Below, piece after piece: positions 1 through 64,000 of a stretch of DNA of 64,000 nucleotides. The stretch is from Spirochaetes bacterium GWB1_60_80 (GTDB lineage: Bacteria > Spirochaetota > Spirochaetia > Treponematales > UBA12059): assembly GCA_001829185.1 (NCBI GenBank), contig MIAR01000032.1, positions 80,133 to 144,132 on the forward strand, in the 5' to 3' direction. The notes beneath the pieces are model-generated. The model had not been told where the DNA came from and made no database searches. It was given only the letters and a program-made list of their open reading frames with translations. The position numbers were made by a program, and so were the translations under genes. Numbering within the stretch: the first letter of the stretch is position 1; every line of letters starts with the position of its first letter.

Positions 1-720
1 AATTATACTGGCTTGCTTGATGAATTTTGTCTAAGCAACGTTTATATCGATGAACCCGATATCGGTCGCTACTCGCGGGCTGGCGGCTTAGTCGTATCGC
101 CGGTCTTTGACCTTGGTGGTCCTAACACCCGCTTGCAGCGAATCGACATGGCGGCGTCTATCGCCAACGAGGCGGCTGTGCATTGCAGTTATCGCTTGGC
201 GGATTCCAGCCTGGGCTGGACGGAAATGGAACCGGAATGGCAGGCCTTTTTGCCTGGTCAATCACTGGCCATGGCCGGGGCGGCAGAATTTCCGACAGGG
301 CGCTATCTGCAATTGCGCCTTGACTTGTATCCTGATGCCGCGCGCGAAACCACCCCAACCATCAGTGCGCTGGATGTTCATTTTAGGTTGGATGATCTTC
401 CGCCAGCGCCAGCCTTCGTGCGCGCTGTTGCCGGCGATGGTCGAATTACCGTTCAGTGGTCGGCAGTATCAGAGGCTGATGTCCGCGCTTATGTTGTCTA
501 TTACGGTATCAGTCCCGGTTATTACTATGGGACTGGCGCAATCGAGGGCTCCAGCCCTATAATGGTGGCAGATGTACATGCCACTTCACTGGTGTTGACC
601 GGGTTGAGGAATGGCACATTGTATTTTATTGTTGTCGCTGCTATGGACAGTGCCAATCCGCCTCAGGTTGGTGAATTTTCGCAGGAAGTCAGCGCGCGGC
701 CATCAAGGACCACTCAATGA
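1..720 (+). CDS. C-terminal part of a secreted/surface protein with a fibronectin type III-like domain (5-prime end lies outside the window)
   Basis: The frame is open from nt 1. FN3-like segment PPAPAFVRAVAGDGRITVQWSAVSEADVRAYVVYYG...LRNGTLYFIVVAAMD. The stop overlaps the next start (ATGA at 717-720). Confidence 0.6.
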   Translation, partial: NYTGLLDEFCLSNVYIDEPDIGRYSRAGGLVVSPVFDLGGPNTRLQRIDMAASIANEAAVHCSYRLADSSLGWTEMEPEWQAFLPGQSLAMAGAAEFPTGRYLQLRLDLYPDAARETTPTISALDVHFRLDDLPPAPAFVRAVAGDGRITVQWSAVSEADVRAYVVYYGISPGYYYGTGAIEGSSPIMVADVHATSLVLTGLRNGTLYFIVVAAMDSANPPQVGEFSQEVSARPSRTTQ

Positions 721-3700
721 GTACAAGCAACAAGAAACCGGATGATGTTATCAGGGCGGAGAAGGCCCTGAAACTGCGAGATTTTGAGACGGCTGAAAAA
801 CTAGCACGCAAATTGGTACTGGAGAGCCCTTTATCTCGAGATTATCGGATGCTGCTTGGTATGGTTTATTTACGAACCAATCGGCAGGTGGATGCTTTGG
901 CGGCTTTTTCCAGCATTGTGGAAATAAACCCTAAGGATGTCCGAGCCCTGGAAGGCATGGCTATCGCCTATCTTAGGCAAGGCAAGGCGCTGGATGCCCT
1001 GTCTGCCCTGGAGCATGCCATCGATTATGACTCTACCGATGCCGAACTGCTTTACAATTTGGGTAATGTTCATAATGCTTTGGGAAATCTACGAGCGGCG
1101 GAGATGTCGTTTGCCAAAGCGGTAGAAATTGATCCGACGCACGTTATGGCCTACAACAATCTGGGCACCACCTACTTGAATATGAACGATCCAGCCAAGT
1201 CGGTGCAGGTGTTCTGGAAAGGATTGGCGGTAGATCCCAATTATCCTTCTTTCCATTTCAACCTTGGCCTGGCTTATGAAAAAATGTCCAAGATTGCGGA
1301 TGCCTTGAAGGAATACGAGTCGGCCGTTAAAGGGCGACCAGGCTGGATTGAAGCCATGCAACGGTATGGCCAGTGCCTGACCAAGGCCCATGAATACAAG
1401 CGGGCTATCGATACTTTTTCCCAGATCATCACCATTGATCCCTTGAACGCTGCGGCGCGCGATGGCATAGGCCTGTCGTGGGCGGAGGCTGGTAAACCAG
1501 ACGAGGCGGTGCGGTGGTTTCGGAAGGCGCTGGAGGCCGATCCCAAGTACTTGAAGGCGGCCATCAATATTCAGGACGTGCTTGAAAAGACCGGCCGCTT
1601 TGCCGAGGCCGTTGGCGAGTTGCAGTCCTTGGTTGACTTGATGCCTGAAAATGTCGGCCTGCGCATCCAACTGGCCCGCTTGCTGGGAAATCTGGGTCAT
1701 AATGATAGCGCGCTTGACGCAGTTGTCGATGCCTTGCACCGTCAGCCGGAAAATATTATTGCCTTGAAACTTTATGGCAGCCTGTTGCAAAAGACTGGTC
1801 AGACTGACAAGGCGCGAGAAATCTACCGCAAAATCGTCAAGCTTGATCCGCAGGAAGCAGCCTTCCGGGTTGATTTGGCCAAGCTGACCAGGGAAGGCGG
1901 CGATGTCGATACCGCCATCAAAGAACTGGAGAGTTTTCTGGTTTCTCGACCCAAACATGTTGCTGCCAGGCTGGAGTTGGCCAGGGCATGGCGGGACAAG
2001 CAGGAATACCAGCATGCCTTGCAGATTCTCAAGGAGCTGACAGCTGACAAGCCTGATCTGGCGGAAGCTTGGCTTGAGCTTTCTGATATTTACCAGTTAC
2101 TGGGCGATAAGGAAAACGCGGTCAGCGCCGCCGACAAGGTCGTCAACCTGCGGGGTGGGCGGGGTAAAACCGAGGATATGGACAGTCTGTCCGAGTCGCT
2201 GGGCGTATACGAGAAGACTGTACGGGAATATTCCAGTGATATGAAGAAGGCTTGGGATCGGAATATTGACGTGTTACGTCGCGCTATGCAGGTGGAAACT
2301 GAAGCCGCCGAGGATGCCGGACCGATGGGTAACGCCGACGAGGCAGATCTGCTGAATTTACTGCGCAACGAGTCCATTCCTGTTGAGGAAGCCGATGAGC
2401 TTATTTTCCTGAACGAAAGAGAAGAGCCGCTCGACGAAATCGACGCGGCGTTTATTGATGAACCAGCCTTGGAAGACGAGGATGAAGAGCCGAAACTGGA
2501 TGAATTACTGGTGGGCGAAGAGTTGAATGACAATGCCCGTAGCCATGGGGGTTCTGGCGATGGACGTGATGATTCTAGAGGAGCGGACGAAGCGGCTGGA
2601 CAGCCGAATTATCCATCAGGCGCTCCCCCGACGGATTACACTCCGCAGCCTTTGCAGCCTCCGCAGCCACAGCAACCGTTTATACCCCAACCCGCATCGC
2701 CGCAGCAAGTAGCCCTGCCACCACAAACGCCGCCGCCTTATTATCCACCACCGCCCTATAATCCACCGCCAGCGTTTCCTTCAACCCCAACATCACCCGC
2801 CCAGACGGAGGCGACAAATCAGTCTCTAGCGTCGAGCCCAGAAATAAAACCCGATCCTTTCCCCCAGGATCCGCTTGAACTATCGCAGCCGCAGGAAGAC
2901 CTGGATAGTTTGCTGGCTGACTTACCCGATCTACCGGAAGACCGACCTGAAGAATTGCCGGAAGAATTGCCTGATGCCGCCAACGTTGACGAAGAACCTG
3001 GAACGGACGAAGCCTTGAAGCCGTTGTCCGAGGACAATACGGAAGAGCCGCTTGACCTGGCCATTCCTGATGATGAAGGGTTGCTCGATATGGAGTTGCC
3101 GGTCGACGATATTATCGATGATAATTTGTCCGAGGCGCTGGTGGATGAGGACGAGATTCAGGAATATGTGGATGACTTGCCGCTGGACGACTTGGTGTCT
3201 GATACTGAAATGCCTTTGGCCGCTGACGAGTCGATGGGAGACGAGGTGGAGATTACCGAAGAGCCCGACGATATCTGGGATAATGCGGACGAAACCATGG
3301 CGGAAGAGCCAGTCGCTGGCTCTCCTGATGACTCGCTGGCTGAGCAGCCGTGGGGTGGGGCTGAACCGGCCATTGCTTCAGCGAATCTTCCCGGGAGTAG
3401 TTCTCCCGGGCTGGCCACTAAGCCAGTGGACCCAGCCCAGCCTGAATCGGAATTAGCCGAAAAAGCCGCCATCATGAAAGATTTAATGAGCGAGAAAACC
3501 CTGCAGCTGTTTGAATACCTAAAAAATCTGGCTCAATCTTTGCCAGCTGACAAAATTAAAGCGATGGAAGCCCAGGGCATTTCCGAAAGACTCGATTCTA
3601 TTATCAAAACAATTTCCGGTCGGAATAATCCGCCGCCGTCGGTTGAAACCGAGATTTGTGGGGTCAAGGTTTCGGCGCGGCTGGCTAAATTAATCGCCTT

Positions 3701-3731
3701 GATGAAACGGGAGAAGCAGCATGTCGGCTAA
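717..3731 (+). CDS. TPR-repeat protein with a long acidic/proline-rich low-complexity C-terminal half
   Basis: 1004-aa ORF. The N-terminal ~470 aa are tandem TPR-like units (e.g. AYNNLGTTYLNMNDPAKSVQVFWKGLAVDPNY). Residues ~540-900 are D/E- and P-rich (PQPLQPPQPQQPFIPQP, DEDEE runs). Confidence 0.8.
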   Translation: MSTSNKKPDDVIRAEKALKLRDFETAEKLARKLVLESPLSRDYRMLLGMVYLRTNRQVDALAAFSSIVEINPKDVRALEGMAIAYLRQGKALDALSALEHAIDYDSTDAELLYNLGNVHNALGNLRAAEMSFAKAVEIDPTHVMAYNNLGTTYLNMNDPAKSVQVFWKGLAVDPNYPSFHFNLGLAYEKMSKIADALKEYESAVKGRPGWIEAMQRYGQCLTKAHEYKRAIDTFSQIITIDPLNAAARDGIGLSWAEAGKPDEAVRWFRKALEADPKYLKAAINIQDVLEKTGRFAEAVGELQSLVDLMPENVGLRIQLARLLGNLGHNDSALDAVVDALHRQPENIIALKLYGSLLQKTGQTDKAREIYRKIVKLDPQEAAFRVDLAKLTREGGDVDTAIKELESFLVSRPKHVAARLELARAWRDKQEYQHALQILKELTADKPDLAEAWLELSDIYQLLGDKENAVSAADKVVNLRGGRGKTEDMDSLSESLGVYEKTVREYSSDMKKAWDRNIDVLRRAMQVETEAAEDAGPMGNADEADLLNLLRNESIPVEEADELIFLNEREEPLDEIDAAFIDEPALEDEDEEPKLDELLVGEELNDNARSHGGSGDGRDDSRGADEAAGQPNYPSGAPPTDYTPQPLQPPQPQQPFIPQPASPQQVALPPQTPPPYYPPPPYNPPPAFPSTPTSPAQTEATNQSLASSPEIKPDPFPQDPLELSQPQEDLDSLLADLPDLPEDRPEELPEELPDAANVDEEPGTDEALKPLSEDNTEEPLDLAIPDDEGLLDMELPVDDIIDDNLSEALVDEDEIQEYVDDLPLDDLVSDTEMPLAADESMGDEVEITEEPDDIWDNADETMAEEPVAGSPDDSLAEQPWGGAEPAIASANLPGSSSPGLATKPVDPAQPESELAEKAAIMKDLMSEKTLQLFEYLKNLAQSLPADKIKAMEAQGISERLDSIIKTISGRNNPPPSVETEICGVKVSARLAKLIALMKREKQHVG

Positions 3732-4593
3732 CTATATGGTAAAAGTCAAGAATTACCTCAGTTCGATGCCGAGCTTGCCAACAACGGTAACCAAGGTATT
3801 GGAAATTTGTAACAATCCGCGGACCAGCCCTATCGATCTGGACAAGGTTATTTCGTTGGACCCGGTACTGATGGGTAAGGTTCTCAAACTGATTAATTCT
3901 GCCTATTACAGCATGCAGAATCAGGTTACCAGCCTGGTCCGGGCAATCATCATGCTGGGTGTAAACACGGTCAAGAACCTGGCCTTGAGTACGGCGATAT
4001 TGGACAAGATGGTCGATAAAAACGGTTTTCGGGCTTTGAACATGGAGGGCTTCTGGCGGCATTCACTGTGCGTCGGCGTAGTATCCAAGTTAATAGCCAG
4101 GAAGCGGATGGTTGATTCTACCCGCTTGGACGAATATTTCGCGGCTGGCCTGCTCCATGACATCGGTAAAATTCCCTTAAATAATATCCTGTCCGAGGAA
4201 TATCTGCAGGCGATGGGGCTGGCTGATCGGGAACGGATTCCGCTGTATATGGCCGAGAAGCGGGTGTTGAACCTCGATCATGCCGAGACCGGTGCCATGA
4301 TCGCCGAGGTTTGGAAACTGGACAAACCCTTGTCGGACGCCATTAGTTTACATCATGCCTGCGATAGCTACAATGGTTCGAATAAAGAGTTGGTTTTCAC
4401 TGTCGCTGTGGCCGACTATTACGCCAACCGCGAGCGCATCGGTTTTTCTGGATCTGTCCATCCTGACAAAGTGCCTCCCGAAATGTTCGACTTCCTCGGT
4501 ATCGAAAAAGCCTGGTTGGAGGAAATTGACGACTTGGTCAACAAGGAAATCGAGAAGGCTTCCATTTTCCTCAAACTCAAAACAGGAGCTTGA
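3721..4593 (+). CDS. HDOD domain signalling protein
   Basis: LPSLPTTVTKVLEICNNPRTSPIDLDKVISLDPVLMGKVLKLINSAYY and GLLHDIGK are typical HDOD motifs. Overlaps the TPR gene stop by 11 nt. Confidence 0.8.
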   Translation: MSANYMVKVKNYLSSMPSLPTTVTKVLEICNNPRTSPIDLDKVISLDPVLMGKVLKLINSAYYSMQNQVTSLVRAIIMLGVNTVKNLALSTAILDKMVDKNGFRALNMEGFWRHSLCVGVVSKLIARKRMVDSTRLDEYFAAGLLHDIGKIPLNNILSEEYLQAMGLADRERIPLYMAEKRVLNLDHAETGAMIAEVWKLDKPLSDAISLHHACDSYNGSNKELVFTVAVADYYANRERIGFSGSVHPDKVPPEMFDFLGIEKAWLEEIDDLVNKEIEKASIFLKLKTGA

Positions 4594-4594
4594 T

Positions 4595-5512
4595 ATGTTC
4601 AGCGTGACAATTTGGGGCGACCGTGGTTCCATGCCGGTGCCCGGTCCCGATACGGTGGTGTTTGGTGGTAATACCGCCTGTCTTGAGGTGCGTTGCGGCG
4701 AACGGATTATCATAATCGACGCTGGTTCTGGTATCCGCGGCCTGGGCGACTATTTAGTTCGAACCGAATTGAAAAAGGGACCGATTCATGCCGACATTTT
4801 TCTGACCCATACCCATTGGGATCACATCATGGGTTTCCCGATGTTTACACCGATTTACATTCCGGGCACCAGTCTGGAAATCCACGGACCCGTTAATTTT
4901 GAGGATGAAACGCTCGAGCAGATTATTGGAGCTCAGTTGTCGTACCGGTATTGGCCCGTCCGTCAGGATGAGTTGGCCGCAAAAATCAAGTATGAGACTT
5001 TGCGCGAAACGATGCTGGATCTGGGCGATGGCATTAAGCTGCGAACCAAGTATCTCAATCATCCGGTGTTATGTCTGGGCTACCGTATTGAATACGAAGG
5101 CAAGTCTTTTGTCACGATTTTTGACCACGAACCCTACGTCAATCTGTTTCCGACTAACCCGACTCATCCCGATTACGACGCGGCTATTGCCTTGGAAGGC
5201 GATACTGCGGCCAGGGAAGAGAACGCCAAGATCGAGAATTTTTACAGTGACGCCAATGTACTGATTCATGATACCCAATATTCCGCCAAAGAATACCGCG
5301 CTGGTAAAAGTGGCTGGGGACATTCGTCGTATGAATATGCCATTAATGCCGCCAATCGCAGCCGGGTTAAGAAATTGCTCCTCTTTCACCATGATCCTAA
5401 TCGTACCGACACCGAGTTGCAGGAACTGGAGTTGTTCTATCAGGCCAAGCTTGCCAGGTTAACCGCCATGGAAATCCACATGGCAAGGGAAGGCCTGAAG
5501 GTGATAATTTGA
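4595..5512 (+). CDS. MBL-fold metallo-hydrolase
   Basis: HxHxDH motif (LTHTHWDHIMG). Start moved to ATG 4595 (residue 81 of track ORF 4355..5512), 1 nt after the HDOD stop. The upstream part of the track ORF lies inside the HDOD gene. Confidence 0.8.
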   Translation: MFSVTIWGDRGSMPVPGPDTVVFGGNTACLEVRCGERIIIIDAGSGIRGLGDYLVRTELKKGPIHADIFLTHTHWDHIMGFPMFTPIYIPGTSLEIHGPVNFEDETLEQIIGAQLSYRYWPVRQDELAAKIKYETLRETMLDLGDGIKLRTKYLNHPVLCLGYRIEYEGKSFVTIFDHEPYVNLFPTNPTHPDYDAAIALEGDTAAREENAKIENFYSDANVLIHDTQYSAKEYRAGKSGWGHSSYEYAINAANRSRVKKLLLFHHDPNRTDTELQELELFYQAKLARLTAMEIHMAREGLKVII

Positions 5513-6483
5513 CGACGGAGAAAGCGGCCGCCGCCCCACCGAGCCTGTTGTATCGTTTACGGAAGGTACTACGCGAAGGCTTACGAGCCGGGTTGAAATC
5601 GTGTTTGTTCCTGCTCAAGATTGCGGTGCCGGTGAGCCTGGCGGTGTCTCTGCTTAATTATACCGGTGTCCTGGCCTTACTGGCCGGTTTGATAAATCCT
5701 TTGATGACCTTGCTTGGCCTGCGCGGCGAGGCGGCTCTGGTTATCGTCACGTCAATTCTGTTGAACAACTATAGCGCCATCGCCGTCGTGCAGACACTGG
5801 AGTTTAGTGGTCGCGAAGTGACGATTCTGGCCGTGATGTGCCTCATAGCGCATAATATGCTGGTGGAGACGGCTGTGATGAAAACCATCGGCTCGTCGGT
5901 TTGGAAGATGGCCATCCTGCGTATCGGTACGGCCATCGCGGCGGCCTTTCTCTTGAACCTGCTTTTACCGGATGCCATCGACGTCAACTACAGTGCGGTG
6001 ACGGTGGGTGGACGAGTCGCCTTTGGGCCATATTTGTACAGTTGGCTGGTAGCAACCGCTGGCTTGGTGCTGAAGATTGTGGTGTTTGTTTTTGCCATCA
6101 TGATATTGCAACGCCTGCTGGAGGAATTCCGGATTACTTATTTTCTGTCCCGGCTATTTGCGCCGTTGATGCGCTTGTTTGGCTTGTCAAGGGAAAGCAG
6201 TTTTTTGTGGATCGTTATTAACACCATCGGTTATGCCTATGGCGCGGCCGTAATCATGGATCAGGTCAAGGGTGGCGCGATGCGTCCGCAGGAGGCCGAT
6301 CTGTTCAATCACCATGCCGCTATTTCACATAGCCTGCTGGAAGACAGCTTGTTATGGTGGGCGATTGGCGTGCCACTTTTCTGGTTGGTGATACCACGAG
6401 TGGTTCTAGCTGTGGTTGTGGTGTGGTTGGAACGGTTGCGCCGGCATCTCTTTAAGAGTTCATTCCGAGTTGGCACGGTTTAA
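5509..6483 (+). CDS. Polytopic membrane protein, nucleoside-recognition (Gate) domain-like
   Basis: 324-aa hydrophobic ORF (LKIAVPVSLAVSLLNYTGVLALLAGLINPLMTLLGLRGEAALVI...). TTG start overlaps the previous stop by 4 nt. The family call is by resemblance only. Confidence 0.5.
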   Translation: MTTEKAAAAPPSLLYRLRKVLREGLRAGLKSCLFLLKIAVPVSLAVSLLNYTGVLALLAGLINPLMTLLGLRGEAALVIVTSILLNNYSAIAVVQTLEFSGREVTILAVMCLIAHNMLVETAVMKTIGSSVWKMAILRIGTAIAAAFLLNLLLPDAIDVNYSAVTVGGRVAFGPYLYSWLVATAGLVLKIVVFVFAIMILQRLLEEFRITYFLSRLFAPLMRLFGLSRESSFLWIVINTIGYAYGAAVIMDQVKGGAMRPQEADLFNHHAAISHSLLEDSLLWWAIGVPLFWLVIPRVVLAVVVVWLERLRRHLFKSSFRVGTV

Positions 6484-6536
6484 AAAAGCTGGTCAGGCTT
6501 GGTCGGACCGTTGGCAAGATGTGCCAAGCGGCTGTT

Positions 6537-7484
6537 TCAGCCACCCTGAAATGTTAACCAGCCAACCACGACACGGGCGGCCGAAACTAGACCAGTCACT
6601 TCCAGGATTAGGGCTACTGCCAGCAGAATCAGCCATAGACTACGGCCAGGAGTAAACAAGCGACGCTTGCGAAAGAGAGGAATACTGACCGAGACGGCTA
6701 GTAAACCGAGCCAGATCAGTGTTGTTGCCAGCTTGACGCCTGTCGGGTTGGCGGCCAAGGCAGTCTGCAGCGCATAACCCAGGCGCAAGGCGCTACTGTT
6801 CAGCGCCGTCAGGCGGCCGAGTACCATCAGCGCCCCCAGACCAATCAGCAGCAGTCCGGAGGCGATCTTGATGGGCCGTCGGTAGTCGCGCATCCAGCGT
6901 AGTATCCCGCCCAGGCGCGGGAAAAACAAACCGGCCAGGACAAAGGGTAAACCCAATCCAAGCGAGTAGGTAAGCAACAGGAGCAGGGCTTGGGCAGCGC
7001 TGCCGGCCTGCGCCGCGAGCAGCAGAATAGAGGCCAGCATTGGCCCGATGCAAGGGGTCCAGCCGGCGCCAAAGGCCATGCCGACCACGAAGGCGTCAGC
7101 GGCGTTGACCGGTTTACTCTGGGCATGACTGCGTAGTTCGATATTCAGGAAACCGATGAAATTGAACAAGATGTTGAAACCAAATACCATGATTATGCTA
7201 CCGGCCGCGATGCTGATGATGCGACTGGCTTGCCCAGTCAGGAACATGCTGCCACCGGCGAATATCAGGCCGAGCAGGCTGAAGACCAGCGAGAATCCAG
7301 CCACGAAAAACAGCGTCCGCATAAGTACGGTACGCCGCTCCTGGCCGCTGCCTAGTTCCTCCAAGGTTCGGCCACTGATGAACGACAAGTATCCGGGTAT
7401 GATGGGCAGTATGCACGGCGACAGGAAAGACAATAAACCGGCCACGAAAGCAGCTGGAAAGCTGACGGCTCCGAAAGCTGTCAT
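6537..7484 (-). CDS. ccdA: CcdA/DsbD-family cytochrome c biogenesis thiol:disulfide transmembrane reductant transporter, with a C-terminal hydrophobic extension
   Basis: LSFLSPCILPIIPGYLSFISG and GAGWTPCIGPMLASIL are the two conserved Cys motifs of CcdA. The start overlaps the stop of the upstream TlpA-like gene by 4 nt. Confidence 0.75.
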   Translation of the reverse strand: MTAFGAVSFPAAFVAGLLSFLSPCILPIIPGYLSFISGRTLEELGSGQERRTVLMRTLFFVAGFSLVFSLLGLIFAGGSMFLTGQASRIISIAAGSIIMVFGFNILFNFIGFLNIELRSHAQSKPVNAADAFVVGMAFGAGWTPCIGPMLASILLLAAQAGSAAQALLLLLTYSLGLGLPFVLAGLFFPRLGGILRWMRDYRRPIKIASGLLLIGLGALMVLGRLTALNSSALRLGYALQTALAANPTGVKLATTLIWLGLLAVSVSIPLFRKRRLFTPGRSLWLILLAVALILEVTGLVSAARVVVGWLTFQGG

Positions 7485-8125
7485 GGTAGGATGTCGATCA
7501 GCTCGCGCATCATTTGTAGGAAGGCTGGCGTATCGTACATCTGGGAACCGATGAAGCCACCTAGAGCGCGGCCTTGTTTATCGAGGATATAGGTGGTAGG
7601 AATGCCGCGACTGGCAAAAACCGAGCCGACATCATTGGGTGTATCCAGATACATGGGAAAGGTATAGGGGAATTCGGCCAGAAACTGGTGGACGGTAGTC
7701 GCGCTTTCGCCAACGCTGATGGCGAAGACGGTGAATGGCTCGGCGGATAGTTCATCCTGCAGGTTTTGGATGGACGGCATTTCGGCACGGCAAGGTGGGC
7801 ACCAGGTGGCCCAAAAATTGAGCAAAACTAGCTTGCCTGCTACGCTGTCGATGGTGGTCGGTATGCCATCCAGGTTGGTTACGCTGAAGGCGGGCAGGGG
7901 GCGCGGCGGATTAAAAACCGAGAAGCCGGCGGCTTCCAAGAGTTGCACCCAGCGAGGTGCTGGATTGGCATTGACGGCGACGGTTTGGCTCGGGGTTGTG
8001 CCTTGGCTGGCCTGGTCGACAGTTTGATCTATAGCATCGTACTTTGGCGCGCAGCCGAGCACCAAGCTCAGAAGACTTCCTGCCAAGAGCAGTCGAGCCA
8101 ACGTGATCTTGACGATTCGTGACAT
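7481..8125 (-). CDS. TlpA/ResA-like thioredoxin-fold thiol:disulfide oxidoreductase lipoprotein
   Basis: WATWCPPCRAEMP active site. Lipobox LVLGC. SD GGGAGG upstream of ATG 8125. Confidence 0.8.
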   Translation of the reverse strand: MSRIVKITLARLLLAGSLLSLVLGCAPKYDAIDQTVDQASQGTTPSQTVAVNANPAPRWVQLLEAAGFSVFNPPRPLPAFSVTNLDGIPTTIDSVAGKLVLLNFWATWCPPCRAEMPSIQNLQDELSAEPFTVFAISVGESATTVHQFLAEFPYTFPMYLDTPNDVGSVFASRGIPTTYILDKQGRALGGFIGSQMYDTPAFLQMMRELIDILP

Positions 8126-8242
8126 GGAACCTCCCTAAAAACATCGACACAAATATATGGTTTTTTGCATATTAAGGCAAGCAGCTGTAATTAAAAACCC
8201 TAACCATATTGCAGGCTTCAGCGTTGCTTATCGCTCCAGCAG

Positions 8243-8272
8243 TTGTATTTATTGGTACATACCACTTATAGT
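8243..8272 (+). promoter_or_regulatory. Candidate sigma70-type promoter for the leaderless AlkZ/YcaQ-like gene
   Basis: TTGTAT (8243-8248), 18 nt spacer, TATAGT (8267-8272), then 6 nt (cttggt) and ATG 8279. No SD. Confidence 0.4.
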
Positions 8273-8278
8273 CTTGGT

Positions 8279-9463
8279 ATGGCGATTTTGAAATTGACAC
8301 TTGAGCAAGCTCGCCGGTTTTTAGCGCGCAAGCAGGGCTTGCTAGGCAAACCACGCTTTTCGGGAAAGACTGGCGTCCTGGAGTATGTCAAGCAAGCTGG
8401 CTGTATCCAGTTCGATCCTGTTGATGTGTGCGGCAAGAATGCTGAGATAGTACTGCAGTCCAGGGTTGCTGGATTCGACAAGGCGCACTTGTCCAGTTTA
8501 CTGTACAAAGAACGGCGCTTAGTGGATTACTTCGATAAGAATTTGGCCATCTGGGCGGTAGAAGATTGGCCGTTTTTTGAACGCATCAGGCAACGCTATC
8601 GCCTCGCCCTGCGTGGCCACGAGAGCGTCGAGCCGGTGCTGGAATCAGTCAGGCACTTGCTCTGCGAACGAGGGCCGCTCTGCTCAAAAGATATCGAGTT
8701 ACATGATAAGGTAGACTGGTATTGGAGCACGACTCGCCTGGCGAGGGCCACCCTGGAGACACTTTATTTTCGAGGCGAGGCGGTAGTGCATCACAAGAAG
8801 AACACGGTTAAGTACTATGCTTTGGCAGGCGATTGCTTGCCGAAGGCTGTACTTGAGGCAGCTGATCCTCATGTCGAGGAGCTGGATTTCCTGGCTTGGC
8901 GGGTTCGACGGCGGATTGGCGCGGTTGGATTGCTTTGGAATCGCGCCTCCGATGCCTGGTTGTTTATCGATGGGCTGAAGGCGAGTCAGCGTGAAGCGGT
9001 TTTTACTAAATTGCTGGCTGATGCGGCCATCATGCCGCTCATGGTTGATGGGTTGAAGGCTGCGTTGTACTGCCTAACCGAAGATGTTCCCTTGCTGGAG
9101 GCTAGTCTTGTCGAGCGAGGCTGGCAGCCGCGGGTGGAATTGTTGGCGCCGCTGGATGGCTTCCTGTGGGACCGGAAGCTTCTGAAAGCCTTGTTTGATT
9201 TTGACTATACCTGGGAAATCTACACCCCGGCTGAAAGGCGACGCTACAGCCAATACACTCTGCCAGTTTTCCAGAGCGCTGGGTTTATTGGTCGGGCCGA
9301 AATCATGGCAGACCGCAAGCAAGGACGTCTGCGCGTGATGCATTATTGGCCGGAAAACGGCTTGTCGCCCAAGGATGAGGAACGAGCGGTCTTAATCGAT
9401 TGCTTTGACCGCTTTCGGCGTTTTCACGGACTGGCAGAGTTGGACTTGCCGGCTGGTTTCTAA
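8279..9463 (+). CDS. Winged-helix DNA glycosylase of the AlkZ/YcaQ (interstrand-crosslink unhooking) family
   Basis: N-terminus LTLEQARRFLARKQGLLG and motif GCIQFDPV (Q-hydrophobic-D as in YcaQ). Start taken at ATG 8279 (residue 13 of the track ORF). Confidence 0.65.
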   Translation: MAILKLTLEQARRFLARKQGLLGKPRFSGKTGVLEYVKQAGCIQFDPVDVCGKNAEIVLQSRVAGFDKAHLSSLLYKERRLVDYFDKNLAIWAVEDWPFFERIRQRYRLALRGHESVEPVLESVRHLLCERGPLCSKDIELHDKVDWYWSTTRLARATLETLYFRGEAVVHHKKNTVKYYALAGDCLPKAVLEAADPHVEELDFLAWRVRRRIGAVGLLWNRASDAWLFIDGLKASQREAVFTKLLADAAIMPLMVDGLKAALYCLTEDVPLLEASLVERGWQPRVELLAPLDGFLWDRKLLKALFDFDYTWEIYTPAERRRYSQYTLPVFQSAGFIGRAEIMADRKQGRLRVMHYWPENGLSPKDEERAVLIDCFDRFRRFHGLAELDLPAGF

Positions 9464-9465
9464 AA

Positions 9466-9759
9466 TCAATGACCAGGCTTGCTGACCCGACCGGTCGGTG
9501 AGACGGTCCAGCCTTCCTGTTCCAACAGTCCGCGCTGGATTTCCAGGCCGCCTCCCGGTGGCAACGCGATGCACCCATCAGCCTTCACGACACGCCACCA
9601 GGGCAATCCTTGCTCTGTCGAACAGCTGTGAAGCAAGCGGGCGACTTGCCTGGCACCATTGGGCAACCCGATAGCGGCCGCGATGCGTCCGTAACTATTG
9701 ATTGACCCGGTGGCTATGGCTTTGATGGCTGCAATCAGACGCTGGCTGGTTTCTGTCAT
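9466..9759 (-). CDS. Alkyltransferase-like (ATL) protein, MGMT-family DNA-binding domain without the acceptor cysteine
   Basis: YGRIAAAIGLPNGARQVARLL...LPWWRVV. Trp occupies the position of the PCHR cysteine. Start moved to ATG 9759 (residue 20) because the upstream part of the track ORF is AT-rich promoter-like sequence. Confidence 0.65.
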   Translation of the reverse strand: MTETSQRLIAAIKAIATGSINSYGRIAAAIGLPNGARQVARLLHSCSTEQGLPWWRVVKADGCIALPPGGGLEIQRGLLEQEGWTVSPTGRVSKPGH

Positions 9760-9765
9760 AGCCTG

Positions 9766-9794
9766 ATTTTTACTCAAGGTTCTATTAATTGCAA
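9766..9794 (-). promoter_or_regulatory. Candidate promoter for the leaderless ATL gene
   Basis: Minus strand: TTGCAA (9794-9789), 17 nt, AAAAAT (9771-9766), 6 nt, ATG 9759. Confidence 0.35.
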
Positions 9795-9883
9795 GTCTTT
9801 TTATTGAGTTAGACAATTATTTGAGTTTTGTCATTTTTACTATTGAAACGATAAACTTTTCCTTGTACTATTAGGCAGTAACC

Positions 9884-9936
9884 TAACAGGCTGTTGAAAA
9901 AGCCGAGCGCGGCTCTTTCAACATAGCAGACCTGCT
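9884..9936. repeat. Solo hairpin copy related to the termini of the 28.3 kb MITE
   Basis: TA-ACAGGCTGTTGAAAAAGCCGAGCGCGGCTCTTTCAACA-TAGCAGACCTGCT. The first 20 nt match the MITE right end (ACAGGTTGTTGAAAAAGCCG) at 19/20. TGTTGAAA (9892-9899) pairs with TTTCAACA (9916-9923). Confidence 0.6.
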
Positions 9937-9980
9937 GGAGATGGCCCGGGCTACTGGTTCTGTCCGGGGAAGGAGACTGC

Positions 9981-10283
9981 ATGAAAATCAAGCATATCAG
10001 CGTCGTTCTCGAGAATGCTAAAGGCAAGCCGTTCGAGATGACTGAGCTTCTTTGTCGCCATGACATTGATATCCGCAGTTTTTTTGTCAGTGTGGAGGCC
10101 GATTTAAGCGGTATTCATATCATTGTCGACAAGTCGGCACTGGCGCTGACCACTTTGCGCAAACAGGGCTATTGCGTCCGCGAGGTCGATGTCATCCGGC
10201 AAGGCTTGGTCGATACCTGGTCGAATGACAAGGTAGCCAGCCACCAGACTGTTTCCAGTTGGGAACTGGTAGAACATTTGTGA
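9981..10283 (+). CDS. ACT-domain protein (one clear ACT unit, divergent tail)
   Basis: MKIKHISVVLENAKGKPFEMTELLCRHDIDIRSFFV...IHIIVDK resembles small ACT-domain proteins. SD GGAAGGAG upstream. Confidence 0.45.
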   Translation: MKIKHISVVLENAKGKPFEMTELLCRHDIDIRSFFVSVEADLSGIHIIVDKSALALTTLRKQGYCVREVDVIRQGLVDTWSNDKVASHQTVSSWELVEHL

Positions 10284-10356
10284 AACTGGCGTTTAGTTAA
10301 GGTAATGAGTCATAAGCAATGACTAGCTGGGTAAGAGCCTTAGCGCCTGAATAAAG

Positions 10357-10391
10357 AAAAGACCGCCCCATATTTGGGAGCGGTCTTTTTT
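10357..10391. terminator. Bidirectional rho-independent terminator between convergent genes
   Basis: AAAAGACCGCCCCA-tatt-TGGGAGCGGTCTTTTTT: GC-rich stem flanked by an A-run and a T-run. Confidence 0.75.
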
Positions 10392-10423
10392 CATAGCGCG
10401 CCGGGTGAAATGTGGCTAGCCGA

Positions 10424-11707
10424 CTACTTGTCACCTTTGCCAGCGTTACTGACGGGAAGCTTTTTTGGAGTAGTCATGCTTTCCAACGCGGCTGCGACCA
10501 AGTCATTGCGGGATGCGGCGATGGCGCTCGGATGGATGGCGGTCAGCGGTCCATGATCGCCCCCGGCACCCGTGACGACTGAAACGTGTGTAGCCGGGTA
10601 CCCGGTCAGAGTGGCGGCAAAGGGTTGGAACAGTTTCTCGAAGTTGTCCAGAATCCAGGCGCGGCGAGCCTCTTTACCGGCTTCTTTCATGGTGCTCAAC
10701 GTGACCGCCAACTGGTCAAGTTCGGCTCGGGCGCTGGTTTGCTTTTCGACCATGATGGTCTTGGCCAGCAAGATGAGTCGTTCACGTTCGGCTTGCGCTG
10801 GCGTGATGACCTCCGCCTTGTAGCGATTGCGAACCATTTCGATATTCTGGGTTTCCGCGGCCACCTCGCCTTTGATGCCCGAGACGCGGGCGCGGGCATT
10901 GGCGGCTTCTTGCTCGACGCCGACTTTCTGCTCTTGCCGTTCCTGGGCCAGCTTGACGCGGACATCGGCCCTGAGTCGTTCCAGCTCGTTCTTCAAATTC
11001 TTTACTTCGGTCTCGGCGCGCCTGGCTTCGGCCTGCTCGGCGCTGGCCGCCTTGGCTTCGGCTTGGGCTTGCCGAGCCTTGGTCTCGGCATTGGCGGACT
11101 GGACGCGCTTCAGCAGCGCCATGTACAGATCTGGTTCCTCGACGCCGGGCAGTCTGTGGTCATCCACGTCGGCGATGTTCATGGTGGTGATTTCAAGGCC
11201 GATGTTTTCCAGGTCGTGCTTGCAGACGTTGATCATCTTAGCGACCAGAGTGTCCTTATCCTTCATGACCTGTTCGGGGGTCATGCTGGCGATCGAGTCG
11301 CGCAAATGGCCTTCAATAATGTCGTTGGCCACCCGGCGCAGGTCGTCGCGGTCGGCGGCCAGGCTCAAGATGCGCCGGACAGCGTGGTTGCGGCCGGTTT
11401 CATTGGCAGCGATGGCGAAGGAAACGGTGGCCTTGACGTTGAGCGGAACGATGCCGGCGGCGATGGCCGAGTCTACCACTACCTCAATGGTGATAGGCGT
11501 CAGGTCGAACTTGCTAAATTTTTGCAGCAAGGGGATGATGAAGGCCCGCCCGCCGGATAGCGTGCGGAAACCTTTCGTGCCGCCGGAACCGGAAACGACG
11601 CCCAGTTCGTTGCCGCCGACGATTTTCATATTGGTAAGCAGCTGAATTATTACGGTTAAGGCAACTAGGCCGCCGAGGGCAATTACGAAGTAAAAGGTCG
11701 GATTCAT
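10424..11707 (-). CDS. Flotillin-like SPFH/band-7 protein (second paralog)
   Basis: N-terminal TM helix, SPFH core, then a long Ala/Glu/Lys/Gln-rich coiled coil (AEAKAASAEQAEARRAETEVKNLKNELERL). ATGA overlap with the upstream gene. Confidence 0.8.
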   Translation of the reverse strand: MNPTFYFVIALGGLVALTVIIQLLTNMKIVGGNELGVVSGSGGTKGFRTLSGGRAFIIPLLQKFSKFDLTPITIEVVVDSAIAAGIVPLNVKATVSFAIAANETGRNHAVRRILSLAADRDDLRRVANDIIEGHLRDSIASMTPEQVMKDKDTLVAKMINVCKHDLENIGLEITTMNIADVDDHRLPGVEEPDLYMALLKRVQSANAETKARQAQAEAKAASAEQAEARRAETEVKNLKNELERLRADVRVKLAQERQEQKVGVEQEAANARARVSGIKGEVAAETQNIEMVRNRYKAEVITPAQAERERLILLAKTIMVEKQTSARAELDQLAVTLSTMKEAGKEARRAWILDNFEKLFQPFAATLTGYPATHVSVVTGAGGDHGPLTAIHPSAIAASRNDLVAAALESMTTPKKLPVSNAGKGDK

Positions 11708-13029
11708 CGGGCGGTCTCCTTGTTCTCGGTCGGCATGGCCAGCTCGCGCACGTCGATGCCGAAGGTATCGGCAAAAGTGTGCAGGAAATCGGCAAAGGCG
11801 CGCGGTCCACGGTTGACGGCGCCGGAGAAGCCCTCCTGGTCGTTCATGACGACCAGGTTGTCGACACTGCCGTGGGCGGTGGCTTCGGCGTAGGCTTGGT
11901 AGAGTTGGGGCAGTTTCTGCTGCAGGAAAAGGACGCTGGCCGCGTCGTTGCCGAACTTGGCCAACAGGCCAGCCTTGGTTTTCAGTATTTCGTTGCGGGC
12001 GCCTTCCAGGATGGTGATAGATTCCTTTTCGCCCTCGGCAATGATGCGGGCCGATTCTTCATTAGCTTGGGCTTCAAGGGTAACGCCTGAAGCGTTCTTC
12101 AACTTCTGGAGCTCGATCAGCTGTTGTTGAACCGAGGATTCGCCGGCGTTGCGAGCCTCGGCGATGGATTGTTCGGCCTGCAGCTTGGCTTCCTCGATAA
12201 GGCCGGCCGATTCGCGACGGTACAGCTCCAACTCCTGGCGAGCGGCGATGATCTGTTCGTCGGCTTGGGCCTTGGCCACTTCCATGCGGCGCTTGGCATC
12301 GCTCTCGGCCTGCTCGGCGATGGCATAAAGCCTGGATTCCTCAATCTCGACCTGTTGCCGTTTTTCGGCCAGGGTTTTCTGGGCCAGGTTGGCGATGTAG
12401 TTCGAGGTATCCCAGATTTTCTGCAAGGAAACCGATACGACCTTCATGCCGAAAGAACGCAAATCCGAATTGATGTCGGTCAGCAATTCAGCCCGGAACT
12501 GAGCGCGCTCGCCCATGTCGGTGGTGGTGTCGTTGTTGTTGTCGCCGACGTCTTCCATGCCAATGGCTTGTAGCGGCGTGGCTTTGTTGAGCGCGCCGCG
12601 GAAGTTGCCAATCAAGGTTTGCTGGACCTGGGCGTGGATTTGTTCCTTGCCCTTTCCCATCAGGCGCTCGACGGCGCTGTATAGCATGGCTTCGTCGCTG
12701 TCGTCGATGCAGACGCAGGCCGTGGCATCAGCGCCGACCGTGATGCCGTTGGCGCTATTGACGCCTTCGACGCGTACGGCGATCGGGAATACGCCCAGGT
12801 CGAGGCTGCCCATCGACTGGAAGTACGGAATGACCATGGTGCGGCCGCGCTCCACCGAAAAGCCGAAGGCCCGGCCGGCGTGCTTGGTCTTGCGGCCGGT
12901 AACCACCAGAATCTTGTCTGGCGATGCGACGCGGATTGTCGCCTTCAAGAGGCCAACGAGCACCAAGTAGGCCGCAATCCCCAATCCGCCGAAGATGAAG
13001 ACAGAAAAGACACCGAGGAAATCATTCAT
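11704..13029 (-). CDS. Flotillin/YqiK-like SPFH domain protein (first paralog)
   Basis: N-terminal TM helix, SPFH core, EA-rich coiled coil (EQAESDAKRRMEVAKAQADEQIIAARQELELYRRE). SD AAGGAGG. Confidence 0.8.
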   Translation of the reverse strand: MNDFLGVFSVFIFGGLGIAAYLVLVGLLKATIRVASPDKILVVTGRKTKHAGRAFGFSVERGRTMVIPYFQSMGSLDLGVFPIAVRVEGVNSANGITVGADATACVCIDDSDEAMLYSAVERLMGKGKEQIHAQVQQTLIGNFRGALNKATPLQAIGMEDVGDNNNDTTTDMGERAQFRAELLTDINSDLRSFGMKVVSVSLQKIWDTSNYIANLAQKTLAEKRQQVEIEESRLYAIAEQAESDAKRRMEVAKAQADEQIIAARQELELYRRESAGLIEEAKLQAEQSIAEARNAGESSVQQQLIELQKLKNASGVTLEAQANEESARIIAEGEKESITILEGARNEILKTKAGLLAKFGNDAASVLFLQQKLPQLYQAYAEATAHGSVDNLVVMNDQEGFSGAVNRGPRAFADFLHTFADTFGIDVRELAMPTENKETAR

Positions 13030-13117
13030 TCAAGAACCTCCTTGCAGATCAGTAATATCGCAACATATCAAAATTGTGGCATTTTGGGCAGGTACAGAGC
13101 ACTGTGGTCGGTGTCGC

Positions 13118-13930
13118 TTATTCCGGTTCAACAAAGTAGACTTCATCATCAAATTCGACGATTCGGACGCTGGTTCCCTTTGGCAAAAGGCTGGCCGCGT
13201 TCTTGGCTCGGATATACAGTTCTATCTCCCGATCATAGCTTCGCACTAGGGCTTTTCCGATCTGTCCAGGCATGACTGGGACGCTTACGATGGCCATATC
13301 CATGAGATATTCTTCCGGTTTTATGGATGAATCCAGATCCTTGCGCAAGGCCTTGCGCACCAAGCGCGAGATGATGGCGATGAACAGGCCGGCGCCTCCG
13401 CTCCACAGCATGGTGGACAGCGCGCCTTGACCGGTCAAGAGGCTGAATAGACCGGTAGGACCGGCGCCGAGCGCAAAATAGACCGAAGTACGCAGCAGAG
13501 CCACGCTCTTGGCGACCAGGCGGGTGCCGCGTTCTGCTGGTGGTTGCCAGAGGCGGACTGAGGTGGCTGGTAGCTGTTGCTCGTAGACGAGCAGACTGTG
13601 CCCGCTATCATGGCCGTCAGGATGCAGCCCGCCATCATGACCAGCTTCGTCGTCCTCGGGGCTGTCGTTCCCAGCCTCGGCGTCATCACTGGAGTTATCG
13701 GCCGCCGTGACCTCGGCGATGGTAGCGTCGCCCTCAGCCTCGTCATGGCCAGAATGGCCATCACCGGCGTCGTCCCCGTCGGCGGCGTCCTGGTCATGGG
13801 CGGCATGTTCGAACACACCGAACATATCGACAACCGTGATGCCGATGCCATAAACCGACAGGGCGGAAAACAAGATCCATAGTGTTTGCATGTACATCCT
13901 ACTGAACGGATTAGCCTTTAAGCCAGTCAT
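13118..13930 (-). CDS. NfeD/YqiJ-like membrane protein with a C-terminal OB-fold and an internal His/Asp-rich insert
   Basis: C-terminus GQIGKALVRSYDREIELYIRAKNAASLLPKGTSVRIVEFDDEVYFVEP resembles the NfeD OB domain. It sits upstream of the flotillins as in yqiJ-yqiK. The start is uncertain (ATG at 13930, 13897 or 13891); the track start 14008 is a TTG inside a tandem repeat. Confidence 0.55.
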   Translation of the reverse strand: MTGLKANPFSRMYMQTLWILFSALSVYGIGITVVDMFGVFEHAAHDQDAADGDDAGDGHSGHDEAEGDATIAEVTAADNSSDDAEAGNDSPEDDEAGHDGGLHPDGHDSGHSLLVYEQQLPATSVRLWQPPAERGTRLVAKSVALLRTSVYFALGAGPTGLFSLLTGQGALSTMLWSGGAGLFIAIISRLVRKALRKDLDSSIKPEEYLMDMAIVSVPVMPGQIGKALVRSYDREIELYIRAKNAASLLPKGTSVRIVEFDDEVYFVEPE

Positions 13931-13959
13931 TATCGATTCAAACATCAAAAAAGGCAAGC

Positions 13960-14038
13960 AAAATCCGTCCAGCGCCAAAAATGAAAAAAAATCCGTCCAG
14001 CGCGCCAAAAATGAAAGATTCCAGCGCCGCTCAAATAT
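13960..14038. repeat. 28-bp tandem direct repeat (2 full units plus a degenerate third) in the divergent nfeD/ferritin intergenic region
   Basis: ATCCGTCCAGCGCCAAAAATGAAA (13963-13986), ATCCGTCCAGCGCGCCAAAAATGAAA (13991-14016), then GATTCCAGCGCCGCTCAAATAT. Confidence 0.7.
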
Positions 14039-14155
14039 ATAGAAAATATTATATCAAGCTTGCTTTTTGATTTTTGGCTGCGTATTATTGTTTAAGCCGG
14101 GTGCGGATGATACATCGAGCTACCCGATCTTTGGACTGTCGCAAAGGAGAGAAAG

Positions 14156-14692
14156 ATGTTATCCAAGAAAATCGTTGATCGCATCAACCTTCAGATCAAT
14201 CGTGAAATGTACTCGGCTAATCTGTACATGGCTATGTCGGCCCGGCAATCCGAGACCGGCTACCTGGGCATCGCCAATTGGCTGATGGTTCAGTATCACG
14301 AAGAAATGTTCCATGCCATGAAATTTTTCAACTACCTGATCGACCAGAGCGCCTCGCCGGTAGTAGCCAAGATCGACGCTCCCGAAATCACCACCGCCGA
14401 GGTGAAGAAAACCTTCGAGCATGTTTTGGAACACGAGAAATTCGTGACTGGCTCCATCCGCGAGTTGCTGGAGTTGGCGATAGCCGAGAAGGACTATGCC
14501 ACCGAAAACCTGGTGCGCTGGTACATCAATGAGCAGGTTGAGGAAGAAAAGAATGCCACCGAGATCCTGCAGAATTTGGAGTTGCTGGGCGATAACAAGC
14601 AGGCTTTGTTCATGATTAACATTGAGTTAGGTAAACGGGTGGTGACCATTCCCGTAGACTTCACCAATTTACCTCCGGCTGTCACGCCGTAA
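14156..14692 (+). CDS. ftnA: Non-heme ferritin
   Basis: MLSKKIVDRINLQINREMYSANLYMAMSA...MVQYHEEMFHAMKFFNYL is a typical Ftn ferroxidase-centre sequence. SD AAAGGAGAG. Confidence 0.85.
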   Translation: MLSKKIVDRINLQINREMYSANLYMAMSARQSETGYLGIANWLMVQYHEEMFHAMKFFNYLIDQSASPVVAKIDAPEITTAEVKKTFEHVLEHEKFVTGSIRELLELAIAEKDYATENLVRWYINEQVEEEKNATEILQNLELLGDNKQALFMINIELGKRVVTIPVDFTNLPPAVTP

Positions 14693-14766
14693 ACGGGTTT
14701 GACTTCACAATAAATTCGAGTGAAAAGGCTGTCGCTGATCAGCCAAGGGCTTGAACAGCGACGCGC

Positions 14767-14824
14767 TTGACAAGCTACTCCTGGAAGCTTATTTTGTGTA
14801 TTGCTTGGTAATACTTGGTAATAC
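14767..14824 (+). promoter_or_regulatory. Promoter plus direct-repeat operator of the RHH-znuC-znuB operon
   Basis: TTGACA (14767-14772), 17 nt, TATTTT (14790-14795), then GTAATAC-TTG-GTAATAC (14808-14824), which is part of the exact 10-bp tandem CTTGGTAATA x2 (14804-14823). Confidence 0.55.
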
Positions 14825-14846
14825 TGACAGGTTCAAGGGGTGGTTC

Positions 14847-15140
14847 ATGAAAAAGCCGGAAGTCGTGACCTTCAAGGTCGATGAGGCCTTGATGGATTTG
14901 ATCAAGCACATACCAAACCGTTCAGAATTCATTCGACACGCCCTGCTGCACGCTCTCGACAGCGTCTGCCCACTCTGCCAGGGTACCGGTATCTTGTCCG
15001 CTAGCCAAAAAAAACATTGGGACAAGTTCCAAAAAAACCACTCCATTAAGCGTTGTGATGAATGCAACGAACTGTACATCAACTGCGTCAGCACGCCATC
15101 CTGCCAGGGTGGAGGGGAGCATAGCCATGGGCTTGATTGA
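14847..15140 (+). CDS. Ribbon-helix-helix (CopG/NikR-like) DNA-binding protein fused to a Cys-rich zinc-ribbon tail; candidate metal-responsive regulator
   Basis: Start at ATG 14847 after SD AAGGGG. RHH-like VVTFKVDEALMDLIKHIPNRSEFIRHALLHAL, then CPLCQGTG...CDECNELY...CVSTPSCQGGGEHSH. Overlaps the znuC start by 14 nt. Confidence 0.55.
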   Translation: MKKPEVVTFKVDEALMDLIKHIPNRSEFIRHALLHALDSVCPLCQGTGILSASQKKHWDKFQKNHSIKRCDECNELYINCVSTPSCQGGGEHSHGLD

Positions 15141-15897
15141 GGCGCAGGGGCTGCATTTTTCATACGGCGACCTGATGGTACTCGAAGATATCACCTTCAG
15201 TATCGAGCAGGGGCAAATGGTGACGATCATCGGGCCGAATGGCGGCGGCAAGACGACACTACTGCTTCTGGCACTGGGCTTGCTCCAGCCCAGCCGCGGG
15301 CAGCTGCTTATTAAAGGCAAGAAACCGGTGGCCATGCAGCGCATCATGGGCTATGTGCCGCAATTCAGCTTGTTCGATCCGCATTTTCCGATCACCGTGT
15401 ACGATGTCGTGTTGATGGGGCGCCTGAGCCGACCCTTTGGTTTCTATAGCAAGGCTGACCATGGGGCCGTCGACCAGGCCCTGGCGACGGTTGGCTTGTG
15501 CGAACTGGCTAGGCGTCCGTTTTCAGAGCTGTCTGGTGGGCAGCGCCAACGGGTGCTGATAGCCCGAGCCTTGGTCGGACAGCCGGAAATTTTGCTGCTC
15601 GACGAGCCGACGGCCAATGTCGACGCCAGCATCGGCGAGCACCTGAACGAACTGCTGCGGCGCTTAAACCAGCAGCTGACCATCTTGCTGGTGACTCATG
15701 ACACGGCTTTCGTGGCCAATTTCACGTCGCGCATTTTTTGCATCAACCGCAGCTTGGCCGAGCATCCCGCTCGCGGCATGGACACTGGAACGGCGGCGGA
15801 CAGTCTGTACGGCACGGCGGTGCGTGCTGTCCGGCATGACGTGCATCTGGAGACGCACAGCCATGTCGACCAGCAGGGGAGTTGCCGCCATGAGTGA
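15127..15897 (+). CDS. znuC: Metal (Zn/Mn-type) ABC transporter ATP-binding protein
   Basis: Walker A GPNGGGKT, signature LSGGQRQR, Walker B LLLDEP. His-rich C-terminus. Start at ATG 15127 (residue 25 of the track ORF). Confidence 0.8.
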   Translation: MGLIEAQGLHFSYGDLMVLEDITFSIEQGQMVTIIGPNGGGKTTLLLLALGLLQPSRGQLLIKGKKPVAMQRIMGYVPQFSLFDPHFPITVYDVVLMGRLSRPFGFYSKADHGAVDQALATVGLCELARRPFSELSGGQRQRVLIARALVGQPEILLLDEPTANVDASIGEHLNELLRRLNQQLTILLVTHDTAFVANFTSRIFCINRSLAEHPARGMDTGTAADSLYGTAVRAVRHDVHLETHSHVDQQGSCRHE

Positions 15898-16753
15898 TTT
15901 TATTGCCATTTTGTTCAGCAACACCATGCCCTTCATTCGCTATGCCTTCCTGGCCGGCCTGTTAGCTAGCGCCGCCTTTGGCATTGTCGGCTCCCTGGTG
16001 GTGGTCAAGCGAATCTCGTATATCGCGGGTGCCATTAGCCATGCTGCCTTGGGCGGTATCGGCGGTGCCTTATACCTGCAGTACCATTTCGGCTGGGCTT
16101 GGGTGACGCCGATCGGCGGGGCCATCGTTAGCGCGTTGCTGGCTGGAGGCATTATCTCGTTCGTCAATTTGCGTTTCAAACAGCGCGAAGATACCATCAT
16201 TGGCATAATCTGGGCCGTGGGCATGGCGACTGGCCTGTTGTTCCTGGCCAAGACGCCCGGCTACGTTGATCCGATGAGCTACCTATTCGGCAATATCTTG
16301 ATTATTGGAAAAGCTGATCTGGTGTTGATCGTCTTACTCGATCTGGTGGTCCTGGTTGTCACCGTATTGTTTTATAATCATTTTGTGGCGGTATCGTTTG
16401 ACGAGCCGTTTGCCAAGGTGCGTGGTTTGAAAACCGGTTTTTACCAGGGTCTGCTGATCATCCTGACGGCCGTCACGGTGGTGCTGATGACTACGCTGGT
16501 CGGTATCGTGATGGTGATTGCCCTGCTGACCATACCAGCGGCGGTGGCTGGCCTGATGACGAGGCAACTCAAGTTCATGATGCCGGTGGCGGCGTTGACT
16601 TGTATGGTCTTTACCTCAGGCGGGCTGGCCCTGAGCTATGCCTGGGACGTACCATCCGGCGCTGTCATCATTCTGTTGGCCTCGGCCAGCTACCTTTCCT
16701 TGCTGGCCGGCAAGCAGGTGATCGGCCGGCTCAGGCAGGGTCGCCGGACATAA
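15890..16753 (+). CDS. znuB: Metal ABC transporter permease (ABC-3 family)
   Basis: Hydrophobic 287 aa (FIRYAFLAGLLASAAFGIVGSLVVVKRISYIAGAISHAALGG). ATG 15890 overlaps the znuC stop (15895-15897). Confidence 0.8.
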   Translation: MSDFIAILFSNTMPFIRYAFLAGLLASAAFGIVGSLVVVKRISYIAGAISHAALGGIGGALYLQYHFGWAWVTPIGGAIVSALLAGGIISFVNLRFKQREDTIIGIIWAVGMATGLLFLAKTPGYVDPMSYLFGNILIIGKADLVLIVLLDLVVLVVTVLFYNHFVAVSFDEPFAKVRGLKTGFYQGLLIILTAVTVVLMTTLVGIVMVIALLTIPAAVAGLMTRQLKFMMPVAALTCMVFTSGGLALSYAWDVPSGAVIILLASASYLSLLAGKQVIGRLRQGRRT

Positions 16754-18554
16754 GCGCCTCGAGGGCCGCCCAGACCAGGGCGTGCACCTCGGTGGCGGCG
16801 GTTTCCAGCGGAATGAGGCGGAGCTCGCCGCCGGAGCGTAGCTTGACTTCCACGTTCGGTAGATTCTTGTCGCCCACTACTATCCGCACCGGGATGCCAA
16901 TTAGGTCCATGTCCTTGAATTTGACGCCAGGACGCTCTTCCCGGTCGTCGAGCAGGACCTCGATGCCAGCGGCGGCCAGTTGCCCGTACAAACGGTCGGC
17001 GGCCTGACGCATGACTCCCTCGTATTTGATGGGGACGATGGCCACCTGGAAGGGAGCGACGCTCATCGGCCAGACGATGCCGTCGGCGTCATGGTGTTCC
17101 TCGATGATCGAGGCCAGGGTGCGGTCGACGCCGATGCCATAACAACCCATGATGGGGACTTGCTGCTTGCCATTCTCGTCGAGGTAACTCATGCCCATGC
17201 TCTTGGTATACTTGTTGCCGAGTTTGAAGATATGCCCCAGTTCGTTGCCCTTCTTGCCGTAATAGGCGGCGCCACAGTTGACGCAACGGTCGCCAGCCTT
17301 GACGGTGCGGACGTCGGCCACCAGCCAGGGACTGAAGTCGCGACCCGGCTCGACGTGGGTGAAGTGCAGGTCGGCCTGCAGGGCGCCGGTGACCGCGTCG
17401 TGCAGGGCCATGACCGACGGGTCGGCCAGCACTGGCAGGCCTGTCAGGCCGACCGGCCCGGCGAAACCGACTGGGGCGCCGGTCAGGCGTTCGACATCAA
17501 GGTCGGCGGCCAGGGCCACTTCGCTGGCCTTGAGGACGGCGGCCAGCTTTACTTCGTTGACGTCCAGGTCGCCGCGTACACAGACGGCGAAGAAGGCTTC
17601 CGGATACCAGGTTGGGGCGTTGGCCGGCGTGACGCGCTTCAGGCTGCCGACATTTGACGCGGCGCTTAGATCCAGCTCGCAGTTGACGGCGCGGTAGATC
17701 AGCGTCTTGATGAAGGCCTGCGGTACGGTATTGAGGAAGGCCGTCAACTGGTCGATGGTTCGGACCTCCGGCGTGGCGATGGCCGTGAGCGGCTGGCTGG
17801 TCGGTAAAGTTGTTGGATTGTTGGTTTGTAGATCGGGCGCGCAAGCCGCCTTCTCGTCGTTGGCGGCGTAACCGCAGTCCGGGCAAAGGATGAGGTTGTT
17901 GTCGCCAACCGCTGATTCAACCATGAATTCTTCCGAACCGCTGCCGCCCATGGCTCCCGAGTCGGCCCGCACCGGGATGACGGAAAGACCGTTGCGGCGG
18001 AAGATACGCCGGTAGGCCTGGCCGAAAGCCTGGTAGCTGGCGTCGAGGCTGGCCTCGTTGGTGTGGTAGGAGTAGGCATCCTTCATGGTAAATTCGCGGG
18101 ACCGCATCAGGCCATAGCGGGGGCGGATCTCGTCGCGGTATTTGCTGTTGATCTGGTAGACAGCCAGCGGATATTGCTTGTAGGAGGCCAGTTCGGAGCG
18201 CAGCACGGCGGTGAAGGCTTCTTCGGCCGTCGGGCTGACCACCAGTTCCTGGGCGACGCGGTTGGTGACGCGCAGCATGCCTTCGCCCATGGTTTCCCAG
18301 CGGCCGGATTCGCGCCAGATGTCGCCGGGCACCACCACCGACGGCTTGAATTCCAGGCAGCCGATGGCGTTCATTTCCTCGCGGATGATGTTCTCAACCT
18401 TGCGGAAGGCGCGCAGTCCCAGCGGCAGGTAGGTGAACAGGCCGTTAGACAGTTTGCGGATCATGCCGGCGCGCAGCAACAGGCGGTGGCTGACAATGAC
18501 AGCTTCGGCGGGAACTTCCCTGAGCGTGGGCAGATACATCCGGGACATTTTCAT
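16731..18554 (-). CDS. proS: Prolyl-tRNA synthetase, bacterial type with an editing (INS) domain
   Basis: MKMSRMYLPTLREVPAEAV..., class II motifs and an insertion domain. Start at ATG 18554 (residue 18) with GAGG 10 nt upstream. The 3-prime end overlaps convergent znuB by 23 nt. Confidence 0.9.
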   Translation of the reverse strand: MKMSRMYLPTLREVPAEAVIVSHRLLLRAGMIRKLSNGLFTYLPLGLRAFRKVENIIREEMNAIGCLEFKPSVVVPGDIWRESGRWETMGEGMLRVTNRVAQELVVSPTAEEAFTAVLRSELASYKQYPLAVYQINSKYRDEIRPRYGLMRSREFTMKDAYSYHTNEASLDASYQAFGQAYRRIFRRNGLSVIPVRADSGAMGGSGSEEFMVESAVGDNNLILCPDCGYAANDEKAACAPDLQTNNPTTLPTSQPLTAIATPEVRTIDQLTAFLNTVPQAFIKTLIYRAVNCELDLSAASNVGSLKRVTPANAPTWYPEAFFAVCVRGDLDVNEVKLAAVLKASEVALAADLDVERLTGAPVGFAGPVGLTGLPVLADPSVMALHDAVTGALQADLHFTHVEPGRDFSPWLVADVRTVKAGDRCVNCGAAYYGKKGNELGHIFKLGNKYTKSMGMSYLDENGKQQVPIMGCYGIGVDRTLASIIEEHHDADGIVWPMSVAPFQVAIVPIKYEGVMRQAADRLYGQLAAAGIEVLLDDREERPGVKFKDMDLIGIPVRIVVGDKNLPNVEVKLRSGGELRLIPLETAATEVHALVWAALEALMSGDPA

Positions 18555-18658
18555 GCTGGGTAAACCTCGTGGCGGAAGTTTAGATAGAACCGGATGAAGT
18601 TTCAAGCGCCGCGGCGGCCTCTAATACCGGGAAGCAGGCAGCCTCGGAGTCTGTTTCA

Positions 18659-18667
18659 TGGTACAAT
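18659..18667 (+). promoter_or_regulatory. Extended -10 promoter element for a leaderless TrmH-family gene
   Basis: TGgTACAAT (18659-18667), then 6 nt (gactgt) and ATG 18674. No SD. Confidence 0.4.
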
Positions 18668-18673
18668 GACTGT

Positions 18674-19423
18674 ATGTTCACCAATTCGACTACTGATTTC
18701 AACCGCGCGCTCTCCCTCAAACAGCGCAAGGCGCGCCAGGAGAGCGGCCTGTTCTTGGCGGAAGGCCGCAAGGTCGTGGCTGAGGGGCTGGAGGCTGGCT
18801 GCCCTTGCCGCGCCGTCTACGTCCGGGAAGGCTTCTTCGGCCAGCATGAAGAAACCGACGCCCTGCTGTCGGCCGCTAATACCCTTGTCCTGGGCGAGCG
18901 TGAATTCAATCGCCTGGCCGATACCGAGCAGCCTCAGGGCTTGATCGGCGTATTCGAGTGGTCCGGCTTGCTCTGCTCCAGCCTGACGGCGCGTTTTGTA
19001 CCGGTGCTATTTGACGTGGCCGATCCGCGCAACCTGGGCAATATCGTGCGCAGCGCCGATTGGTTTGGCTTCTCGGAAATAGTGGTTGGCGAAACTTGCG
19101 TCGACCCGTTCAACGGCAAGGCGGTGCGCTCCAGCATGGGGTCGATCTTCCGGACGCGCTTTGTCCTGAGCGACGATCTGGTGGCCAGTCTGACGGCTTT
19201 GAAGGAACGCTACCGTATTGTGGTGGCTGACCTGGACGGTGAAGATTACCGCGCTTTTAAGACGGGAGCTACTGCGGCCATCGTTTTTTCCAACGAGGCG
19301 CGCGGCCCGTCGCCGGAAATTTTGGCTTTGGCCGATGCCATTGCCACCATACCGGGCGCGGGTCGTGCCGAGTCGCTCAGTGTGGCCACCGCCGCCGCAG
19401 TGATGTTCGCCGCCTTGTTCTGA
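18674..19423 (+). CDS. TrmH/SpoU-family RNA 2-prime-O-methyltransferase
   Basis: LFLAEGRKVVAEGL..., VADPRNLGNIVRSADWFG, IVFSNEARG and ESLSVATAAAVMF are SpoU methylase motifs. Confidence 0.8.
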   Translation: MFTNSTTDFNRALSLKQRKARQESGLFLAEGRKVVAEGLEAGCPCRAVYVREGFFGQHEETDALLSAANTLVLGEREFNRLADTEQPQGLIGVFEWSGLLCSSLTARFVPVLFDVADPRNLGNIVRSADWFGFSEIVVGETCVDPFNGKAVRSSMGSIFRTRFVLSDDLVASLTALKERYRIVVADLDGEDYRAFKTGATAAIVFSNEARGPSPEILALADAIATIPGAGRAESLSVATAAAVMFAALF

Positions 19424-19466
19424 GCCTCGGTCGCTTTGTTATGAAGCAGCGTAGCTGAACGGCTGC

Positions 19467-21005
19467 TTAGCCGCCGAGGCGTCGGAGCAGCGATTGCGCC
19501 ACTTTTAGGCCGTCGGCGGCCGAGCTGACGATGCCACCGGACCAGCCGCTACCCTCGCCGGCCAGATACAGGTTTTCGTAGCCGCAGTGCAGGCTGTCCG
19601 GGTGGCGGACGGCTTGGATCGGCGCGCTGGTCTTGCTTTCCAGACCCAGAATAATGCCGTCTTCGTAACCGCGCAGGGTGCGGCAGAATTCCGCCAGGCC
19701 GGCGCGCAAGGCTGGCACCAAGCCGGTTGGCAGCAATTCGGCTAGGTCGGTTGGCCACAGCCCCAGCGGGTAACTCGACTCAGGCATTGGCTGACCGGAG
19801 CTACCGCTCAGGAAATCGGCGATGGTCATGGCCGGCGCCCGGAAGTCGCCGGCAGCCGCCTTGTAACGCTGCTCGAGCGCCTCCAGCCAGTCGAGGGCCG
19901 CCGCGGCCGATACCGGCCGGCCGAGCAGCGTTTCCAGGTTGAGCCCGGCCACCACCGCCGCGTTGGCCCAGCGGCCGTCGCGGGCGTAGTCGCTTTTACC
20001 GTTGACCACCGCGCAGTCGGCGCTGGCCATGGCCGGGACGACCGTGCCGCCCGGGCACATGCAAAAGGAATAGACGCCGCTGCCTTCGGCCTGGCAGGCC
20101 AGGCGGTATTCGGCCGCCTTGACGCCAGGTAGGCGCGGGCAACCCCACTGGGCTTGGTTGATGATTTCCTGGCGGTGCTCGGCCCGGAAGCCGAGCGCGA
20201 AATTCTTGGCGCGGAAGGGTACGCCGCGAGCGAGCAGCATGCGGCTGGTGTCGAAGGCTGAATGGCCATTCGCGAACAGGAAGGCGTCGGCCTCCAGCCG
20301 GCCCTGCGTTGTATCGACTGATTGAAGGCGGTCGCCCTGTGGCTGGAGGTCGGTGGCGGCCGTAGAGTAGCGGATGGTGGCGCCAAGCTCGAGCAGCTGG
20401 GCGCGTAGCCGGCCGGTCATGTCGAACAAGCGGTCGCTGCCGAGATGGGGGTGGGTCAGGTAGGCGATTTCGGCCGGCGCGCCAGCCTTGATGAAATCGG
20501 CGAAGATGTAGTCGCGTTCGGCGCTGATCCCCTTGGTGCGGGAGCTGAGCTTGCCGTCGGAAAAGGTGCCCGCGCCGCCTTCACCGTAGGCGTAGTTGTT
20601 GACGGCATCAAAGCTGCCGCCCTGTTCGAAGGCCGCAATGGCCGCCCGGCGCCGCTCCACCTGGTCGCCCCGTTCCAGGAGAGTAACCCGCACACCGCAG
20701 CGTAGCAGATAAAGGGCAGCGAACAGGCCGGCCGGGCCGGTGCCGACCACCACGACATGGAATCGGCCGGAGCTACTGGGGTGTTCTATTGTGACGGGAA
20801 GCGGGCTTGACCCGGTCGGTAGGCCTGGCGAGCTGATGCCCAGGCGGTAGCGCCAGACGATGCGCCGTTTGTGACGGGCATCGAGGCTCTTGTGCAGTAT
20901 TCGGTAACTGAAATCCGTTAACCCCGACTTGTTGGCTAGCAGGCGGCGCAGTTCTGCCTCGTCGGTCCCGACCGGAAGCGTCAGTTCGTATTCCTTGTAA
21001 CCCAT
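19467..21005 (-). CDS. NAD(P)/FAD-dependent oxidoreductase (COG2509-like)
   Basis: Dinucleotide-binding VVVVGTGPAGLFAALYL. 512 aa. C-terminal LYLAGEGSGWSGGIVSSAADG. Confidence 0.7.
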   Translation of the reverse strand: MGYKEYELTLPVGTDEAELRRLLANKSGLTDFSYRILHKSLDARHKRRIVWRYRLGISSPGLPTGSSPLPVTIEHPSSSGRFHVVVVGTGPAGLFAALYLLRCGVRVTLLERGDQVERRRAAIAAFEQGGSFDAVNNYAYGEGGAGTFSDGKLSSRTKGISAERDYIFADFIKAGAPAEIAYLTHPHLGSDRLFDMTGRLRAQLLELGATIRYSTAATDLQPQGDRLQSVDTTQGRLEADAFLFANGHSAFDTSRMLLARGVPFRAKNFALGFRAEHRQEIINQAQWGCPRLPGVKAAEYRLACQAEGSGVYSFCMCPGGTVVPAMASADCAVVNGKSDYARDGRWANAAVVAGLNLETLLGRPVSAAAALDWLEALEQRYKAAAGDFRAPAMTIADFLSGSSGQPMPESSYPLGLWPTDLAELLPTGLVPALRAGLAEFCRTLRGYEDGIILGLESKTSAPIQAVRHPDSLHCGYENLYLAGEGSGWSGGIVSSAADGLKVAQSLLRRLGG

Positions 21006-21011
21006 GCCGGC

Positions 21012-21040
21012 ATGCTACGGCATTTGTAGGCCATATGCAA
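21012..21040 (-). promoter_or_regulatory. Candidate promoter for the leaderless FAD-oxidoreductase gene
   Basis: Minus strand: TTGCAT (21040-21035), 17 nt, TAGCAT (21017-21012), 6 nt (gccggc), ATG 21005. Confidence 0.4.
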
Positions 21041-21074
21041 GTGATTGGCCAGCCCGCGCAAGTGAGGGTCCGGC

Positions 21075-21128
21075 TTGACAGGCCAGCGGCTATCCACGAT
21101 AGTACGCTCTAGTAATACAAGGTAATAC
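21075..21128 (+). promoter_or_regulatory. Promoter plus direct-repeat operator of znuA
   Basis: TTGACA (21075-21080), 17 nt, GATAGT (21098-21103), then GTAATAC-AAG-GTAATAC (21112-21128). This is the same 7-mer pair and 10-bp phasing as at 14808-14824. Confidence 0.55.
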
Positions 21129-21163
21129 CGAAACTGATTCCTTGAACGCAGGAGAACCTCAGT

Positions 21164-22129
21164 ATGCTGTCAACTTCCAATACTGGTGTCAGAACGTCGT
21201 TCCTATCGCATTGCCGTCCAACTATTACCATACTAACCTGGCTGTTACTTGCACTGGTCATGGCGGCTTGTCCTCGGTCGCCCGCTTCGGCCGATCAGGT
21301 TGGAGCACCGTCTGGTCGGCCGATCCAGGTATTTGTCAGCGTCCTGCCGCAGCGCTACTTCGCGGAACGACTGGCCGGCGAGCGGGCGATAGTGGAGGTT
21401 CTGGTGGAGCCGGGACGTGATCCGCACAGCTTCGACCCCAGTCCACGCCAGATTGCCCGGCTGTCGGCGGCAGCGGTTTTCTTCACCATCGGCATGCCCT
21501 TCGAGGCTACCCTGGTCAGTAAGGTGGGACAGGCTAATCCGGAGTTGCGGGTCGTCGACACTATTGCCGGTATCGAACTGCTGCCTTTGGCGGGTCATTA
21601 TCACGAAGGCGATGAGGCTCATGAGGACGATGACGAGGCGGGAGAGCTTGATCCGCATGTTTGGCTGGGCCCCCAACAGGTGCGCTGTCAACTGATTGCC
21701 ATGCGCGACGGATTGATCGCGGCCGACCCGGCCGGGGAAGCAGTTTACCGGCAGAATCACGAGCGCCTGGACGCCGAGGTTGCCGCGATGGATCGTCGCT
21801 TTGCCGTGTTGCTGGCGCCGTTGGGCGGCAAAAGTATCCTGACTTTCCACCCGACCTTCGGATATTTTACCGCCACGTATGGCATCAATCAGTTATCGAT
21901 CGAATTGGATGGCAAGGAACCTTCACCGCGCCGCCTGGAGGATCTGATCGGTTTGGCTAGACAGGAAGGCGTCAAGGTTATTTTCGCCCAGCCTGAATTT
22001 CCGCCCCGTAGTGCCGAGATCATTGCACAAGCCATCGGGGGCAGCGTGGTTAGCTTGAATGCGTTGGAGGCGGATTGGCCTGGGTTTATGGAGCGCTTGG
22101 CTACGGCCGTGGCGGCGGGAGCTTACTGA
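21164..22129 (+). CDS. znuA: Metal ABC transporter substrate-binding protein with a His/Asp/Glu-rich loop (ZnuA-like)
   Basis: Signal-like N-terminus. HYHEGDEAHEDDDEAGELDPHVW loop typical of ZnuA. SD AGGAG. Confidence 0.8.
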   Translation: MLSTSNTGVRTSFLSHCRPTITILTWLLLALVMAACPRSPASADQVGAPSGRPIQVFVSVLPQRYFAERLAGERAIVEVLVEPGRDPHSFDPSPRQIARLSAAAVFFTIGMPFEATLVSKVGQANPELRVVDTIAGIELLPLAGHYHEGDEAHEDDDEAGELDPHVWLGPQQVRCQLIAMRDGLIAADPAGEAVYRQNHERLDAEVAAMDRRFAVLLAPLGGKSILTFHPTFGYFTATYGINQLSIELDGKEPSPRRLEDLIGLARQEGVKVIFAQPEFPPRSAEIIAQAIGGSVVSLNALEADWPGFMERLATAVAAGAY

Positions 22130-22140
22130 AGGGTTGGTTT

Positions 22141-22767
22141 TTATGACTCCGGGTTGCTGCCGAGGATTTCTTCGGCATAATCGGGGTAGAGTTTCTTGAT
22201 GCATTCCTTGCACAGGCTATGGGTAAAATTGGCAGTACTGTGATCGGAAATGTATTCCTCGACCGAATGCCAGTAACCATCATCGTCGCGGATTTTCTTG
22301 CAGCCGGCACAGATCGGGATCAGGCCTTCCAATGTCTTGATGGCATTGAGGGCTTCCTGTAACTCGCGGTTCTTCTGTTCCAGGGCTGTCCTAGCCTGTT
22401 TGAGCTCGAGATGGGCCTTGACTCTGGCCTGGAGTTCGTAGGGATTGAACGGCTTCTTGATATAGTCGACGGCGCCTAGCTTGAAGCCTTCGATTAGACT
22501 TTGCATTTCGTCGATTGAGGTCAGGAAAATAACCGGGATGTCTTTGGTGCTCGGATGCTGCTTGATGCGGCTCAATACGGAGAATCCGTCGATGTCTGGC
22601 ATCATGATGTCGAGCAGAATCAGGTCGGGTTGGCTGTTTTGGATCAATTCGAGAGCGCTGCTGCCGCTGTTGGCGGTGAGCAATTCGCAACCCGATTCGC
22701 CCAGGATATTGAGGACAATCTCGATATTCAAGGCGATGTCATCAACCACCAGAATTTTTTGTCCCAT
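22141..22767 (-). CDS. Response regulator: receiver domain, coiled coil and a C-terminal CxxC...CxxC domain
   Basis: KILVVDDIALNIEIV...DLILLDIMMPDIDGF (REC). C-terminus ICAGCKKIRDDDGYWHSVEEYISDHSTANFTHSLCKECIKK. Start at ATG 22767 (residue 32). Confidence 0.75.
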   Translation of the reverse strand: MGQKILVVDDIALNIEIVLNILGESGCELLTANSGSSALELIQNSQPDLILLDIMMPDIDGFSVLSRIKQHPSTKDIPVIFLTSIDEMQSLIEGFKLGAVDYIKKPFNPYELQARVKAHLELKQARTALEQKNRELQEALNAIKTLEGLIPICAGCKKIRDDDGYWHSVEEYISDHSTANFTHSLCKECIKKLYPDYAEEILGSNPES

Positions 22768-22773
22768 GATTTT

Positions 22774-22779
22774 ATAGTA
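22774..22779 (-). promoter_or_regulatory. -10 hexamer for the leaderless response-regulator gene
   Basis: Minus strand: TACTAT (22779-22774), 6 nt (aaaatc), ATG 22767. The -35 is weak (TTGCGC at 17 nt). Confidence 0.35.
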
Positions 22780-22876
22780 CGCTGCATCACGGTCAAGCGC
22801 AAGCGCATATTGGCTAATTTTGTCATGAATGTAAGATCCTGAGCCGATGCGCTTGGTCAAATGACACTTTCAGGCC

Positions 22877-23359
22877 TTACTCCCCGAAGGGAGAGGGATT
22901 GGAATCGCCGGACAATGTTAGGGTGGCAGTGGCTAGGTATAGATCTTGAAGGCTGACTTGGCCGATCAGGCGCTGGCCATCGCTGACTGCCAACCAACTG
23001 GCCTCGGTCTCGGAAAAGCGGCGTAACATGGTGGCCAGATTATCGTCGGGACTCAAGAACACGGCCCTTTCCAACGGTATGCGGTCCAGCGGCAGGTTCA
23101 GTCGTGCAAGGATGGTGGGTGGCAGTTGGCCTTGCTCAAGGCTGGCTGTTTCACCGTCAAACAGGAAGCGCAGCAGTCCTTCGGCCGATAAGTAGCCGCG
23201 GGCTTGGCCGTCCTCGGCCAGGACGAGTAGTGACAAGCCGCCAGGTTGTTCCAACAAGCGCTCGAAGGCTGTCCTGATGTTACTGCCAGCCGGTAAGTGC
23301 GGTAGGTCGTTCTGCATCAGTGAGCTGGCGGTGGCCGGGCTAGGCGCTTGTCGTTTCAT
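22877..23359 (-). CDS. CBS-domain pair protein
   Basis: Two CBS-like units (LSLLVLAEDGQARGYLSAEGLL; WLAVSDGQRLIGQVSLQDL). ATG 23359 overlaps the SulP stop (ATGA). Confidence 0.6.
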   Translation of the reverse strand: MKRQAPSPATASSLMQNDLPHLPAGSNIRTAFERLLEQPGGLSLLVLAEDGQARGYLSAEGLLRFLFDGETASLEQGQLPPTILARLNLPLDRIPLERAVFLSPDDNLATMLRRFSETEASWLAVSDGQRLIGQVSLQDLYLATATLTLSGDSNPSPFGE

Positions 23360-25671
23360 GAGCGGCTCTTCACCGGCTTGTCGGCATCTAGACGATTGAT
23401 TGCCTTGGCCAAAGCGCCGAGCAGGACTTCCGGCTGAATGACGCCAGACATGCGGCCTTCGTCGTCCAAGACTGGAACGCAAGTCTCGGGATTGCGGAGC
23501 GCCGCCAGCATGATGGCTGGTAGATCGGCCGAATCGTTCACCGCGATGGTTTCGGCACTGGCCATGGCGGTGATTGGATGGATGTAATCGGACCGGATCC
23601 AGGCGGCCAATTGTTCGTTGCTAGCCTCCGGATGTTTCCGTACCGCTTCGATGTCGGCCAAGCGGCCCAAAATACGGCGCAAGCCAATGGCGCCGGCCAT
23701 TTTACCGGCTTGGTTTTGAAGGAAGACGGTTGGGCGGCTGCCGGCACGGCCGGAATCCAGCCAGGCGTTGAACAGCCACAAGGCCTCGCGCAATTGGTGA
23801 TCCATGCCGAAGCGCAGGAAGGTTGTGGTTTTGAGGGCGGCGGCGGTAGTGGGGCCGCTCGGTGTTCGCTTGGTGGCAGGCTGACCGTCCTTGGCCAGAA
23901 CCAGAGCCTGGGCTCGGGCCAGGGCCAGTTCGGTGGACAGGAACAGGCGATTGTCGGCCTGGAAGATATTCTGTTCGCCCAGCTTGGCGCGGATACCCGA
24001 ATCGGTCAGGCTCTTGCCCACGTCCTTGTTGACGCCACAGGCCACCAGGTGGATGCCCTGGGCGCTCAGCAGGTCGTGAAGATGATCCAGCATAGTCATG
24101 GTACTGGAGCCGAAGGCACGCAAGCGTTTCATACGCAGCACCACGACTCTGGTTTCCGGCGTCAGGCATTGCAACAGCTCGTAGTCCAGGTCGTCGACCG
24201 AGGCAAAATAGAAATAGCCTTCCAGGTTGATCAGGCTGATCGGCGACCGCCCGGCCTGCTTGAAGGGGACTTCCTCGAAGGCCCCGTCCGGGCGTTGCGT
24301 CAATTGGGTGATGTACGGCTTGCCGGTGACCTGCAGCAGGCCAGCCACCGATAGGAATACGCCGATGAAGATGGCGTATTCCAGCGACAGGAGCAGGGTG
24401 GCCGCCAGCGTGCCCAGCAGCACCCAGCGCGAATGCTGGCTGGTTCGCCAGATCATGCCCAGGCGGGAACGGTCCACCATGAACCAGGCCGTAGCCATCA
24501 GTAAGCCGGCGAAGGCTGGACGCGGCACGTAATTGGTCAGCGGGCCAAGCCAGAGCAGGAAGAGGGCGGCGATGACTCCGGACAAGAGCGGCGCCAGGCG
24601 GGTGCGGCCATGGGCTTGGAAGCAGACGGCGCTGCGGTTGAAGGAGCCGGCGCTCGGGAAGCACTGGAAGAAGCTACCGACGGTATTGGCCACGCCCTGG
24701 GCGATGAATTCGCGGTTAAAGTCGAGCCGTTGTCCGGAGCGGGTGGCGATGGAGCGAGCGATGGTGGCCGACTGGATCAGGCCGAGGATGGCCACCGAAA
24801 ACGAGCCGACGATGATGCCGCGCCACAGCCCCCAGCTGGGTTGACGCAGCAGGGCCGGGATCCGCCACATGGCCAGGCTGCCGGCGATGCGGTCGCCGTC
24901 GCCGATGATGGCCACCCGGAAGGCTCCGGCCGCCTCGCCGGCCAGGCCAAGCGCGGCCACGGCCAGGCTGGCGACGATCAGGATCAGCAGCGGCGCGGGT
25001 AGGCGGGGCCAGAAACGTTTGCACAACAGCACTAGCGCCAGCGTGACCAGGGCGATGAGCAGACCAACCAGGTTGACGTGCCCGATGGCGCTGATGGTTT
25101 CCCATAACGACACGAAAGTGTGGGCGTCGGCGCTGCGTGGCAGGTTAATGGCCAAGAAATCACGCAACTGATTGATAGCAATCAGGCAGGCCGCGCCGGT
25201 GGTGAAACCCAGGACCACCGAATTCGAGATGTACTTGACGACAGCGCCGAGCCGTAAAAAGCCGAACAGGATCTGTAGCAAGCCGCTCAGGAAGGCCAGC
25301 AGCAGCGCCACTTCCAGCGGATTGACGGTGTAATGCGCGGCCAATTGGGCGGTGATGCCGTAGATCATCATGCAGGTGACGTTGGAGGGGCCGGTAACCA
25401 GGTGGCGCGAGGAGCCGAGCAGGGCGGCCAGGATACAGGGCACGATGGAGGTGTACAGGCCAGTCACCGGCGGCAGGCCGGCGATGGTGGCGAAGGCCAT
25501 GGCTTGCGGGATGCCCAGTACGGCGACAGTCAAACCGGCCGACAGGTCGGCTTTGGCGTCGTGCTGCAAGTAGTGCTTGGCTTTGGCCAGCAGGGTCTTG
25601 GGATGAAAACGGCGTTTGTCAGCAGTGTCTGGCTTGGGAACGGGAGCTGCAGCTGTCGCGATAGGCGCCAT
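23356..25671 (-). CDS. SulP-family anion transporter with STAS and C-terminal CBS domains
   Basis: DLSAGLTVAVLGIPQAMAFATIAGLPPVTGLY is SulP-typical. STAS-like region (YFASVDDLDYEL...VVLRMKRL). CBS-like tail (VPVLDDEGRMSGVIQPEVLL). Confidence 0.8.
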   Translation of the reverse strand: MAPIATAAAPVPKPDTADKRRFHPKTLLAKAKHYLQHDAKADLSAGLTVAVLGIPQAMAFATIAGLPPVTGLYTSIVPCILAALLGSSRHLVTGPSNVTCMMIYGITAQLAAHYTVNPLEVALLLAFLSGLLQILFGFLRLGAVVKYISNSVVLGFTTGAACLIAINQLRDFLAINLPRSADAHTFVSLWETISAIGHVNLVGLLIALVTLALVLLCKRFWPRLPAPLLILIVASLAVAALGLAGEAAGAFRVAIIGDGDRIAGSLAMWRIPALLRQPSWGLWRGIIVGSFSVAILGLIQSATIARSIATRSGQRLDFNREFIAQGVANTVGSFFQCFPSAGSFNRSAVCFQAHGRTRLAPLLSGVIAALFLLWLGPLTNYVPRPAFAGLLMATAWFMVDRSRLGMIWRTSQHSRWVLLGTLAATLLLSLEYAIFIGVFLSVAGLLQVTGKPYITQLTQRPDGAFEEVPFKQAGRSPISLINLEGYFYFASVDDLDYELLQCLTPETRVVVLRMKRLRAFGSSTMTMLDHLHDLLSAQGIHLVACGVNKDVGKSLTDSGIRAKLGEQNIFQADNRLFLSTELALARAQALVLAKDGQPATKRTPSGPTTAAALKTTTFLRFGMDHQLREALWLFNAWLDSGRAGSRPTVFLQNQAGKMAGAIGLRRILGRLADIEAVRKHPEASNEQLAAWIRSDYIHPITAMASAETIAVNDSADLPAIMLAALRNPETCVPVLDDEGRMSGVIQPEVLLGALAKAINRLDADKPVKSRS

Positions 25672-25677
25672 GCTTAC

Positions 25678-25706
25678 ACTGTAGCGGCCAGGCCGGCCGG
25701 GGTCAA
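25678..25706 (-). promoter_or_regulatory. Candidate promoter for the leaderless SulP gene
   Basis: Minus strand: TTGACC (25706-25701), 17 nt, TACAGT (25683-25678), 6 nt (gtaagc), ATG 25671. Confidence 0.5.
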
Positions 25707-25722
25707 GCTTCGCACCTGAGCG

Positions 25723-27621
25723 TCAAGGCGCGGACCCGTCACCGTTGGCCGGGCTGGCAGCGCCGCTTGGGTCGCGCACTGTCCCCTGCGCAGCCGCCTG
25801 AACCGCCGCTAGTGCCGCTAGTGCCGCGGCCTGGACGGCGCTGGCCACCGCCACCGGCAGTCCAGCCGATTTGGCCAGATATTCCGGCGCGGCCTCGGCC
25901 ACGGCGGCCAGCGAGCCGAAGCGCTCCATGATGGCCCTGGCCTTGGCCGGACCGATGCCCTTGATGCCTTCCAGCACGCCGAAACGCGTCGCCGCCTTGC
26001 CGCGCAGGCGCTGGTTCATGCCGGTGGCGAAACGATGCGTCTCGTCGCGCACCGCTACCGCCAGGCGCAGGGCCGGCGAGTCGTGGGCCAGGATGATCGG
26101 CCGGCTAGCGCCATACGGCCATAACTCTTCGTTTTCCTTGGCTAGGCCGACGATCGGCAGCTCCAGCCCCAGGGCGGCGATGATGTCGTGCACGGCGTTG
26201 ACCTGGCCGCGGCCGCCGTCGATCAGCAGCAGGTCGGGGATCGGCTGGTCCTCGTTCACTAGGCGGGTGAAGTGGCGGGCGGTGGCTTCGCGCATGGCGC
26301 CGAAATCGTCGATGCCGCCCTCCAGGCTGCGGATCTTGAAGATGCGATAGTTTTTCTTGTCCGGGATACCCTGGCGGAAGGTGACCAGCGAGGCCACCGA
26401 GTGCTTGCCCGACAGCTGGGCGATGTCGAAACCCTGGATCAGGTCCGGCAAGCTCTCCAGTCCGAGCGCCGCCCGCATGGCCTCCAGCGCCTCCAGGTCG
26501 CCGGATTCGCGGCGGCGGCGGGCGATGTCTTCGCGGGCGTTGTGGGTGGCCATGGCCATGGCGGCGCTGTGCCGGCGCTCGGCCGGCAGGCTGAGGGCGG
26601 TGTCGCTACCCAACTCGCGCCGGAAGTACTCGCTGGCCAGTTCCAAACCGCTGTCGTCGCGCACGAAAACTACCGGCGGCGGCCGGCGCTCCGCCGTGTA
26701 GTAGGCCGGAATGAAGCTGAGCACCGCCTCGGCTACCGTGCCGTAGCAACGCTCGCGGAACAGGTCGCGGCCGACCAGCTTGCCTGAGCGCGCCTGGAAG
26801 ACGACGAAGGTTATCAGGCTGCCGTCGGCTTGCCAGGCGACATAGTCGCGGTCGCCGTCCGAGAAATCTTCCATGGCGCTGTCGGCCCGGAAATGCTGGA
26901 TGGCCTGGATGGCGTCGCGCAACTCGGCTGCCCGTTCGAAAAGGCGTTCTTCGGCCGCGGCCAGCATCTCGGCCTGCAGGTCGGCCAGCAACTGGTCGGT
27001 GGCGCCGGACAGCAGGGCGGCCACCCGGTCGACGATGGCCGCGTAGTCGGCCTGGCTGATCTTGCCGACGCAGGGCGCCTTGCAGCGGCCGATATGGTAA
27101 TACATGCAGGGCGCCTTGTGCGCCTTGATGTTCTGGCAGCGCCGCAGCGGAAACAGCTTGCGGATCAGGTCGATATATTTGTCCAGCACCTCGGTGCCCG
27201 GGTAAGGCCCGAAGTAACGGCTACCGTCGTTGATGATGCGCCGCGTCCGGAAGAGGCGCGGGAATTCCTCGTTGGTGATGCGGATCGACGGGTAGGTCTT
27301 GCCGTCCTTCAGCATGATATTGTAACGCGGCGCGTGCCGCTTGATGAGATTGTTCTCGAGCAGCAGCGCCTCGTATTCGGTGTCGGTGTGGATCCACTCC
27401 AGCGTGCGGGCGCGCGCCACCAGATGCCGCGTCTTAACGTCGCGCTTGCCGGCGAAATAGGAGTTCAGCCGGTTCTTGAGCGACTTGGCCTTGCCGACGT
27501 AAATGATGACCGCCGCCTCGTCCTTCCAGAGGTAGACCCCGGAATGGTCAGGCGCGCCGCGGGCCGTATCGCGGAGCTGCTGCAGGCTGTCGGCTGGTTG
27601 ATCGGCTGGACTGTCGCTCAT
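25723..27621 (-). CDS. uvrC: Excinuclease ABC subunit C
   Basis: GIY-YIG start (SGVYLWKDEAAVIIYVGKAKSLKNRLNSY), UVR domain, RNase H-like and HhH regions. Ala-rich C-terminal tail. Start ATG 27621 (or GTG 27639). Confidence 0.9.
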   Translation of the reverse strand: MSDSPADQPADSLQQLRDTARGAPDHSGVYLWKDEAAVIIYVGKAKSLKNRLNSYFAGKRDVKTRHLVARARTLEWIHTDTEYEALLLENNLIKRHAPRYNIMLKDGKTYPSIRITNEEFPRLFRTRRIINDGSRYFGPYPGTEVLDKYIDLIRKLFPLRRCQNIKAHKAPCMYYHIGRCKAPCVGKISQADYAAIVDRVAALLSGATDQLLADLQAEMLAAAEERLFERAAELRDAIQAIQHFRADSAMEDFSDGDRDYVAWQADGSLITFVVFQARSGKLVGRDLFRERCYGTVAEAVLSFIPAYYTAERRPPPVVFVRDDSGLELASEYFRRELGSDTALSLPAERRHSAAMAMATHNAREDIARRRRESGDLEALEAMRAALGLESLPDLIQGFDIAQLSGKHSVASLVTFRQGIPDKKNYRIFKIRSLEGGIDDFGAMREATARHFTRLVNEDQPIPDLLLIDGGRGQVNAVHDIIAALGLELPIVGLAKENEELWPYGASRPIILAHDSPALRLAVAVRDETHRFATGMNQRLRGKAATRFGVLEGIKGIGPAKARAIMERFGSLAAVAEAAPEYLAKSAGLPVAVASAVQAAALAALAAVQAAAQGTVRDPSGAASPANGDGSAP

Positions 27622-27790
27622 CGTAGTTAAAAGATACACCGAAACCGCGCGAATGTGGAGGGGCGAAGCTTGGTAAGTCGTTTGGGCGTGTCCCCCCGTC
27701 CGCGCGCGGCCGGGGCCGGGCTGTCCGCTCCAAGTCCTCGATCCGGGCTAAGGCCCGGACCTGCGGGCTTTCCGCTACCATCCCTCACGC

Positions 27791-27800
27791 GGGGGGGGGG
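27791..27800. repeat. Homopolymeric G10 tract (C10 on the minus strand)
   Basis: Ten consecutive G directly adjacent to the hairpin AGCTGG-atagtg-CCAGCT (27801-27818). It lies 25 nt past the stop of the remnant gene and 170 nt upstream of uvrC. Confidence 0.9.
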
Positions 27801-27825
27801 AGCTGGATAGTGCCAGCTGAAGCAT

Positions 27826-29044
27826 TCAGGGCTGGCGGGTTAGAACGTAGGCTTCACTGCTAAATTCAGTTGGTCTGGCTTCACCAGGGGCAGCGAACTC
27901 GAAGCGGAATATGCTGCCTTCTAGACTATAGATTCCGTATACCAGACTGCCATCTTGGATAGTCAGGTCGATGCTGCCACTCGAAGCATTGTAGTTTTCC
28001 AGTTCGAAGGGGAAAATGGCGCCTTCGAAGATGCTATTACCTATGTCCGCACGCTTCAAAAACAGACAATTTCGTAAAACAACCAATTCTATATCGAATG
28101 TGCCTAGATTACCAGTGTAGGTTCCGTCGAGCAAAGCGGTTTGGGATAGCGGCTGGCTGTAGTTGCTAGGGGTATACAGTTCCCGTGTATAAACGTAGGT
28201 ATATGTAGACCTATCTGAAATCGATCCATCTGGATTATAAATGGATGATTGGAGAGTAAAATCATAACCATTTGGAGCATAAGTAAATATATCAGAATAA
28301 CTTAGCAGGGTGTTGAAAAACGCGAATGCGGCTTTTCAACACTTCAAAAGCCGGTACAATTACGCAGCATAGCGCAAGCTATGCGAGGAATTGTTAAGGT
28401 TGTTGAGAAAGCAACCGGCTTTTTCAACAACCTGTTAGTGACGTCCTGGCTTCATCGATGTACGTTTTATTCTCTATCAATTCCCCAGCACTGTTGAAAA
28501 CCTGAGATGAATAGGAAGTCGTCCCAGATAGTGATGTGGTCGTATAACTAGTTAGATTACCATCTGCATCATAAATTTCATCTGAGTAAGTAGATTGACC
28601 AAGATAGGCGAAATTACCGGTAGGGGATAAGCCTGAGGTATATGAAAAACTAATTTTTGTGCCTTGTTCATTATAGTGGTACCAATATGAAGTGTTGATA
28701 TTTGGTGGCACCGTACTTGTTACTCGGTTCAAGGTTATTTTCGTCGTACCCTCTGTATTGCTCAAAAAAGTAGTGACTCTGGTAATACCATTCTTAACAC
28801 GAGTGTAGCCTGATCTAATTCCTGTTCCAGTTGAAGGATAGGTATAGCTCATTGTGTATGTGATTGTGGGTTCTTCATTTCTTTGTTCAGTAACCGTACA
28901 GGCGGTGCTTCGGTAACGGGGGTTTGCTGTAAAACTGGCGCTGACGCTAAGATTCGCGGTTATAGTAATCGTCGTCGTTGCTTCTGTGGCGCTTATGCCA
29001 GTCCAGTTACCGAAGCTATAATCTGCGTCCGGGGTTGCTGCCGT
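27826..29044 (-). pseudogene. Remnant of a large surface protein gene (InlB B-repeat-like segment, YD-type repeats, TIGR03067-like C-terminal domain), 5-prime truncated and split by a MITE
   Basis: The minus frame is stop-free from 29044 and has no usable start before M at 28852. Motifs: DADYSFGNWTG...ITITANLSVSASF; IYDADGNLTSYT, VFNSAGELIENKTY, IYNPDGSISDRSTY; C-terminus IDLTIQDGSLVYGIYSLEGSIFRFEFAAPGEARPTEF. Interrupted at 28305-28435. Confidence 0.65.
28305..28435. mobile_element. 131-bp miniature inverted-repeat transposable element with a TA target duplication
   Basis: Ends GCAGGGTGTTGAAAAACGCG... and (reverse complement) ACAGGTTGTTGAAAAAGCCG... match 14/16 over the first 16 nt. Each end is itself a hairpin. 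Central GCATAGC-GCAA-GCTATGC stem-loop (28367-28384). TA at 28303-28304 and 28436-28437. Removal restores the host reading frame. Confidence 0.75.
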
Positions 29045-29090
29045 TCAAGGGACAGACCCCGATAACGGTATTGCGGCGCGGGGTCCGACT

Positions 29091-30096
29091 TCAGGGGAGT
29101 GTGAACAAGCGGTCGAGGTACTCAAGGAACTGCCTCCAGGGTAGCACTCGGGCAAAGTCCAGCGGGAAGGGTTCGGGGGCGGTGCACACCACCAGGCACG
29201 GCACGTCAGGATTATCTTCCCGGAAGGAGCGCAGGCCGGAGAGGTCAGCGCTGCTGACCTCTCCGGCTTTTGAACTCGATGGCCAGCGCCAAGAGACCGT
29301 TCAATTCCACTAACAGGTCAACCTCGGCGCCGTTGTTGGTACGCCAATAATAGAGGGCGGCGTCGGCCTGGGCGTAGTCGATGCGCCGTCTGGTTTCCTG
29401 CACGAAGAATTGCTCAAAGAGCCGTCCACGAAAGACCGGATCGAGCTGGCCGGCCAGATGATGGGTCAGACTACAGGTAACGCCGTTGTCGAAGAGGTAG
29501 AACTTGGGATGGCTGACCAGGCGTTTGAGCGGGCTTTTGGTCCAGGCCGGCAGACGTAAGGCGATGAGGGTGTCTTCCAGCACTTCGAAATAGGATTGTA
29601 CGGTGCGCGCCGGCAAGGCGGCTTCGCGCGATAAGGCGCTGGTATTGAGGATATCCCCACAGTAAGCACCTACCAAGTCCAGGAAACGGGTAAAGCCACC
29701 CAGGTTGCGCACCAAACCTTCGAGTTGGATTTCTTCGCGCAGGTAGATTTCCACGTAGCCTTTGAGCGTATCGCGGCGCTCGGCTGGCGCCAGGCCGAGC
29801 AGAGGTGGCAGGGTACCCCATTGCAAGGCGGTATCCAGGTCGAACACTGCGCCCAGTTCCCGAACCGTGAAGGGATGCAGGCGGCGTAGCAAGGCCCGAC
29901 CGCCCAGCAGGTTAGCGCCGCCCCGCTTCAGCTTGCGAGCGCTGGAGCCGGATAATATGAAACGGGCGGAGCTACTTTCCAACAAAGCATGAACCTCGTC
30001 GAGCAGGGCTGGTGCCGGGCGACGCGGTTCTGATAGCACAGCTCCTCTATCATTATTGAGCATCTCTTTGTCATTAGGTTGACTTAGCCATACCAT
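29091..30096 (-). pseudogene. DUF4143-type AAA ATPase, N-terminally truncated (no Walker A) and frameshifted near the C-terminus
   Basis: PALLDEVHALLESSSARFILSGSSARKLKRGGANLLGGRA...VSHPKFYLFDNGV...YYWRTNNGAEVDLL...AIEFKS, then a premature stop at 29245. The family-typical C-terminus (GEVSSADLSGLRSFREDNPDVPCLVVC...LPWRQFLEYL) continues in another frame to the stop at 29091. Confidence 0.7.
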
Positions 30097-30112
30097 GGAC
30101 TATTTTCATGGT

Positions 30113-30335
30113 ATGATAGTAGTCACTATACATGAAGCCAAAACCAATTTTTCAAAATTTGGTGATCGCGTTCATGGCGGTGAAGAGGTCCTGGTCGCTA
30201 AAGCAGGAAGCCCTGGGCCCGCTTGGTTCCGCTGGAAACTCAGCCAGAACGGGTTCCCGGTCGCTATCGAGACGGCCCTGGAAAGAGCTTTTATGACCCC
30301 TTCCCGACAATGAGTTAAAGGCTTGGGAGGCATGA
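30113..30335 (+). pseudogene. Phd/YefM-type antitoxin with two 1-nt deletions
   Basis: MIVVTIHEAKTNFSKFGDRVHGGEEVLVAKAGSP in frame A. ARLVPLETQPERVPG in frame B after a deletion near 30215. DPLPDNELKAWEA-stop in frame C after loss of one C in the run at 30297-30300. TGA 30333-30335 overlaps the toxin ATG. Confidence 0.65.
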
Positions 30336-30718
30336 AAGGCATACTCGATACCGGCGCTTTGTTGTGGTGGTGGAGCGATCCAACTAGTCTCTCCAAACGC
30401 GTACTTGCGCTCATAAAAAATCTGGAGAACCAGTTTTTTGTCAGTGCAACATCGGGCTAGGAAGTCGCCACCAAATACCGAATTGGCCAGTATCCCAATG
30501 GAAGCCAGGTTGTTGCGGAATGGGAAAAGCGCTTGCAGGAAGATGGATTCAAGGAGCTACCGATTGGCTTCAGTCAGGCCTTGAAAACTGGTACCCTGCC
30601 CGGCTATCACCGGAATCCCTTTGATCGCATGATTGCGGCTCAAGCCATGATTACTGGCATGCCTGTTGTCACCAGCGATCCTGAAATCGGGGGTCTAGGA
30701 GCTGAAGTTCTTTGGTAA
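30332..30718 (+). pseudogene. VapC-type PIN-domain toxin with an in-frame TAG at codon 43
   Basis: MKGILDTGALLWWW... then VSATSG-TAG(30458-30460)-EVATKYRIGQ, where the family has SAxSxWEIxIK (TGG to TAG). C-terminus HRNPFDRMIAAQAMITGMPVVTSDPEI is typical of VapC. Confidence 0.65.
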
Positions 30719-30971
30719 TAATTTTCTTCTAGGCTTGTCCACGATCTTTTGCACCGAAAAGCAAAGAGCTAGGATCGGTGCTTACCGGAAGGACAATATC
30801 AGTTGGTGATGGAGTATACAGTTTTCCGAGGAAAAAGGACTGTTGATTGCACAGCTCCACGATTATTACTGAGCACTATTTCTAGTGTGGGGTTAGATCA
30901 CCAACCAGCGACGGACGTAAGGTCGAACTTCATGGGAGTTGCATCGACAGCCGCGCGCGGTGCTCTCCTGG

Positions 30972-31823
30972 TTACTTGATATCCGTTGTTTCCGGACGCA
31001 AGGACTCAGGTTGGAATGTTTTTTCTGGGCCGTGATACGGTGCACCACGACGCACTTGATGTGACTTGCCCTCGAACAGAACAGCTTGTACCGGACAATA
31101 GTTGTAGCAGCGCATACAGAATGTGCATTTGTTGTCAAGTTGGTAGCTGCTAGCCACTGGACGGATATTATTGGCCGGACAGAGTCGCCAGCACCGGCCG
31201 CAGGCTGTACAGCGCGCGTTGTCTATTGCAAGATAATCGCGGCGTTTGCCGAAGGCTTTCTGGTATGGTAACCTTTGTAGCAGTCCCAGGCCCCGGGAGA
31301 ACCAGCCAGCGCCTTGCCGCCATGGCTTACCGATGATAACCATCGACGCCAGCCAGGTTAGTCTTTTTTTTGCCCGTTTTAGGTACGGCAAGATGTGTTT
31401 TGGATCATTGCTGAAGGGAAAAGGGCTGCCTGGTATGCACAGGTTGTTTGGCATGTTGACGTGTAGAGCCCAGTCCACCTCCCAGCCTTTTGCTGCTAGT
31501 TCTGGTGCCGCTACCATGGCGCCGTCTCCGGAAAAAGCGAGTTGGCTGCAAAAAAGTAGCGCTCGGCGTTGCGAATTCTGGTTTGGTGGCAAGTCGTTTG
31601 CCATGAAATCCTTCATCGGCTGGGGTAGGTCCGAGCCGTACACTGGCCAGGCTAGTGCGACCAAATCGGCAGTCGCCACCAGGCGGGCGGTGGTTGTGGC
31701 TGTTACTTGCTCGATGCTGACGGCCTGGCTCGGACAGCCTTTCTCGGTAAGCAGACGGCAGAAAGTTGTCGCGCACCACCAGGTGTTGCCGGTACCGGAG
31801 AAATAAAACAGCACGCAGCGCAT
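30972..31823 (-). CDS. Flavodoxin-like domain fused to a 2x[4Fe-4S] ferredoxin domain (EFR1-type)
   Basis: N-terminus MRCVLFYFSGTGNTWWCA. C-terminus CTACGRCWRLCP and CTFCMRCYNYCP. SD AGGAGG. Confidence 0.7.
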   Translation of the reverse strand: MRCVLFYFSGTGNTWWCATTFCRLLTEKGCPSQAVSIEQVTATTTARLVATADLVALAWPVYGSDLPQPMKDFMANDLPPNQNSQRRALLFCSQLAFSGDGAMVAAPELAAKGWEVDWALHVNMPNNLCIPGSPFPFSNDPKHILPYLKRAKKRLTWLASMVIIGKPWRQGAGWFSRGLGLLQRLPYQKAFGKRRDYLAIDNARCTACGRCWRLCPANNIRPVASSYQLDNKCTFCMRCYNYCPVQAVLFEGKSHQVRRGAPYHGPEKTFQPESLRPETTDIK

Positions 31824-32062
31824 ACTATCCTCCTGTTGGTTTTAGTATAGGCCAAAGCTGGTTGCTTGCAAGTTGTCTTTGGCTGACAGCGCTAAAGTAC
31901 TCAGTGTGTCTGACCCCACCTCCATCGACATCCCAACACCTAGTAACTCTACTCAGCCAGCCTATCCACCCCGCGCTGCAAGCCGCCATACCACCCCATC
32001 CTGCGGCGCAAAATAATCAAACCCCGCACCAGCTTACCACCGGATGCCGCGACTCGCGCGGC

Positions 32063-32096
32063 CACAGATGGCCAAGCGATAAGCTGGCCATCTGTG
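32063..32096. repeat. Perfect 12-bp inverted repeat in a 350-nt non-coding spacer
   Basis: CACAGATGGCCA-agcgataagc-TGGCCATCTGTG. No adjacent T-run on either strand. Confidence 0.8.
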
Positions 32097-32173
32097 AAAG
32101 TGCCAGGACCCGCGAATGCAACGTCCATGAACAAGCCCTTCGCCGTATTTATTTCTATTCAGCTATTTGGATG

Positions 32174-33835
32174 TTAGGCTCGCTCTGCTGCCAGATCAAT
32201 CAACGCCTGGGCCACGTGGTAGATGTGACGGTTGATGCGGTTGTAGTGGTTTAAAAGGTCCATGTGGATTTCTGTGGTTTCTATGGAAACTTGTTGGCCG
32301 GCGTTGAGGCGCTCGAAGTGGTGGTGGCGGAAGGCTTGCTGCTTTTCCCAGCAGGCGGCGGCCTTGGCCAAGAGGTCGCGGGCGCCGGCCGGGTCGTCGC
32401 TATTTAAGGCTTGCATGACCGTGCGGAAATTGTCGCGGATGATGAGCTTCAGTTCGCCAATCTCGACCAGGCCAATTGTTGAGAGGTGCAGGTTCTTGTT
32501 GACCAGTTTTTTAGCCCGATCCAGGATATTGCGCTCGATGACGTCGGCCAGGTTTTCCAGCTCGGTGGTGATGGACAGGTAACTGACCTGCAGGCGGCTC
32601 TGCTCCTGGCTGATGTCGCGTTGGGCGATTTTGGTCAGGTAGAGGATGATCTCGCGGCGCAGGGTGTCGATCATGCGGTCGCTGGCCTTGATGGCGGCGG
32701 CGGAGCTCAGGTCGCGGCGTTCGAACAGCTCGAAGCTGCGGTCCAGCATGCCCAGGATGATCGGCTCCATGCGCAGCATTTCTTGCTTGACCTGATAGAG
32801 CGCCACCGACGGTTCGGCCAACATCGATTCGTTGAGGTACATGGCGCCGAAGACTTCCTTCGGCGGGGAGGGCGGCACTAGCTTGTTGAAGGCGCGCACG
32901 ATCAACGGCAGCAGCGGCAGGACGACCAGGTGGTTCAGGACCGGCATCAGCGTGTGGGCCATGGCGATCTGGCGCGCCAGGTTGTCGCCGCCGGTCAGCA
33001 GCCGGGTGATGGCCTTGGCCAGGAAGAGGTACAGCCGGTCCTGGCCGACCGGAATATGCAACAGCAGGAAGGTGATGGCCACGCCGATAGTCTGGAAGAC
33101 GACGTGGATGTAGGCGCTGCGCTTGGCCTCGCGGTTCAGGCTCAGGCTGCCCAGGATGGCGGTGGCGCAGGTGCCGATCGAGGCCCCCAGGTTGATGGGC
33201 ACGGCCTGCGCCAGGTTGATGGTACCGGCCATGGCCATGGCGATGACCAGGCCGGTGGTGGCGCCGGAGGATTGGATGATCATGGTAAACAAGAGGCCGG
33301 CCAGGATGCCCAGCCAGGGTTGCTCGATGTGGGCCATGAGATCCAGGAAGGCGACTGAGGCGCGCAGCGGCTCCACTGCCCGGGTCATCATGTTCATGCC
33401 CATGAAGAGCAGGCCAAAACCGAGCACGCTGTCGGCGATATTCTGGAAGCGCTTATTGCGTGTCAGCAAGTGGCCAAAGAAACCGACGGCCACGAACAGC
33501 GTCGCGAACTGAGTGATTTTAGGAAAGGCGAAGAGCTGGCCGAGGAAGGTGGAGCCGAGCTCGGCGCCGAGGGTTACCGCCAGGCTCTGCTGGAAGGTCA
33601 TCAGGCCAGCCCCGACCAGTACGGCCTCCAGCACGGTGGTGGCCGACGAGGACTGGTTGACGATGGTGATGCCGACGCCAGTCAGATAGCCGCGTAGCCG
33701 GGTCTTGGTCAGGCTGAGCATGATGCCGCGCAGCCGGGCGCCGGCCAAGGCGGTGAGATTGTTGTTCATCATGGTCATTCCAAACAGGAAGACGGCCAGG
33801 CCGCCGACTAGATCCAGGTAGCTGTAGATGGTCAT
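32174..33835 (-). CDS. Na/Pi cotransporter family protein with a PhoU-like C-terminal domain
   Basis: 553 aa. N-terminal repeats (GGLAVFLFGMTMMNNNL...; GATTGLVIAMAMAG). Helical C-terminal PhoU-like region. SD AAGGA. Confidence 0.8.
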   Translation of the reverse strand: MTIYSYLDLVGGLAVFLFGMTMMNNNLTALAGARLRGIMLSLTKTRLRGYLTGVGITIVNQSSSATTVLEAVLVGAGLMTFQQSLAVTLGAELGSTFLGQLFAFPKITQFATLFVAVGFFGHLLTRNKRFQNIADSVLGFGLLFMGMNMMTRAVEPLRASVAFLDLMAHIEQPWLGILAGLLFTMIIQSSGATTGLVIAMAMAGTINLAQAVPINLGASIGTCATAILGSLSLNREAKRSAYIHVVFQTIGVAITFLLLHIPVGQDRLYLFLAKAITRLLTGGDNLARQIAMAHTLMPVLNHLVVLPLLPLIVRAFNKLVPPSPPKEVFGAMYLNESMLAEPSVALYQVKQEMLRMEPIILGMLDRSFELFERRDLSSAAAIKASDRMIDTLRREIILYLTKIAQRDISQEQSRLQVSYLSITTELENLADVIERNILDRAKKLVNKNLHLSTIGLVEIGELKLIIRDNFRTVMQALNSDDPAGARDLLAKAAACWEKQQAFRHHHFERLNAGQQVSIETTEIHMDLLNHYNRINRHIYHVAQALIDLAAERA

Positions 33836-34131
33836 GGTGATCCTTGCTCTGTAGTCTAGCCTTTTTCTGCCAACCTGGCAAATGGGTCGCAGTGGTCGAC
33901 GCGGTTGAGGGCTTGGTTGGCCGTCTGGTCACCTAATCGTTTGAGCAAGATAAATTTTACTTCCCGGCTAAATGGCGCTATATTTGAGGCTGTATTTAAT
34001 CCTGTAGCCAACTGCGGACAGGTTGATCGGTTGCCCCGTATGGGGGACCATAGAATTAGCGACCTCGTGGGCTAGAGTCCGGAGGTTCAGGGGCTCTGCG
34101 CCAAAATGCGCGGCGGCTCGGGAGGCAAACC

Positions 34132-34635
34132 ATGTGCCATGATAATTTTGGTGACGCGATGCGCGAGATGGCGCGGGAGGTCAAGGAAGGCTTCAAGGCT
34201 TTCGCTCGTACTATGGAGGAAGAGGGAAATCATGACGGTTGGCGCTGCGGTCCGGATTTTAACGGGTCATTCCGTTTCCGGCACGAGTTTGGCGGCCAAC
34301 CGCGCTATTGTAGCTTCAAGCGTGAGGACGGAGCGCTGGTTTTCCAATTCCTGTTGCCCGGCTTCGATGAGGCCAACATTGAATTGAGCTTCCGGGGCGA
34401 CCACATGTTACTCAAGGCCACCTTGCCGGAAAGCCTGCGCCATGACCGACCGCCGGAATTGGCCTCATTCCTGCGCGACATCGAGAAGCGCGAATATCGC
34501 GTCCCGGCCGCCAGCTATGACCAGGCCGCCACCAAGGCCGTGTTCAAGAATTGCGTCCTGACGGTGACGGTGCCTTCCAAGGAAGCCGCTGATGGTCCGG
34601 CCGTCAAGGTCGAGATTGTAACCGACGTTAATTGA
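34132..34635 (+). CDS. Hsp20/alpha-crystallin-like small heat-shock protein (divergent)
   Basis: FQFLLPGFDEANIELSFRGDHMLLKA...AVFKNCVLTVTVPSKE resembles an alpha-crystallin domain. SD GGGAGG. Confidence 0.55.
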   Translation: MCHDNFGDAMREMAREVKEGFKAFARTMEEEGNHDGWRCGPDFNGSFRFRHEFGGQPRYCSFKREDGALVFQFLLPGFDEANIELSFRGDHMLLKATLPESLRHDRPPELASFLRDIEKREYRVPAASYDQAATKAVFKNCVLTVTVPSKEAADGPAVKVEIVTDVN

Positions 34636-34641
34636 TTTTAT

Positions 34642-34677
34642 GCCCCGGGGCCGGCCCGACCGTTTCCCGGGGCTTTT
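34642..34677 (+). terminator. Rho-independent terminator after the hsp20-like gene
   Basis: GCCCCGGG-16 nt-CCCGGGGC followed by TTTTCCATTTTT. Confidence 0.65.
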
Positions 34678-34683
34678 CCATTT

Positions 34684-35109
34684 TTATTGGATGATGGTCA
34701 AGGGACCGATCGGGTCTTCGGCCGGCCGGCCGGCGTTATAGTCTTTTATTTTACTGATGATCAGATCACGCAGTGCAAGGTCCAGCGCCGCGGCTTCGTC
34801 CCGGAAACGGTCGACGACTGAGGCTGGGATGGGGCCGCCATCGCCTTTCAGGATGCCAGTGCCCATGCGCGAGACGCCTTTTTCAATGAAGGTATCCGAC
34901 ACGATATGCGAGCTGGTATAGTCGCTGGTCCAGGTAAAGGCCCGTTCTTTCAGGTTGCGCGAGTAGCAGAACTGGAAGCCGGTCAGCTGCCCCCCCGGAC
35001 TATCGTACCAGACGATCAGATCGAAAAATGAATTGACAAACCAGCGGCGGTGGCCTTCATCCTGGCGTTGCCGAACGGCCAGGTTTTCCGTTAACGGGTC
35101 ACTTTTCAT
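34684..35109 (-). CDS. Hypothetical protein (no family recognised)
   Basis: 141-aa ORF with SD GGAGG. Divergent from the DUF4129/MoxR operon. Confidence 0.5.
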   Translation of the reverse strand: MKSDPLTENLAVRQRQDEGHRRWFVNSFFDLIVWYDSPGGQLTGFQFCYSRNLKERAFTWTSDYTSSHIVSDTFIEKGVSRMGTGILKGDGGPIPASVVDRFRDEAAALDLALRDLIISKIKDYNAGRPAEDPIGPLTIIQ

Positions 35110-35146
35110 GGTAAATCCTCCGATTCAGGTTGTTTTCTGGATTGGC

Positions 35147-35203
35147 CAGTTGGCTAGCCAGCCGGCAGTTGGCTAGCCAGCCGGCAGCTGGCTGATAGGC
35201 GGG
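35147..35203. repeat. 19-bp tandem repeat (2 exact units plus 1 degenerate), each unit containing the palindrome TGGCTAGCCA
   Basis: CAGTTGGCTAGCCAGCCGG at 35147-35165 and 35166-35184, then CAGCTGGCTGATAGGCGGG at 35185-35203, in a divergent intergenic region. Confidence 0.8.
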
Positions 35204-35255
35204 CAGCCAAAAACTATTTGCTAAACCGATTATAGCATGGCCGATTCTTTTTTTC

Positions 35256-36458
35256 TTGCCAGCCGACACGATACAGTTTATGATCTGCCCCGGTGCCGAT
35301 CCATCACGATTGGCGGCAGGTTTATTAATAATACGAGACGGCGCCGGATACATTGCAAAGCGGCGGCCTATCAGGCTGGGAGCGAGAGTGCCAAAGCAAA
35401 TTTCCGGCCGGAACGGCCGTGATTCCACTATACCCCTGCTGGTGTGCTTGGCCATCCTGGCTGTGCTGGCCATGGTCGTGCCGGCTCCCCTGCGACTTGA
35501 CGTCATTCTGGCTGAGCTTCTGGCTTGGGTGCAGCCGGTGGAAGCGGATAATCTGGCTTCGGCCGGCAAGATATTCCTGGTGGTTTTCATCATTCTCTAC
35601 GGTCTGTTCCTGGTGCCGATCCTGGTTTTTTTGTTCCTCATGATTTATGACAAGATTAAGCTCGAGAATAGCGGTAAAGCCTCCACTATCGTCAAGAAAT
35701 CAGCCAACCAAGTACTGTTCCTCAGCCTCATGGTGCTATTCTTTTCTGGTTTGGTCGCCTTTGCTATCGTCATGAATCGGCCGTCCGCCAGCCAGGAAGC
35801 TGCGACTGGCCTGGTTGGCCCGGCCGTCAAGGAACGGGAAGCCGGTGACCTAGTTGCCAATCTTCCAGCCGACACCTTGGTGTCGTCCGGTGCTGGCTCG
35901 CCGGCGGCGTTGCGGCGCGAGGCGGCCTTCCCGATCGGCCGTTTGCTGCCCTGGCTGGCTGGACTGGTTTGCCTGCTGCTGGTGCTGGGCATAGTCGCCC
36001 CCTATCTGATATTACTGCATCGTCGGGCTCGTGTTGCCGCCGATGCCAAGACAGACAACAGCCTCCTAGACGAGGCTCAAGCGGATTTGTCCGAGCATAT
36101 CGAGCAGGCTCGGCAGCGGCTGCACAAGGGCGACGATGCCCGCGATGCCATTATCGACTGCTATGCCGACATGTGCCTGATTTTCTCGGGCGGCATAGCC
36201 GAGACTCCAGATGGCAGCCAGGCTCTGTACCTGACGGCCCGCGAGTTTCGGGCTAGACTGGCGGTGCGTGGCATTACCCTGGCTGAGGTGGGCAGCCTGA
36301 CTAGTTTATTCGAGAAGGCCCGCTATTCGGATCAACCCTGTACGGACAATGACCGGGCCGACGCCGCTCGGGCGCTCCAGGCTATCAGCCGACACTTGCA
36401 AGGTCTTTCCGGGACAACTGACTCGCCAGACAGGGAAGGTAGCCATGGAGTTATATGA
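35256..36458 (+). CDS. DUF4129-domain membrane protein
   Basis: Several TM helices. C-terminus DAIIDCYADMCLIF...LTAREFRARLAVRGITLAEVGSLTSLFEKARYSDQP matches the DUF4129 pattern. The start is uncertain (TTG 35256 or ATG 35280). Confidence 0.6.
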   Translation: MPADTIQFMICPGADPSRLAAGLLIIRDGAGYIAKRRPIRLGARVPKQISGRNGRDSTIPLLVCLAILAVLAMVVPAPLRLDVILAELLAWVQPVEADNLASAGKIFLVVFIILYGLFLVPILVFLFLMIYDKIKLENSGKASTIVKKSANQVLFLSLMVLFFSGLVAFAIVMNRPSASQEAATGLVGPAVKEREAGDLVANLPADTLVSSGAGSPAALRREAAFPIGRLLPWLAGLVCLLLVLGIVAPYLILLHRRARVAADAKTDNSLLDEAQADLSEHIEQARQRLHKGDDARDAIIDCYADMCLIFSGGIAETPDGSQALYLTAREFRARLAVRGITLAEVGSLTSLFEKARYSDQPCTDNDRADAARALQAISRHLQGLSGTTDSPDREGSHGVI

Positions 36459-36933
36459 AGGTAACCTGCTGAACGACCTATTCAGCTTGCTGAGCGGCTT
36501 GTTTTTCCTGGTGCGGATCGGCCTGGCGTTGGCCTTGGCGGGCTTGTCGTTCAGCCTGGCCTGGAAGGTGATCGGCCGCCGCCAGCCCCAGCCGGAAGTG
36601 CCGGTACTGTTGGCAGCGCGCCGCCAGGGCCTGGCCTGGACTAGCAAGCTGGCTGCCGGTCTGGGCGAAAGCGGCATTTACCGCCACCTGATGGCTGAGC
36701 GCCTGCGTCTGGTAGCCCGGGATATCCTGGCCGTCGAGCAACAATTGTCGGACGAGGCGGCCATCGACGGTTTGCGTGGTCGGCAGGATTACAGTAACCC
36801 AGCCCGCGATTTCATGTTCAGCCACCATCTGGTCAGCCGGCGCGGGCGAGCCACAAAGAAAAAAATTGAAGAGGGCTGTCCGCCCGGTGCCTGGCAGGCT
36901 CTGCGCGAATTAGACGACCGCATACAATCATGA
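36445..36933 (+). CDS. Single-pass membrane protein of the MoxR cluster
   Basis: ATG 36445 after GGAAGG. TM helix LFSLLSGLFFLVRIGLALALAGLSFSLAW. Overlaps the upstream gene by 14 nt and MoxR by 4 nt. Confidence 0.5.
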   Translation: MELYEGNLLNDLFSLLSGLFFLVRIGLALALAGLSFSLAWKVIGRRQPQPEVPVLLAARRQGLAWTSKLAAGLGESGIYRHLMAERLRLVARDILAVEQQLSDEAAIDGLRGRQDYSNPARDFMFSHHLVSRRGRATKKKIEEGCPPGAWQALRELDDRIQS

Positions 36934-37934
36934 TATCGGGAAAGGAAACCGTTTTGGAAAATAATACTGCAGTCGCCGGCGGCAACGCTGCTCAAGCCGC
37001 CCTGTGCGGGCGCATATTGGACGAACTGGAAAAGGCTGTCATCGGCAAGCGGGCCTTCCTGGAAAAGCTGCTGGGGGCGGCCATTGCCGGCGGTCATGTG
37101 CTCATCGAGGACAATCCCGGCTTGGCCAAGACGCTGGCCTCCAAGAGTCTGGCGCGGGTAGCCGGCGGCGTTTTCAAGCGCATCCAGTTCACACCCGACT
37201 TGCTGCCGGCCGACATTACCGGCGCGTATATTCTGGACAAGCAGAGCAACGGGCTGCGCTTGATTGAGGGGCCGATTTTTGCCAACTTCGTGTTGGCCGA
37301 CGAAATCAACCGGGCGCCGCCCAAAACCCAATCGGCGCTGCTTGAGGCTATGGAAGAGAAACAGGCCACCCTGGAGGGTTCCACCTTGGCCCTACCCTCG
37401 CCATTCATGGTTATCGCTACCCAGAATCCGATCGAGTACGAAGGTACCTTTCCCCTGCCCGAGGCTCAGCTCGACCGTTTTTTGGTACGGCTGACCATTG
37501 GCTATCCGACGGCTGACGAGGAGCTTCAGGTGCTGTTGCGCCGGGCCGAGCGCGGCACCGAGGCTCCCGCCCTGATGCAGCAGTGCGATATAGCTGGCCT
37601 GGTCGAATTGAACGCCGCCTCGGAAAAGGTGCATGTTGACGCCGACATTGCTCGTTACGCGGTGGCCCTGGCCCGGGCTACCCGCGAGGCCGGCCGGGTG
37701 GCGGTTGGCGCCAGCCCGCGCGCCTCGCTCGGCCTGCTTAAACTGGCCCGGGCGCGCGCCGTCATGGAAGGCCGCGGCTTCGTCATCCCGGACGACATCA
37801 AGTGGTGCGCCTTCGAAGCGCTGGTACACCGCATTGTGCTGCGGCCAGAAGCCTGGGCGGCCAACACCCATAGCGCCGATGTGGTCAGCGAGGTGATTGG
37901 CGCGGTGCCGGTGCCGCGGGAAACAGCCGGGTGA
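36930..37934 (+). CDS. MoxR-family AAA+ ATPase
   Basis: GHVLIEDNPGLAKTLASKSLA (Walker A variant), NFVLADEINRAPPKTQSALLEAMEE (Walker B), TQNPIEYEGTFPLPEAQLDRF. Confidence 0.85.
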   Translation: MISGKETVLENNTAVAGGNAAQAALCGRILDELEKAVIGKRAFLEKLLGAAIAGGHVLIEDNPGLAKTLASKSLARVAGGVFKRIQFTPDLLPADITGAYILDKQSNGLRLIEGPIFANFVLADEINRAPPKTQSALLEAMEEKQATLEGSTLALPSPFMVIATQNPIEYEGTFPLPEAQLDRFLVRLTIGYPTADEELQVLLRRAERGTEAPALMQQCDIAGLVELNAASEKVHVDADIARYAVALARATREAGRVAVGASPRASLGLLKLARARAVMEGRGFVIPDDIKWCAFEALVHRIVLRPEAWAANTHSADVVSEVIGAVPVPRETAG

Positions 37935-39175
37935 ACCGGTTGCAAGCCCTGGCCGGCTGGCTGGTCTGCCTGGCCAGTGTGGGTGGCCTGCTGACTCAAG
38001 ACGGACGCTGGTTCGCCCTGGCCCTGCCGTTGGCGCTCTGGCTGCTGCTTGGCCGGCATTTTGCGCCGCGGCCAGTCCAGCTCTCTATCGAGCGCCGCTT
38101 CGACCCGGCCTCGCCCGTACCGGGGCAGGTGCTGCGCGTCACGGTCAGCCTGGTCAACCTAGGAGAGCGCTTGGAGCTAGTCAAGCTGGCGGATGAGCTG
38201 CCGGCCTTCGTGACGCTGGCCGGGGGGTCGACCGTCTGGCGCGGTTCGCTGGCGACGGCGCAGGTGGTGGAATTCTGTTACTCGATCCTGTTCAAGCGCG
38301 GCGTTCATTGGTTCGGCAACCCGACCGTCAGCCAGCGGGTGCCTTTCTGGCTAGGCAGCCGCGTCGAGGCCATCCTGGGACGGCAGCTGCTGTTTGCGCC
38401 TTTGTCTCCGGTGGCGGCGCCGGTCGTGCTGGGCGACAGTTCGGCGCTGCGGCCTTTCCCCGGCGTTTCCGGGGTGCGCCGCGCCGGCGAGGGCGCCGAA
38501 TTCTACGGCACGCGCGACTATTACCCCGGCGACCCGCTGCGCAGCCTCAACTGGCGGGCTGGCGCCTTGTGGGGGCAGTCGATCGTCAATATTTTCGAGG
38601 GGGAGCGGGCCATCGATGTCGGCGTCATCCTGGATTGCCGGGCCGAGGCTTACGAAAGCGGCGACCAGTTCGAATCGGCCTGCGTCGGCGCTTTGTCGCT
38701 GTCGCGGGCTTTCCTGGACGGCGGCAACCGGGTAGCCTTCATGCGTTATGGCGCCGATCTCAAGTGGCTGGCGCCTGGCGCCGGTAAGGTGCAAGGCTAC
38801 AAGATCAGCCAGTCCTGCGCCGAGGCGGCCCTGGGCGACCACTTGGCCTTCGAGTACCTGAACAACCTGCCTATCCAGTTGTTTCCGCCGCGTTCGCTGG
38901 TGTTGATGGTCAGCCCGCTGCTGCCGGACGACGTCCGCAGCCTGCGCTCCATGAAGGCCCTGGGCTATGAGGTGGTGGTGCTGAAGCCCGAGTTGGCGCG
39001 CGATATCCAGCCCGGCGACGCTGAGAGCTTGGCCTTTGCCAAGACCCTGCTGCGGCTGGAGAATCAGGTGCTGGTGCGCAAATTGACGACGGCCGGCGTG
39101 GTCATTATGCCATGGGCGATCGGCCAAAACCTGGCCCAGGTCCGGCCGCTGGGCGGGAGGCGCCGCCATGGCTGA
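37931..39175 (+). CDS. DUF58 domain protein (MoxR partner)
   Basis: Two N-terminal TM helices. Hallmark GEGAEFYGTRDYYPGDPLRSLNWRA. GTG start overlaps the MoxR stop by 4 nt. Confidence 0.8.
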   Translation: MNRLQALAGWLVCLASVGGLLTQDGRWFALALPLALWLLLGRHFAPRPVQLSIERRFDPASPVPGQVLRVTVSLVNLGERLELVKLADELPAFVTLAGGSTVWRGSLATAQVVEFCYSILFKRGVHWFGNPTVSQRVPFWLGSRVEAILGRQLLFAPLSPVAAPVVLGDSSALRPFPGVSGVRRAGEGAEFYGTRDYYPGDPLRSLNWRAGALWGQSIVNIFEGERAIDVGVILDCRAEAYESGDQFESACVGALSLSRAFLDGGNRVAFMRYGADLKWLAPGAGKVQGYKISQSCAEAALGDHLAFEYLNNLPIQLFPPRSLVLMVSPLLPDDVRSLRSMKALGYEVVVLKPELARDIQPGDAESLAFAKTLLRLENQVLVRKLTTAGVVIMPWAIGQNLAQVRPLGGRRRHG

Positions 39176-39428
39176 TCAGTTCTTTTTGGTGGCCGCACCG
39201 CTACTGCCCGTGCTCTTCGGTGTAATCCACGGCCTGTCTATCTGGTCGACCTTGGATGGATCGGGTCGGCGCCGCCTTGTTCGGCACGCCGCCGGCTTCA
39301 GCGCCGCCATGCTAGCGCTGACGCTGCTCCTGGTTTTTTTACATGGCATCATCCAGCTGCCGGGCTTGTTGCTGCTTTTCTTGAGCGCGATACTGCTGGT
39401 ATTGGTAGCGCGCTTCCTGTTCCGTTAA
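39168..39428 (+). CDS. Small two-TM membrane protein
   Basis: 86-aa hydrophobic ORF overlapping the DUF58 stop by 8 nt. Confidence 0.45.
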   Translation: MADQFFLVAAPLLPVLFGVIHGLSIWSTLDGSGRRRLVRHAAGFSAAMLALTLLLVFLHGIIQLPGLLLLFLSAILLVLVARFLFR

Positions 39429-39439
39429 AGGATGGTACG

Positions 39440-40288
39440 ATGAACCTTTCCGAGATCCTGCCCGTGATGCAGTCGGTGGCCCGCGAGGCTGGTCAGCTTC
39501 AGCTGCGCTTCTTCCGCCAAACCATGGCGATAACCGAGAAAGGCTCGGCCCGCGATATCGTCACCGAGGCCGACCTGGCGGTCGAGAAACTGGTAGTGGA
39601 GCGCCTGCGCAGCCTGTTCCCGGACTTTAACGTGGTCGGCGAAGAGAACAGCTATGCCGCGACCGCCTCGCCCTGGCGCTGGCTGATCGACCCGATCGAC
39701 GGTACTACCAATTACAGCAAGGGCCTGGCCCATTTCGCCTTGTCGCTGGCGCTGGCCCGCGATGGGGAAGTGCAGCTCGGGGTGGTCTACAACCCGGCCG
39801 CCGGCGAGATGTTCTGGGCGACGCGGGGCGGCGGCGCCTTCCTGAATGGCGACCGCATCAGTGTCTCGACGGTGGACAGCCTACAGAAAGCGCTGCTAGC
39901 TACCGGCTTCTATTATGACCGTGACGAAAAAGTTACCCGTACCCTGCGTCAGGTGAGGGCCTTGTTCGACCAGGACATCATGGGCATCCGCCGTTATGGC
40001 TCGGCTGCCCTGGACCTGTGCTTCCTGGCCTGCGGCCGCTTTGACGGCTATTGGGAGCATACCCTCAACGCCTGGGATTTCGCGGCGGGCTGGTTGATCG
40101 CCGTCGAAGCCGGCGCGGTGGTGGAGGCGGCTGATGGTAAAACCTTGTGCCTGGCCAAGTCCGGCATCATGGCCGCCGCGCCTGGCATCCATGATGCGTT
40201 AACGACCTGCCTGGCCAGCGTTCCTTTGGCTGGTTCTGGCCAGAGCGCCAAGGATAACGATCAGATTGGAGGCTTTAACCATGTCTGA
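39440..40288 (+). CDS. Inositol monophosphatase (SuhB/IMPase) family protein
   Basis: VGEE...WLIDPIDGTTNY and WDFAAG motifs. Confidence 0.8.
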   Translation: MNLSEILPVMQSVAREAGQLQLRFFRQTMAITEKGSARDIVTEADLAVEKLVVERLRSLFPDFNVVGEENSYAATASPWRWLIDPIDGTTNYSKGLAHFALSLALARDGEVQLGVVYNPAAGEMFWATRGGGAFLNGDRISVSTVDSLQKALLATGFYYDRDEKVTRTLRQVRALFDQDIMGIRRYGSAALDLCFLACGRFDGYWEHTLNAWDFAAGWLIAVEAGAVVEAADGKTLCLAKSGIMAAAPGIHDALTTCLASVPLAGSGQSAKDNDQIGGFNHV

Positions 40289-41120
40289 CAGTTATAAAAT
40301 TACCACCAAGCCGTATTACCTGCCGATACGCGACGAGGTCGAAGTCTTCCAGAAGGCCTGGGTGGAGAAGGTGCCGGTCCTCCTAAAGGGGCCAACCGGT
40401 TGCGGCAAGACGCGCTTCGTGGAGTACATGGCCTGGTTCCTGGCCGAGAAGGTCGGCAGGAGCCGGCCGCAACCCAACGGTATCGGCGCCCTGTATACCG
40501 TATCGTGCCATGAGGACCTTACCGCCCGCGACCTGATCGGCCGCTATATCATGAAGGGCGGCGAGGCTGTCTGGGTGGACGGACCAGCTACGGTGGCGGT
40601 GCGCTGCGGCGGCCTCTTGTACCTCGACGAGGTGGTCGAGGCCCGCAAGGACGTGGCCGTGGTCATCCATCCGCTGACCGACCACCGGCGCGTCCTGCCC
40701 ATCGACACTCTCGGCGAAGTGGTGCCGGCGCCCGATTCCTTCATGGTGGTGGCCTCCTACAATCCCGGCTACCAGAGCGTGCGCAAGAATCTCAAACCAT
40801 CCACCAAGCAGCGTTTCATCGCGCTCGATTTCGACTACCCGCCGGCCGACAAGGAACGGGCCATCGTGGCGGCCGAGGGCGGTATCGACGAGGCGACCGC
40901 CGAAAAGCTGGTCTTGCTGGCCAACGACGTGCGTAATATCAGTACTATTGACCTGGAGGAAGGCGTCAGTACGCGGGCCTTGATCCACGCAGCCCGCTTA
41001 ATCAAACGTGGCATGGCCGCCCGGCGCGCCGCCTCGCTGGCCATCGCCCAGGCTATTAGCGACGAATCTGAGGAAATCGCCGCTGTTGAGCTGATCATCG
41101 GCAACATCTTCCAGGCTTGA
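40281..41120 (+). CDS. CbbQ/NorQ/NirQ-type AAA+ ATPase
   Basis: YYLPIRDEVEVFQKAWVEKVPVLLKGPTGCGKTRFVEYMA, LLYLDEVVEAR. ATG 40281 has GGAGG 8 nt upstream and overlaps the IMPase stop by 8 nt. Confidence 0.8.
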   Translation: MSDSYKITTKPYYLPIRDEVEVFQKAWVEKVPVLLKGPTGCGKTRFVEYMAWFLAEKVGRSRPQPNGIGALYTVSCHEDLTARDLIGRYIMKGGEAVWVDGPATVAVRCGGLLYLDEVVEARKDVAVVIHPLTDHRRVLPIDTLGEVVPAPDSFMVVASYNPGYQSVRKNLKPSTKQRFIALDFDYPPADKERAIVAAEGGIDEATAEKLVLLANDVRNISTIDLEEGVSTRALIHAARLIKRGMAARRAASLAIAQAISDESEEIAAVELIIGNIFQA

Positions 41121-41131
41121 GTCAGTCAGAC

Positions 41132-43789
41132 ATGGCACACCACCCGGCGGCCAGTGCCCAGCGCCTGGCCGAGCTGCAGCGCAATCTGGCATCCTTCTAT
41201 CCGACGCTGTTGAACGGCTTCCTCGATCTGGTGCATAGCTTGGGTGGTGCGGCCGCGCTGTCGGTGCGCGAGCTGGAGATCGTGTCCGCCTTGACCCTCG
41301 GGACTTCCCGCATGCTGCTCGACCGTTCGCTGGTCTGGCTGGCCTGGCAACGCGGCGAGCTAGCCGGCTTCAGCCAGGTGCTTATCAGCCTGCATGCCGC
41401 CGCGCCGGCCGTGGCTAGCCGCTTCGCCGCCTTCTACCATGGGCTGGACGAGCCGCTGGCTGGCCTGCACGCTGCCCTGCTGGCGTACGCCGCCAGTCCG
41501 GCGCCGGCCGCTGACCGGCCGGGCCGCCTGCTGGCTTGGGTGTTCGAGTGTCCGCTCCCGGCCGACCGCGTCCGCCTGCTGGAGGGTTTTGCCTTGGTGG
41601 CGGTACAAGCCGCCGCCGTCTTGCCGGCCGTGTTGGGCACCTTGGATCGCCATTTCAAGACCCGATCGGTGAGCGACCGGCTGGATTGGCTGGGGCGTGG
41701 TTTCAGCCTGCAGAAGTCTGGTCGCGGTGAGGAGGCGAGCGCTTTTTGGTCGCTCCAATCACGTGAAAGCCGCTCCTTTCTGGGCCTGAATGGTGCCTTG
41801 TTACGCGAAGAACGGGAAATCTTGCGCATTTTCTGCGCCAGTCGGGCCAGTCGCGAACTTAATGTCCTGTCGTATGAAATTTCAGCCTACCAAGTAGCGC
41901 GCGCCTACACCGACGGCCAGTCGCTGTTTTTGCCACCGGAAATCAGCCTGTTTACCGACAATGAACTCAACCGCCGGGCCTACGCCGCCCTGACCGCCCG
42001 CCTGATCGGCCTGGTCAACAGTGGCAGTTTTAGCCTGGATTTTACGGAGAGCCCCTTCCGCTACCGGCTGGGGGAGCGCTATGGCGGTATCTTACCACCC
42101 TTCCGGCCCAGCCTGGTACGCGAATACGGCCGCCGCATCAAGGCCTTTCGGGAGCGGCGCGGTAATGTCCTGGAATTGGTTTTCCATACCGGTCGCTCGC
42201 TGGTGGTGCTGGAAACGGACCTGGAGCGCTACTTTTACGCCTTTCCGACGCCCTGGTTCATCCGCAAGCTATTCAGCGTGGTGGAAATTTGCCGGGTGGA
42301 GGCCGACTTGGCCAGACGCTACGCGGGATTACGCCAGGATTTTAGTGTGATGAACCAGGCTCTGGCCAGCCGTCTGCCACCCTGGCCGGAAGCCAGCGGG
42401 CAGCGGTCAAGCGATCCGGAGGACGGCCGCCGCCGCCTGTTCCTGGCCCTGTTGCGGCAACTGTACCTGTTGCGTCTTTCCAATGGCGACGACCGGACGG
42501 CGGCCTATTTTACCGGCCAGCGCGACAAACGGCTGGCCGACCAGCTGGTCAGCCTGTTGACGCCGCTACGCCAGATGGAAGCCACGGTGCAGACCTCGGC
42601 CGAAGTCGCGTTTGAGCTCTATAACCTGTTTTTCGATAATTTCCCGCTCAGTGGCTACGCTAGCGGTAGCGAAGCGCTCTTGCTGTGGCAGAATCCGCTC
42701 GATCCGGTGCTGGAGCCGGCTATCGTGGCCGACCAAAGCCCGGACTTGTTTCCGAATCATCCGGCGCGCTTCCAGGGTCTGGCGGCGGACGACGATGAGG
42801 CGCAAAGCGTCGACCTGACCCGGCTGAGCGAGAAGGAAAAACCGGAGGCCGAGTTGCGTAAGGCCATCCACAGCAAGGCAGTGCGGCTGTACGCCTACCC
42901 GGAGTTTGATTGTAATGCCCAGCATTATTTGCCCCGGCATTGCGCCTTGCAGGAACGCCAGATCGAGGCTGGCGACGGGTCTTGGTACGAGTCCGTGGTT
43001 AAGCAGCATCGGCAAGTGCTGCGGAAAATCATTCGGAAATTCCTGGCCATGCAGCCGGAGGCGGTGGAATTGACGCGGCGCTGGCTGGACGGCGATGAAA
43101 TTCATTTGGGCGACGCTATCGACTACGCGGTCGATTTATTGCGGGGCGCGGCCGGTGACGACCGCATCTATCAGCGCAAGACGGTAAACCAGCGCAGCGT
43201 CGCCGTCCAGATCCTCTTGGACGCCAGTTCCTCGACTCGTGAATCCATCAATGGCAGTACGGTTATTGAGCTGGAAAAGCGGGCCATGGCTTTGTTGGGG
43301 GCGGCTCTAGCCCGGATCGGCGACTGTTTTTCAATCGCGGCCTACAATTCCAACGGGCCGGCGGCGGTGTCGTTTTATGTAGCCAAGGATTTCAACGAAG
43401 GCTGGACGCCGGCGGTGCGTTCCCGGCTGAGCGCCATCGAGCCCTGGTCGGCCAACCGCGATGGCTGCGCCATCCGCCATGCCTGCCGGCGTCTGGCCAA
43501 CCTGGAACAAAAAACGAAGTTGTTGCTGTTGCTGAGCGATGGCATGCCGGCCGACAAGGATTACGGCCAGTCCGACGGTTCGGCGGTGGTCGATTACGCG
43601 CTCGAGGATACGCGGCGAGCCATCCTGGAAGCCCGCCGCGCCGGCATCGTGCCGTTCTGCATCACCATCGACGAGAAGGCCAAGGACTATATCGGCCATC
43701 TGTATGGCGATTACAGCTACTCGGTGCTGAGCGATATTGAGCTGTTGCCGCAGCGCCTGGCCCGGCTCTATCTGCGTCTGACGCGCTAG
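41132..43789 (+). CDS. CbbO/NorD-type protein with a C-terminal von Willebrand A domain
   Basis: ~885 aa. C-terminal VWA with MIDAS LLDASSSTRE...LLLLSDGMPAD...FCITID. The start is ATG 41132 or TTG 41117. Confidence 0.75.
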   Translation: MAHHPAASAQRLAELQRNLASFYPTLLNGFLDLVHSLGGAAALSVRELEIVSALTLGTSRMLLDRSLVWLAWQRGELAGFSQVLISLHAAAPAVASRFAAFYHGLDEPLAGLHAALLAYAASPAPAADRPGRLLAWVFECPLPADRVRLLEGFALVAVQAAAVLPAVLGTLDRHFKTRSVSDRLDWLGRGFSLQKSGRGEEASAFWSLQSRESRSFLGLNGALLREEREILRIFCASRASRELNVLSYEISAYQVARAYTDGQSLFLPPEISLFTDNELNRRAYAALTARLIGLVNSGSFSLDFTESPFRYRLGERYGGILPPFRPSLVREYGRRIKAFRERRGNVLELVFHTGRSLVVLETDLERYFYAFPTPWFIRKLFSVVEICRVEADLARRYAGLRQDFSVMNQALASRLPPWPEASGQRSSDPEDGRRRLFLALLRQLYLLRLSNGDDRTAAYFTGQRDKRLADQLVSLLTPLRQMEATVQTSAEVAFELYNLFFDNFPLSGYASGSEALLLWQNPLDPVLEPAIVADQSPDLFPNHPARFQGLAADDDEAQSVDLTRLSEKEKPEAELRKAIHSKAVRLYAYPEFDCNAQHYLPRHCALQERQIEAGDGSWYESVVKQHRQVLRKIIRKFLAMQPEAVELTRRWLDGDEIHLGDAIDYAVDLLRGAAGDDRIYQRKTVNQRSVAVQILLDASSSTRESINGSTVIELEKRAMALLGAALARIGDCFSIAAYNSNGPAAVSFYVAKDFNEGWTPAVRSRLSAIEPWSANRDGCAIRHACRRLANLEQKTKLLLLLSDGMPADKDYGQSDGSAVVDYALEDTRRAILEARRAGIVPFCITIDEKAKDYIGHLYGDYSYSVLSDIELLPQRLARLYLRLTR

Positions 43790-43813
43790 CCAGCTGGGCT
43801 AGGGTGGCGGGCT

Positions 43814-44851
43814 TCAGCCCTGGTCAACCTCGACCATCCAGCCGCTGGGGCCGGCCACGTCGCCATATTGGATGCCGGTGAGGGTATCGTACAGCTTCCG
43901 GGTTACCGGGCCGACGGTTTTCCCGTCGCCGAAGAGGTGCTCCCGGCCGTTGTGGGTGATGCCGCCGATCGGGGTGATCACCGCCGCGGTGCCGCAAGCG
44001 CCGGCTTCGGCGAACTCGTCCAGGTGGTAGATGGACACGTCGCTTTCCTCGACCGGCAGGCTCAGGTATTTCTGGGCTACCTCCATCAGCGAGTATTTGG
44101 TGATGGAGGGCAGGATGGAGTCAGATTTCGGGGTAACGAATTTCCCGTCCCGGGTGATGCCGAAGAAATTGGCGGCGCCGACTTCTTCGATCTTGCTGTG
44201 GCTGAGCGGATCGAGGTAAATGCAGTCGGCATAGCCGGCCTTGACGGCCTGTTCGTGGGCCAGCAGGCTGGCCGCGTAATTGCCGCCGACCTTGGCCTGG
44301 CCGGTGCCGTGCGGAGCCGCCCGATCGCGGGCCGAGGTTATGAAGCGGACCGGCGCCAAGCCGCTCTTGAAATAGGCGCCCACCGGGCAGCCAAAGACAC
44401 CGAAATGGTATTCGGGAGCCGGGCGGACGCCCATGTTCTGGCCAACGCCAATCAGGTACGGCCGCAGGTAAAAGGACGCGCCTAGGCCATACGGCGGAAC
44501 CCACTTCAGGTTGGCGCGCACCACCGCCTGCACGGCGCGCAGGAACAATTCTTCGGGAACCGGCGGCATCATGACATCAAGTGCGCTGTTGCGCAGCCGT
44601 TTGGCATTTTGATCCGGACGGAAGATAAGGATGCGGCCATCCTTGGTGGTATAGGCCTTGAGGCCTTCAAAGGCCTGCTGGCCATAATGGATGGCCGTGG
44701 AGCCTTCGTGGATATGGATATGATTGTCTTCGGTCAAGGCGCCGTCGCTCCACGTGCCGTCACGATAGTGGGCCATAAAGCGCAGGTCGGTTTTTAAATA
44801 GGCAAACCCCAGGTTCTTCCAGTCCAGGTCGACTTTTTGAATGATTCCCAT
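43814..44851 (-). CDS. ilvE: Branched-chain amino acid aminotransferase
   Basis: 345 aa. [51 protein letters not shown]. Confidence 0.9.
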
Positions 44852-44892
44852 GCGATCCTCCCGTGTTGTGGAATGGCCAGGCAGCCGGCTGG

Positions 44893-46077
44893 TCAGCCCT
44901 GGCGGGGTATTCTCAGGACATCGTTGCGACGTAAGGCGCGAAACAGTTCATCCGCTGGATAATAACGGTTACGTCCCAGCATACTTTCGTCGTCATGATA
45001 GCGCAGGTTGTTGTTTGACCAGTCGGACGGGATGGGGTCCTGGATAATCAGATAGCGGTGATCCAGGCTGTAGCCTTTGATGGCTAGGTAATGGCCACCG
45101 TTGTCGGTGTAGTATTGGCCAAAGAGATTGTTCACCGGATCGCTGATCTCGGGTAGGCCGGCCATGTCATAAACTAGTCCGACCAGGTAGCCCGCTGCCA
45201 GAATGTCGATGATGTCCTCGGCCGAATGAACCGGGATGATGTCCGCGGCCACGGCGTGGCTACGTAGTACATCGCGCAATTCTTCCATGGTAACTCCGCC
45301 GCCGCCTTGCCAGCCGACGATGCGCCGGATTTGGGGGACTGGAATGTTGACGCCTTTAGACCAGGCCAGAGCCATCGATACTATGGTCGGCCCGCAATTG
45401 CTGGTCGTTTCGGTCCGAAATTGGGTGTAGTACCAGTTCAGGTCCGTCCGTTCCAAGTGGAAAGATGGAATCGGCGAAATGAACAGGTTGTATTGCAGGG
45501 TGCGATCTTCGAGGATGCTGCGGACATTGTAAAAGCCGGTGGCCGTGCTGCGGTAAATTTGCCATTCTGGATTTTGGGCCAACAATTCGAAGGCGTTGGT
45601 GGTCTGGCCGGCTGGGCCGTGAATTTGCTGGATCTGGCCGGGGATCAGGAAGGCGGCTTGTGGTTGGCCAAGAGTCAGGTATTTTTTGTTGTCTGGCAGG
45701 CTGAAGGGTTTGGCTTGAATTCGGAGGGATTGGATACGGTAGCCCGACTCGGACAGCTTGGCTTCGACGTCAATGCTTACGAAAGGCGAGCCGCGGGCGA
45801 GGTGCTCCGGGAAGGCATGGTAGAGTTCGCTGCCAGCCACGACGCTCTGACCGTTGAGCGTCCATTGGACGGTGCCATTGGCCAGGGCCGGTTGCAGATT
45901 GGCGGCGTTGCCCGGGTCATCGTTCGGGGTGAGAAAGAAGCGGTAGAAGACGTGTTGTCCGTCGGTCTGTTCTTCCCAGGCAATCTGCAGCACCGGTGGG
46001 GGGAGCTGTGGCGCGCAGGAAAGGGCTATGAAAAAAAAGAGGCATAAGCCTAGGATGGCGCGGCGACCAATAGTCAT
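44893..46077 (-). CDS. Lipoprotein with a C-terminal C39-like (papain-fold) peptidase domain
   Basis: Lipobox IALSC. Candidate Cys ([15 protein letters not shown]) and His ([10 protein letters not shown]). Confidence 0.55.
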
Positions 46078-46131
46078 GCTGAATTAATACTGATTTTCAG
46101 CCTACTTGTCCAGTCATGGCGTCTGGCCGGG

Positions 46132-47697
46132 TCAGTCCAGGCGATAATGGCAACCGATCGACCGTTCGTTGTGGATGGCGGCGGCCAGGACGATCTGGGC
46201 GCAGACCACGCCATTGCGTAGTTCTATCAGGTCGCGGTTGAGGACAGCTTCCTGGTAAAACTTGGTGATGCGGTGGGCATGGTAGTTGAGGTCGGCGCTG
46301 GCGCGTTCCAGGCCCTTGCGGGTACGAATGATGCCAGCATGATTCCACATCGTCATTTTGACGTTATTCCAGTCCTGGTAGACCAGCATGGGTTCGAATA
46401 CTTCGGGATGTAAGGGCAGCTTCCAGTCCGGTATGGCCGCAAAGCGGCCCGTTGCCACAGCCTGATGCCCGCCGATGATGTGTCGGGCGGCACGGATACC
46501 CCACAGCAGGCCTTCCAGCAACGAAGTTGAGGCTAGCCGGTTGGCCCCGTGCAAGCCGGTGCATGACACCTCGCCGATGGCGTAGAGGCGCTGGAGCGAG
46601 CTGCGACCGTCGCCGTCGACCTTAACGCCGCCGATAAAATAATGGGCGGCCGGAGTAATCGGAATGGGCTCATGGCTGATGTCCAGGCCACCAGCCAGGC
46701 AAGTCTCGTAAATGCGGCTGAAGCGTTGTTTAAGCGGTTTCTCTCCTTTATAGTAGGAGGCCAGATCCAGGCGCATGTATTTAGAGCCTTCTCGGGCCAT
46801 CTCGTTATAAATGGCGCGGGCTACCACGTCGCGCGGGGCCAGGTCACCCAACGGAGAGTATCTCGGCATGAACGGTTCGCCGGCCTGGTTGATGAGCTGG
46901 GCGCCTTCACCGCGCAGTGACTCGGAAATCAGGAAGCGTCGAATGTCCTTGTGGTAGAGGGCGGTGGGGTGGAATTGGACGAATTCAGCGTTGATGACAT
47001 CAGCCCCAGCTCGATAAGCCATACTGATGCCGTCGCCGGTGGCCTCGGCCGGATTGGTCGTATACTGGTAGATATTGCCAAGTCCACCGCAGGCCAGTAC
47101 CACTGCATTGGCCAGCCAGGTACAGACGCCTGGCCGTTCATCGTCCAGCACGTAAGCGCCGAGTACTTCACGCTCCTTGTACAGTTCTTGGCAATCGGTG
47201 GAATGGTGATTGTTAGTAATCAGGTCGATGGCGGTGCAGCGGGTGTGCATCTCGACGCCGATCTTGCGAGCATAGGCTATCAGGGCGCTTTCGATGGCGT
47301 CGCCGGAATGGTCGTCATGATGCAGGATACGCCGGGCGGAATGGGCGGCCTCTTCGGTGTAATCCAGGTCACCGGCTTTATTGCGGCTGAATTCGACGCC
47401 GATTTTGTCCACCAGGAAGCTGTGCACCAACGGCGGTCCTTCGCGGGACAACAGTTCTACCGCCGCCTGGCTATTGTAGTCGCACCCGGCCCGATAAATG
47501 TCGCTGGCCAGGAGCTCGGCCGTGTCACCGTCGCGGCCGGCAATGATGCCGCCCTGAGCGTAGTTGGTGTTGGTTTCCTCGAGCTTGGCGGCCTTGGTGA
47601 TGACCACGACCTCCAGGCCGGCCTCGCGGGCGACGATGGCGGCGCTTAGACCGGCTACGCCCGAGCCGATTATCAGAATGTCGACGCTACGCCTCAT
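46132..47697 (-). CDS. nadB: L-aspartate oxidase
   Basis: DILIIGSGVAGLSAAI, AQGGIIA, RLYAIGEVSCTGLHGANRLASTSLLE. ATGA overlap with nadA. Confidence 0.9.
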   Translation of the reverse strand: MRRSVDILIIGSGVAGLSAAIVAREAGLEVVVITKAAKLEETNTNYAQGGIIAGRDGDTAELLASDIYRAGCDYNSQAAVELLSREGPPLVHSFLVDKIGVEFSRNKAGDLDYTEEAAHSARRILHHDDHSGDAIESALIAYARKIGVEMHTRCTAIDLITNNHHSTDCQELYKEREVLGAYVLDDERPGVCTWLANAVVLACGGLGNIYQYTTNPAEATGDGISMAYRAGADVINAEFVQFHPTALYHKDIRRFLISESLRGEGAQLINQAGEPFMPRYSPLGDLAPRDVVARAIYNEMAREGSKYMRLDLASYYKGEKPLKQRFSRIYETCLAGGLDISHEPIPITPAAHYFIGGVKVDGDGRSSLQRLYAIGEVSCTGLHGANRLASTSLLEGLLWGIRAARHIIGGHQAVATGRFAAIPDWKLPLHPEVFEPMLVYQDWNNVKMTMWNHAGIIRTRKGLERASADLNYHAHRITKFYQEAVLNRDLIELRNGVVCAQIVLAAAIHNERSIGCHYRLD

Positions 47698-48809
47698 GAG
47701 CGTCCTCCTTGGACTAGGGCTGGACCTTCGACGATGGCGATCATGGCCTTCAGGGCGGCGGCGGCGTCGGATCGGATAGCCTCGTCGACCTGTACCAGGT
47801 GTAGTAGCGGCTTAGCAGCCGTGGACTCGTGGGACTCGATTGACTGCAGGCAGGCCAGGACATTGTCCAGGGTGATGCGCGCCATGTTGAAGCAGTACGA
47901 TTCGCGCAGCGGCAGCACCAGGCGGTCGCCGAATTCGGCGGCGATGCGGTGCACGAAGCTGGCTTCTGTCCCAACAATCCAGCTGGAGCCAGGCTGGCCG
48001 GTAGCGACGGCCTTGTAGATGGCCTCGGTCGAGCCGCTGGAATCGGCGGCTTGAACGACTGCTTCGTCGGACTCGGGATGGACGATGATATGGCTGCCGG
48101 GATGGCGCTGGCGAGCGGCCGCGATATCCTCCGGTTTGAAGCGCTTGTGGACATGGCAGAAGCCGTCCCAGAGATAGAGTCGAGCCTTGGCCGGGTCGGC
48201 ATCTAGCACCAATCCATGCCGGCTGCCGTCGCGGGCGACCCGGAAAATTTCCGCAGCCGGCAGTTTCAGTTGGCGGGCGGTGTTGATGCCCAGATTGTAA
48301 TCCGGGCCGAAGAAAACCGGCTGGCCGGCCGCGAAATAATGAGTGAGCAGTTTGGCGGCGTTGGAAGAGGTACAGATGGCGCCGCCGCGCCGGCCGGTCA
48401 ACGCCTTCATGTCAGCGTACGAGTTCATATAGGTCAGGGGAATTACAGTCTGGCCGCATAGTTTGTCCAGGGATTGCAGGATGGTCTCAGCCGCTTCGGC
48501 TTCGATCATGTCGGCCATCGGGCAGCCGGCGACTGGGTCAGGAATGAGCACCTTTTGGCCGGGGCGGGCCAGAATGGCGGCGCTTTCGGCCATGAAGCGG
48601 ACGCCGCAGAAAACGATATAGTCGGCCTGGGCGGCGGCGCCTTCCTTGGCTAGCCTGTAGGAATCGCCTATAAAATCGGCCAGGGCGACGATTTCGGCCC
48701 TCTGGTAATGGTGGGCCGGCATGACCAGGCGGCTACCCAGGCGCTGCTTGATAGCCCTGATCTGCTGGCTGAGGTCTTGGTTTCCGGGTGCGTTGCCGTT
48801 GGCGGTCAT
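47694..48809 (-). CDS. nadA: Quinolinate synthase
   Basis: MPAHHYQRAEIVALADFIGDS, FCGVRFMAESA, CPMADM, CTSSNA, HPES. Lies between nadC and nadB with 4-nt overlaps. Confidence 0.9.
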   Translation of the reverse strand: MTANGNAPGNQDLSQQIRAIKQRLGSRLVMPAHHYQRAEIVALADFIGDSYRLAKEGAAAQADYIVFCGVRFMAESAAILARPGQKVLIPDPVAGCPMADMIEAEAAETILQSLDKLCGQTVIPLTYMNSYADMKALTGRRGGAICTSSNAAKLLTHYFAAGQPVFFGPDYNLGINTARQLKLPAAEIFRVARDGSRHGLVLDADPAKARLYLWDGFCHVHKRFKPEDIAAARQRHPGSHIIVHPESDEAVVQAADSSGSTEAIYKAVATGQPGSSWIVGTEASFVHRIAAEFGDRLVLPLRESYCFNMARITLDNVLACLQSIESHESTAAKPLLHLVQVDEAIRSDAAAALKAMIAIVEGPALVQGGRS

Positions 48810-49690
48810 GCCAAATTCCTTTCTTGCTTGAGCGAGAAGTCGAATACCGTGACGCTGTGGGTAAGTTCCCCGAAGGAGATATAGCTGATGCCGGAATCGG
48901 CCAAGGCGCAGAGCCGTTCCACCGTCATGTTGCCGGAGGCTTCGGTTTCGGCCCGTCCGGCCACCAGCTGGACGGCGGCGCGCATCATAGCGTCGTCCAT
49001 ATTGTCCAGCATGATGCGGTCGGCGCCGGCGGTCAAGGCCTGTTCCACTTCGGTCAGGTTGCGGGTTTCCACTTCGATGCGGAAGCGCCGACCCCAGCGT
49101 TTTCGGGCCTTGGCTACAGCCAGGGCGATGCCGCCGGCAGCGTCGATATGGTTATCCTTGAGCATGATCATGTCGAACAGGCCAAGGCGATGATTTTGGC
49201 CGCCGCCGCAACGGACGGCGTATTTTTGCAGGAAGCGCCAGCCGGGTAGGGTCTTGCGGGTATCGAGGATGACGGGCAAGGCGTTGACCGGCTGCCCCTT
49301 GGCGGCCAGCCGGGTAGCGGCGGCGTTGAGGGCAGCCACGAATCCGGCGGTCTTGGTGGCGATCCCCGACAGGTGGGACAGGAAGTTGAGGGCGGTGCGT
49401 TCGCCGGTTAAAATGGCGGCGGTTGGACCGCTGACTCTGGCCACCACCTGGCCGGGTTCCAAGCGCTCCCCGTCGTGATAGTCGCTACTTACCACCAGGC
49501 GGCGGTCTACCTTGGCAAAGACCGCCCGGAAGACGTCCAGTCCGCACAGAACGCCTGAGTCCTTGGCCAAAAGGCAGAAGACGCTGCGGTCGCCTGGGCC
49601 GAAAAGGGCCTGGCTACTGACATCGCCAGCGCGGTAGAGGTCTTCGGCTAGCGCCATTTGTATGAGTCGACGGGAATCGGGTGTTTGCAT
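48806..49690 (-). CDS. nadC: Nicotinate-nucleotide pyrophosphorylase (carboxylating)
   Basis: ALAEDL..GDVS, LTGERTALNFL, DTRKTLPGWR, MLKDNH, IMLDNM, ETEASGNM. Confidence 0.9.
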   Translation of the reverse strand: MQTPDSRRLIQMALAEDLYRAGDVSSQALFGPGDRSVFCLLAKDSGVLCGLDVFRAVFAKVDRRLVVSSDYHDGERLEPGQVVARVSGPTAAILTGERTALNFLSHLSGIATKTAGFVAALNAAATRLAAKGQPVNALPVILDTRKTLPGWRFLQKYAVRCGGGQNHRLGLFDMIMLKDNHIDAAGGIALAVAKARKRWGRRFRIEVETRNLTEVEQALTAGADRIMLDNMDDAMMRAAVQLVAGRAETEASGNMTVERLCALADSGISYISFGELTHSVTVFDFSLKQERNLA

Positions 49691-49695
49691 GACGC

Positions 49696-50904
49696 TTAGT
49701 TCTCCAGAATGGTGATTTCCACCCGGCGGTTACGCGCCCGGCCGGCCTCGGTGTTATTGTCGGCTACCGGACGCTCGGCGCCGTAGCCGATGATGCTGAT
49801 GTCTTCCGCCGCGCGGACGCCCAAGCCAATCAGGATATCGGCTACGGCCGTGGCTCGGGCCACGGACAGTTCCACCTGGCTTTCAGCGGAGCCGACCCGG
49901 GCGGTGTGCCCGGCGACGAGCAGTTCGTAGCCCGGTATCCCGCGCAGGATAGCGGCGATCTGCCGCAGTTTGTCCATCTCACCGGGCAGCAAGGCCGTGG
50001 AATCGGCCACGAAACGGATGTCTTCCAGGCTGATGGTAACACCGCGCTGGTCACTTTGTATACTGACGCCTGGCAGGTCGCCGACCGCGTCCCGGACCTG
50101 ATCCACCACCACCTCCCGGTTCATCAGCTCGGCCTCGACGACCTGGGCGCTGGCCAGGCCGCGGTATTCGACAATGGCGCCGGTCGACAGCTCGAAAATG
50201 AATTTGAACTGCTCTTCGTAGGCCAGAAGACCGCCTCGTTCGGGATCCCAATAATGAATCTGGTTGGAAAAGCCGCTAATCTGTACCGGATAGGCTACGT
50301 TCCAGGCCGGCGGAGGCCCCGGTTGATAGAACACCGTGTAGCTAGCCCGAAAAACCTGGACGGTCTGACCCTGCCAGGTTGACGGACCGACGTATTCGTA
50401 GCGGACCTCGATGGGGATGACATAGGGATCGGGTATGCCGAAGTCGCTGCGAAAGTCGTGACGCTCCTCGGCCGGCGCCGTCCAGGTGTCGCCGGGCTGG
50501 AGCTGGCGCGGCGGGAAAGTTGGCACGTGGCGGACGACTGGCATGAAGTACTGTGGTCCGATTTCGTAACGGCCACTGGGTAGCTGCCAGTACTCCGACT
50601 GGTATTCCTGGTCGATGCGATAGCCGGAACTGGAGGTGGAGCCGGTCTGGAAGGTGCCGCGTAACAAGCCGGCCCCGTCGGCGCGGACCTCAGCTACCTC
50701 GAAAGCGATACGGTTGACGATCTCGGTGGAGTGGTTGAAGCGACGGTTGAAATAGACGTCTTCGGATACTTGGGACAGTATACGGTACTTGTCGCCTTTT
50801 ACGAAGCTATGCTGGAATTCCTCAGCGGCGGCGAGACGCGGAAACAGCGCCGCGATGGTCAACAAGCCGATCAGGCAGGCGTTATTTGGTGTGGCTATGG
50901 TCAT
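49696..50904 (-). CDS. Secreted protein with a C-terminal OmpA-like peptidoglycan-binding domain
   Basis: Signal peptide. C-terminus FVADSTALLPG...LVAGHTARVGS...SVARATAVADIL...RNRRVEITI. SD GAGGG. Confidence 0.8.
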   Translation of the reverse strand: MTIATPNNACLIGLLTIAALFPRLAAAEEFQHSFVKGDKYRILSQVSEDVYFNRRFNHSTEIVNRIAFEVAEVRADGAGLLRGTFQTGSTSSSGYRIDQEYQSEYWQLPSGRYEIGPQYFMPVVRHVPTFPPRQLQPGDTWTAPAEERHDFRSDFGIPDPYVIPIEVRYEYVGPSTWQGQTVQVFRASYTVFYQPGPPPAWNVAYPVQISGFSNQIHYWDPERGGLLAYEEQFKFIFELSTGAIVEYRGLASAQVVEAELMNREVVVDQVRDAVGDLPGVSIQSDQRGVTISLEDIRFVADSTALLPGEMDKLRQIAAILRGIPGYELLVAGHTARVGSAESQVELSVARATAVADILIGLGVRAAEDISIIGYGAERPVADNNTEAGRARNRRVEITILEN

Positions 50905-50975
50905 GGCTTTCCCTCATGTATGAAATATCGGCAAGTTTATGGAAGTAACACAAGTGCTGCGGATAGATCCGTGAT

Positions 50976-51004
50976 TTGGCCTATGGCCTATATTGTTGTA
51001 TATT
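50976..51004 (+). promoter_or_regulatory. Candidate promoter for leaderless msrA
   Basis: TTGGCC (50976-50981), 17 nt, TATATT (50999-51004), 6 nt (gtatat), ATG 51011. Confidence 0.4.
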
Positions 51005-51010
51005 GTATAT

Positions 51011-51694
51011 ATGAAAATACTGATGTATTTTGTGTTGATCGGGTTGACGGCTTGTTCGATTCAAAGCCAAGATTCGGGGCTGACTAACGACCTGGCTAAC
51101 GGCTCCGCGAGGCAAAGTAGCGGATGGACTGTCGGGCTTGATCCGGCGGAAATAGTCGATATTGAGGATCGTAGCGGTTTGGAGCGCTTGGTAATCGGTG
51201 GTGGCTGCTTCTGGTGCCTGGAGGCGGTTTTCGAATTGGTGCCAGGCGTCAAAGCAGTAGAATCCGGGTATGCCGGCGGGACGTGGCTAAATCCGACGTA
51301 TCAGGACGTTACCGGCGGCTGGACTGGCCATGCCGAAGTGGTGAGCCTGTTCTTTGACCCCGCTGAAACCTCGCTGGCCTGGCTGTTTGATCTGTTTTTC
51401 AAGATTCATGACCCGACTACTCCGAATCGGCAGGGTGGCGACGTTGGTTCACAGTATCGGTCGATCATACTGTATAGAGGAGCTGAACAACGCGAAGCGG
51501 CCCGGTTAGCTATCGCTCGGGCGGCCACCGTTTTCGAGAAACCGGTTGTTACCGAGCTGACTCCCTTGGGAGATTTCTGGCTGGCCGAGGACTACCACCA
51601 GAATTTTTTCCGCTTGAACCCTGAATACGGTTATTGCCGCCTCGTAATCGTACCTAAGGTCGGCACCGCATTGGATTTTATGGCTACCGAGTGA
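51011..51694 (+). CDS. msrA: Peptide-methionine (S)-S-oxide reductase, lipoprotein form
   Basis: GGGCFWCLEAVF active site. GYAGG, HAEVV, DPTTPNRQG.D.G.QYRS. Lipobox GLTAC. Start at ATG 51011 (residue 7). Confidence 0.85.
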   Translation: MKILMYFVLIGLTACSIQSQDSGLTNDLANGSARQSSGWTVGLDPAEIVDIEDRSGLERLVIGGGCFWCLEAVFELVPGVKAVESGYAGGTWLNPTYQDVTGGWTGHAEVVSLFFDPAETSLAWLFDLFFKIHDPTTPNRQGGDVGSQYRSIILYRGAEQREAARLAIARAATVFEKPVVTELTPLGDFWLAEDYHQNFFRLNPEYGYCRLVIVPKVGTALDFMATE

Positions 51695-51763
51695 TAGCTC
51701 GGCCAGTAAACAGGTTGCTTTGCCCGATACAGGTACATGATGACTTCAATACCGTAGGGCAGC

Positions 51764-51792
51764 TTGCATACTCTGTGGCAATGGTCTAAATT
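51764..51792 (+). promoter_or_regulatory. Candidate promoter for leaderless cheD
   Basis: TTGCAT (51764-51769), 17 nt, TAAATT (51787-51792), 6 nt (ctagat), ATG 51799. Confidence 0.45.
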
Positions 51793-51798
51793 CTAGAT

Positions 51799-52410
51799 AT
51801 GCCGTATCAGGCCCCGCCGCTCAAAGAGCGTTTGATAATCCATCCGGGGAACCACCAGGTAACCAAGGACAAGCTGGTGATGCAAACCCTGCTTGGCTCG
51901 TGCGTCGCTACCTGCCTCTATGATGACCACGCCCACATCGCCGGCATGAATCACTTCATGCTGGCTAACAAACGTTATTCTAAGGACGGGCCAATTGCCA
52001 TTACCGAGGTCGGCCGCTATGGCATCAACGCCATGGAGGTGCTGATCAACGACTTGCTTAAACTGGGCGCCGCCAAAAATCGCCTGAAGGCCAAGGTGTT
52101 TGGCGGCGGCAAGATAATATCGACGGTTGCCCGGGACAATTTCCTGTGCGTCGGCGAGGTTAACCAGCGTTTTGTGCTCGAATTCTTGGACATGGAACGC
52201 ATCCCGGTAACCGCCAAAGACATGGGTGGCGAGTTGGGTCGGGTGATCCATTTCCATACCGATACTTTCAGCGTCTTTCGCCGTTATATCGCCAAGACCC
52301 AGACGGTGCAGGTGGAAAAGACCGAACACTACTATTGGAGCATGGAGATCCAAAGCCACGAGGAAAAGACGGGCACGGTTATCCTGTTTGACAAACCGGC
52401 CCGCTCATAA
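51799..52410 (+). CDS. cheD: Chemoreceptor glutamine deamidase CheD
   Basis: LLGSCVATCLYD, IAGMNHFMLA, AKVFGGG. Confidence 0.8.
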   Translation: MPYQAPPLKERLIIHPGNHQVTKDKLVMQTLLGSCVATCLYDDHAHIAGMNHFMLANKRYSKDGPIAITEVGRYGINAMEVLINDLLKLGAAKNRLKAKVFGGGKIISTVARDNFLCVGEVNQRFVLEFLDMERIPVTAKDMGGELGRVIHFHTDTFSVFRRYIAKTQTVQVEKTEHYYWSMEIQSHEEKTGTVILFDKPARS

Positions 52411-52414
52411 CTGG

Positions 52415-53827
52415 TCAGCGTTTTCGCAGGCAGGACGCGGCGGTATTCAGTTCCAGGAAATTTGTCGAGTCCGTCTTGCCGGCAGCGCCGCCGATTATCA
52501 CCACCAGGTCTTCCTCATCGATCATGCCGCGCTCCACCAAGCTCTTGAGCGATTGGGATACCAGGCTGGAGGCGTTGTCGAAAGTCGGCGACAGCTCGGA
52601 GTAGACGCCAAAAGACAGGGCCAGGCTGCGGACGGTGCTAATCTGGGGGCTGAAGGCGTAAGTCGGCACGTGGGAACGGTAACTGGCCACCACCCGGGCG
52701 ATACTGCCGGTTTCGGTATCGGCGATAATGGCTTTAACGGGCAAACGGATGGCGCTCATGGCCGCGCCGCGGGCCAAGTACAGGCGGACGTGGTTGTAGG
52801 TGGCCTCGCTCTCGATGTGTTCGGCGCGGGGTTTCTGGCTTTCGGCCTGGCGGGCGATCCGGGCCATGGTCTGGACAGCTTCCAGCGGGTACTTGCCATT
52901 GGCCGTCTCGCCGGAGAGCATCAAGGCGTCGGTGCCGTCGAAGACCGCGTTGGCCACGTCCGAGACCTCAGCTCGGGTGGGGCGGGGATGCTCGATCATG
53001 GTGTGCAGCATCTGGGTGGCGGTGATGACCGGCTTACCGCGCTTGATGCAGGAGGCGATGATGAATTTCTGTACGCCGGGCAAGCGCTCAAAGGGAATCT
53101 CGACGCCGAGGTCGCCGCGGGCCACCATAGCGCCGTCGGCATAATCCAGGATTTCCAGGATATTGGTGACGCCTTGGCTGTTCTCGATCTTGGCGATGAT
53201 TCTGGCCTTGCTGCCGTGGCTTTCCAGGATTTTCCGTACTTCGATGATGTCTTCCTTGTTACGCACGAAGGAGTGGGCCACGAAGTCGATAGCATGGGCG
53301 GCTACGAATTTCAGGTAATCGCGGTCCTTGTTGGAAAGGGCTGGAATATGGAGCGGTACATTGGGGACGTTGACGTTTTTACGATCCTTGATGATGCCGT
53401 CGTTCTGTACCTCGCAGAGTAACATGCCCGGCGCGGTTGACTTGACGGCTAATTCGATAGAGCCGTCGTCGATCAGGATGCGAGCGCCTACCGGAACCTC
53501 GCTTACGAAGGCGTCGTAGGAAACATCAAAGCCTTTGCGTAATTCGTCTACCCGCGGAATGGTAACCGTCTCGCCGGTTTTGAGCTCAAGCGGCTTTTCC
53601 AAGCCGCGGACACGCACTTCCGGACCTTTGGTATCGACCAGGATGGCGATATTCGGCGAGACCGACCGGACTGTTTTAACTACAGTGGCCGAGGCTTCCG
53701 GCGTTTGGTGGGCGGTGTTGATGCGCACGACATTCATGCCGGCTTCGTAGAGGGAGCGGATGAAGGCTTCGTCGCAGCGGGAATCGGATATCGTAGCGAC
53801 GATTTTGGTTAGTTTGTTGGCTTGCAT
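52415..53827 (-). CDS. pyk: Pyruvate kinase
   Basis: KLTKIVATI, RINTAH, DTKGPEVR, IIAKIEN, MVARGDLGVEIP, ATQMLHTM. Start at ATG 53827 (residue 8). Confidence 0.9.
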   Translation of the reverse strand: MQANKLTKIVATISDSRCDEAFIRSLYEAGMNVVRINTAHQTPEASATVVKTVRSVSPNIAILVDTKGPEVRVRGLEKPLELKTGETVTIPRVDELRKGFDVSYDAFVSEVPVGARILIDDGSIELAVKSTAPGMLLCEVQNDGIIKDRKNVNVPNVPLHIPALSNKDRDYLKFVAAHAIDFVAHSFVRNKEDIIEVRKILESHGSKARIIAKIENSQGVTNILEILDYADGAMVARGDLGVEIPFERLPGVQKFIIASCIKRGKPVITATQMLHTMIEHPRPTRAEVSDVANAVFDGTDALMLSGETANGKYPLEAVQTMARIARQAESQKPRAEHIESEATYNHVRLYLARGAAMSAIRLPVKAIIADTETGSIARVVASYRSHVPTYAFSPQISTVRSLALSFGVYSELSPTFDNASSLVSQSLKSLVERGMIDEEDLVVIIGGAAGKTDSTNFLELNTAASCLRKR

Positions 53828-53972
53828 GATACCAGTATGGTCGATCACGACCGGCTTGTGAAGTGGCTATAGGCAGGAGCAGCTCGACAAGCGGGTCGCG
53901 CCGCCAAAGTCTAGACGCTTCTCAGAGTGATGATCTTCGGTTAGAATACCCCAACTTTTACAAGGAGCCGGT

Positions 53973-56477
53973 ATGTGTGGAATAGTGTCGTTGATATACA
54001 AGGATGAGGCTGAGAATATGGGGCAGGAGGCGACCGACCTGCTGAAGCGTCTCGAGTATCGGGGTTATGACTCGACCGGCGCCTCGTTCATCGACCGGGA
54101 CCGCAAGATTCTGGTTCTGAAGCGTGTTGGCGCTCCCAGCAAGGTGACCGGCCAGTTGGGTATCCCGAAATGCAAGGGTCAGCGCTTTATCGGGCAGGTA
54201 CGCTGGGCAACCTACGGCGCCGTCACCGATACCAACAGCCAACCGCATCACGTGCGCTGCAAGGTGGAGTTGGTCGGCGCCCATAATGGCAATATTTCCA
54301 ATACCGACAGCCTCAAGGCCGTTCTGACTACGCGCGGCCACAAAGTCGTTTCCGACAACGATGGCGAAATTATCGTGCACCTGATCGAGGATCATTACGC
54401 CGCTAACCGCCAGGATGGCCAAAGCGCCTTGCTGGCAGCCCGGCAGGCTTGGGCGGCAGCCCAGCGAGATGGAACGCTGCCGCAGGACGCGTCGCCTCCG
54501 GCCGACGTGGTACTACTCATGATTGATGCCATCCGCAAGGCCGAGGCCGAAGCCGAGGGATCGTATGCGGCGGCGGTGGCCGACCCCCAGGTGCCCGGCG
54601 TCTTCGCGGTCAAGGCCGGCTCCTCGCTCTACGCCGGAATCGGCCACGATCAGACCGGCGAGTTTGTGGTGGTATCGAGCGACTTGACTTCGGTGCTCAC
54701 CAAGACGCGGTCGCTGATCCCCCTGGCGGAAGGTCAGGGCATCTGGTATACCGAAAATAGCTACCTGATTTTCAGCTTGCATGGCGGCTTGACCTTCTCC
54801 CGGCCGATGCCGCGCCGTTCGAAACTGGATGTGCGCGATATCGGGCTTGATTCCAAGTATGGCTATTACATGGAACAGGAAATATTCTCGGCGCCTGCCA
54901 ACGCCGCCGAGATCATCCGCTACTATTTTTCCAATCCGGAGCTGGATAACCTGGCCCTGGCGCTGGAAGCCGGCAAAACGCAGGTTGAGGCCATCCTGGA
55001 CGAGGTGGCACTCTGTTCCGACTTGGCCGATGACGCCGAATTCAGCGCTGCCTTTGGACGCTTGCTCGCCAAGCCCGAATTCAGCGACCTCTACAAATCC
55101 ATCCACGCCAGCGGTAAAAATGCCATGCTGCTGGAAGGTATAGCCAGCCGCAAGTTCTGTTCGGCCGATGCCCAGCTGCTGCTGCAGGCCGACCGGCTGT
55201 TGCCCGGCCATACCGCCGAGTTGGCCCTCTTGGACCTGGCGGCCTGGTGGCGCAAGAATCACGGGATCCGGCAGGCCTTCGGCGACTGGATGGCAATTCT
55301 GAAGGCGGCCAAGGCGGCTGGTGGCCGGGTGTACTTCATCGCCTCCGGTACCTCCTACCACGCCGCCTTGACGGCTGCGGCCTTCTTCGCCGATCTGGGC
55401 GGTTTGCCGATCTATCCGTGCAATCCCGGCCTGCTGCGCACGGCCTACCTGGAGTGCCTGGCGCCGACTGACCTAGTCGTGGCTATCTCGCAGTCGGGTG
55501 AGACCAAAGATCTGGTCGACATCTTGCAGGAGATCGCCGAGCGCTATCCGAACATCAAGCGGCTGTCGCTGGTAAACAACGAGAACAGCCGCATTCCCCA
55601 AGAGTTGTCCACGCTATATTTACCCCTCTTGTGTGGACCGGAAACGGCTGTGGCGGCTACCAAGTCGTTCATCAATCAGCTAGTGATCCTCTACATCATG
55701 GCAGCTTCCTTCCGTTTACCGGAAGTCGAGATCCGTTCGCGGGTGATACTCATCCAGGACGCTATGCAGCGCAGTCTGGTGGCCTGCGCGTCGGCGATTG
55801 ACGTAGTGGCCAGGCGGTTGTATATGAAGCCGTCGCTACATGTTCTGGGTACCGGCCAGATTGGCCTGGCCAAGGAGGCGGCGCTCAAGATCCGCGAGGT
55901 GGTGCTCAACCATTCCGAAGGCTATGATACTGCCGAGTTCAAGCATGGGCCGAATACCATCCTGGGCCGCAACACCCTGTTCTCGTTCGGCGAGATTGAG
56001 CGCAGCCTGATCTGGCTGGTCGAGCAGTTGAAATCCGGCGCGGTGCGGCTGGACGACCCAAAGTTGGTACAGTCCAGCCTCTCCAATCCGGCCCTGACTG
56101 ACGGGCTGTTCACGGACTATCCCCTGATTTTTGTCTGCCCGCCCGACCAGCGTGCCATGAAGATCACGATCAGCCAGATCCATACCCACAAGATCCGAGG
56201 CGCGGAGATTATCCTGTTTGCCGAGCCGAACGCCGAATTGCGTTTGGCGGCTACCGGTCGGCCGGCCGGTAACGACGACTACCACGCCACCTGCATCGAC
56301 TTGCCAGCCAGTGGCGACAGCCATCGCTTCGTCTTCTCGGCGGCGGTAGCCATGCAGTATCTGGCCCTGCGCATGAGCGTGCACAAAAAGGACTACCTGG
56401 ACAGTCACGGTATCGCCGAACATGGCGTTCATCCGGACGTACCCAAAAACGTCAGCAAGTCCATTACGGTCGATTAA
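53973..56477 (+). CDS. glmS: Glutamine-fructose-6-phosphate aminotransferase-like protein, unusually long (834 aa)
   Basis: N-terminal MCGIVS (class II GATase). Two SIS modules (FIASGTSYHAAL, AISQSGETKD; GTGQIGLAKEAALKIRE). C-terminus NVSKSITVD compared with the canonical KSVTVE. Large extra segments. SD AAGGAG. Confidence 0.75.
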   Translation: MCGIVSLIYKDEAENMGQEATDLLKRLEYRGYDSTGASFIDRDRKILVLKRVGAPSKVTGQLGIPKCKGQRFIGQVRWATYGAVTDTNSQPHHVRCKVELVGAHNGNISNTDSLKAVLTTRGHKVVSDNDGEIIVHLIEDHYAANRQDGQSALLAARQAWAAAQRDGTLPQDASPPADVVLLMIDAIRKAEAEAEGSYAAAVADPQVPGVFAVKAGSSLYAGIGHDQTGEFVVVSSDLTSVLTKTRSLIPLAEGQGIWYTENSYLIFSLHGGLTFSRPMPRRSKLDVRDIGLDSKYGYYMEQEIFSAPANAAEIIRYYFSNPELDNLALALEAGKTQVEAILDEVALCSDLADDAEFSAAFGRLLAKPEFSDLYKSIHASGKNAMLLEGIASRKFCSADAQLLLQADRLLPGHTAELALLDLAAWWRKNHGIRQAFGDWMAILKAAKAAGGRVYFIASGTSYHAALTAAAFFADLGGLPIYPCNPGLLRTAYLECLAPTDLVVAISQSGETKDLVDILQEIAERYPNIKRLSLVNNENSRIPQELSTLYLPLLCGPETAVAATKSFINQLVILYIMAASFRLPEVEIRSRVILIQDAMQRSLVACASAIDVVARRLYMKPSLHVLGTGQIGLAKEAALKIREVVLNHSEGYDTAEFKHGPNTILGRNTLFSFGEIERSLIWLVEQLKSGAVRLDDPKLVQSSLSNPALTDGLFTDYPLIFVCPPDQRAMKITISQIHTHKIRGAEIILFAEPNAELRLAATGRPAGNDDYHATCIDLPASGDSHRFVFSAAVAMQYLALRMSVHKKDYLDSHGIAEHGVHPDVPKNVSKSITVD

Positions 56478-56490
56478 ACGACTAGTTTAC

Positions 56491-56539
56491 CTGACAAAAA
56501 AGCGCCGATCGGGCTTACCGGTCGGCGCTTTTTTGTCAG
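56491..56539. terminator. Bidirectional rho-independent terminator
   Basis: CTGACAAAAAAGCGCCGA-12 nt-GTCGGCGCTTTTTTGTCAG between convergent glmS-like and galU. Confidence 0.8.
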
Positions 56540-56581
56540 CTAGCAATTTCGGACCGGAGGCAGCCCAGCCTAGTCAGCACG

Positions 56582-57418
56582 TCATTTTTTGCGGGCGATG
56601 AAGCTTTCGATGACCTTGCGGGAACCAGCCTGCATCCAGGCGTACTCCAGGATGGCGTCCAGGTAACCGTCCGGCTCGCCGGTATCCAGGCGCAGGCCGT
56701 CCAGCCGTTTCCAGGCCACCTTGTTTTGCCGCATCATCTTCTCCAGCGCGTATAGGTGGTAGTATTCGCCGCCCTGGTGGCGTTGCCAGCCCTCGGCTAG
56801 ATACTGGAAGAATTCGGGCGTATACAGATAGCGGCCGATCGAGATTTCGTGACTGGGTTCACTGCCCGCTTTAGGCTTTTCGACAAAACCCTTCATGTGC
56901 AGACCATCCGGCGCCGGGTCGATGACGCCGTAGCGCGAGACGTCACCCGGTTCATGAACGCTGGACAGCACACAGCAGCCGGTGGCCTCGTAGACGGCGA
57001 TCAGCTGGCGGGCCAGCGGGACCGACCCGAAGTGGATGTCGTCCGGGAAGGCGACCACGCAGGGCTCATTGCCTAGCAGCGGCGCGGCCTGCAACAAAGC
57101 GTGACCGGTACCGCGCATTTCAGTTTGGCGCACGAAAGCGAAGTGGGCTGGCGGCGGTGCCACTAGAGCCAGCTTGTCCGGCTTACCTTCACGCGTAAAA
57201 ATGGCCTGCAGTTCGGCTTCCTGGTCGAAATAATCTTCCAAGCTCTTTTTACGGCGCGAGCTGATGATGATGATCTCGGTGATGCCCGAGGCAATAAACT
57301 CTTCCACGATGAAGGCGATGGCCGGCTTGTTGAGCAGCGGCAGCATCTCCTTGGGGATGGTTTTGGTGACGGGTAAAAAACGGGTGCCGTACCCGGCGGC
57401 GACTATGATACCTTTCAT
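56582..57418 (-). CDS. galU: UTP-glucose-1-phosphate uridylyltransferase
   Basis: MKGIIVAAGYGTRFLPVTKTIPKEMLP, RGTGHAL, VEKP. Confidence 0.9.
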   Translation of the reverse strand: MKGIIVAAGYGTRFLPVTKTIPKEMLPLLNKPAIAFIVEEFIASGITEIIIISSRRKKSLEDYFDQEAELQAIFTREGKPDKLALVAPPPAHFAFVRQTEMRGTGHALLQAAPLLGNEPCVVAFPDDIHFGSVPLARQLIAVYEATGCCVLSSVHEPGDVSRYGVIDPAPDGLHMKGFVEKPKAGSEPSHEISIGRYLYTPEFFQYLAEGWQRHQGGEYYHLYALEKMMRQNKVAWKRLDGLRLDTGEPDGYLDAILEYAWMQAGSRKVIESFIARKK

Positions 57419-57424
57419 GTGCCA

Positions 57425-57453
57425 ATAGTATCCGCTATACCAGCCGTCCGCAA
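57425..57453 (-). promoter_or_regulatory. Candidate promoter for leaderless galU
   Basis: Minus strand: TACTAT (57430-57425), 6 nt (tggcac), ATG 57418. Weak -35 TTGCGG (57453-57448) at 17 nt. The spacer is filled by arm 1 of the 15-bp inverted repeat. Confidence 0.4.
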
Positions 57454-57472
57454 GGGGCGGCTGGTATAGCGG
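57432..57472. promoter_or_regulatory. Perfect 15-bp inverted repeat (candidate operator or structured element) between divergent galU and the trpR-like gene
   Basis: CCGCTATACCAGCCG (57432-57446), 11-nt loop containing cc-GCAA-gg, CGGCTGGTATAGCGG (57458-57472). Confidence 0.6.
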
Positions 57473-57476
57473 TACG

Positions 57477-57513
57477 TTGCCAAAAGCCGGTCAATCGCCT
57501 ACTATAGCGCTAT
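57477..57513 (+). promoter_or_regulatory. Promoter of the leaderless trpR-like gene plus a start-codon-overlapping palindrome
   Basis: TTGCCA (57477-57482), 17 nt, TACTAT (57500-57505), 6 nt, ATG 57512. The 10-bp palindrome ATAGCGCTAT spans 57504-57513. Confidence 0.55.
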
Positions 57514-57817
57514 GAGCGTACAAGACAGTTCGATCGTGGAAGAGAACATCGGCGAGTTGAGCCGTACCCTGGCAATGACCGGCGATGAGCGTTTGATCAG
57601 CGACTTTCTGTACAGCCTGCTTACGCCGGCCGAGGCGGACGAGATTGCCAAACGCTGGGCCTTGGTAAAGCGCCTGGCCGAAGGCGAACCCCAGCGCGCT
57701 ATCGCGGCGGAGTTCGGCATGTCGCTGTGCAAGATCACGCGCGGCTCTCGGGAACTCAAGAAGGCCAACTCGGCTTTCAAGCGCATGCTCGAGCTGGCCG
57801 GCTACCAGGTACCGTGA
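57512..57817 (+). CDS. TrpR-related YerC/YecD-family DNA-binding protein
   Basis: 101 aa. LLTPAEADEIAKRWALVKRLAEGEPQRAIAAEFGMSLCKITRGSRELK is the family HTH pattern. Confidence 0.75.
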   Translation: MSVQDSSIVEENIGELSRTLAMTGDERLISDFLYSLLTPAEADEIAKRWALVKRLAEGEPQRAIAAEFGMSLCKITRGSRELKKANSAFKRMLELAGYQVP

Positions 57818-57838
57818 TGCGGCGGCCGGCCAGCCTGG

Positions 57839-58345
57839 TCAGTCTGCCACTTTCGCGGAAACGATGACCACGTCGGTCTTGGGAACATCATCATGCGGCG
57901 GCCGCGCGCCGGTCGGAACCTTGGCGATGGCGTCGACCGTAGCCAGACCGTCGGTGACCTGGCCGAAGGCGCAGTAGCCCCAGCCGCGCATATCTTTAGC
58001 TGTGAAGTCTAGGCGCTTGTTGTCGACCAGGTTCACGAAAAATTGGCAAGTGGCACTGTCCGGATCGGAGGTGCGGGCCATGGCGATGGTGCCGCGGGCA
58101 TTGTTGACGCCGTTGTCGGCCTCGTTCTTGATGGGTGGGCGGGCTGTTTTTTGTTCCATGCCGGATTTCATGCCGCCGCCCTGGATCATGAAGCCGGGGA
58201 TGATGCGGTGAAAGATGGTGCCGTCGTAAAAACCGTCTTTGACGTATTGCACGAAATTGGCTACCGTCAAGGGACTCTTGTCGGCGAAAAGCTCGAGGCT
58301 GAAGCTTCCGGCGCTGGTTTCGAAGCGGACTACCGGGTTTGCCAT
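57839..58345 (-). CDS. ppiB: Cyclophilin-type peptidyl-prolyl cis-trans isomerase
   Basis: FHRIIPGFMIQGGG, GTIAMART, SATCQFFVN. SD AGGAG. Confidence 0.9.
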   Translation of the reverse strand: MANPVVRFETSAGSFSLELFADKSPLTVANFVQYVKDGFYDGTIFHRIIPGFMIQGGGMKSGMEQKTARPPIKNEADNGVNNARGTIAMARTSDPDSATCQFFVNLVDNKRLDFTAKDMRGWGYCAFGQVTDGLATVDAIAKVPTGARPPHDDVPKTDVVIVSAKVAD

Positions 58346-58431
58346 GCTGGACTCCTGTTATCGATCGGATTGGCCGGACCAAGGGCCGCTAACGGCGCGG
58401 CTGGCAGGTTTTATGATCCGGTTGTGGGCCG

Positions 58432-58461
58432 ATTATAGCCTGAAATTCGTTGGTCTGTCTT
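58432..58461 (-). promoter_or_regulatory. Candidate promoter for the ppiase gene (leadered)
   Basis: Minus strand: AAGACA (58461-58456), 18 nt, TATAAT (58437-58432), about 85-nt leader with SD. Confidence 0.35.
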
Positions 58462-58531
58462 GGGAGTCGGCCGGAATACGGCGGAGTTGGCCTGTATGGC
58501 CATAATGGCGACCAGCTGGTTGGTCGCCTTG

Positions 58532-58939
58532 CTATTCGGGCAGGGGCACTATGCTGTCCAGTTGGGCAGGAATCTCCGGCCGACCCCGGGCGTTGAGGGC
58601 GGTGCCGATGATGCGCGCCGCCATGATAGGCTTGCCGTCCGCCTGGCGGATTATCTCCTGCAGGAAAGCGAATTTCAGGCGTGACAGGCGTTCCATGCGA
58701 ACCGTGACCCTGAAGCTGTCGCCGCTGGTTAACGAGGCCCGGTAATCGAGTTCGGCCCGGATGACGACCAGGTTTAAGCCTTCCCGGCTCAGGCTGGCAA
58801 AGTCAATGGCCAGGCTTTTCAGGTATTCATGGCGGGCGTGTTCGAGATAATTCTGGTAGACACTGTTGTTGACGATGCCCTGCATGTCCAGTTCATAATC
58901 GCGCACCTGCATCTCAAGGCTGAATAAACCGGCTTCCAT
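58532..58939 (-). CDS. 4HBT/YbgC-like acyl-CoA thioesterase
   Basis: 135 aa. VRDYELDMQGIVNNSVYQNYLEHARHEYL hotdog-fold pattern. SD AAGGAGA. Confidence 0.75.
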   Translation of the reverse strand: MEAGLFSLEMQVRDYELDMQGIVNNSVYQNYLEHARHEYLKSLAIDFASLSREGLNLVVIRAELDYRASLTSGDSFRVTVRMERLSRLKFAFLQEIIRQADGKPIMAARIIGTALNARGRPEIPAQLDSIVPLPE

Positions 58940-59050
58940 GGTATCGTCTCCTTGCTGGCGACCAGTCGGCCGCGGAGAGCCAGTCTAGCATTTCCCGGCC
59001 GGCTCTGTCCCCTGCTGGCGGATTGTAGTATACTGGCTTCAGGAGAACCC

Positions 59051-60034
59051 ATGTTCACACCTAAGCAAATTGTCTTCGCGCCGACCGGGGCCTGTAATTT
59101 AAACTGCTCGCATTGTCGGGTCGACCGGTCGCGGGGCGGTAACGGTAGCGCGCTGACGGTGGAGACGGCCGTGGCTTTTCTGGATCAATGTCTGGCCCAT
59201 GAGATCGACCGGGTCGGCTTCTCGGGTGGTGAGCCTTTCCTGGCCATCGATTTCCTCGAGGCCGTCAGCAAGGCCTCGGTGGAGCGCGGCTTCTATTTTG
59301 ACCGCCTGATGACCAACGCTACCTGGTTCGATGATGTCGATACCATGCGCGGCGCCTTGCAGCGCTTGTATGCCGCCGGTTTCGACGGTACCATCGCCGT
59401 CAGCTTCGATAGCTACCACGCGGCGCCGGTGGAAAAGGTGCTGCAGTTCATCAAGGCCGTGACCGGCATCTGGCAACGTGGCGACTGCGTGGAACTGGTC
59501 AGCGTCCTCAATCGCGATGGCACGGCCGCAGTGGTGTATATCGATGAACTGGCCGTCGGGCTTTCTGCCCTGGTAAAGCGCGAGGGCGGCCTGCCCATGG
59601 CCATCCAGGACCAGGCATACCTGGAAACTGTCCGACAAGGGCTGGATGATGGCAGCGGTTTGTATATCCCGATCCTGCTGATGCCATATTCAGCGGCGGC
59701 CGACGACCCGGTGGCCTGGCAAGCTAGCCGCTGGTTCAAAGACGATTACTGCGATGGCCCCGGCAACCTGTTTTTTGTGCATCCGGACGGCGCGGTAGCG
59801 GCCTGTTGCGGTTTCGGCAACGAGAATCCGCAGCTGATCATCGGTACGATCCAGGACAGCTACGAGCGCCTGATGGCCAGCGCCACGGCCAACAGCCATA
59901 TCCGCGACTGTTATGAGAAGGGCTTGGGCCGCAAGCGCCAGGAAATGGAAGCCGCCGGCGTCAAACTGCCAGGCAAGACTGATGACATCTGTTTCTTCTG
60001 CGATTGGCTGTGCCGGCGGGGTACCGCCGAGTGA
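59051..60034 (+). CDS. Radical SAM protein with a Cys-rich C-terminal region
   Basis: CNLNCSHC (CxxxCxxC) near the N-terminus, GGEPF. C-terminal AACCGFGNE and CFFCDWLC. Start at ATG 59051 after AGGAGA. Confidence 0.7.
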   Translation: MFTPKQIVFAPTGACNLNCSHCRVDRSRGGNGSALTVETAVAFLDQCLAHEIDRVGFSGGEPFLAIDFLEAVSKASVERGFYFDRLMTNATWFDDVDTMRGALQRLYAAGFDGTIAVSFDSYHAAPVEKVLQFIKAVTGIWQRGDCVELVSVLNRDGTAAVVYIDELAVGLSALVKREGGLPMAIQDQAYLETVRQGLDDGSGLYIPILLMPYSAAADDPVAWQASRWFKDDYCDGPGNLFFVHPDGAVAACCGFGNENPQLIIGTIQDSYERLMASATANSHIRDCYEKGLGRKRQEMEAAGVKLPGKTDDICFFCDWLCRRGTAE

Positions 60035-60069
60035 GCCGGCCGGCCGGCCGCCGGCAGTCGGCCCTTGGC

Positions 60070-60825
60070 ATGATGACCTGTTGCCTGGTTGTCGGGTTCA
60101 GTCTGCTGGCCTGCCTGAGCGGCGCTCCGCCCGAGCCGGCCGACACCGTAACTGGCGCGACTGTCGACGCGGCCAGCGCGGCGACCGGTCAACAAGGGCG
60201 CTTAGCTGCCAACCCGCGCCAGCTGCAGCCGGCGGAAGTCAGCGATTATCAGGGCCAAAGCCTGTCGCCCCGGGCCGCCCTGCCTGACAACTCGATAGCC
60301 GGTCCCCAGTATCCCGACGCCGTGCATTACCGCTTACGCATCAGCGGCTTGGTGGACCGGCCTCTGGCGCTGCGCTATGAAGAAGTGTTGGCCTTCCCGG
60401 TTGTTAACAAGGTTATAACCCTGAATTGCGTTGAGGGCTGGTCGGCCGATTTGCTGTGGACCGGTGTTTTGCTGGAGAACCTCTTACAGGCGGCTGGCTG
60501 GCAGGAAACGGCCGATACCCTGATATTCGTCTGCCTTGACGGCTACGAGACGACCATGGAACTGGCATGGGCTTTGGAGCGCGATATTATCCTGGCTTGG
60601 GCTACCAATGGCTTAGCGTTGGAACCATGGAACGGCGCGCCTTTTCAGGTGGCGGCCGAGGAGAAATGGGGCTATAAATGGGCCAAGTGGGTTACGGAAA
60701 TAAGGGTAGTGCGCGAGCCTGATTATCGCGGCTATTGGGAGCGGCGCGGTTTTTCGGTAGATGGCACGGTTGGCTGGGGTTATAGCCAACCGGCCGACGA
60801 TAATCAACCGGCCATCCGCAATTGA
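60070..60825 (+). CDS. Small molybdopterin-binding oxidoreductase-like (sulfite-oxidase fold) lipoprotein
   Basis: Lipobox LLAC. ITLNCVEGWSADLLWTGVLLENLL, GYETTMELAWAL, ILAWATNGLALEPWNGAPFQV, KWGYKWAKWVTEIRV. Confidence 0.6.
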   Translation: MMTCCLVVGFSLLACLSGAPPEPADTVTGATVDAASAATGQQGRLAANPRQLQPAEVSDYQGQSLSPRAALPDNSIAGPQYPDAVHYRLRISGLVDRPLALRYEEVLAFPVVNKVITLNCVEGWSADLLWTGVLLENLLQAAGWQETADTLIFVCLDGYETTMELAWALERDIILAWATNGLALEPWNGAPFQVAAEEKWGYKWAKWVTEIRVVREPDYRGYWERRGFSVDGTVGWGYSQPADDNQPAIRN

Positions 60826-60831
60826 GCGGTG

Positions 60832-62073
60832 TCAAGGCGCGATGATACCCAAGCGGTCCAGCCGCTGTAGTACCGGCGGGTGCGAATAATTGAAGAAGAC
60901 AAAGGCCGGGTGCGGGTAAAGGTAGGACAAGTTGTCGACGCTTAGGCGTTTTAGGGCCGAGCCCATGGCTTCGGGGCTGGTCGTCCGGGCGGCGAAGGCA
61001 TCGGCCTGGAACTCGTGGCGGCGGCTGGTAATCACCGATAGCAGACCGGTCAGCGTCGAGATGGGGCTGAAGAGCAGGCCAAAGGCCAGCACATTGAGGT
61101 GCAAGGCGTAGTGTTCGGCGCCTAGGGCGGCTGACAGCAGCCGGTTACCGACGAATAAGGAAAACAGCCACAGGGTCAGCGTCACCTGGATACCTGTACC
61201 GATGAAGGCGCGCAGGATATGCCCGTGCCGGTAATGGCCGATTTCGTGGGCCAGGACAGCCACCAGTTCCGGGATGCTGTGTTTCTCGATCAGCGTGTCA
61301 TACAGCACGATCTTCTTCTTGGGACCAAGCCCGGAGAAATAGGCGTTGGACTTGCTGGAGCGTTTCGAGGCATCAATCACGAATATTCCGGCCAGGCTGA
61401 AATTTTGACCACTGGCGTATGCTTCAATCGCCGACTTCAGTTCGCCCGCCGGCAACGGTCGCAGCTTGTTGAACAGCGGCACAATCAGGCTGGTGTAGAA
61501 CATATTGACCAGCAGCATGACCAGCAAGGCTAGGCCGGCACAGACCAGCCAGAAGCCACTGCCCAGCCAGCCAACCAGCGCTATTAGACCGCTGACGGCG
61601 CCGCCTCCCAGTATGGCGGTCAATAGCCAGCCCTTGAGCTTGTCGCCGATGAAGGTGGTCAGCGTGGTGCGGTTGAAGCCGTAACGAGCCTCGAGCCGGA
61701 AGGTGCCGTAGAGTTGGAAGGGTAACGATAGCAGATCCGTGGCAAGGTACAGGCTGCCGAAGAAGGCCAAGGCCTGTAGGATGGGGCTGTCCAAACGGGC
61801 GCTCAGGAAATCCGCCCAGCGGCCAAAAGCGCCCGTGGCAAATAGGCTGACGTTCAAGGCTGTCGCGAATAGCGCCATCGCCAGCCCGAACCGCGTCTTG
61901 TCAGCCTGGTAGGTCAGGGACTTGGCATATCGTTCGGCGTCGTAGAGGCCGGCCAGGCGCGGGTCGATGTCCTGGCGCGGCTTGGCGATATTAAGGGCGG
62001 CCAGGACTTGCCCGAAGATAGCGCTTAAGGCGGTCAAGGCAATGATGATTAGCAGGAGGGTCTGGGCAGTCAT
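60832..62073 (-). CDS. M48-family (Ste24/HtpX-like) zinc metalloprotease, polytopic
   Basis: HEIGHYRHGH zinc motif and multiple TM helices. Start at ATG 62073 with GAGG 8 nt upstream. Confidence 0.8.
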   Translation of the reverse strand: MTAQTLLLIIIALTALSAIFGQVLAALNIAKPRQDIDPRLAGLYDAERYAKSLTYQADKTRFGLAMALFATALNVSLFATGAFGRWADFLSARLDSPILQALAFFGSLYLATDLLSLPFQLYGTFRLEARYGFNRTTLTTFIGDKLKGWLLTAILGGGAVSGLIALVGWLGSGFWLVCAGLALLVMLLVNMFYTSLIVPLFNKLRPLPAGELKSAIEAYASGQNFSLAGIFVIDASKRSSKSNAYFSGLGPKKKIVLYDTLIEKHSIPELVAVLAHEIGHYRHGHILRAFIGTGIQVTLTLWLFSLFVGNRLLSAALGAEHYALHLNVLAFGLLFSPISTLTGLLSVITSRRHEFQADAFAARTTSPEAMGSALKRLSVDNLSYLYPHPAFVFFNYSHPPVLQRLDRLGIIAP

Positions 62074-62172
62074 GGCTGGTACCTCAGGGAGCACGGAATA
62101 GCGGGTGGGCAGCCGCTTATGGCTACCCGCCCACGGGTTGATTCATGGCGATGTCAGACGCCGTCCGATGTT

Positions 62173-63414
62173 TCAGACGGTGAACTTGCCGCCAGTAATG
62201 ATTGGCACAATGCGGCCGTCATGGGTCTTGCCGGAAACTTCGACCTCGGGCGAACCGATCATGAAATCGGTGTGCACCGAGGAGGTGTTAGCGCCGGCGG
62301 CCTTGAGTTGGTGCTCGTTCATGAGGCTGCCGCCGCGCATGCAACCCGGGTAGGCCGAGCCGAGGGCGATATGGCAGGAGGCGTTTTCGTCGAACAGGAT
62401 GTTGAAAAAGGTTTTTTTGGACAGGAAAATGGGCGAGCTGGTATCGACCAGCGCTACTTCGCCCAGGAAACGGGCTCCTTCGTCCATGGTGAAGTAGACA
62501 TCGAGGACGTCTTTGCCTTCGCTGGCGCCGTAGGCGACGACTTTGCCGTCCCTGAACTCCAGCCAGCCGCCCGAAACCGTCTTGCCGACCGTCGGCACGA
62601 AGACCGGGCAAGTGAAGGCCACGCGGCCGTTGGCGGTGCGGTAATCGGGGCTGGTGAAGACTTCCTCGGTGGGGATGTTCGGGCTGAAGCGGACGCCGCT
62701 CTTGGTGACGCTGGGACCGCCTTGCCAGAGCGAAACCGCCATCAAGCCGATGCGCAGGTCGGTACCCGGTCCTTTGAAGTGCACCTCGTCGAGGCGTAGG
62801 GTGTTCAGTTTTTCGGCGCGGGCGGCCAAGCGGTCGCCATGATCCACCCAGAATTGGGCGGGGTCGGCCTGATCCAACCTGAGAATCGGGATGAGCACCT
62901 GCCAGAGCGCTTCGACCGCGGCCGGGCCGGCCGGTAGGTTCATGATGCGGGCGGCCAGTTTTTCGGTCGGGTAAAAGGCGACCAGCCAGGCGATTTCGTT
63001 GTTGCTGATCCGGCTGCTGTACGGCTTCATGGCCAGGGCGATGGCCCGGGCGGTGCGGGCGTTGCGCTCTTGGTCCAGTTCTACCAGGAAGTCCGGGTCT
63101 TCCGGCGACTTGATGGCGATGAGCGCCCAGTTTTCGTCGATCATGGTGCCGGTGGTGTCCAAGCGGGCCTTGGGTACGTAATCCAGGTACTCAGCGCGCG
63201 AGTGCTGCAGCCTGGCCTTGTACATGAAGGGGTTTTCGATTTCGTTGTTGTCGAAACGGACGTAGCGGGCGCCTTTTTTATAGGCCTGGCCGGCGATGAC
63301 GGCAGCGAATTCCTGATGCACCGGCTCGGCGCGAACCAGGAGATTTTGGCCAACTTGCAGGTTAACGGCCGCCAGCAGGACATCGGCGTAGTTTTCGAGG
63401 AATTTATGGTTCAT
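62173..63414 (-). CDS. M29-family aminopeptidase (AmpS/PepS-like)
   Basis: 413 aa. NYADVLL..VNLQ.GQ.LLV, FDEN..CHIALG, HTDFMIGS. SD AAAGGA. Confidence 0.8.
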   Translation of the reverse strand: MNHKFLENYADVLLAAVNLQVGQNLLVRAEPVHQEFAAVIAGQAYKKGARYVRFDNNEIENPFMYKARLQHSRAEYLDYVPKARLDTTGTMIDENWALIAIKSPEDPDFLVELDQERNARTARAIALAMKPYSSRISNNEIAWLVAFYPTEKLAARIMNLPAGPAAVEALWQVLIPILRLDQADPAQFWVDHGDRLAARAEKLNTLRLDEVHFKGPGTDLRIGLMAVSLWQGGPSVTKSGVRFSPNIPTEEVFTSPDYRTANGRVAFTCPVFVPTVGKTVSGGWLEFRDGKVVAYGASEGKDVLDVYFTMDEGARFLGEVALVDTSSPIFLSKKTFFNILFDENASCHIALGSAYPGCMRGGSLMNEHQLKAAGANTSSVHTDFMIGSPEVEVSGKTHDGRIVPIITGGKFTV

Positions 63415-63548
63415 GACAGGATCCTTTCAGGGGGCGGGTTCGCCGGAATCGGCAGCCCATGATAGGACGCCCGGCCCGAAGCGTCAAGCTGATTCGCACC
63501 AGGGGTACTAGGTGGACGGTATTCGGCTAGGGCACAAGTCAGTCGGGG

Positions 63549-64000
63549 TCAGCCGGCCGCCTTTTTCCTGACCAGCAACGTGGCGACCATGGTCAGGGCG
63601 ATGATGCCCATGCCAATGGTGGCCGCGATGATGATTGGCCGCGTTTCGGCCGGGTCGGTGGCGGCGCGTTTGAGAATGATGCCCAGATAGGCCCACAGAA
63701 AAACCAGGGCCGAGCCGGCAGCCTGGCTGCGTACCAGTAGCAGAACCGCGATTGCCGTAGCGGCCAGCAGGGCGACGATGGTCCAGACCAGCGGACTGAT
63801 CCCGAAGCCGTCCCAGCCGATGGTTACCAGCCAAGCGGTGAAATTGGCAATGGTCGCCACGCAGATCCAGCCGAGGTAGACCAGAATGGCATTTCGTAAA
63901 AGGAAGCGGCGTAGTTTCTCGGGTCCGCCCTGGGCTGGCGGCAGGGCGGACATAGCCCGGTGATTGCGCTCCATCAGCGCGATCAGGCTGGTCAGGATAC
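63549..64000 (-). CDS. Polytopic membrane protein, N-terminus outside the window (possibly TspO/MBR-related)
   Basis: The frame stays open upstream of M at 63974 to the window edge. Trp-rich TM segments (LVYLGWICVATIANFTAWLVTIGWDGFG). The family call is tentative. Confidence 0.4.
   Translation of the reverse strand, partial: ILTSLIALMERNHRAMSALPPAQGGPEKLRRFLLRNAILVYLGWICVATIANFTAWLVTIGWDGFGISPLVWTIVALLAATAIAVLLLVRSQAAGSALVFLWAYLGIILKRAATDPAETRPIIIAATIGMGIIALTMVATLLVRKKAAG

Follow-up and report, generated by a model that had tools for sequence, protein, structure and literature searches.

A recently amplified 129-bp MITE, probably of IS5 type, in a decaying lipoprotein gene

In the 64-kb stretch of DNA analyzed here (the window), a non-coding segment separates two minus-strand ORFs, 28424..28852 (142 aa) and 27826..28134 (102 aa). 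[quoted passage not shown] The only ORF ends that fall within it are artefactual products of the flanking gene, and the MITE has no ORF of its own. The plus orientation of the MITE is defined as that in which the conserved core GCAG-hairpin-CGAGGA runs 5' to 3'. The window contains one full copy and a solo end remnant at 9886-9923, and the features of the two sites are as follows.

28302..28305, no strand: left copy of the target-site duplication, TTAG (a YTAR site)
28306..28434, plus strand: MITE proper, 129 bp, non-coding, CAGGGTGTTGAAAAA...TTTTTCAACAACCTG; boundaries from 109 independent sites with copies 99-100% identical
28306..28320, plus strand: left TIR, CAGGGTGTTGAAAAA, the same as the first 15 nt of an S. 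meliloti IS5-family insertion sequence
28310..28342, plus strand: left terminal hairpin, in which the TIR core GTGTTGAAAA forms a stem with TTTTCAACAC, its inverted copy inside the element
28356..28394, plus strand: central hairpin, closed by ACAATT/AATTGT pairing
28364-28389: conserved core of the central hairpin, consisting of GCAG, stem CATAGC, loop GCAA, stem GCTATG, then CGAGGA
28397..28433, plus strand: right terminal hairpin, in which the internal copy GGTTGTTGAGAAAGC pairs with the right TIR
28420..28434, minus strand: right TIR, reverse complement CAGGTTGTTGAAAAA; the terminal 25 nt agree at 24/25 with the end of a transposase-bearing element on metagenome contig L147
28435..28438, no strand: right copy of the target-site duplication, TTAG
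28435..29044, minus strand: upstream fragment of the interrupted gene, its frame opening after the TGA at 29047-29045
27826..28305, minus strand: downstream fragment of the interrupted gene, including the stop codon at 27826-27828
9886..9923, plus strand: what remains of a related copy, a solo end reading CTAA/CAGGCTGTTGAAAAAGCCGAGCGCGGCTCTTTCAACA that consists of the left-hairpin module only and is preceded by a YTAR site

The imperfect inverted repeats described in the initial annotation are present: a repeat finder delimited 27-nt terminal arms (28303-28329 and 28411-28437) that are 78% complementary, and the two TIRs (CAGGGTGTTGAAAAA and CAGGTTGTTGAAAAA) match at 14/15 positions. The hairpin reported at each end and the closed stem-loop at the center were also recovered. 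By the repeat finder, positions 28310-28319 pair with 28333-28342 in the left arm (10/10 complementary) and 28397-28412 with 28418-28433 in the right arm (16 nt, 94% complementary). When the MITE region (135 nt) is folded as DNA, three hairpins are formed (28310-28342, 28356-28394 and 28397-28433), with a minimum free energy of -39 kcal/mol vs -16.5 +/- 2.6 in shuffled sequences (z = -8.7; 0/200 shuffles as low), and the minus-strand RNA fold gives a z-score of -5.9.

Deletion of 28305-28437 (133 nt) followed by translation gives a single stop-free minus-strand frame running from 29044 to the stop at 27826 (362 codons, i.e., 361 aa plus the stop), as first proposed from the sequence, and this frame reads ...IDEARTSL-SYSDIFTY... 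at the junction. The two ORFs are fused by a 133-nt deletion in any of three equivalent registers, whereas a 131-nt deletion does not fuse them, and the product of excision in silico is identical whether the element is read as 131 bp with TA or as 129 bp with TTAG. The insertion of 129 + 4 = 133 nt shifts the reading frame and makes both ORF ends at the element artefactual; they had been read initially as translated element sequence. An exhaustive HMMER search of representative proteins yielded a single colinear full-length relative, P0012 (438 aa, E 1.3e-11), in which positions 67-433 align with residues 2-359 of the repaired frame. The N-terminus of P0012 is a lipoprotein signal (MKRILKMTLALAVFIGLFSGC), and the protein is a lipoprotein with an InlB-B-repeat-like domain. 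The BLASTP alignment with P0012 is gapless over the junction (...ENKTYIDEARTSLSYSDIFTYAPNG... vs ...EEAGYSDTSKTTLVYKYINTYDTNN...), with no additional residues at this point, and the restoration of the frame is therefore more than a 1-in-3 coincidence. In a word-indexed protein search, no homologues were found for the repaired frame or for either of the flanking ORFs.

The description of the interrupted gene as a surface-protein gene is only partly right: its homologue P0012 is a lipoprotein, but the copy in the window is only a fragment. The repaired frame starts straight after a TGA and has neither a start codon nor a signal peptide, and its residues 3-41 match only positions 29-72/73 of PF18998 (divergent InlB B-repeat domain). 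Since ~66 N-terminal residues, including the signal peptide and the lipobox, are missing in comparison with P0012, and since only the C-terminal half of the InlB-B-repeat domain is matched, the host gene is a 5'-truncated pseudogene, regardless of the MITE. The interrupted gene has a GC content of ~40% vs ~59% for the window. Between uvrC and a ferredoxin gene lies a small, degraded island that holds this gene together with an N-terminally truncated AAA_14/DUF4143 ATPase gene and a Phd-type antitoxin gene beside a 61-aa ORF with a weak PIN-domain match. A look-up for UvrC gave no product that matched exactly.

A metagenome scan with the right end of the MITE recovered at least 114 loci. Among the matches listed, 127 full copies, 99-100% identical, occupy 109 distinct sites and carry target-site duplications, so that further copies, which the initial annotation had proposed to look for in the full genome, do exist in large numbers. 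A master sequence differing by 1 nt from the window copy accounts for 93 of these copies, and 10 are identical to the window copy. In assembly Ga0154383, at least 77 copies lie on ~2.05 Mb of hit-bearing contigs, giving a density of at least 38 copies per Mb on contigs carrying the MITE. This assembly resembles the window in GC content (59.5% vs 58.7%) and shares its sample series; the two likely belong to the same organism. Some of the metagenome copies come from samples which also hold the window contig (Ga0209518, Ga0208958). The MITE is thus real and recently amplified, in a very recent burst that took place in a groundwater bacterium or in several closely related ones. No match to the window MITE was found in plasmids. 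The left-hairpin module is precisely missing in four copies, and several loci retain one terminal hairpin only. Both orientations are represented among the copies, and pseudogenes are among their insertion sites.

Nine further public copies of the window locus were compared, seven of which span the insertion site; in the two others the contig ends inside the MITE, because assemblers break at repeats. The loci L001-L006 and L237-L239 are identical to the window locus, and L240 differs by 2 nt within the 1.7 kb compared. An empty-site allele was sought in these public copies and none was found, the site being occupied in 7/7 spanning copies. Such a burst fragments assemblies and generates spurious small ORFs: the artefactual 142-aa and 102-aa ORFs have been deposited in public protein collections as genes.

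The bases immediately outside CAGG and CCTG differ among otherwise identical copies, and the length of the duplication could therefore be tested on the metagenome contigs, in which near-identical copies occupy 109 distinct sites. Identical 4-mers directly flank CAGG...CCTG on both sides at 102/109 sites, and they always conform to YTAR. The 4-mers counted at the metagenome sites were CTAG (47), CTAA (21), TTAG (21) and TTAA (19). With independent flanks and a duplication of TA alone, ~30/109 sites would be expected to match. The element is therefore 129 bp long (28306-28434) and TTAG is duplicated: the TA noted initially is indeed present on both sides, but it is part of a 4-bp duplication, and the length of 131 bp has to be corrected. 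Among the matches listed for the older copies in reference genomes, the flanking 4-mers are identical in 64/108, and in those where YTAR is still present on both sides they match in 59/72 cases vs ~25% expected. A YTAR target duplication is documented for IS5 (PMC5009759). The true length of the duplication is apparent only from many independent copies, and a YTAR duplication read as "TA" leads to IS5-derived MITEs being mis-assigned to the IS630/mariner group.

The YTAR site contains TAA or TAG on both strands. In 34/94 analyzable sites, the insertion coincides precisely with the stop codon that ends an ORF of 100 codons or more, vs 20% of all the YTAR sites in the same DNA, and 38% of the insertion sites are located inside long open frames, vs 60% of the YTAR sites in the same DNA. 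This bias fits purifying selection, the stop codon being preserved by the duplication.

When the concatenated termini were compared by BLAST with annotated plasmids, an insertion sequence was found on pSymA of S. meliloti ml21 (CP140936.1 936203-937738). This 1,536-bp element, CTAG/CAGGGTGTTGAAAAAGCC...CTTCTTCAACAGCCTG/CTAG, is annotated as encoding an "IS5 family transposase" and a hypothetical protein. Its 366-aa transposase matches NCBIfam NF033581 at 253.7 bits (cut-off 140) and consists of the domains DUF772 (PF05598) and DDE_Tnp_1 (PF01609). Strain 1021 carries a copy shortened to 901 bp by internal deletion, in which the ends and the CTAG repeats are those of the ml21 element. A tblastn search with the S. 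meliloti transposase against all the loci fetched yielded two further cases: on the megaplasmid of Ralstonia solanacearum PSI07, CTAG/CAGGCTGTTGAAAAAGC is followed by the N-terminus of a homologous transposase (49% identity), and on metagenome contig L147, CTAG/CAGGTTGTTGAAAAAGCCGGTGGCT is followed by a frameshifted transposase homologue (46-52% identity). The terminal 25 nt of the L147 element are those which match the right end of the window MITE at 24/25 positions. The similarity between the MITE and these insertion sequences is confined to the first ~20 nt. At the sequence level, the shared ends and the shared duplication establish the parent family as IS5-type; the assignment rests on the termini held in common with IS5-type elements, since the length of the duplication alone would also allow IS701.

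No transposase homologue was detected by tblastn in the 64-kb window or in the other ~1.9 Mb of loci, and neither a transposase of the NF033581 kind nor any other repeat longer than 350 bp was found when the window and ~0.9 Mb of flanking DNA on MITE-rich metagenome contigs were examined. With E. coli InsH as the phmmer query, the loci searched yielded no relative, and a regular-expression search of the metagenome loci for the IS5-type catalytic motif was negative. The long terminus pairs seen in L010, L054, L059 and L076 turned out to be neighboring MITEs or ordinary genes, and a gammaproteobacterial-type element matching Pseudomonas plasmids has no transposase nearby.

The locus is thus very probably explained by an IS5-type MITE that inserted at TTAG (a YTAR site) in an already decaying, low-GC lipoprotein gene and duplicated 4 bp. 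Neither the window nor the flanks fetched from MITE-rich genomes yielded a transposase, and we therefore infer that the MITE is mobilized in trans. The enzyme would be a DDE transposase of IS5 type with the domains DUF772 and DDE_Tnp_1, as in NF033581; it would bind the 15-nt termini CAGGNTGTTGAAAAA, cut out or copy the MITE and integrate it via a 4-nt staggered cut at YTAR, and gap repair would then yield the 4-bp duplication. The 133-nt addition shifts the reading frame and creates the two artefactual ORF ends.

The distribution of the termini was analyzed in a genome collection with the pattern CAGGNTGTTGAAAAA, 85-115 nt, TTTTTCAACANCCTG, which is matched by at least 108 genome loci. Going by the titles of the MAG records, among the matches listed and with some misbinning possible, these loci fall into 11 groups: Thermodesulfobacteriota, Pseudomonadota (Alpha-, Beta- and Gammaproteobacteria), Spirochaetota, Nitrospirota, Ignavibacteriota, Chloroflexota, Zixibacteria, Binatota, Bacteroidota, Verrucomicrobiota and Planctomycetota. 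The same two-termini pattern had no matches in viral contigs. Since the same 15-nt termini occur under ~11 phylum labels and in rhizobial and Ralstonia insertion sequences, these elements provide, with the S. meliloti transposase and the MITE as partners, a tractable system for studying IS5-type trans-mobilization.

Among the matches listed, the closest relatives of the window copy are present in two Spirochaetota MAGs, and these have the same length and three-hairpin layout as the window copy, from which each of their hairpins differs by compensatory changes. A further trait of this spirochaete-type subfamily is an inverted internal copy of each terminus. Most of the other members form one long hairpin (99/109 fold in this way). 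In 49/109 members, among them elements from other phyla, a central core is present at the same position: GCGCAG is followed by a stem of 5-6 bp with its loop and complementary strand, and then by TGAGCATT. The stem covaries between lineages labelled as different phyla and occurs in the variants CATAC/GTATG, CATAT/ATATG, CATAGC/GCTATG, CATTTG/CAAATG, TGTAC/GTACA and TTTAC/GTAAA. In 30 divergent members, RNAalifold predicted 40 pairs, 21 of which show compensatory double changes. In the same 30 members, 95.2% of the cells are paired vs 35-43% with slid partners, the number of double-change cells is 202 vs 15-53 in the slid controls (relatedness among the sequences inflates these counts), and the covariation score was reached by 0/500 shuffles. 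The unpaired motifs CAAGGC, AAAGCGCAG, TGAGCATT and AAC show little or no variation, one G-T/U pair never varies, and G-U pairs outnumber A-C mismatches by ~2:1 on one strand. A promoter and terminator scan gave nothing above shuffle expectation, apart from a weak terminator-like hairpin inside the right arm.

Such a strongly conserved fold could serve transposition or RNA-level effects. In the most probable of the alternatives, the element would function mainly as a structured nucleic acid (an RNA or ssDNA hairpin), conserved by selection on the fold and not just on the ends bound by the transposase, with mobility as the vehicle. The degree of pairing, the double changes and the compensatory pairs found in the 30 members speak in its favor, together with the near-invariance of the unpaired motifs, the excess of G-U over A-C on one strand and the retention of the core hairpin in the spirochaete subfamily, where its stem has another sequence. 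However, Rfam contains no match, the core is present in fewer than half of the elements with these termini (49/109), and the co-evolution of the arms of a palindromic MITE could arise without any functional selection, while kinship inflates the covariation counts. The occurrence of copies in both orientations and in pseudogenes and the absence of a convincing promoter or terminator also argue against this alternative, which we regard as unlikely. With the same reservation, it is conceivable but doubtful that the central hairpin (GCGCAG ... TGAGCATT, with the loops CAAGGC / AAC and covarying stems) is a functional module in its own right. It might be an ssDNA or RNA structure required for mobilization by an IS5 subgroup, or a portable regulatory RNA tolerated or exploited by its hosts. 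Either option, if true, would explain why the fold has been kept in unrelated bacteria despite the drift of the sequence, and a hairpin-dependent mobilization step would be undescribed for IS5 elements.

Mobilization by another transposase family making 4-bp duplications is considerably less probable. Duplications of exactly 4 bp are known in IS701-family elements (PMC2266710); the duplication described here fits this length, and no transposase of the window organism was seen in the window or the fetched flanks. The published consensus of the IS701 ends, ---YACT-Y--YR, does not however fit CAGGNTGTTGAAAAA (PMC2266710), and the three independent elements with the same ends all encode IS5-type proteins with DUF772 and DDE_Tnp_1.

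The origin initially favored, that of a Correia- or Nezha-type MITE derived from IS630/Tc1-mariner elements (131 bp, TA duplicated), is even harder to sustain and can be considered very improbable. TA is present on both sides of the element, as it is in 80/109 family members, the size is typical of MITEs of this kind, and the terminus loosely resembles the Tc1 end, CAGTGCTGGCCAAAAAG. On the other hand, the bases around TA match far more often than the ~30 sites expected, which indicates a YTAR duplication, and the bases that would terminate a 131-bp element differ between copies that are otherwise identical. The insertion sequences sharing these ends encode IS5-family transposases, and a search of ~1.8 Mb of related loci gave no IS630-type catalytic motif. 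The idea that nothing was inserted, and that a palindromic spacer lies by chance between two unrelated small ORFs, could appeal to the failure of the word-index search to find homologues for either ORF, but it is practically untenable in view of the colinearity of P0012 across the junction, the presence of more than 100 near-identical copies with duplications elsewhere and the fold z-score of -8.7.

The preferred reading, that of an IS5-type MITE, can be compared with several known systems. No Rfam family matched the window, the MITE (at a permissive E-value) or the family members, and a literature search with terminal and core sequence strings gave no published description, the only hits being unrelated primers. 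REP/RAYT and IS200/IS605 palindromic elements lack a target duplication and have subterminal hairpins in place of TIRs; an element of this kind was ruled out by the clear TIRs and the 4-bp duplication, and the published Thiomargarita MITEs are not relevant to the window MITE. The Correia elements of Neisseria and the Nezha elements of cyanobacteria resemble the window MITE in size class, in having TIRs and hairpin-forming potential and in inserting within or between genes. By their general description, Correia and Nezha MITEs duplicate TA and are tied to IS630-type elements, whereas the window MITE duplicates YTAR and has IS5-type ends.

IS5 of E. coli has the same 4-bp YTAR duplication (PMC5009759) and the same transposase architecture (DUF772 plus DDE_Tnp_1) as the elements described here, but its termini differ (GGAAGGTGCGAA...). 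MITEPsy1 is an IS5-derived MITE with a 4-nt CTAG/YTAA duplication, the transposition of which has been shown experimentally (PMC3189936). Present in P. syringae pv. phaseolicola, it is likewise small and non-coding, is attributed to an IS5-family parent (ISPsy2) and disrupts genes by frameshift (PMC3189936), and its terminus ends in ...TGAAAAAGCC, much like that of the window MITE. It differs, however, in its length (100 nt), its TIR (GGAAGGTCTGAAAAAGCC vs CAGGNTGTTGAAAAA), its unrelated interior and its restricted distribution, and the two MITEs do not belong to the same family. The insertion sequences of S. meliloti, Ralstonia and contig L147 have inverted-repeat ends and a 4-bp CTAG duplication, like the window MITE, and their first 15 terminal nucleotides are identical to its own (CAGGGTGTTGAAAAA). 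The S. meliloti type is 1.5 kb long and encodes the 366-aa transposase along with a second ORF of 114 aa, whereas the MITE is a non-coding element of 129 bp; and these IS5-type relatives come from Proteobacteria (S. meliloti, Ralstonia), not from the organism of the window.

In alignment A2, which comprises the members from L007-L110 (loci of the genome collection with elements sharing the termini of the MITE), the unpaired motifs CAAGGC, AAAGCGCAG, TGAGCATT, and AAC (motif columns 37-43, 57-64, 80-87, and 103-105) were found to be invariant or almost invariant among the matches listed. A single G-T pair is also invariant, among the matches listed in this alignment, in elements of different phyla, and covariation was observed in the helices separating the unpaired motifs.

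Partial copies were identified in both the metagenomes and the window. Among the metagenome matches listed, the left-hairpin module is exactly absent from four independent MITE copies (L143, L155, L172, and L192). Since all four of these copies start at most 1 nt from TTCAAAAGCCGG and have no YTAR in their left flank, the pattern suggests that the inverted copy of the terminus inside the element has been a recurrent site of deletion. The module might be lost by hairpin-mediated deletion or, alternatively, by abortive cleavage at the pseudo-end. The window carries a solo end, from which the remainder of the element is absent:

Window 9886-9923: solo terminal-hairpin remnant of a MITE-related copy, CTAA|CAGGCTGTTGAAAAAGCCGAGCGCGGCTCTTTCAACA

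This remnant is located at a sharp junction between AT-rich and GC-rich DNA, downstream of the 3' end of a methyltransferase-like gene (window 9466-9816, minus strand).

Among the matches listed at the metagenome loci L115-L228, the stop codon of an ORF with 100 or more codons was the insertion site in 36% of cases, vs. 20% of all YTAR sites, while insertions inside long open frames were depleted (38% vs. 60%). Since the YTAR target contains TAA or TAG, its duplication preserves the stop codon of the host.

The gene interrupted in the window has the following surroundings:

About window 29044: cut-off 5' end of the low-GC lipoprotein gene
Window 29245-30096: DUF4143 ATPase gene, adjoining the lipoprotein gene
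Window 30095-30313: Phd antitoxin gene

Only the last third of the AAA_14 domain remains in the ATPase gene; after it come the antitoxin gene and a 61-aa ORF weakly matching a PIN domain. Together with the lipoprotein gene, these amount to a small degraded island flanked by uvrC and a ferredoxin gene. A ten-G run (window 27791-27800), a homopolymer at which replication slippage could occur, lies in the 186 nt that separate the start of uvrC from the interrupted gene's stop. Public protein collections contain the 142-aa (window 28424-28852) and 102-aa (window 27826-28134) ORFs as called genes; insertion of the MITE has artefactually created the C-terminal residues of the former (...TGC*) and the N-terminal residues of the latter, whose start is out of frame.

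Related elements in other replicons include the following features:

L243 1780-2124: second ORF (114 aa) of the S. meliloti pSymA IS5-family element
L229 2501-2571: remnant of a gammaproteobacterial-type element, core region only, without termini, on a P. syringae pv. avii plasmid

The start of the 114-aa ORF, which matched no Pfam or NCBIfam family, overlaps the transposase stop; in the strain 1021 copy, an internal deletion has removed most of the transposase gene, and this ORF is kept. Matches similar to the core remnant are present in about 12 Pseudomonas plasmids, and on P. syringae-group plasmids it lies directly upstream of MATE transporter/iaaL genes.
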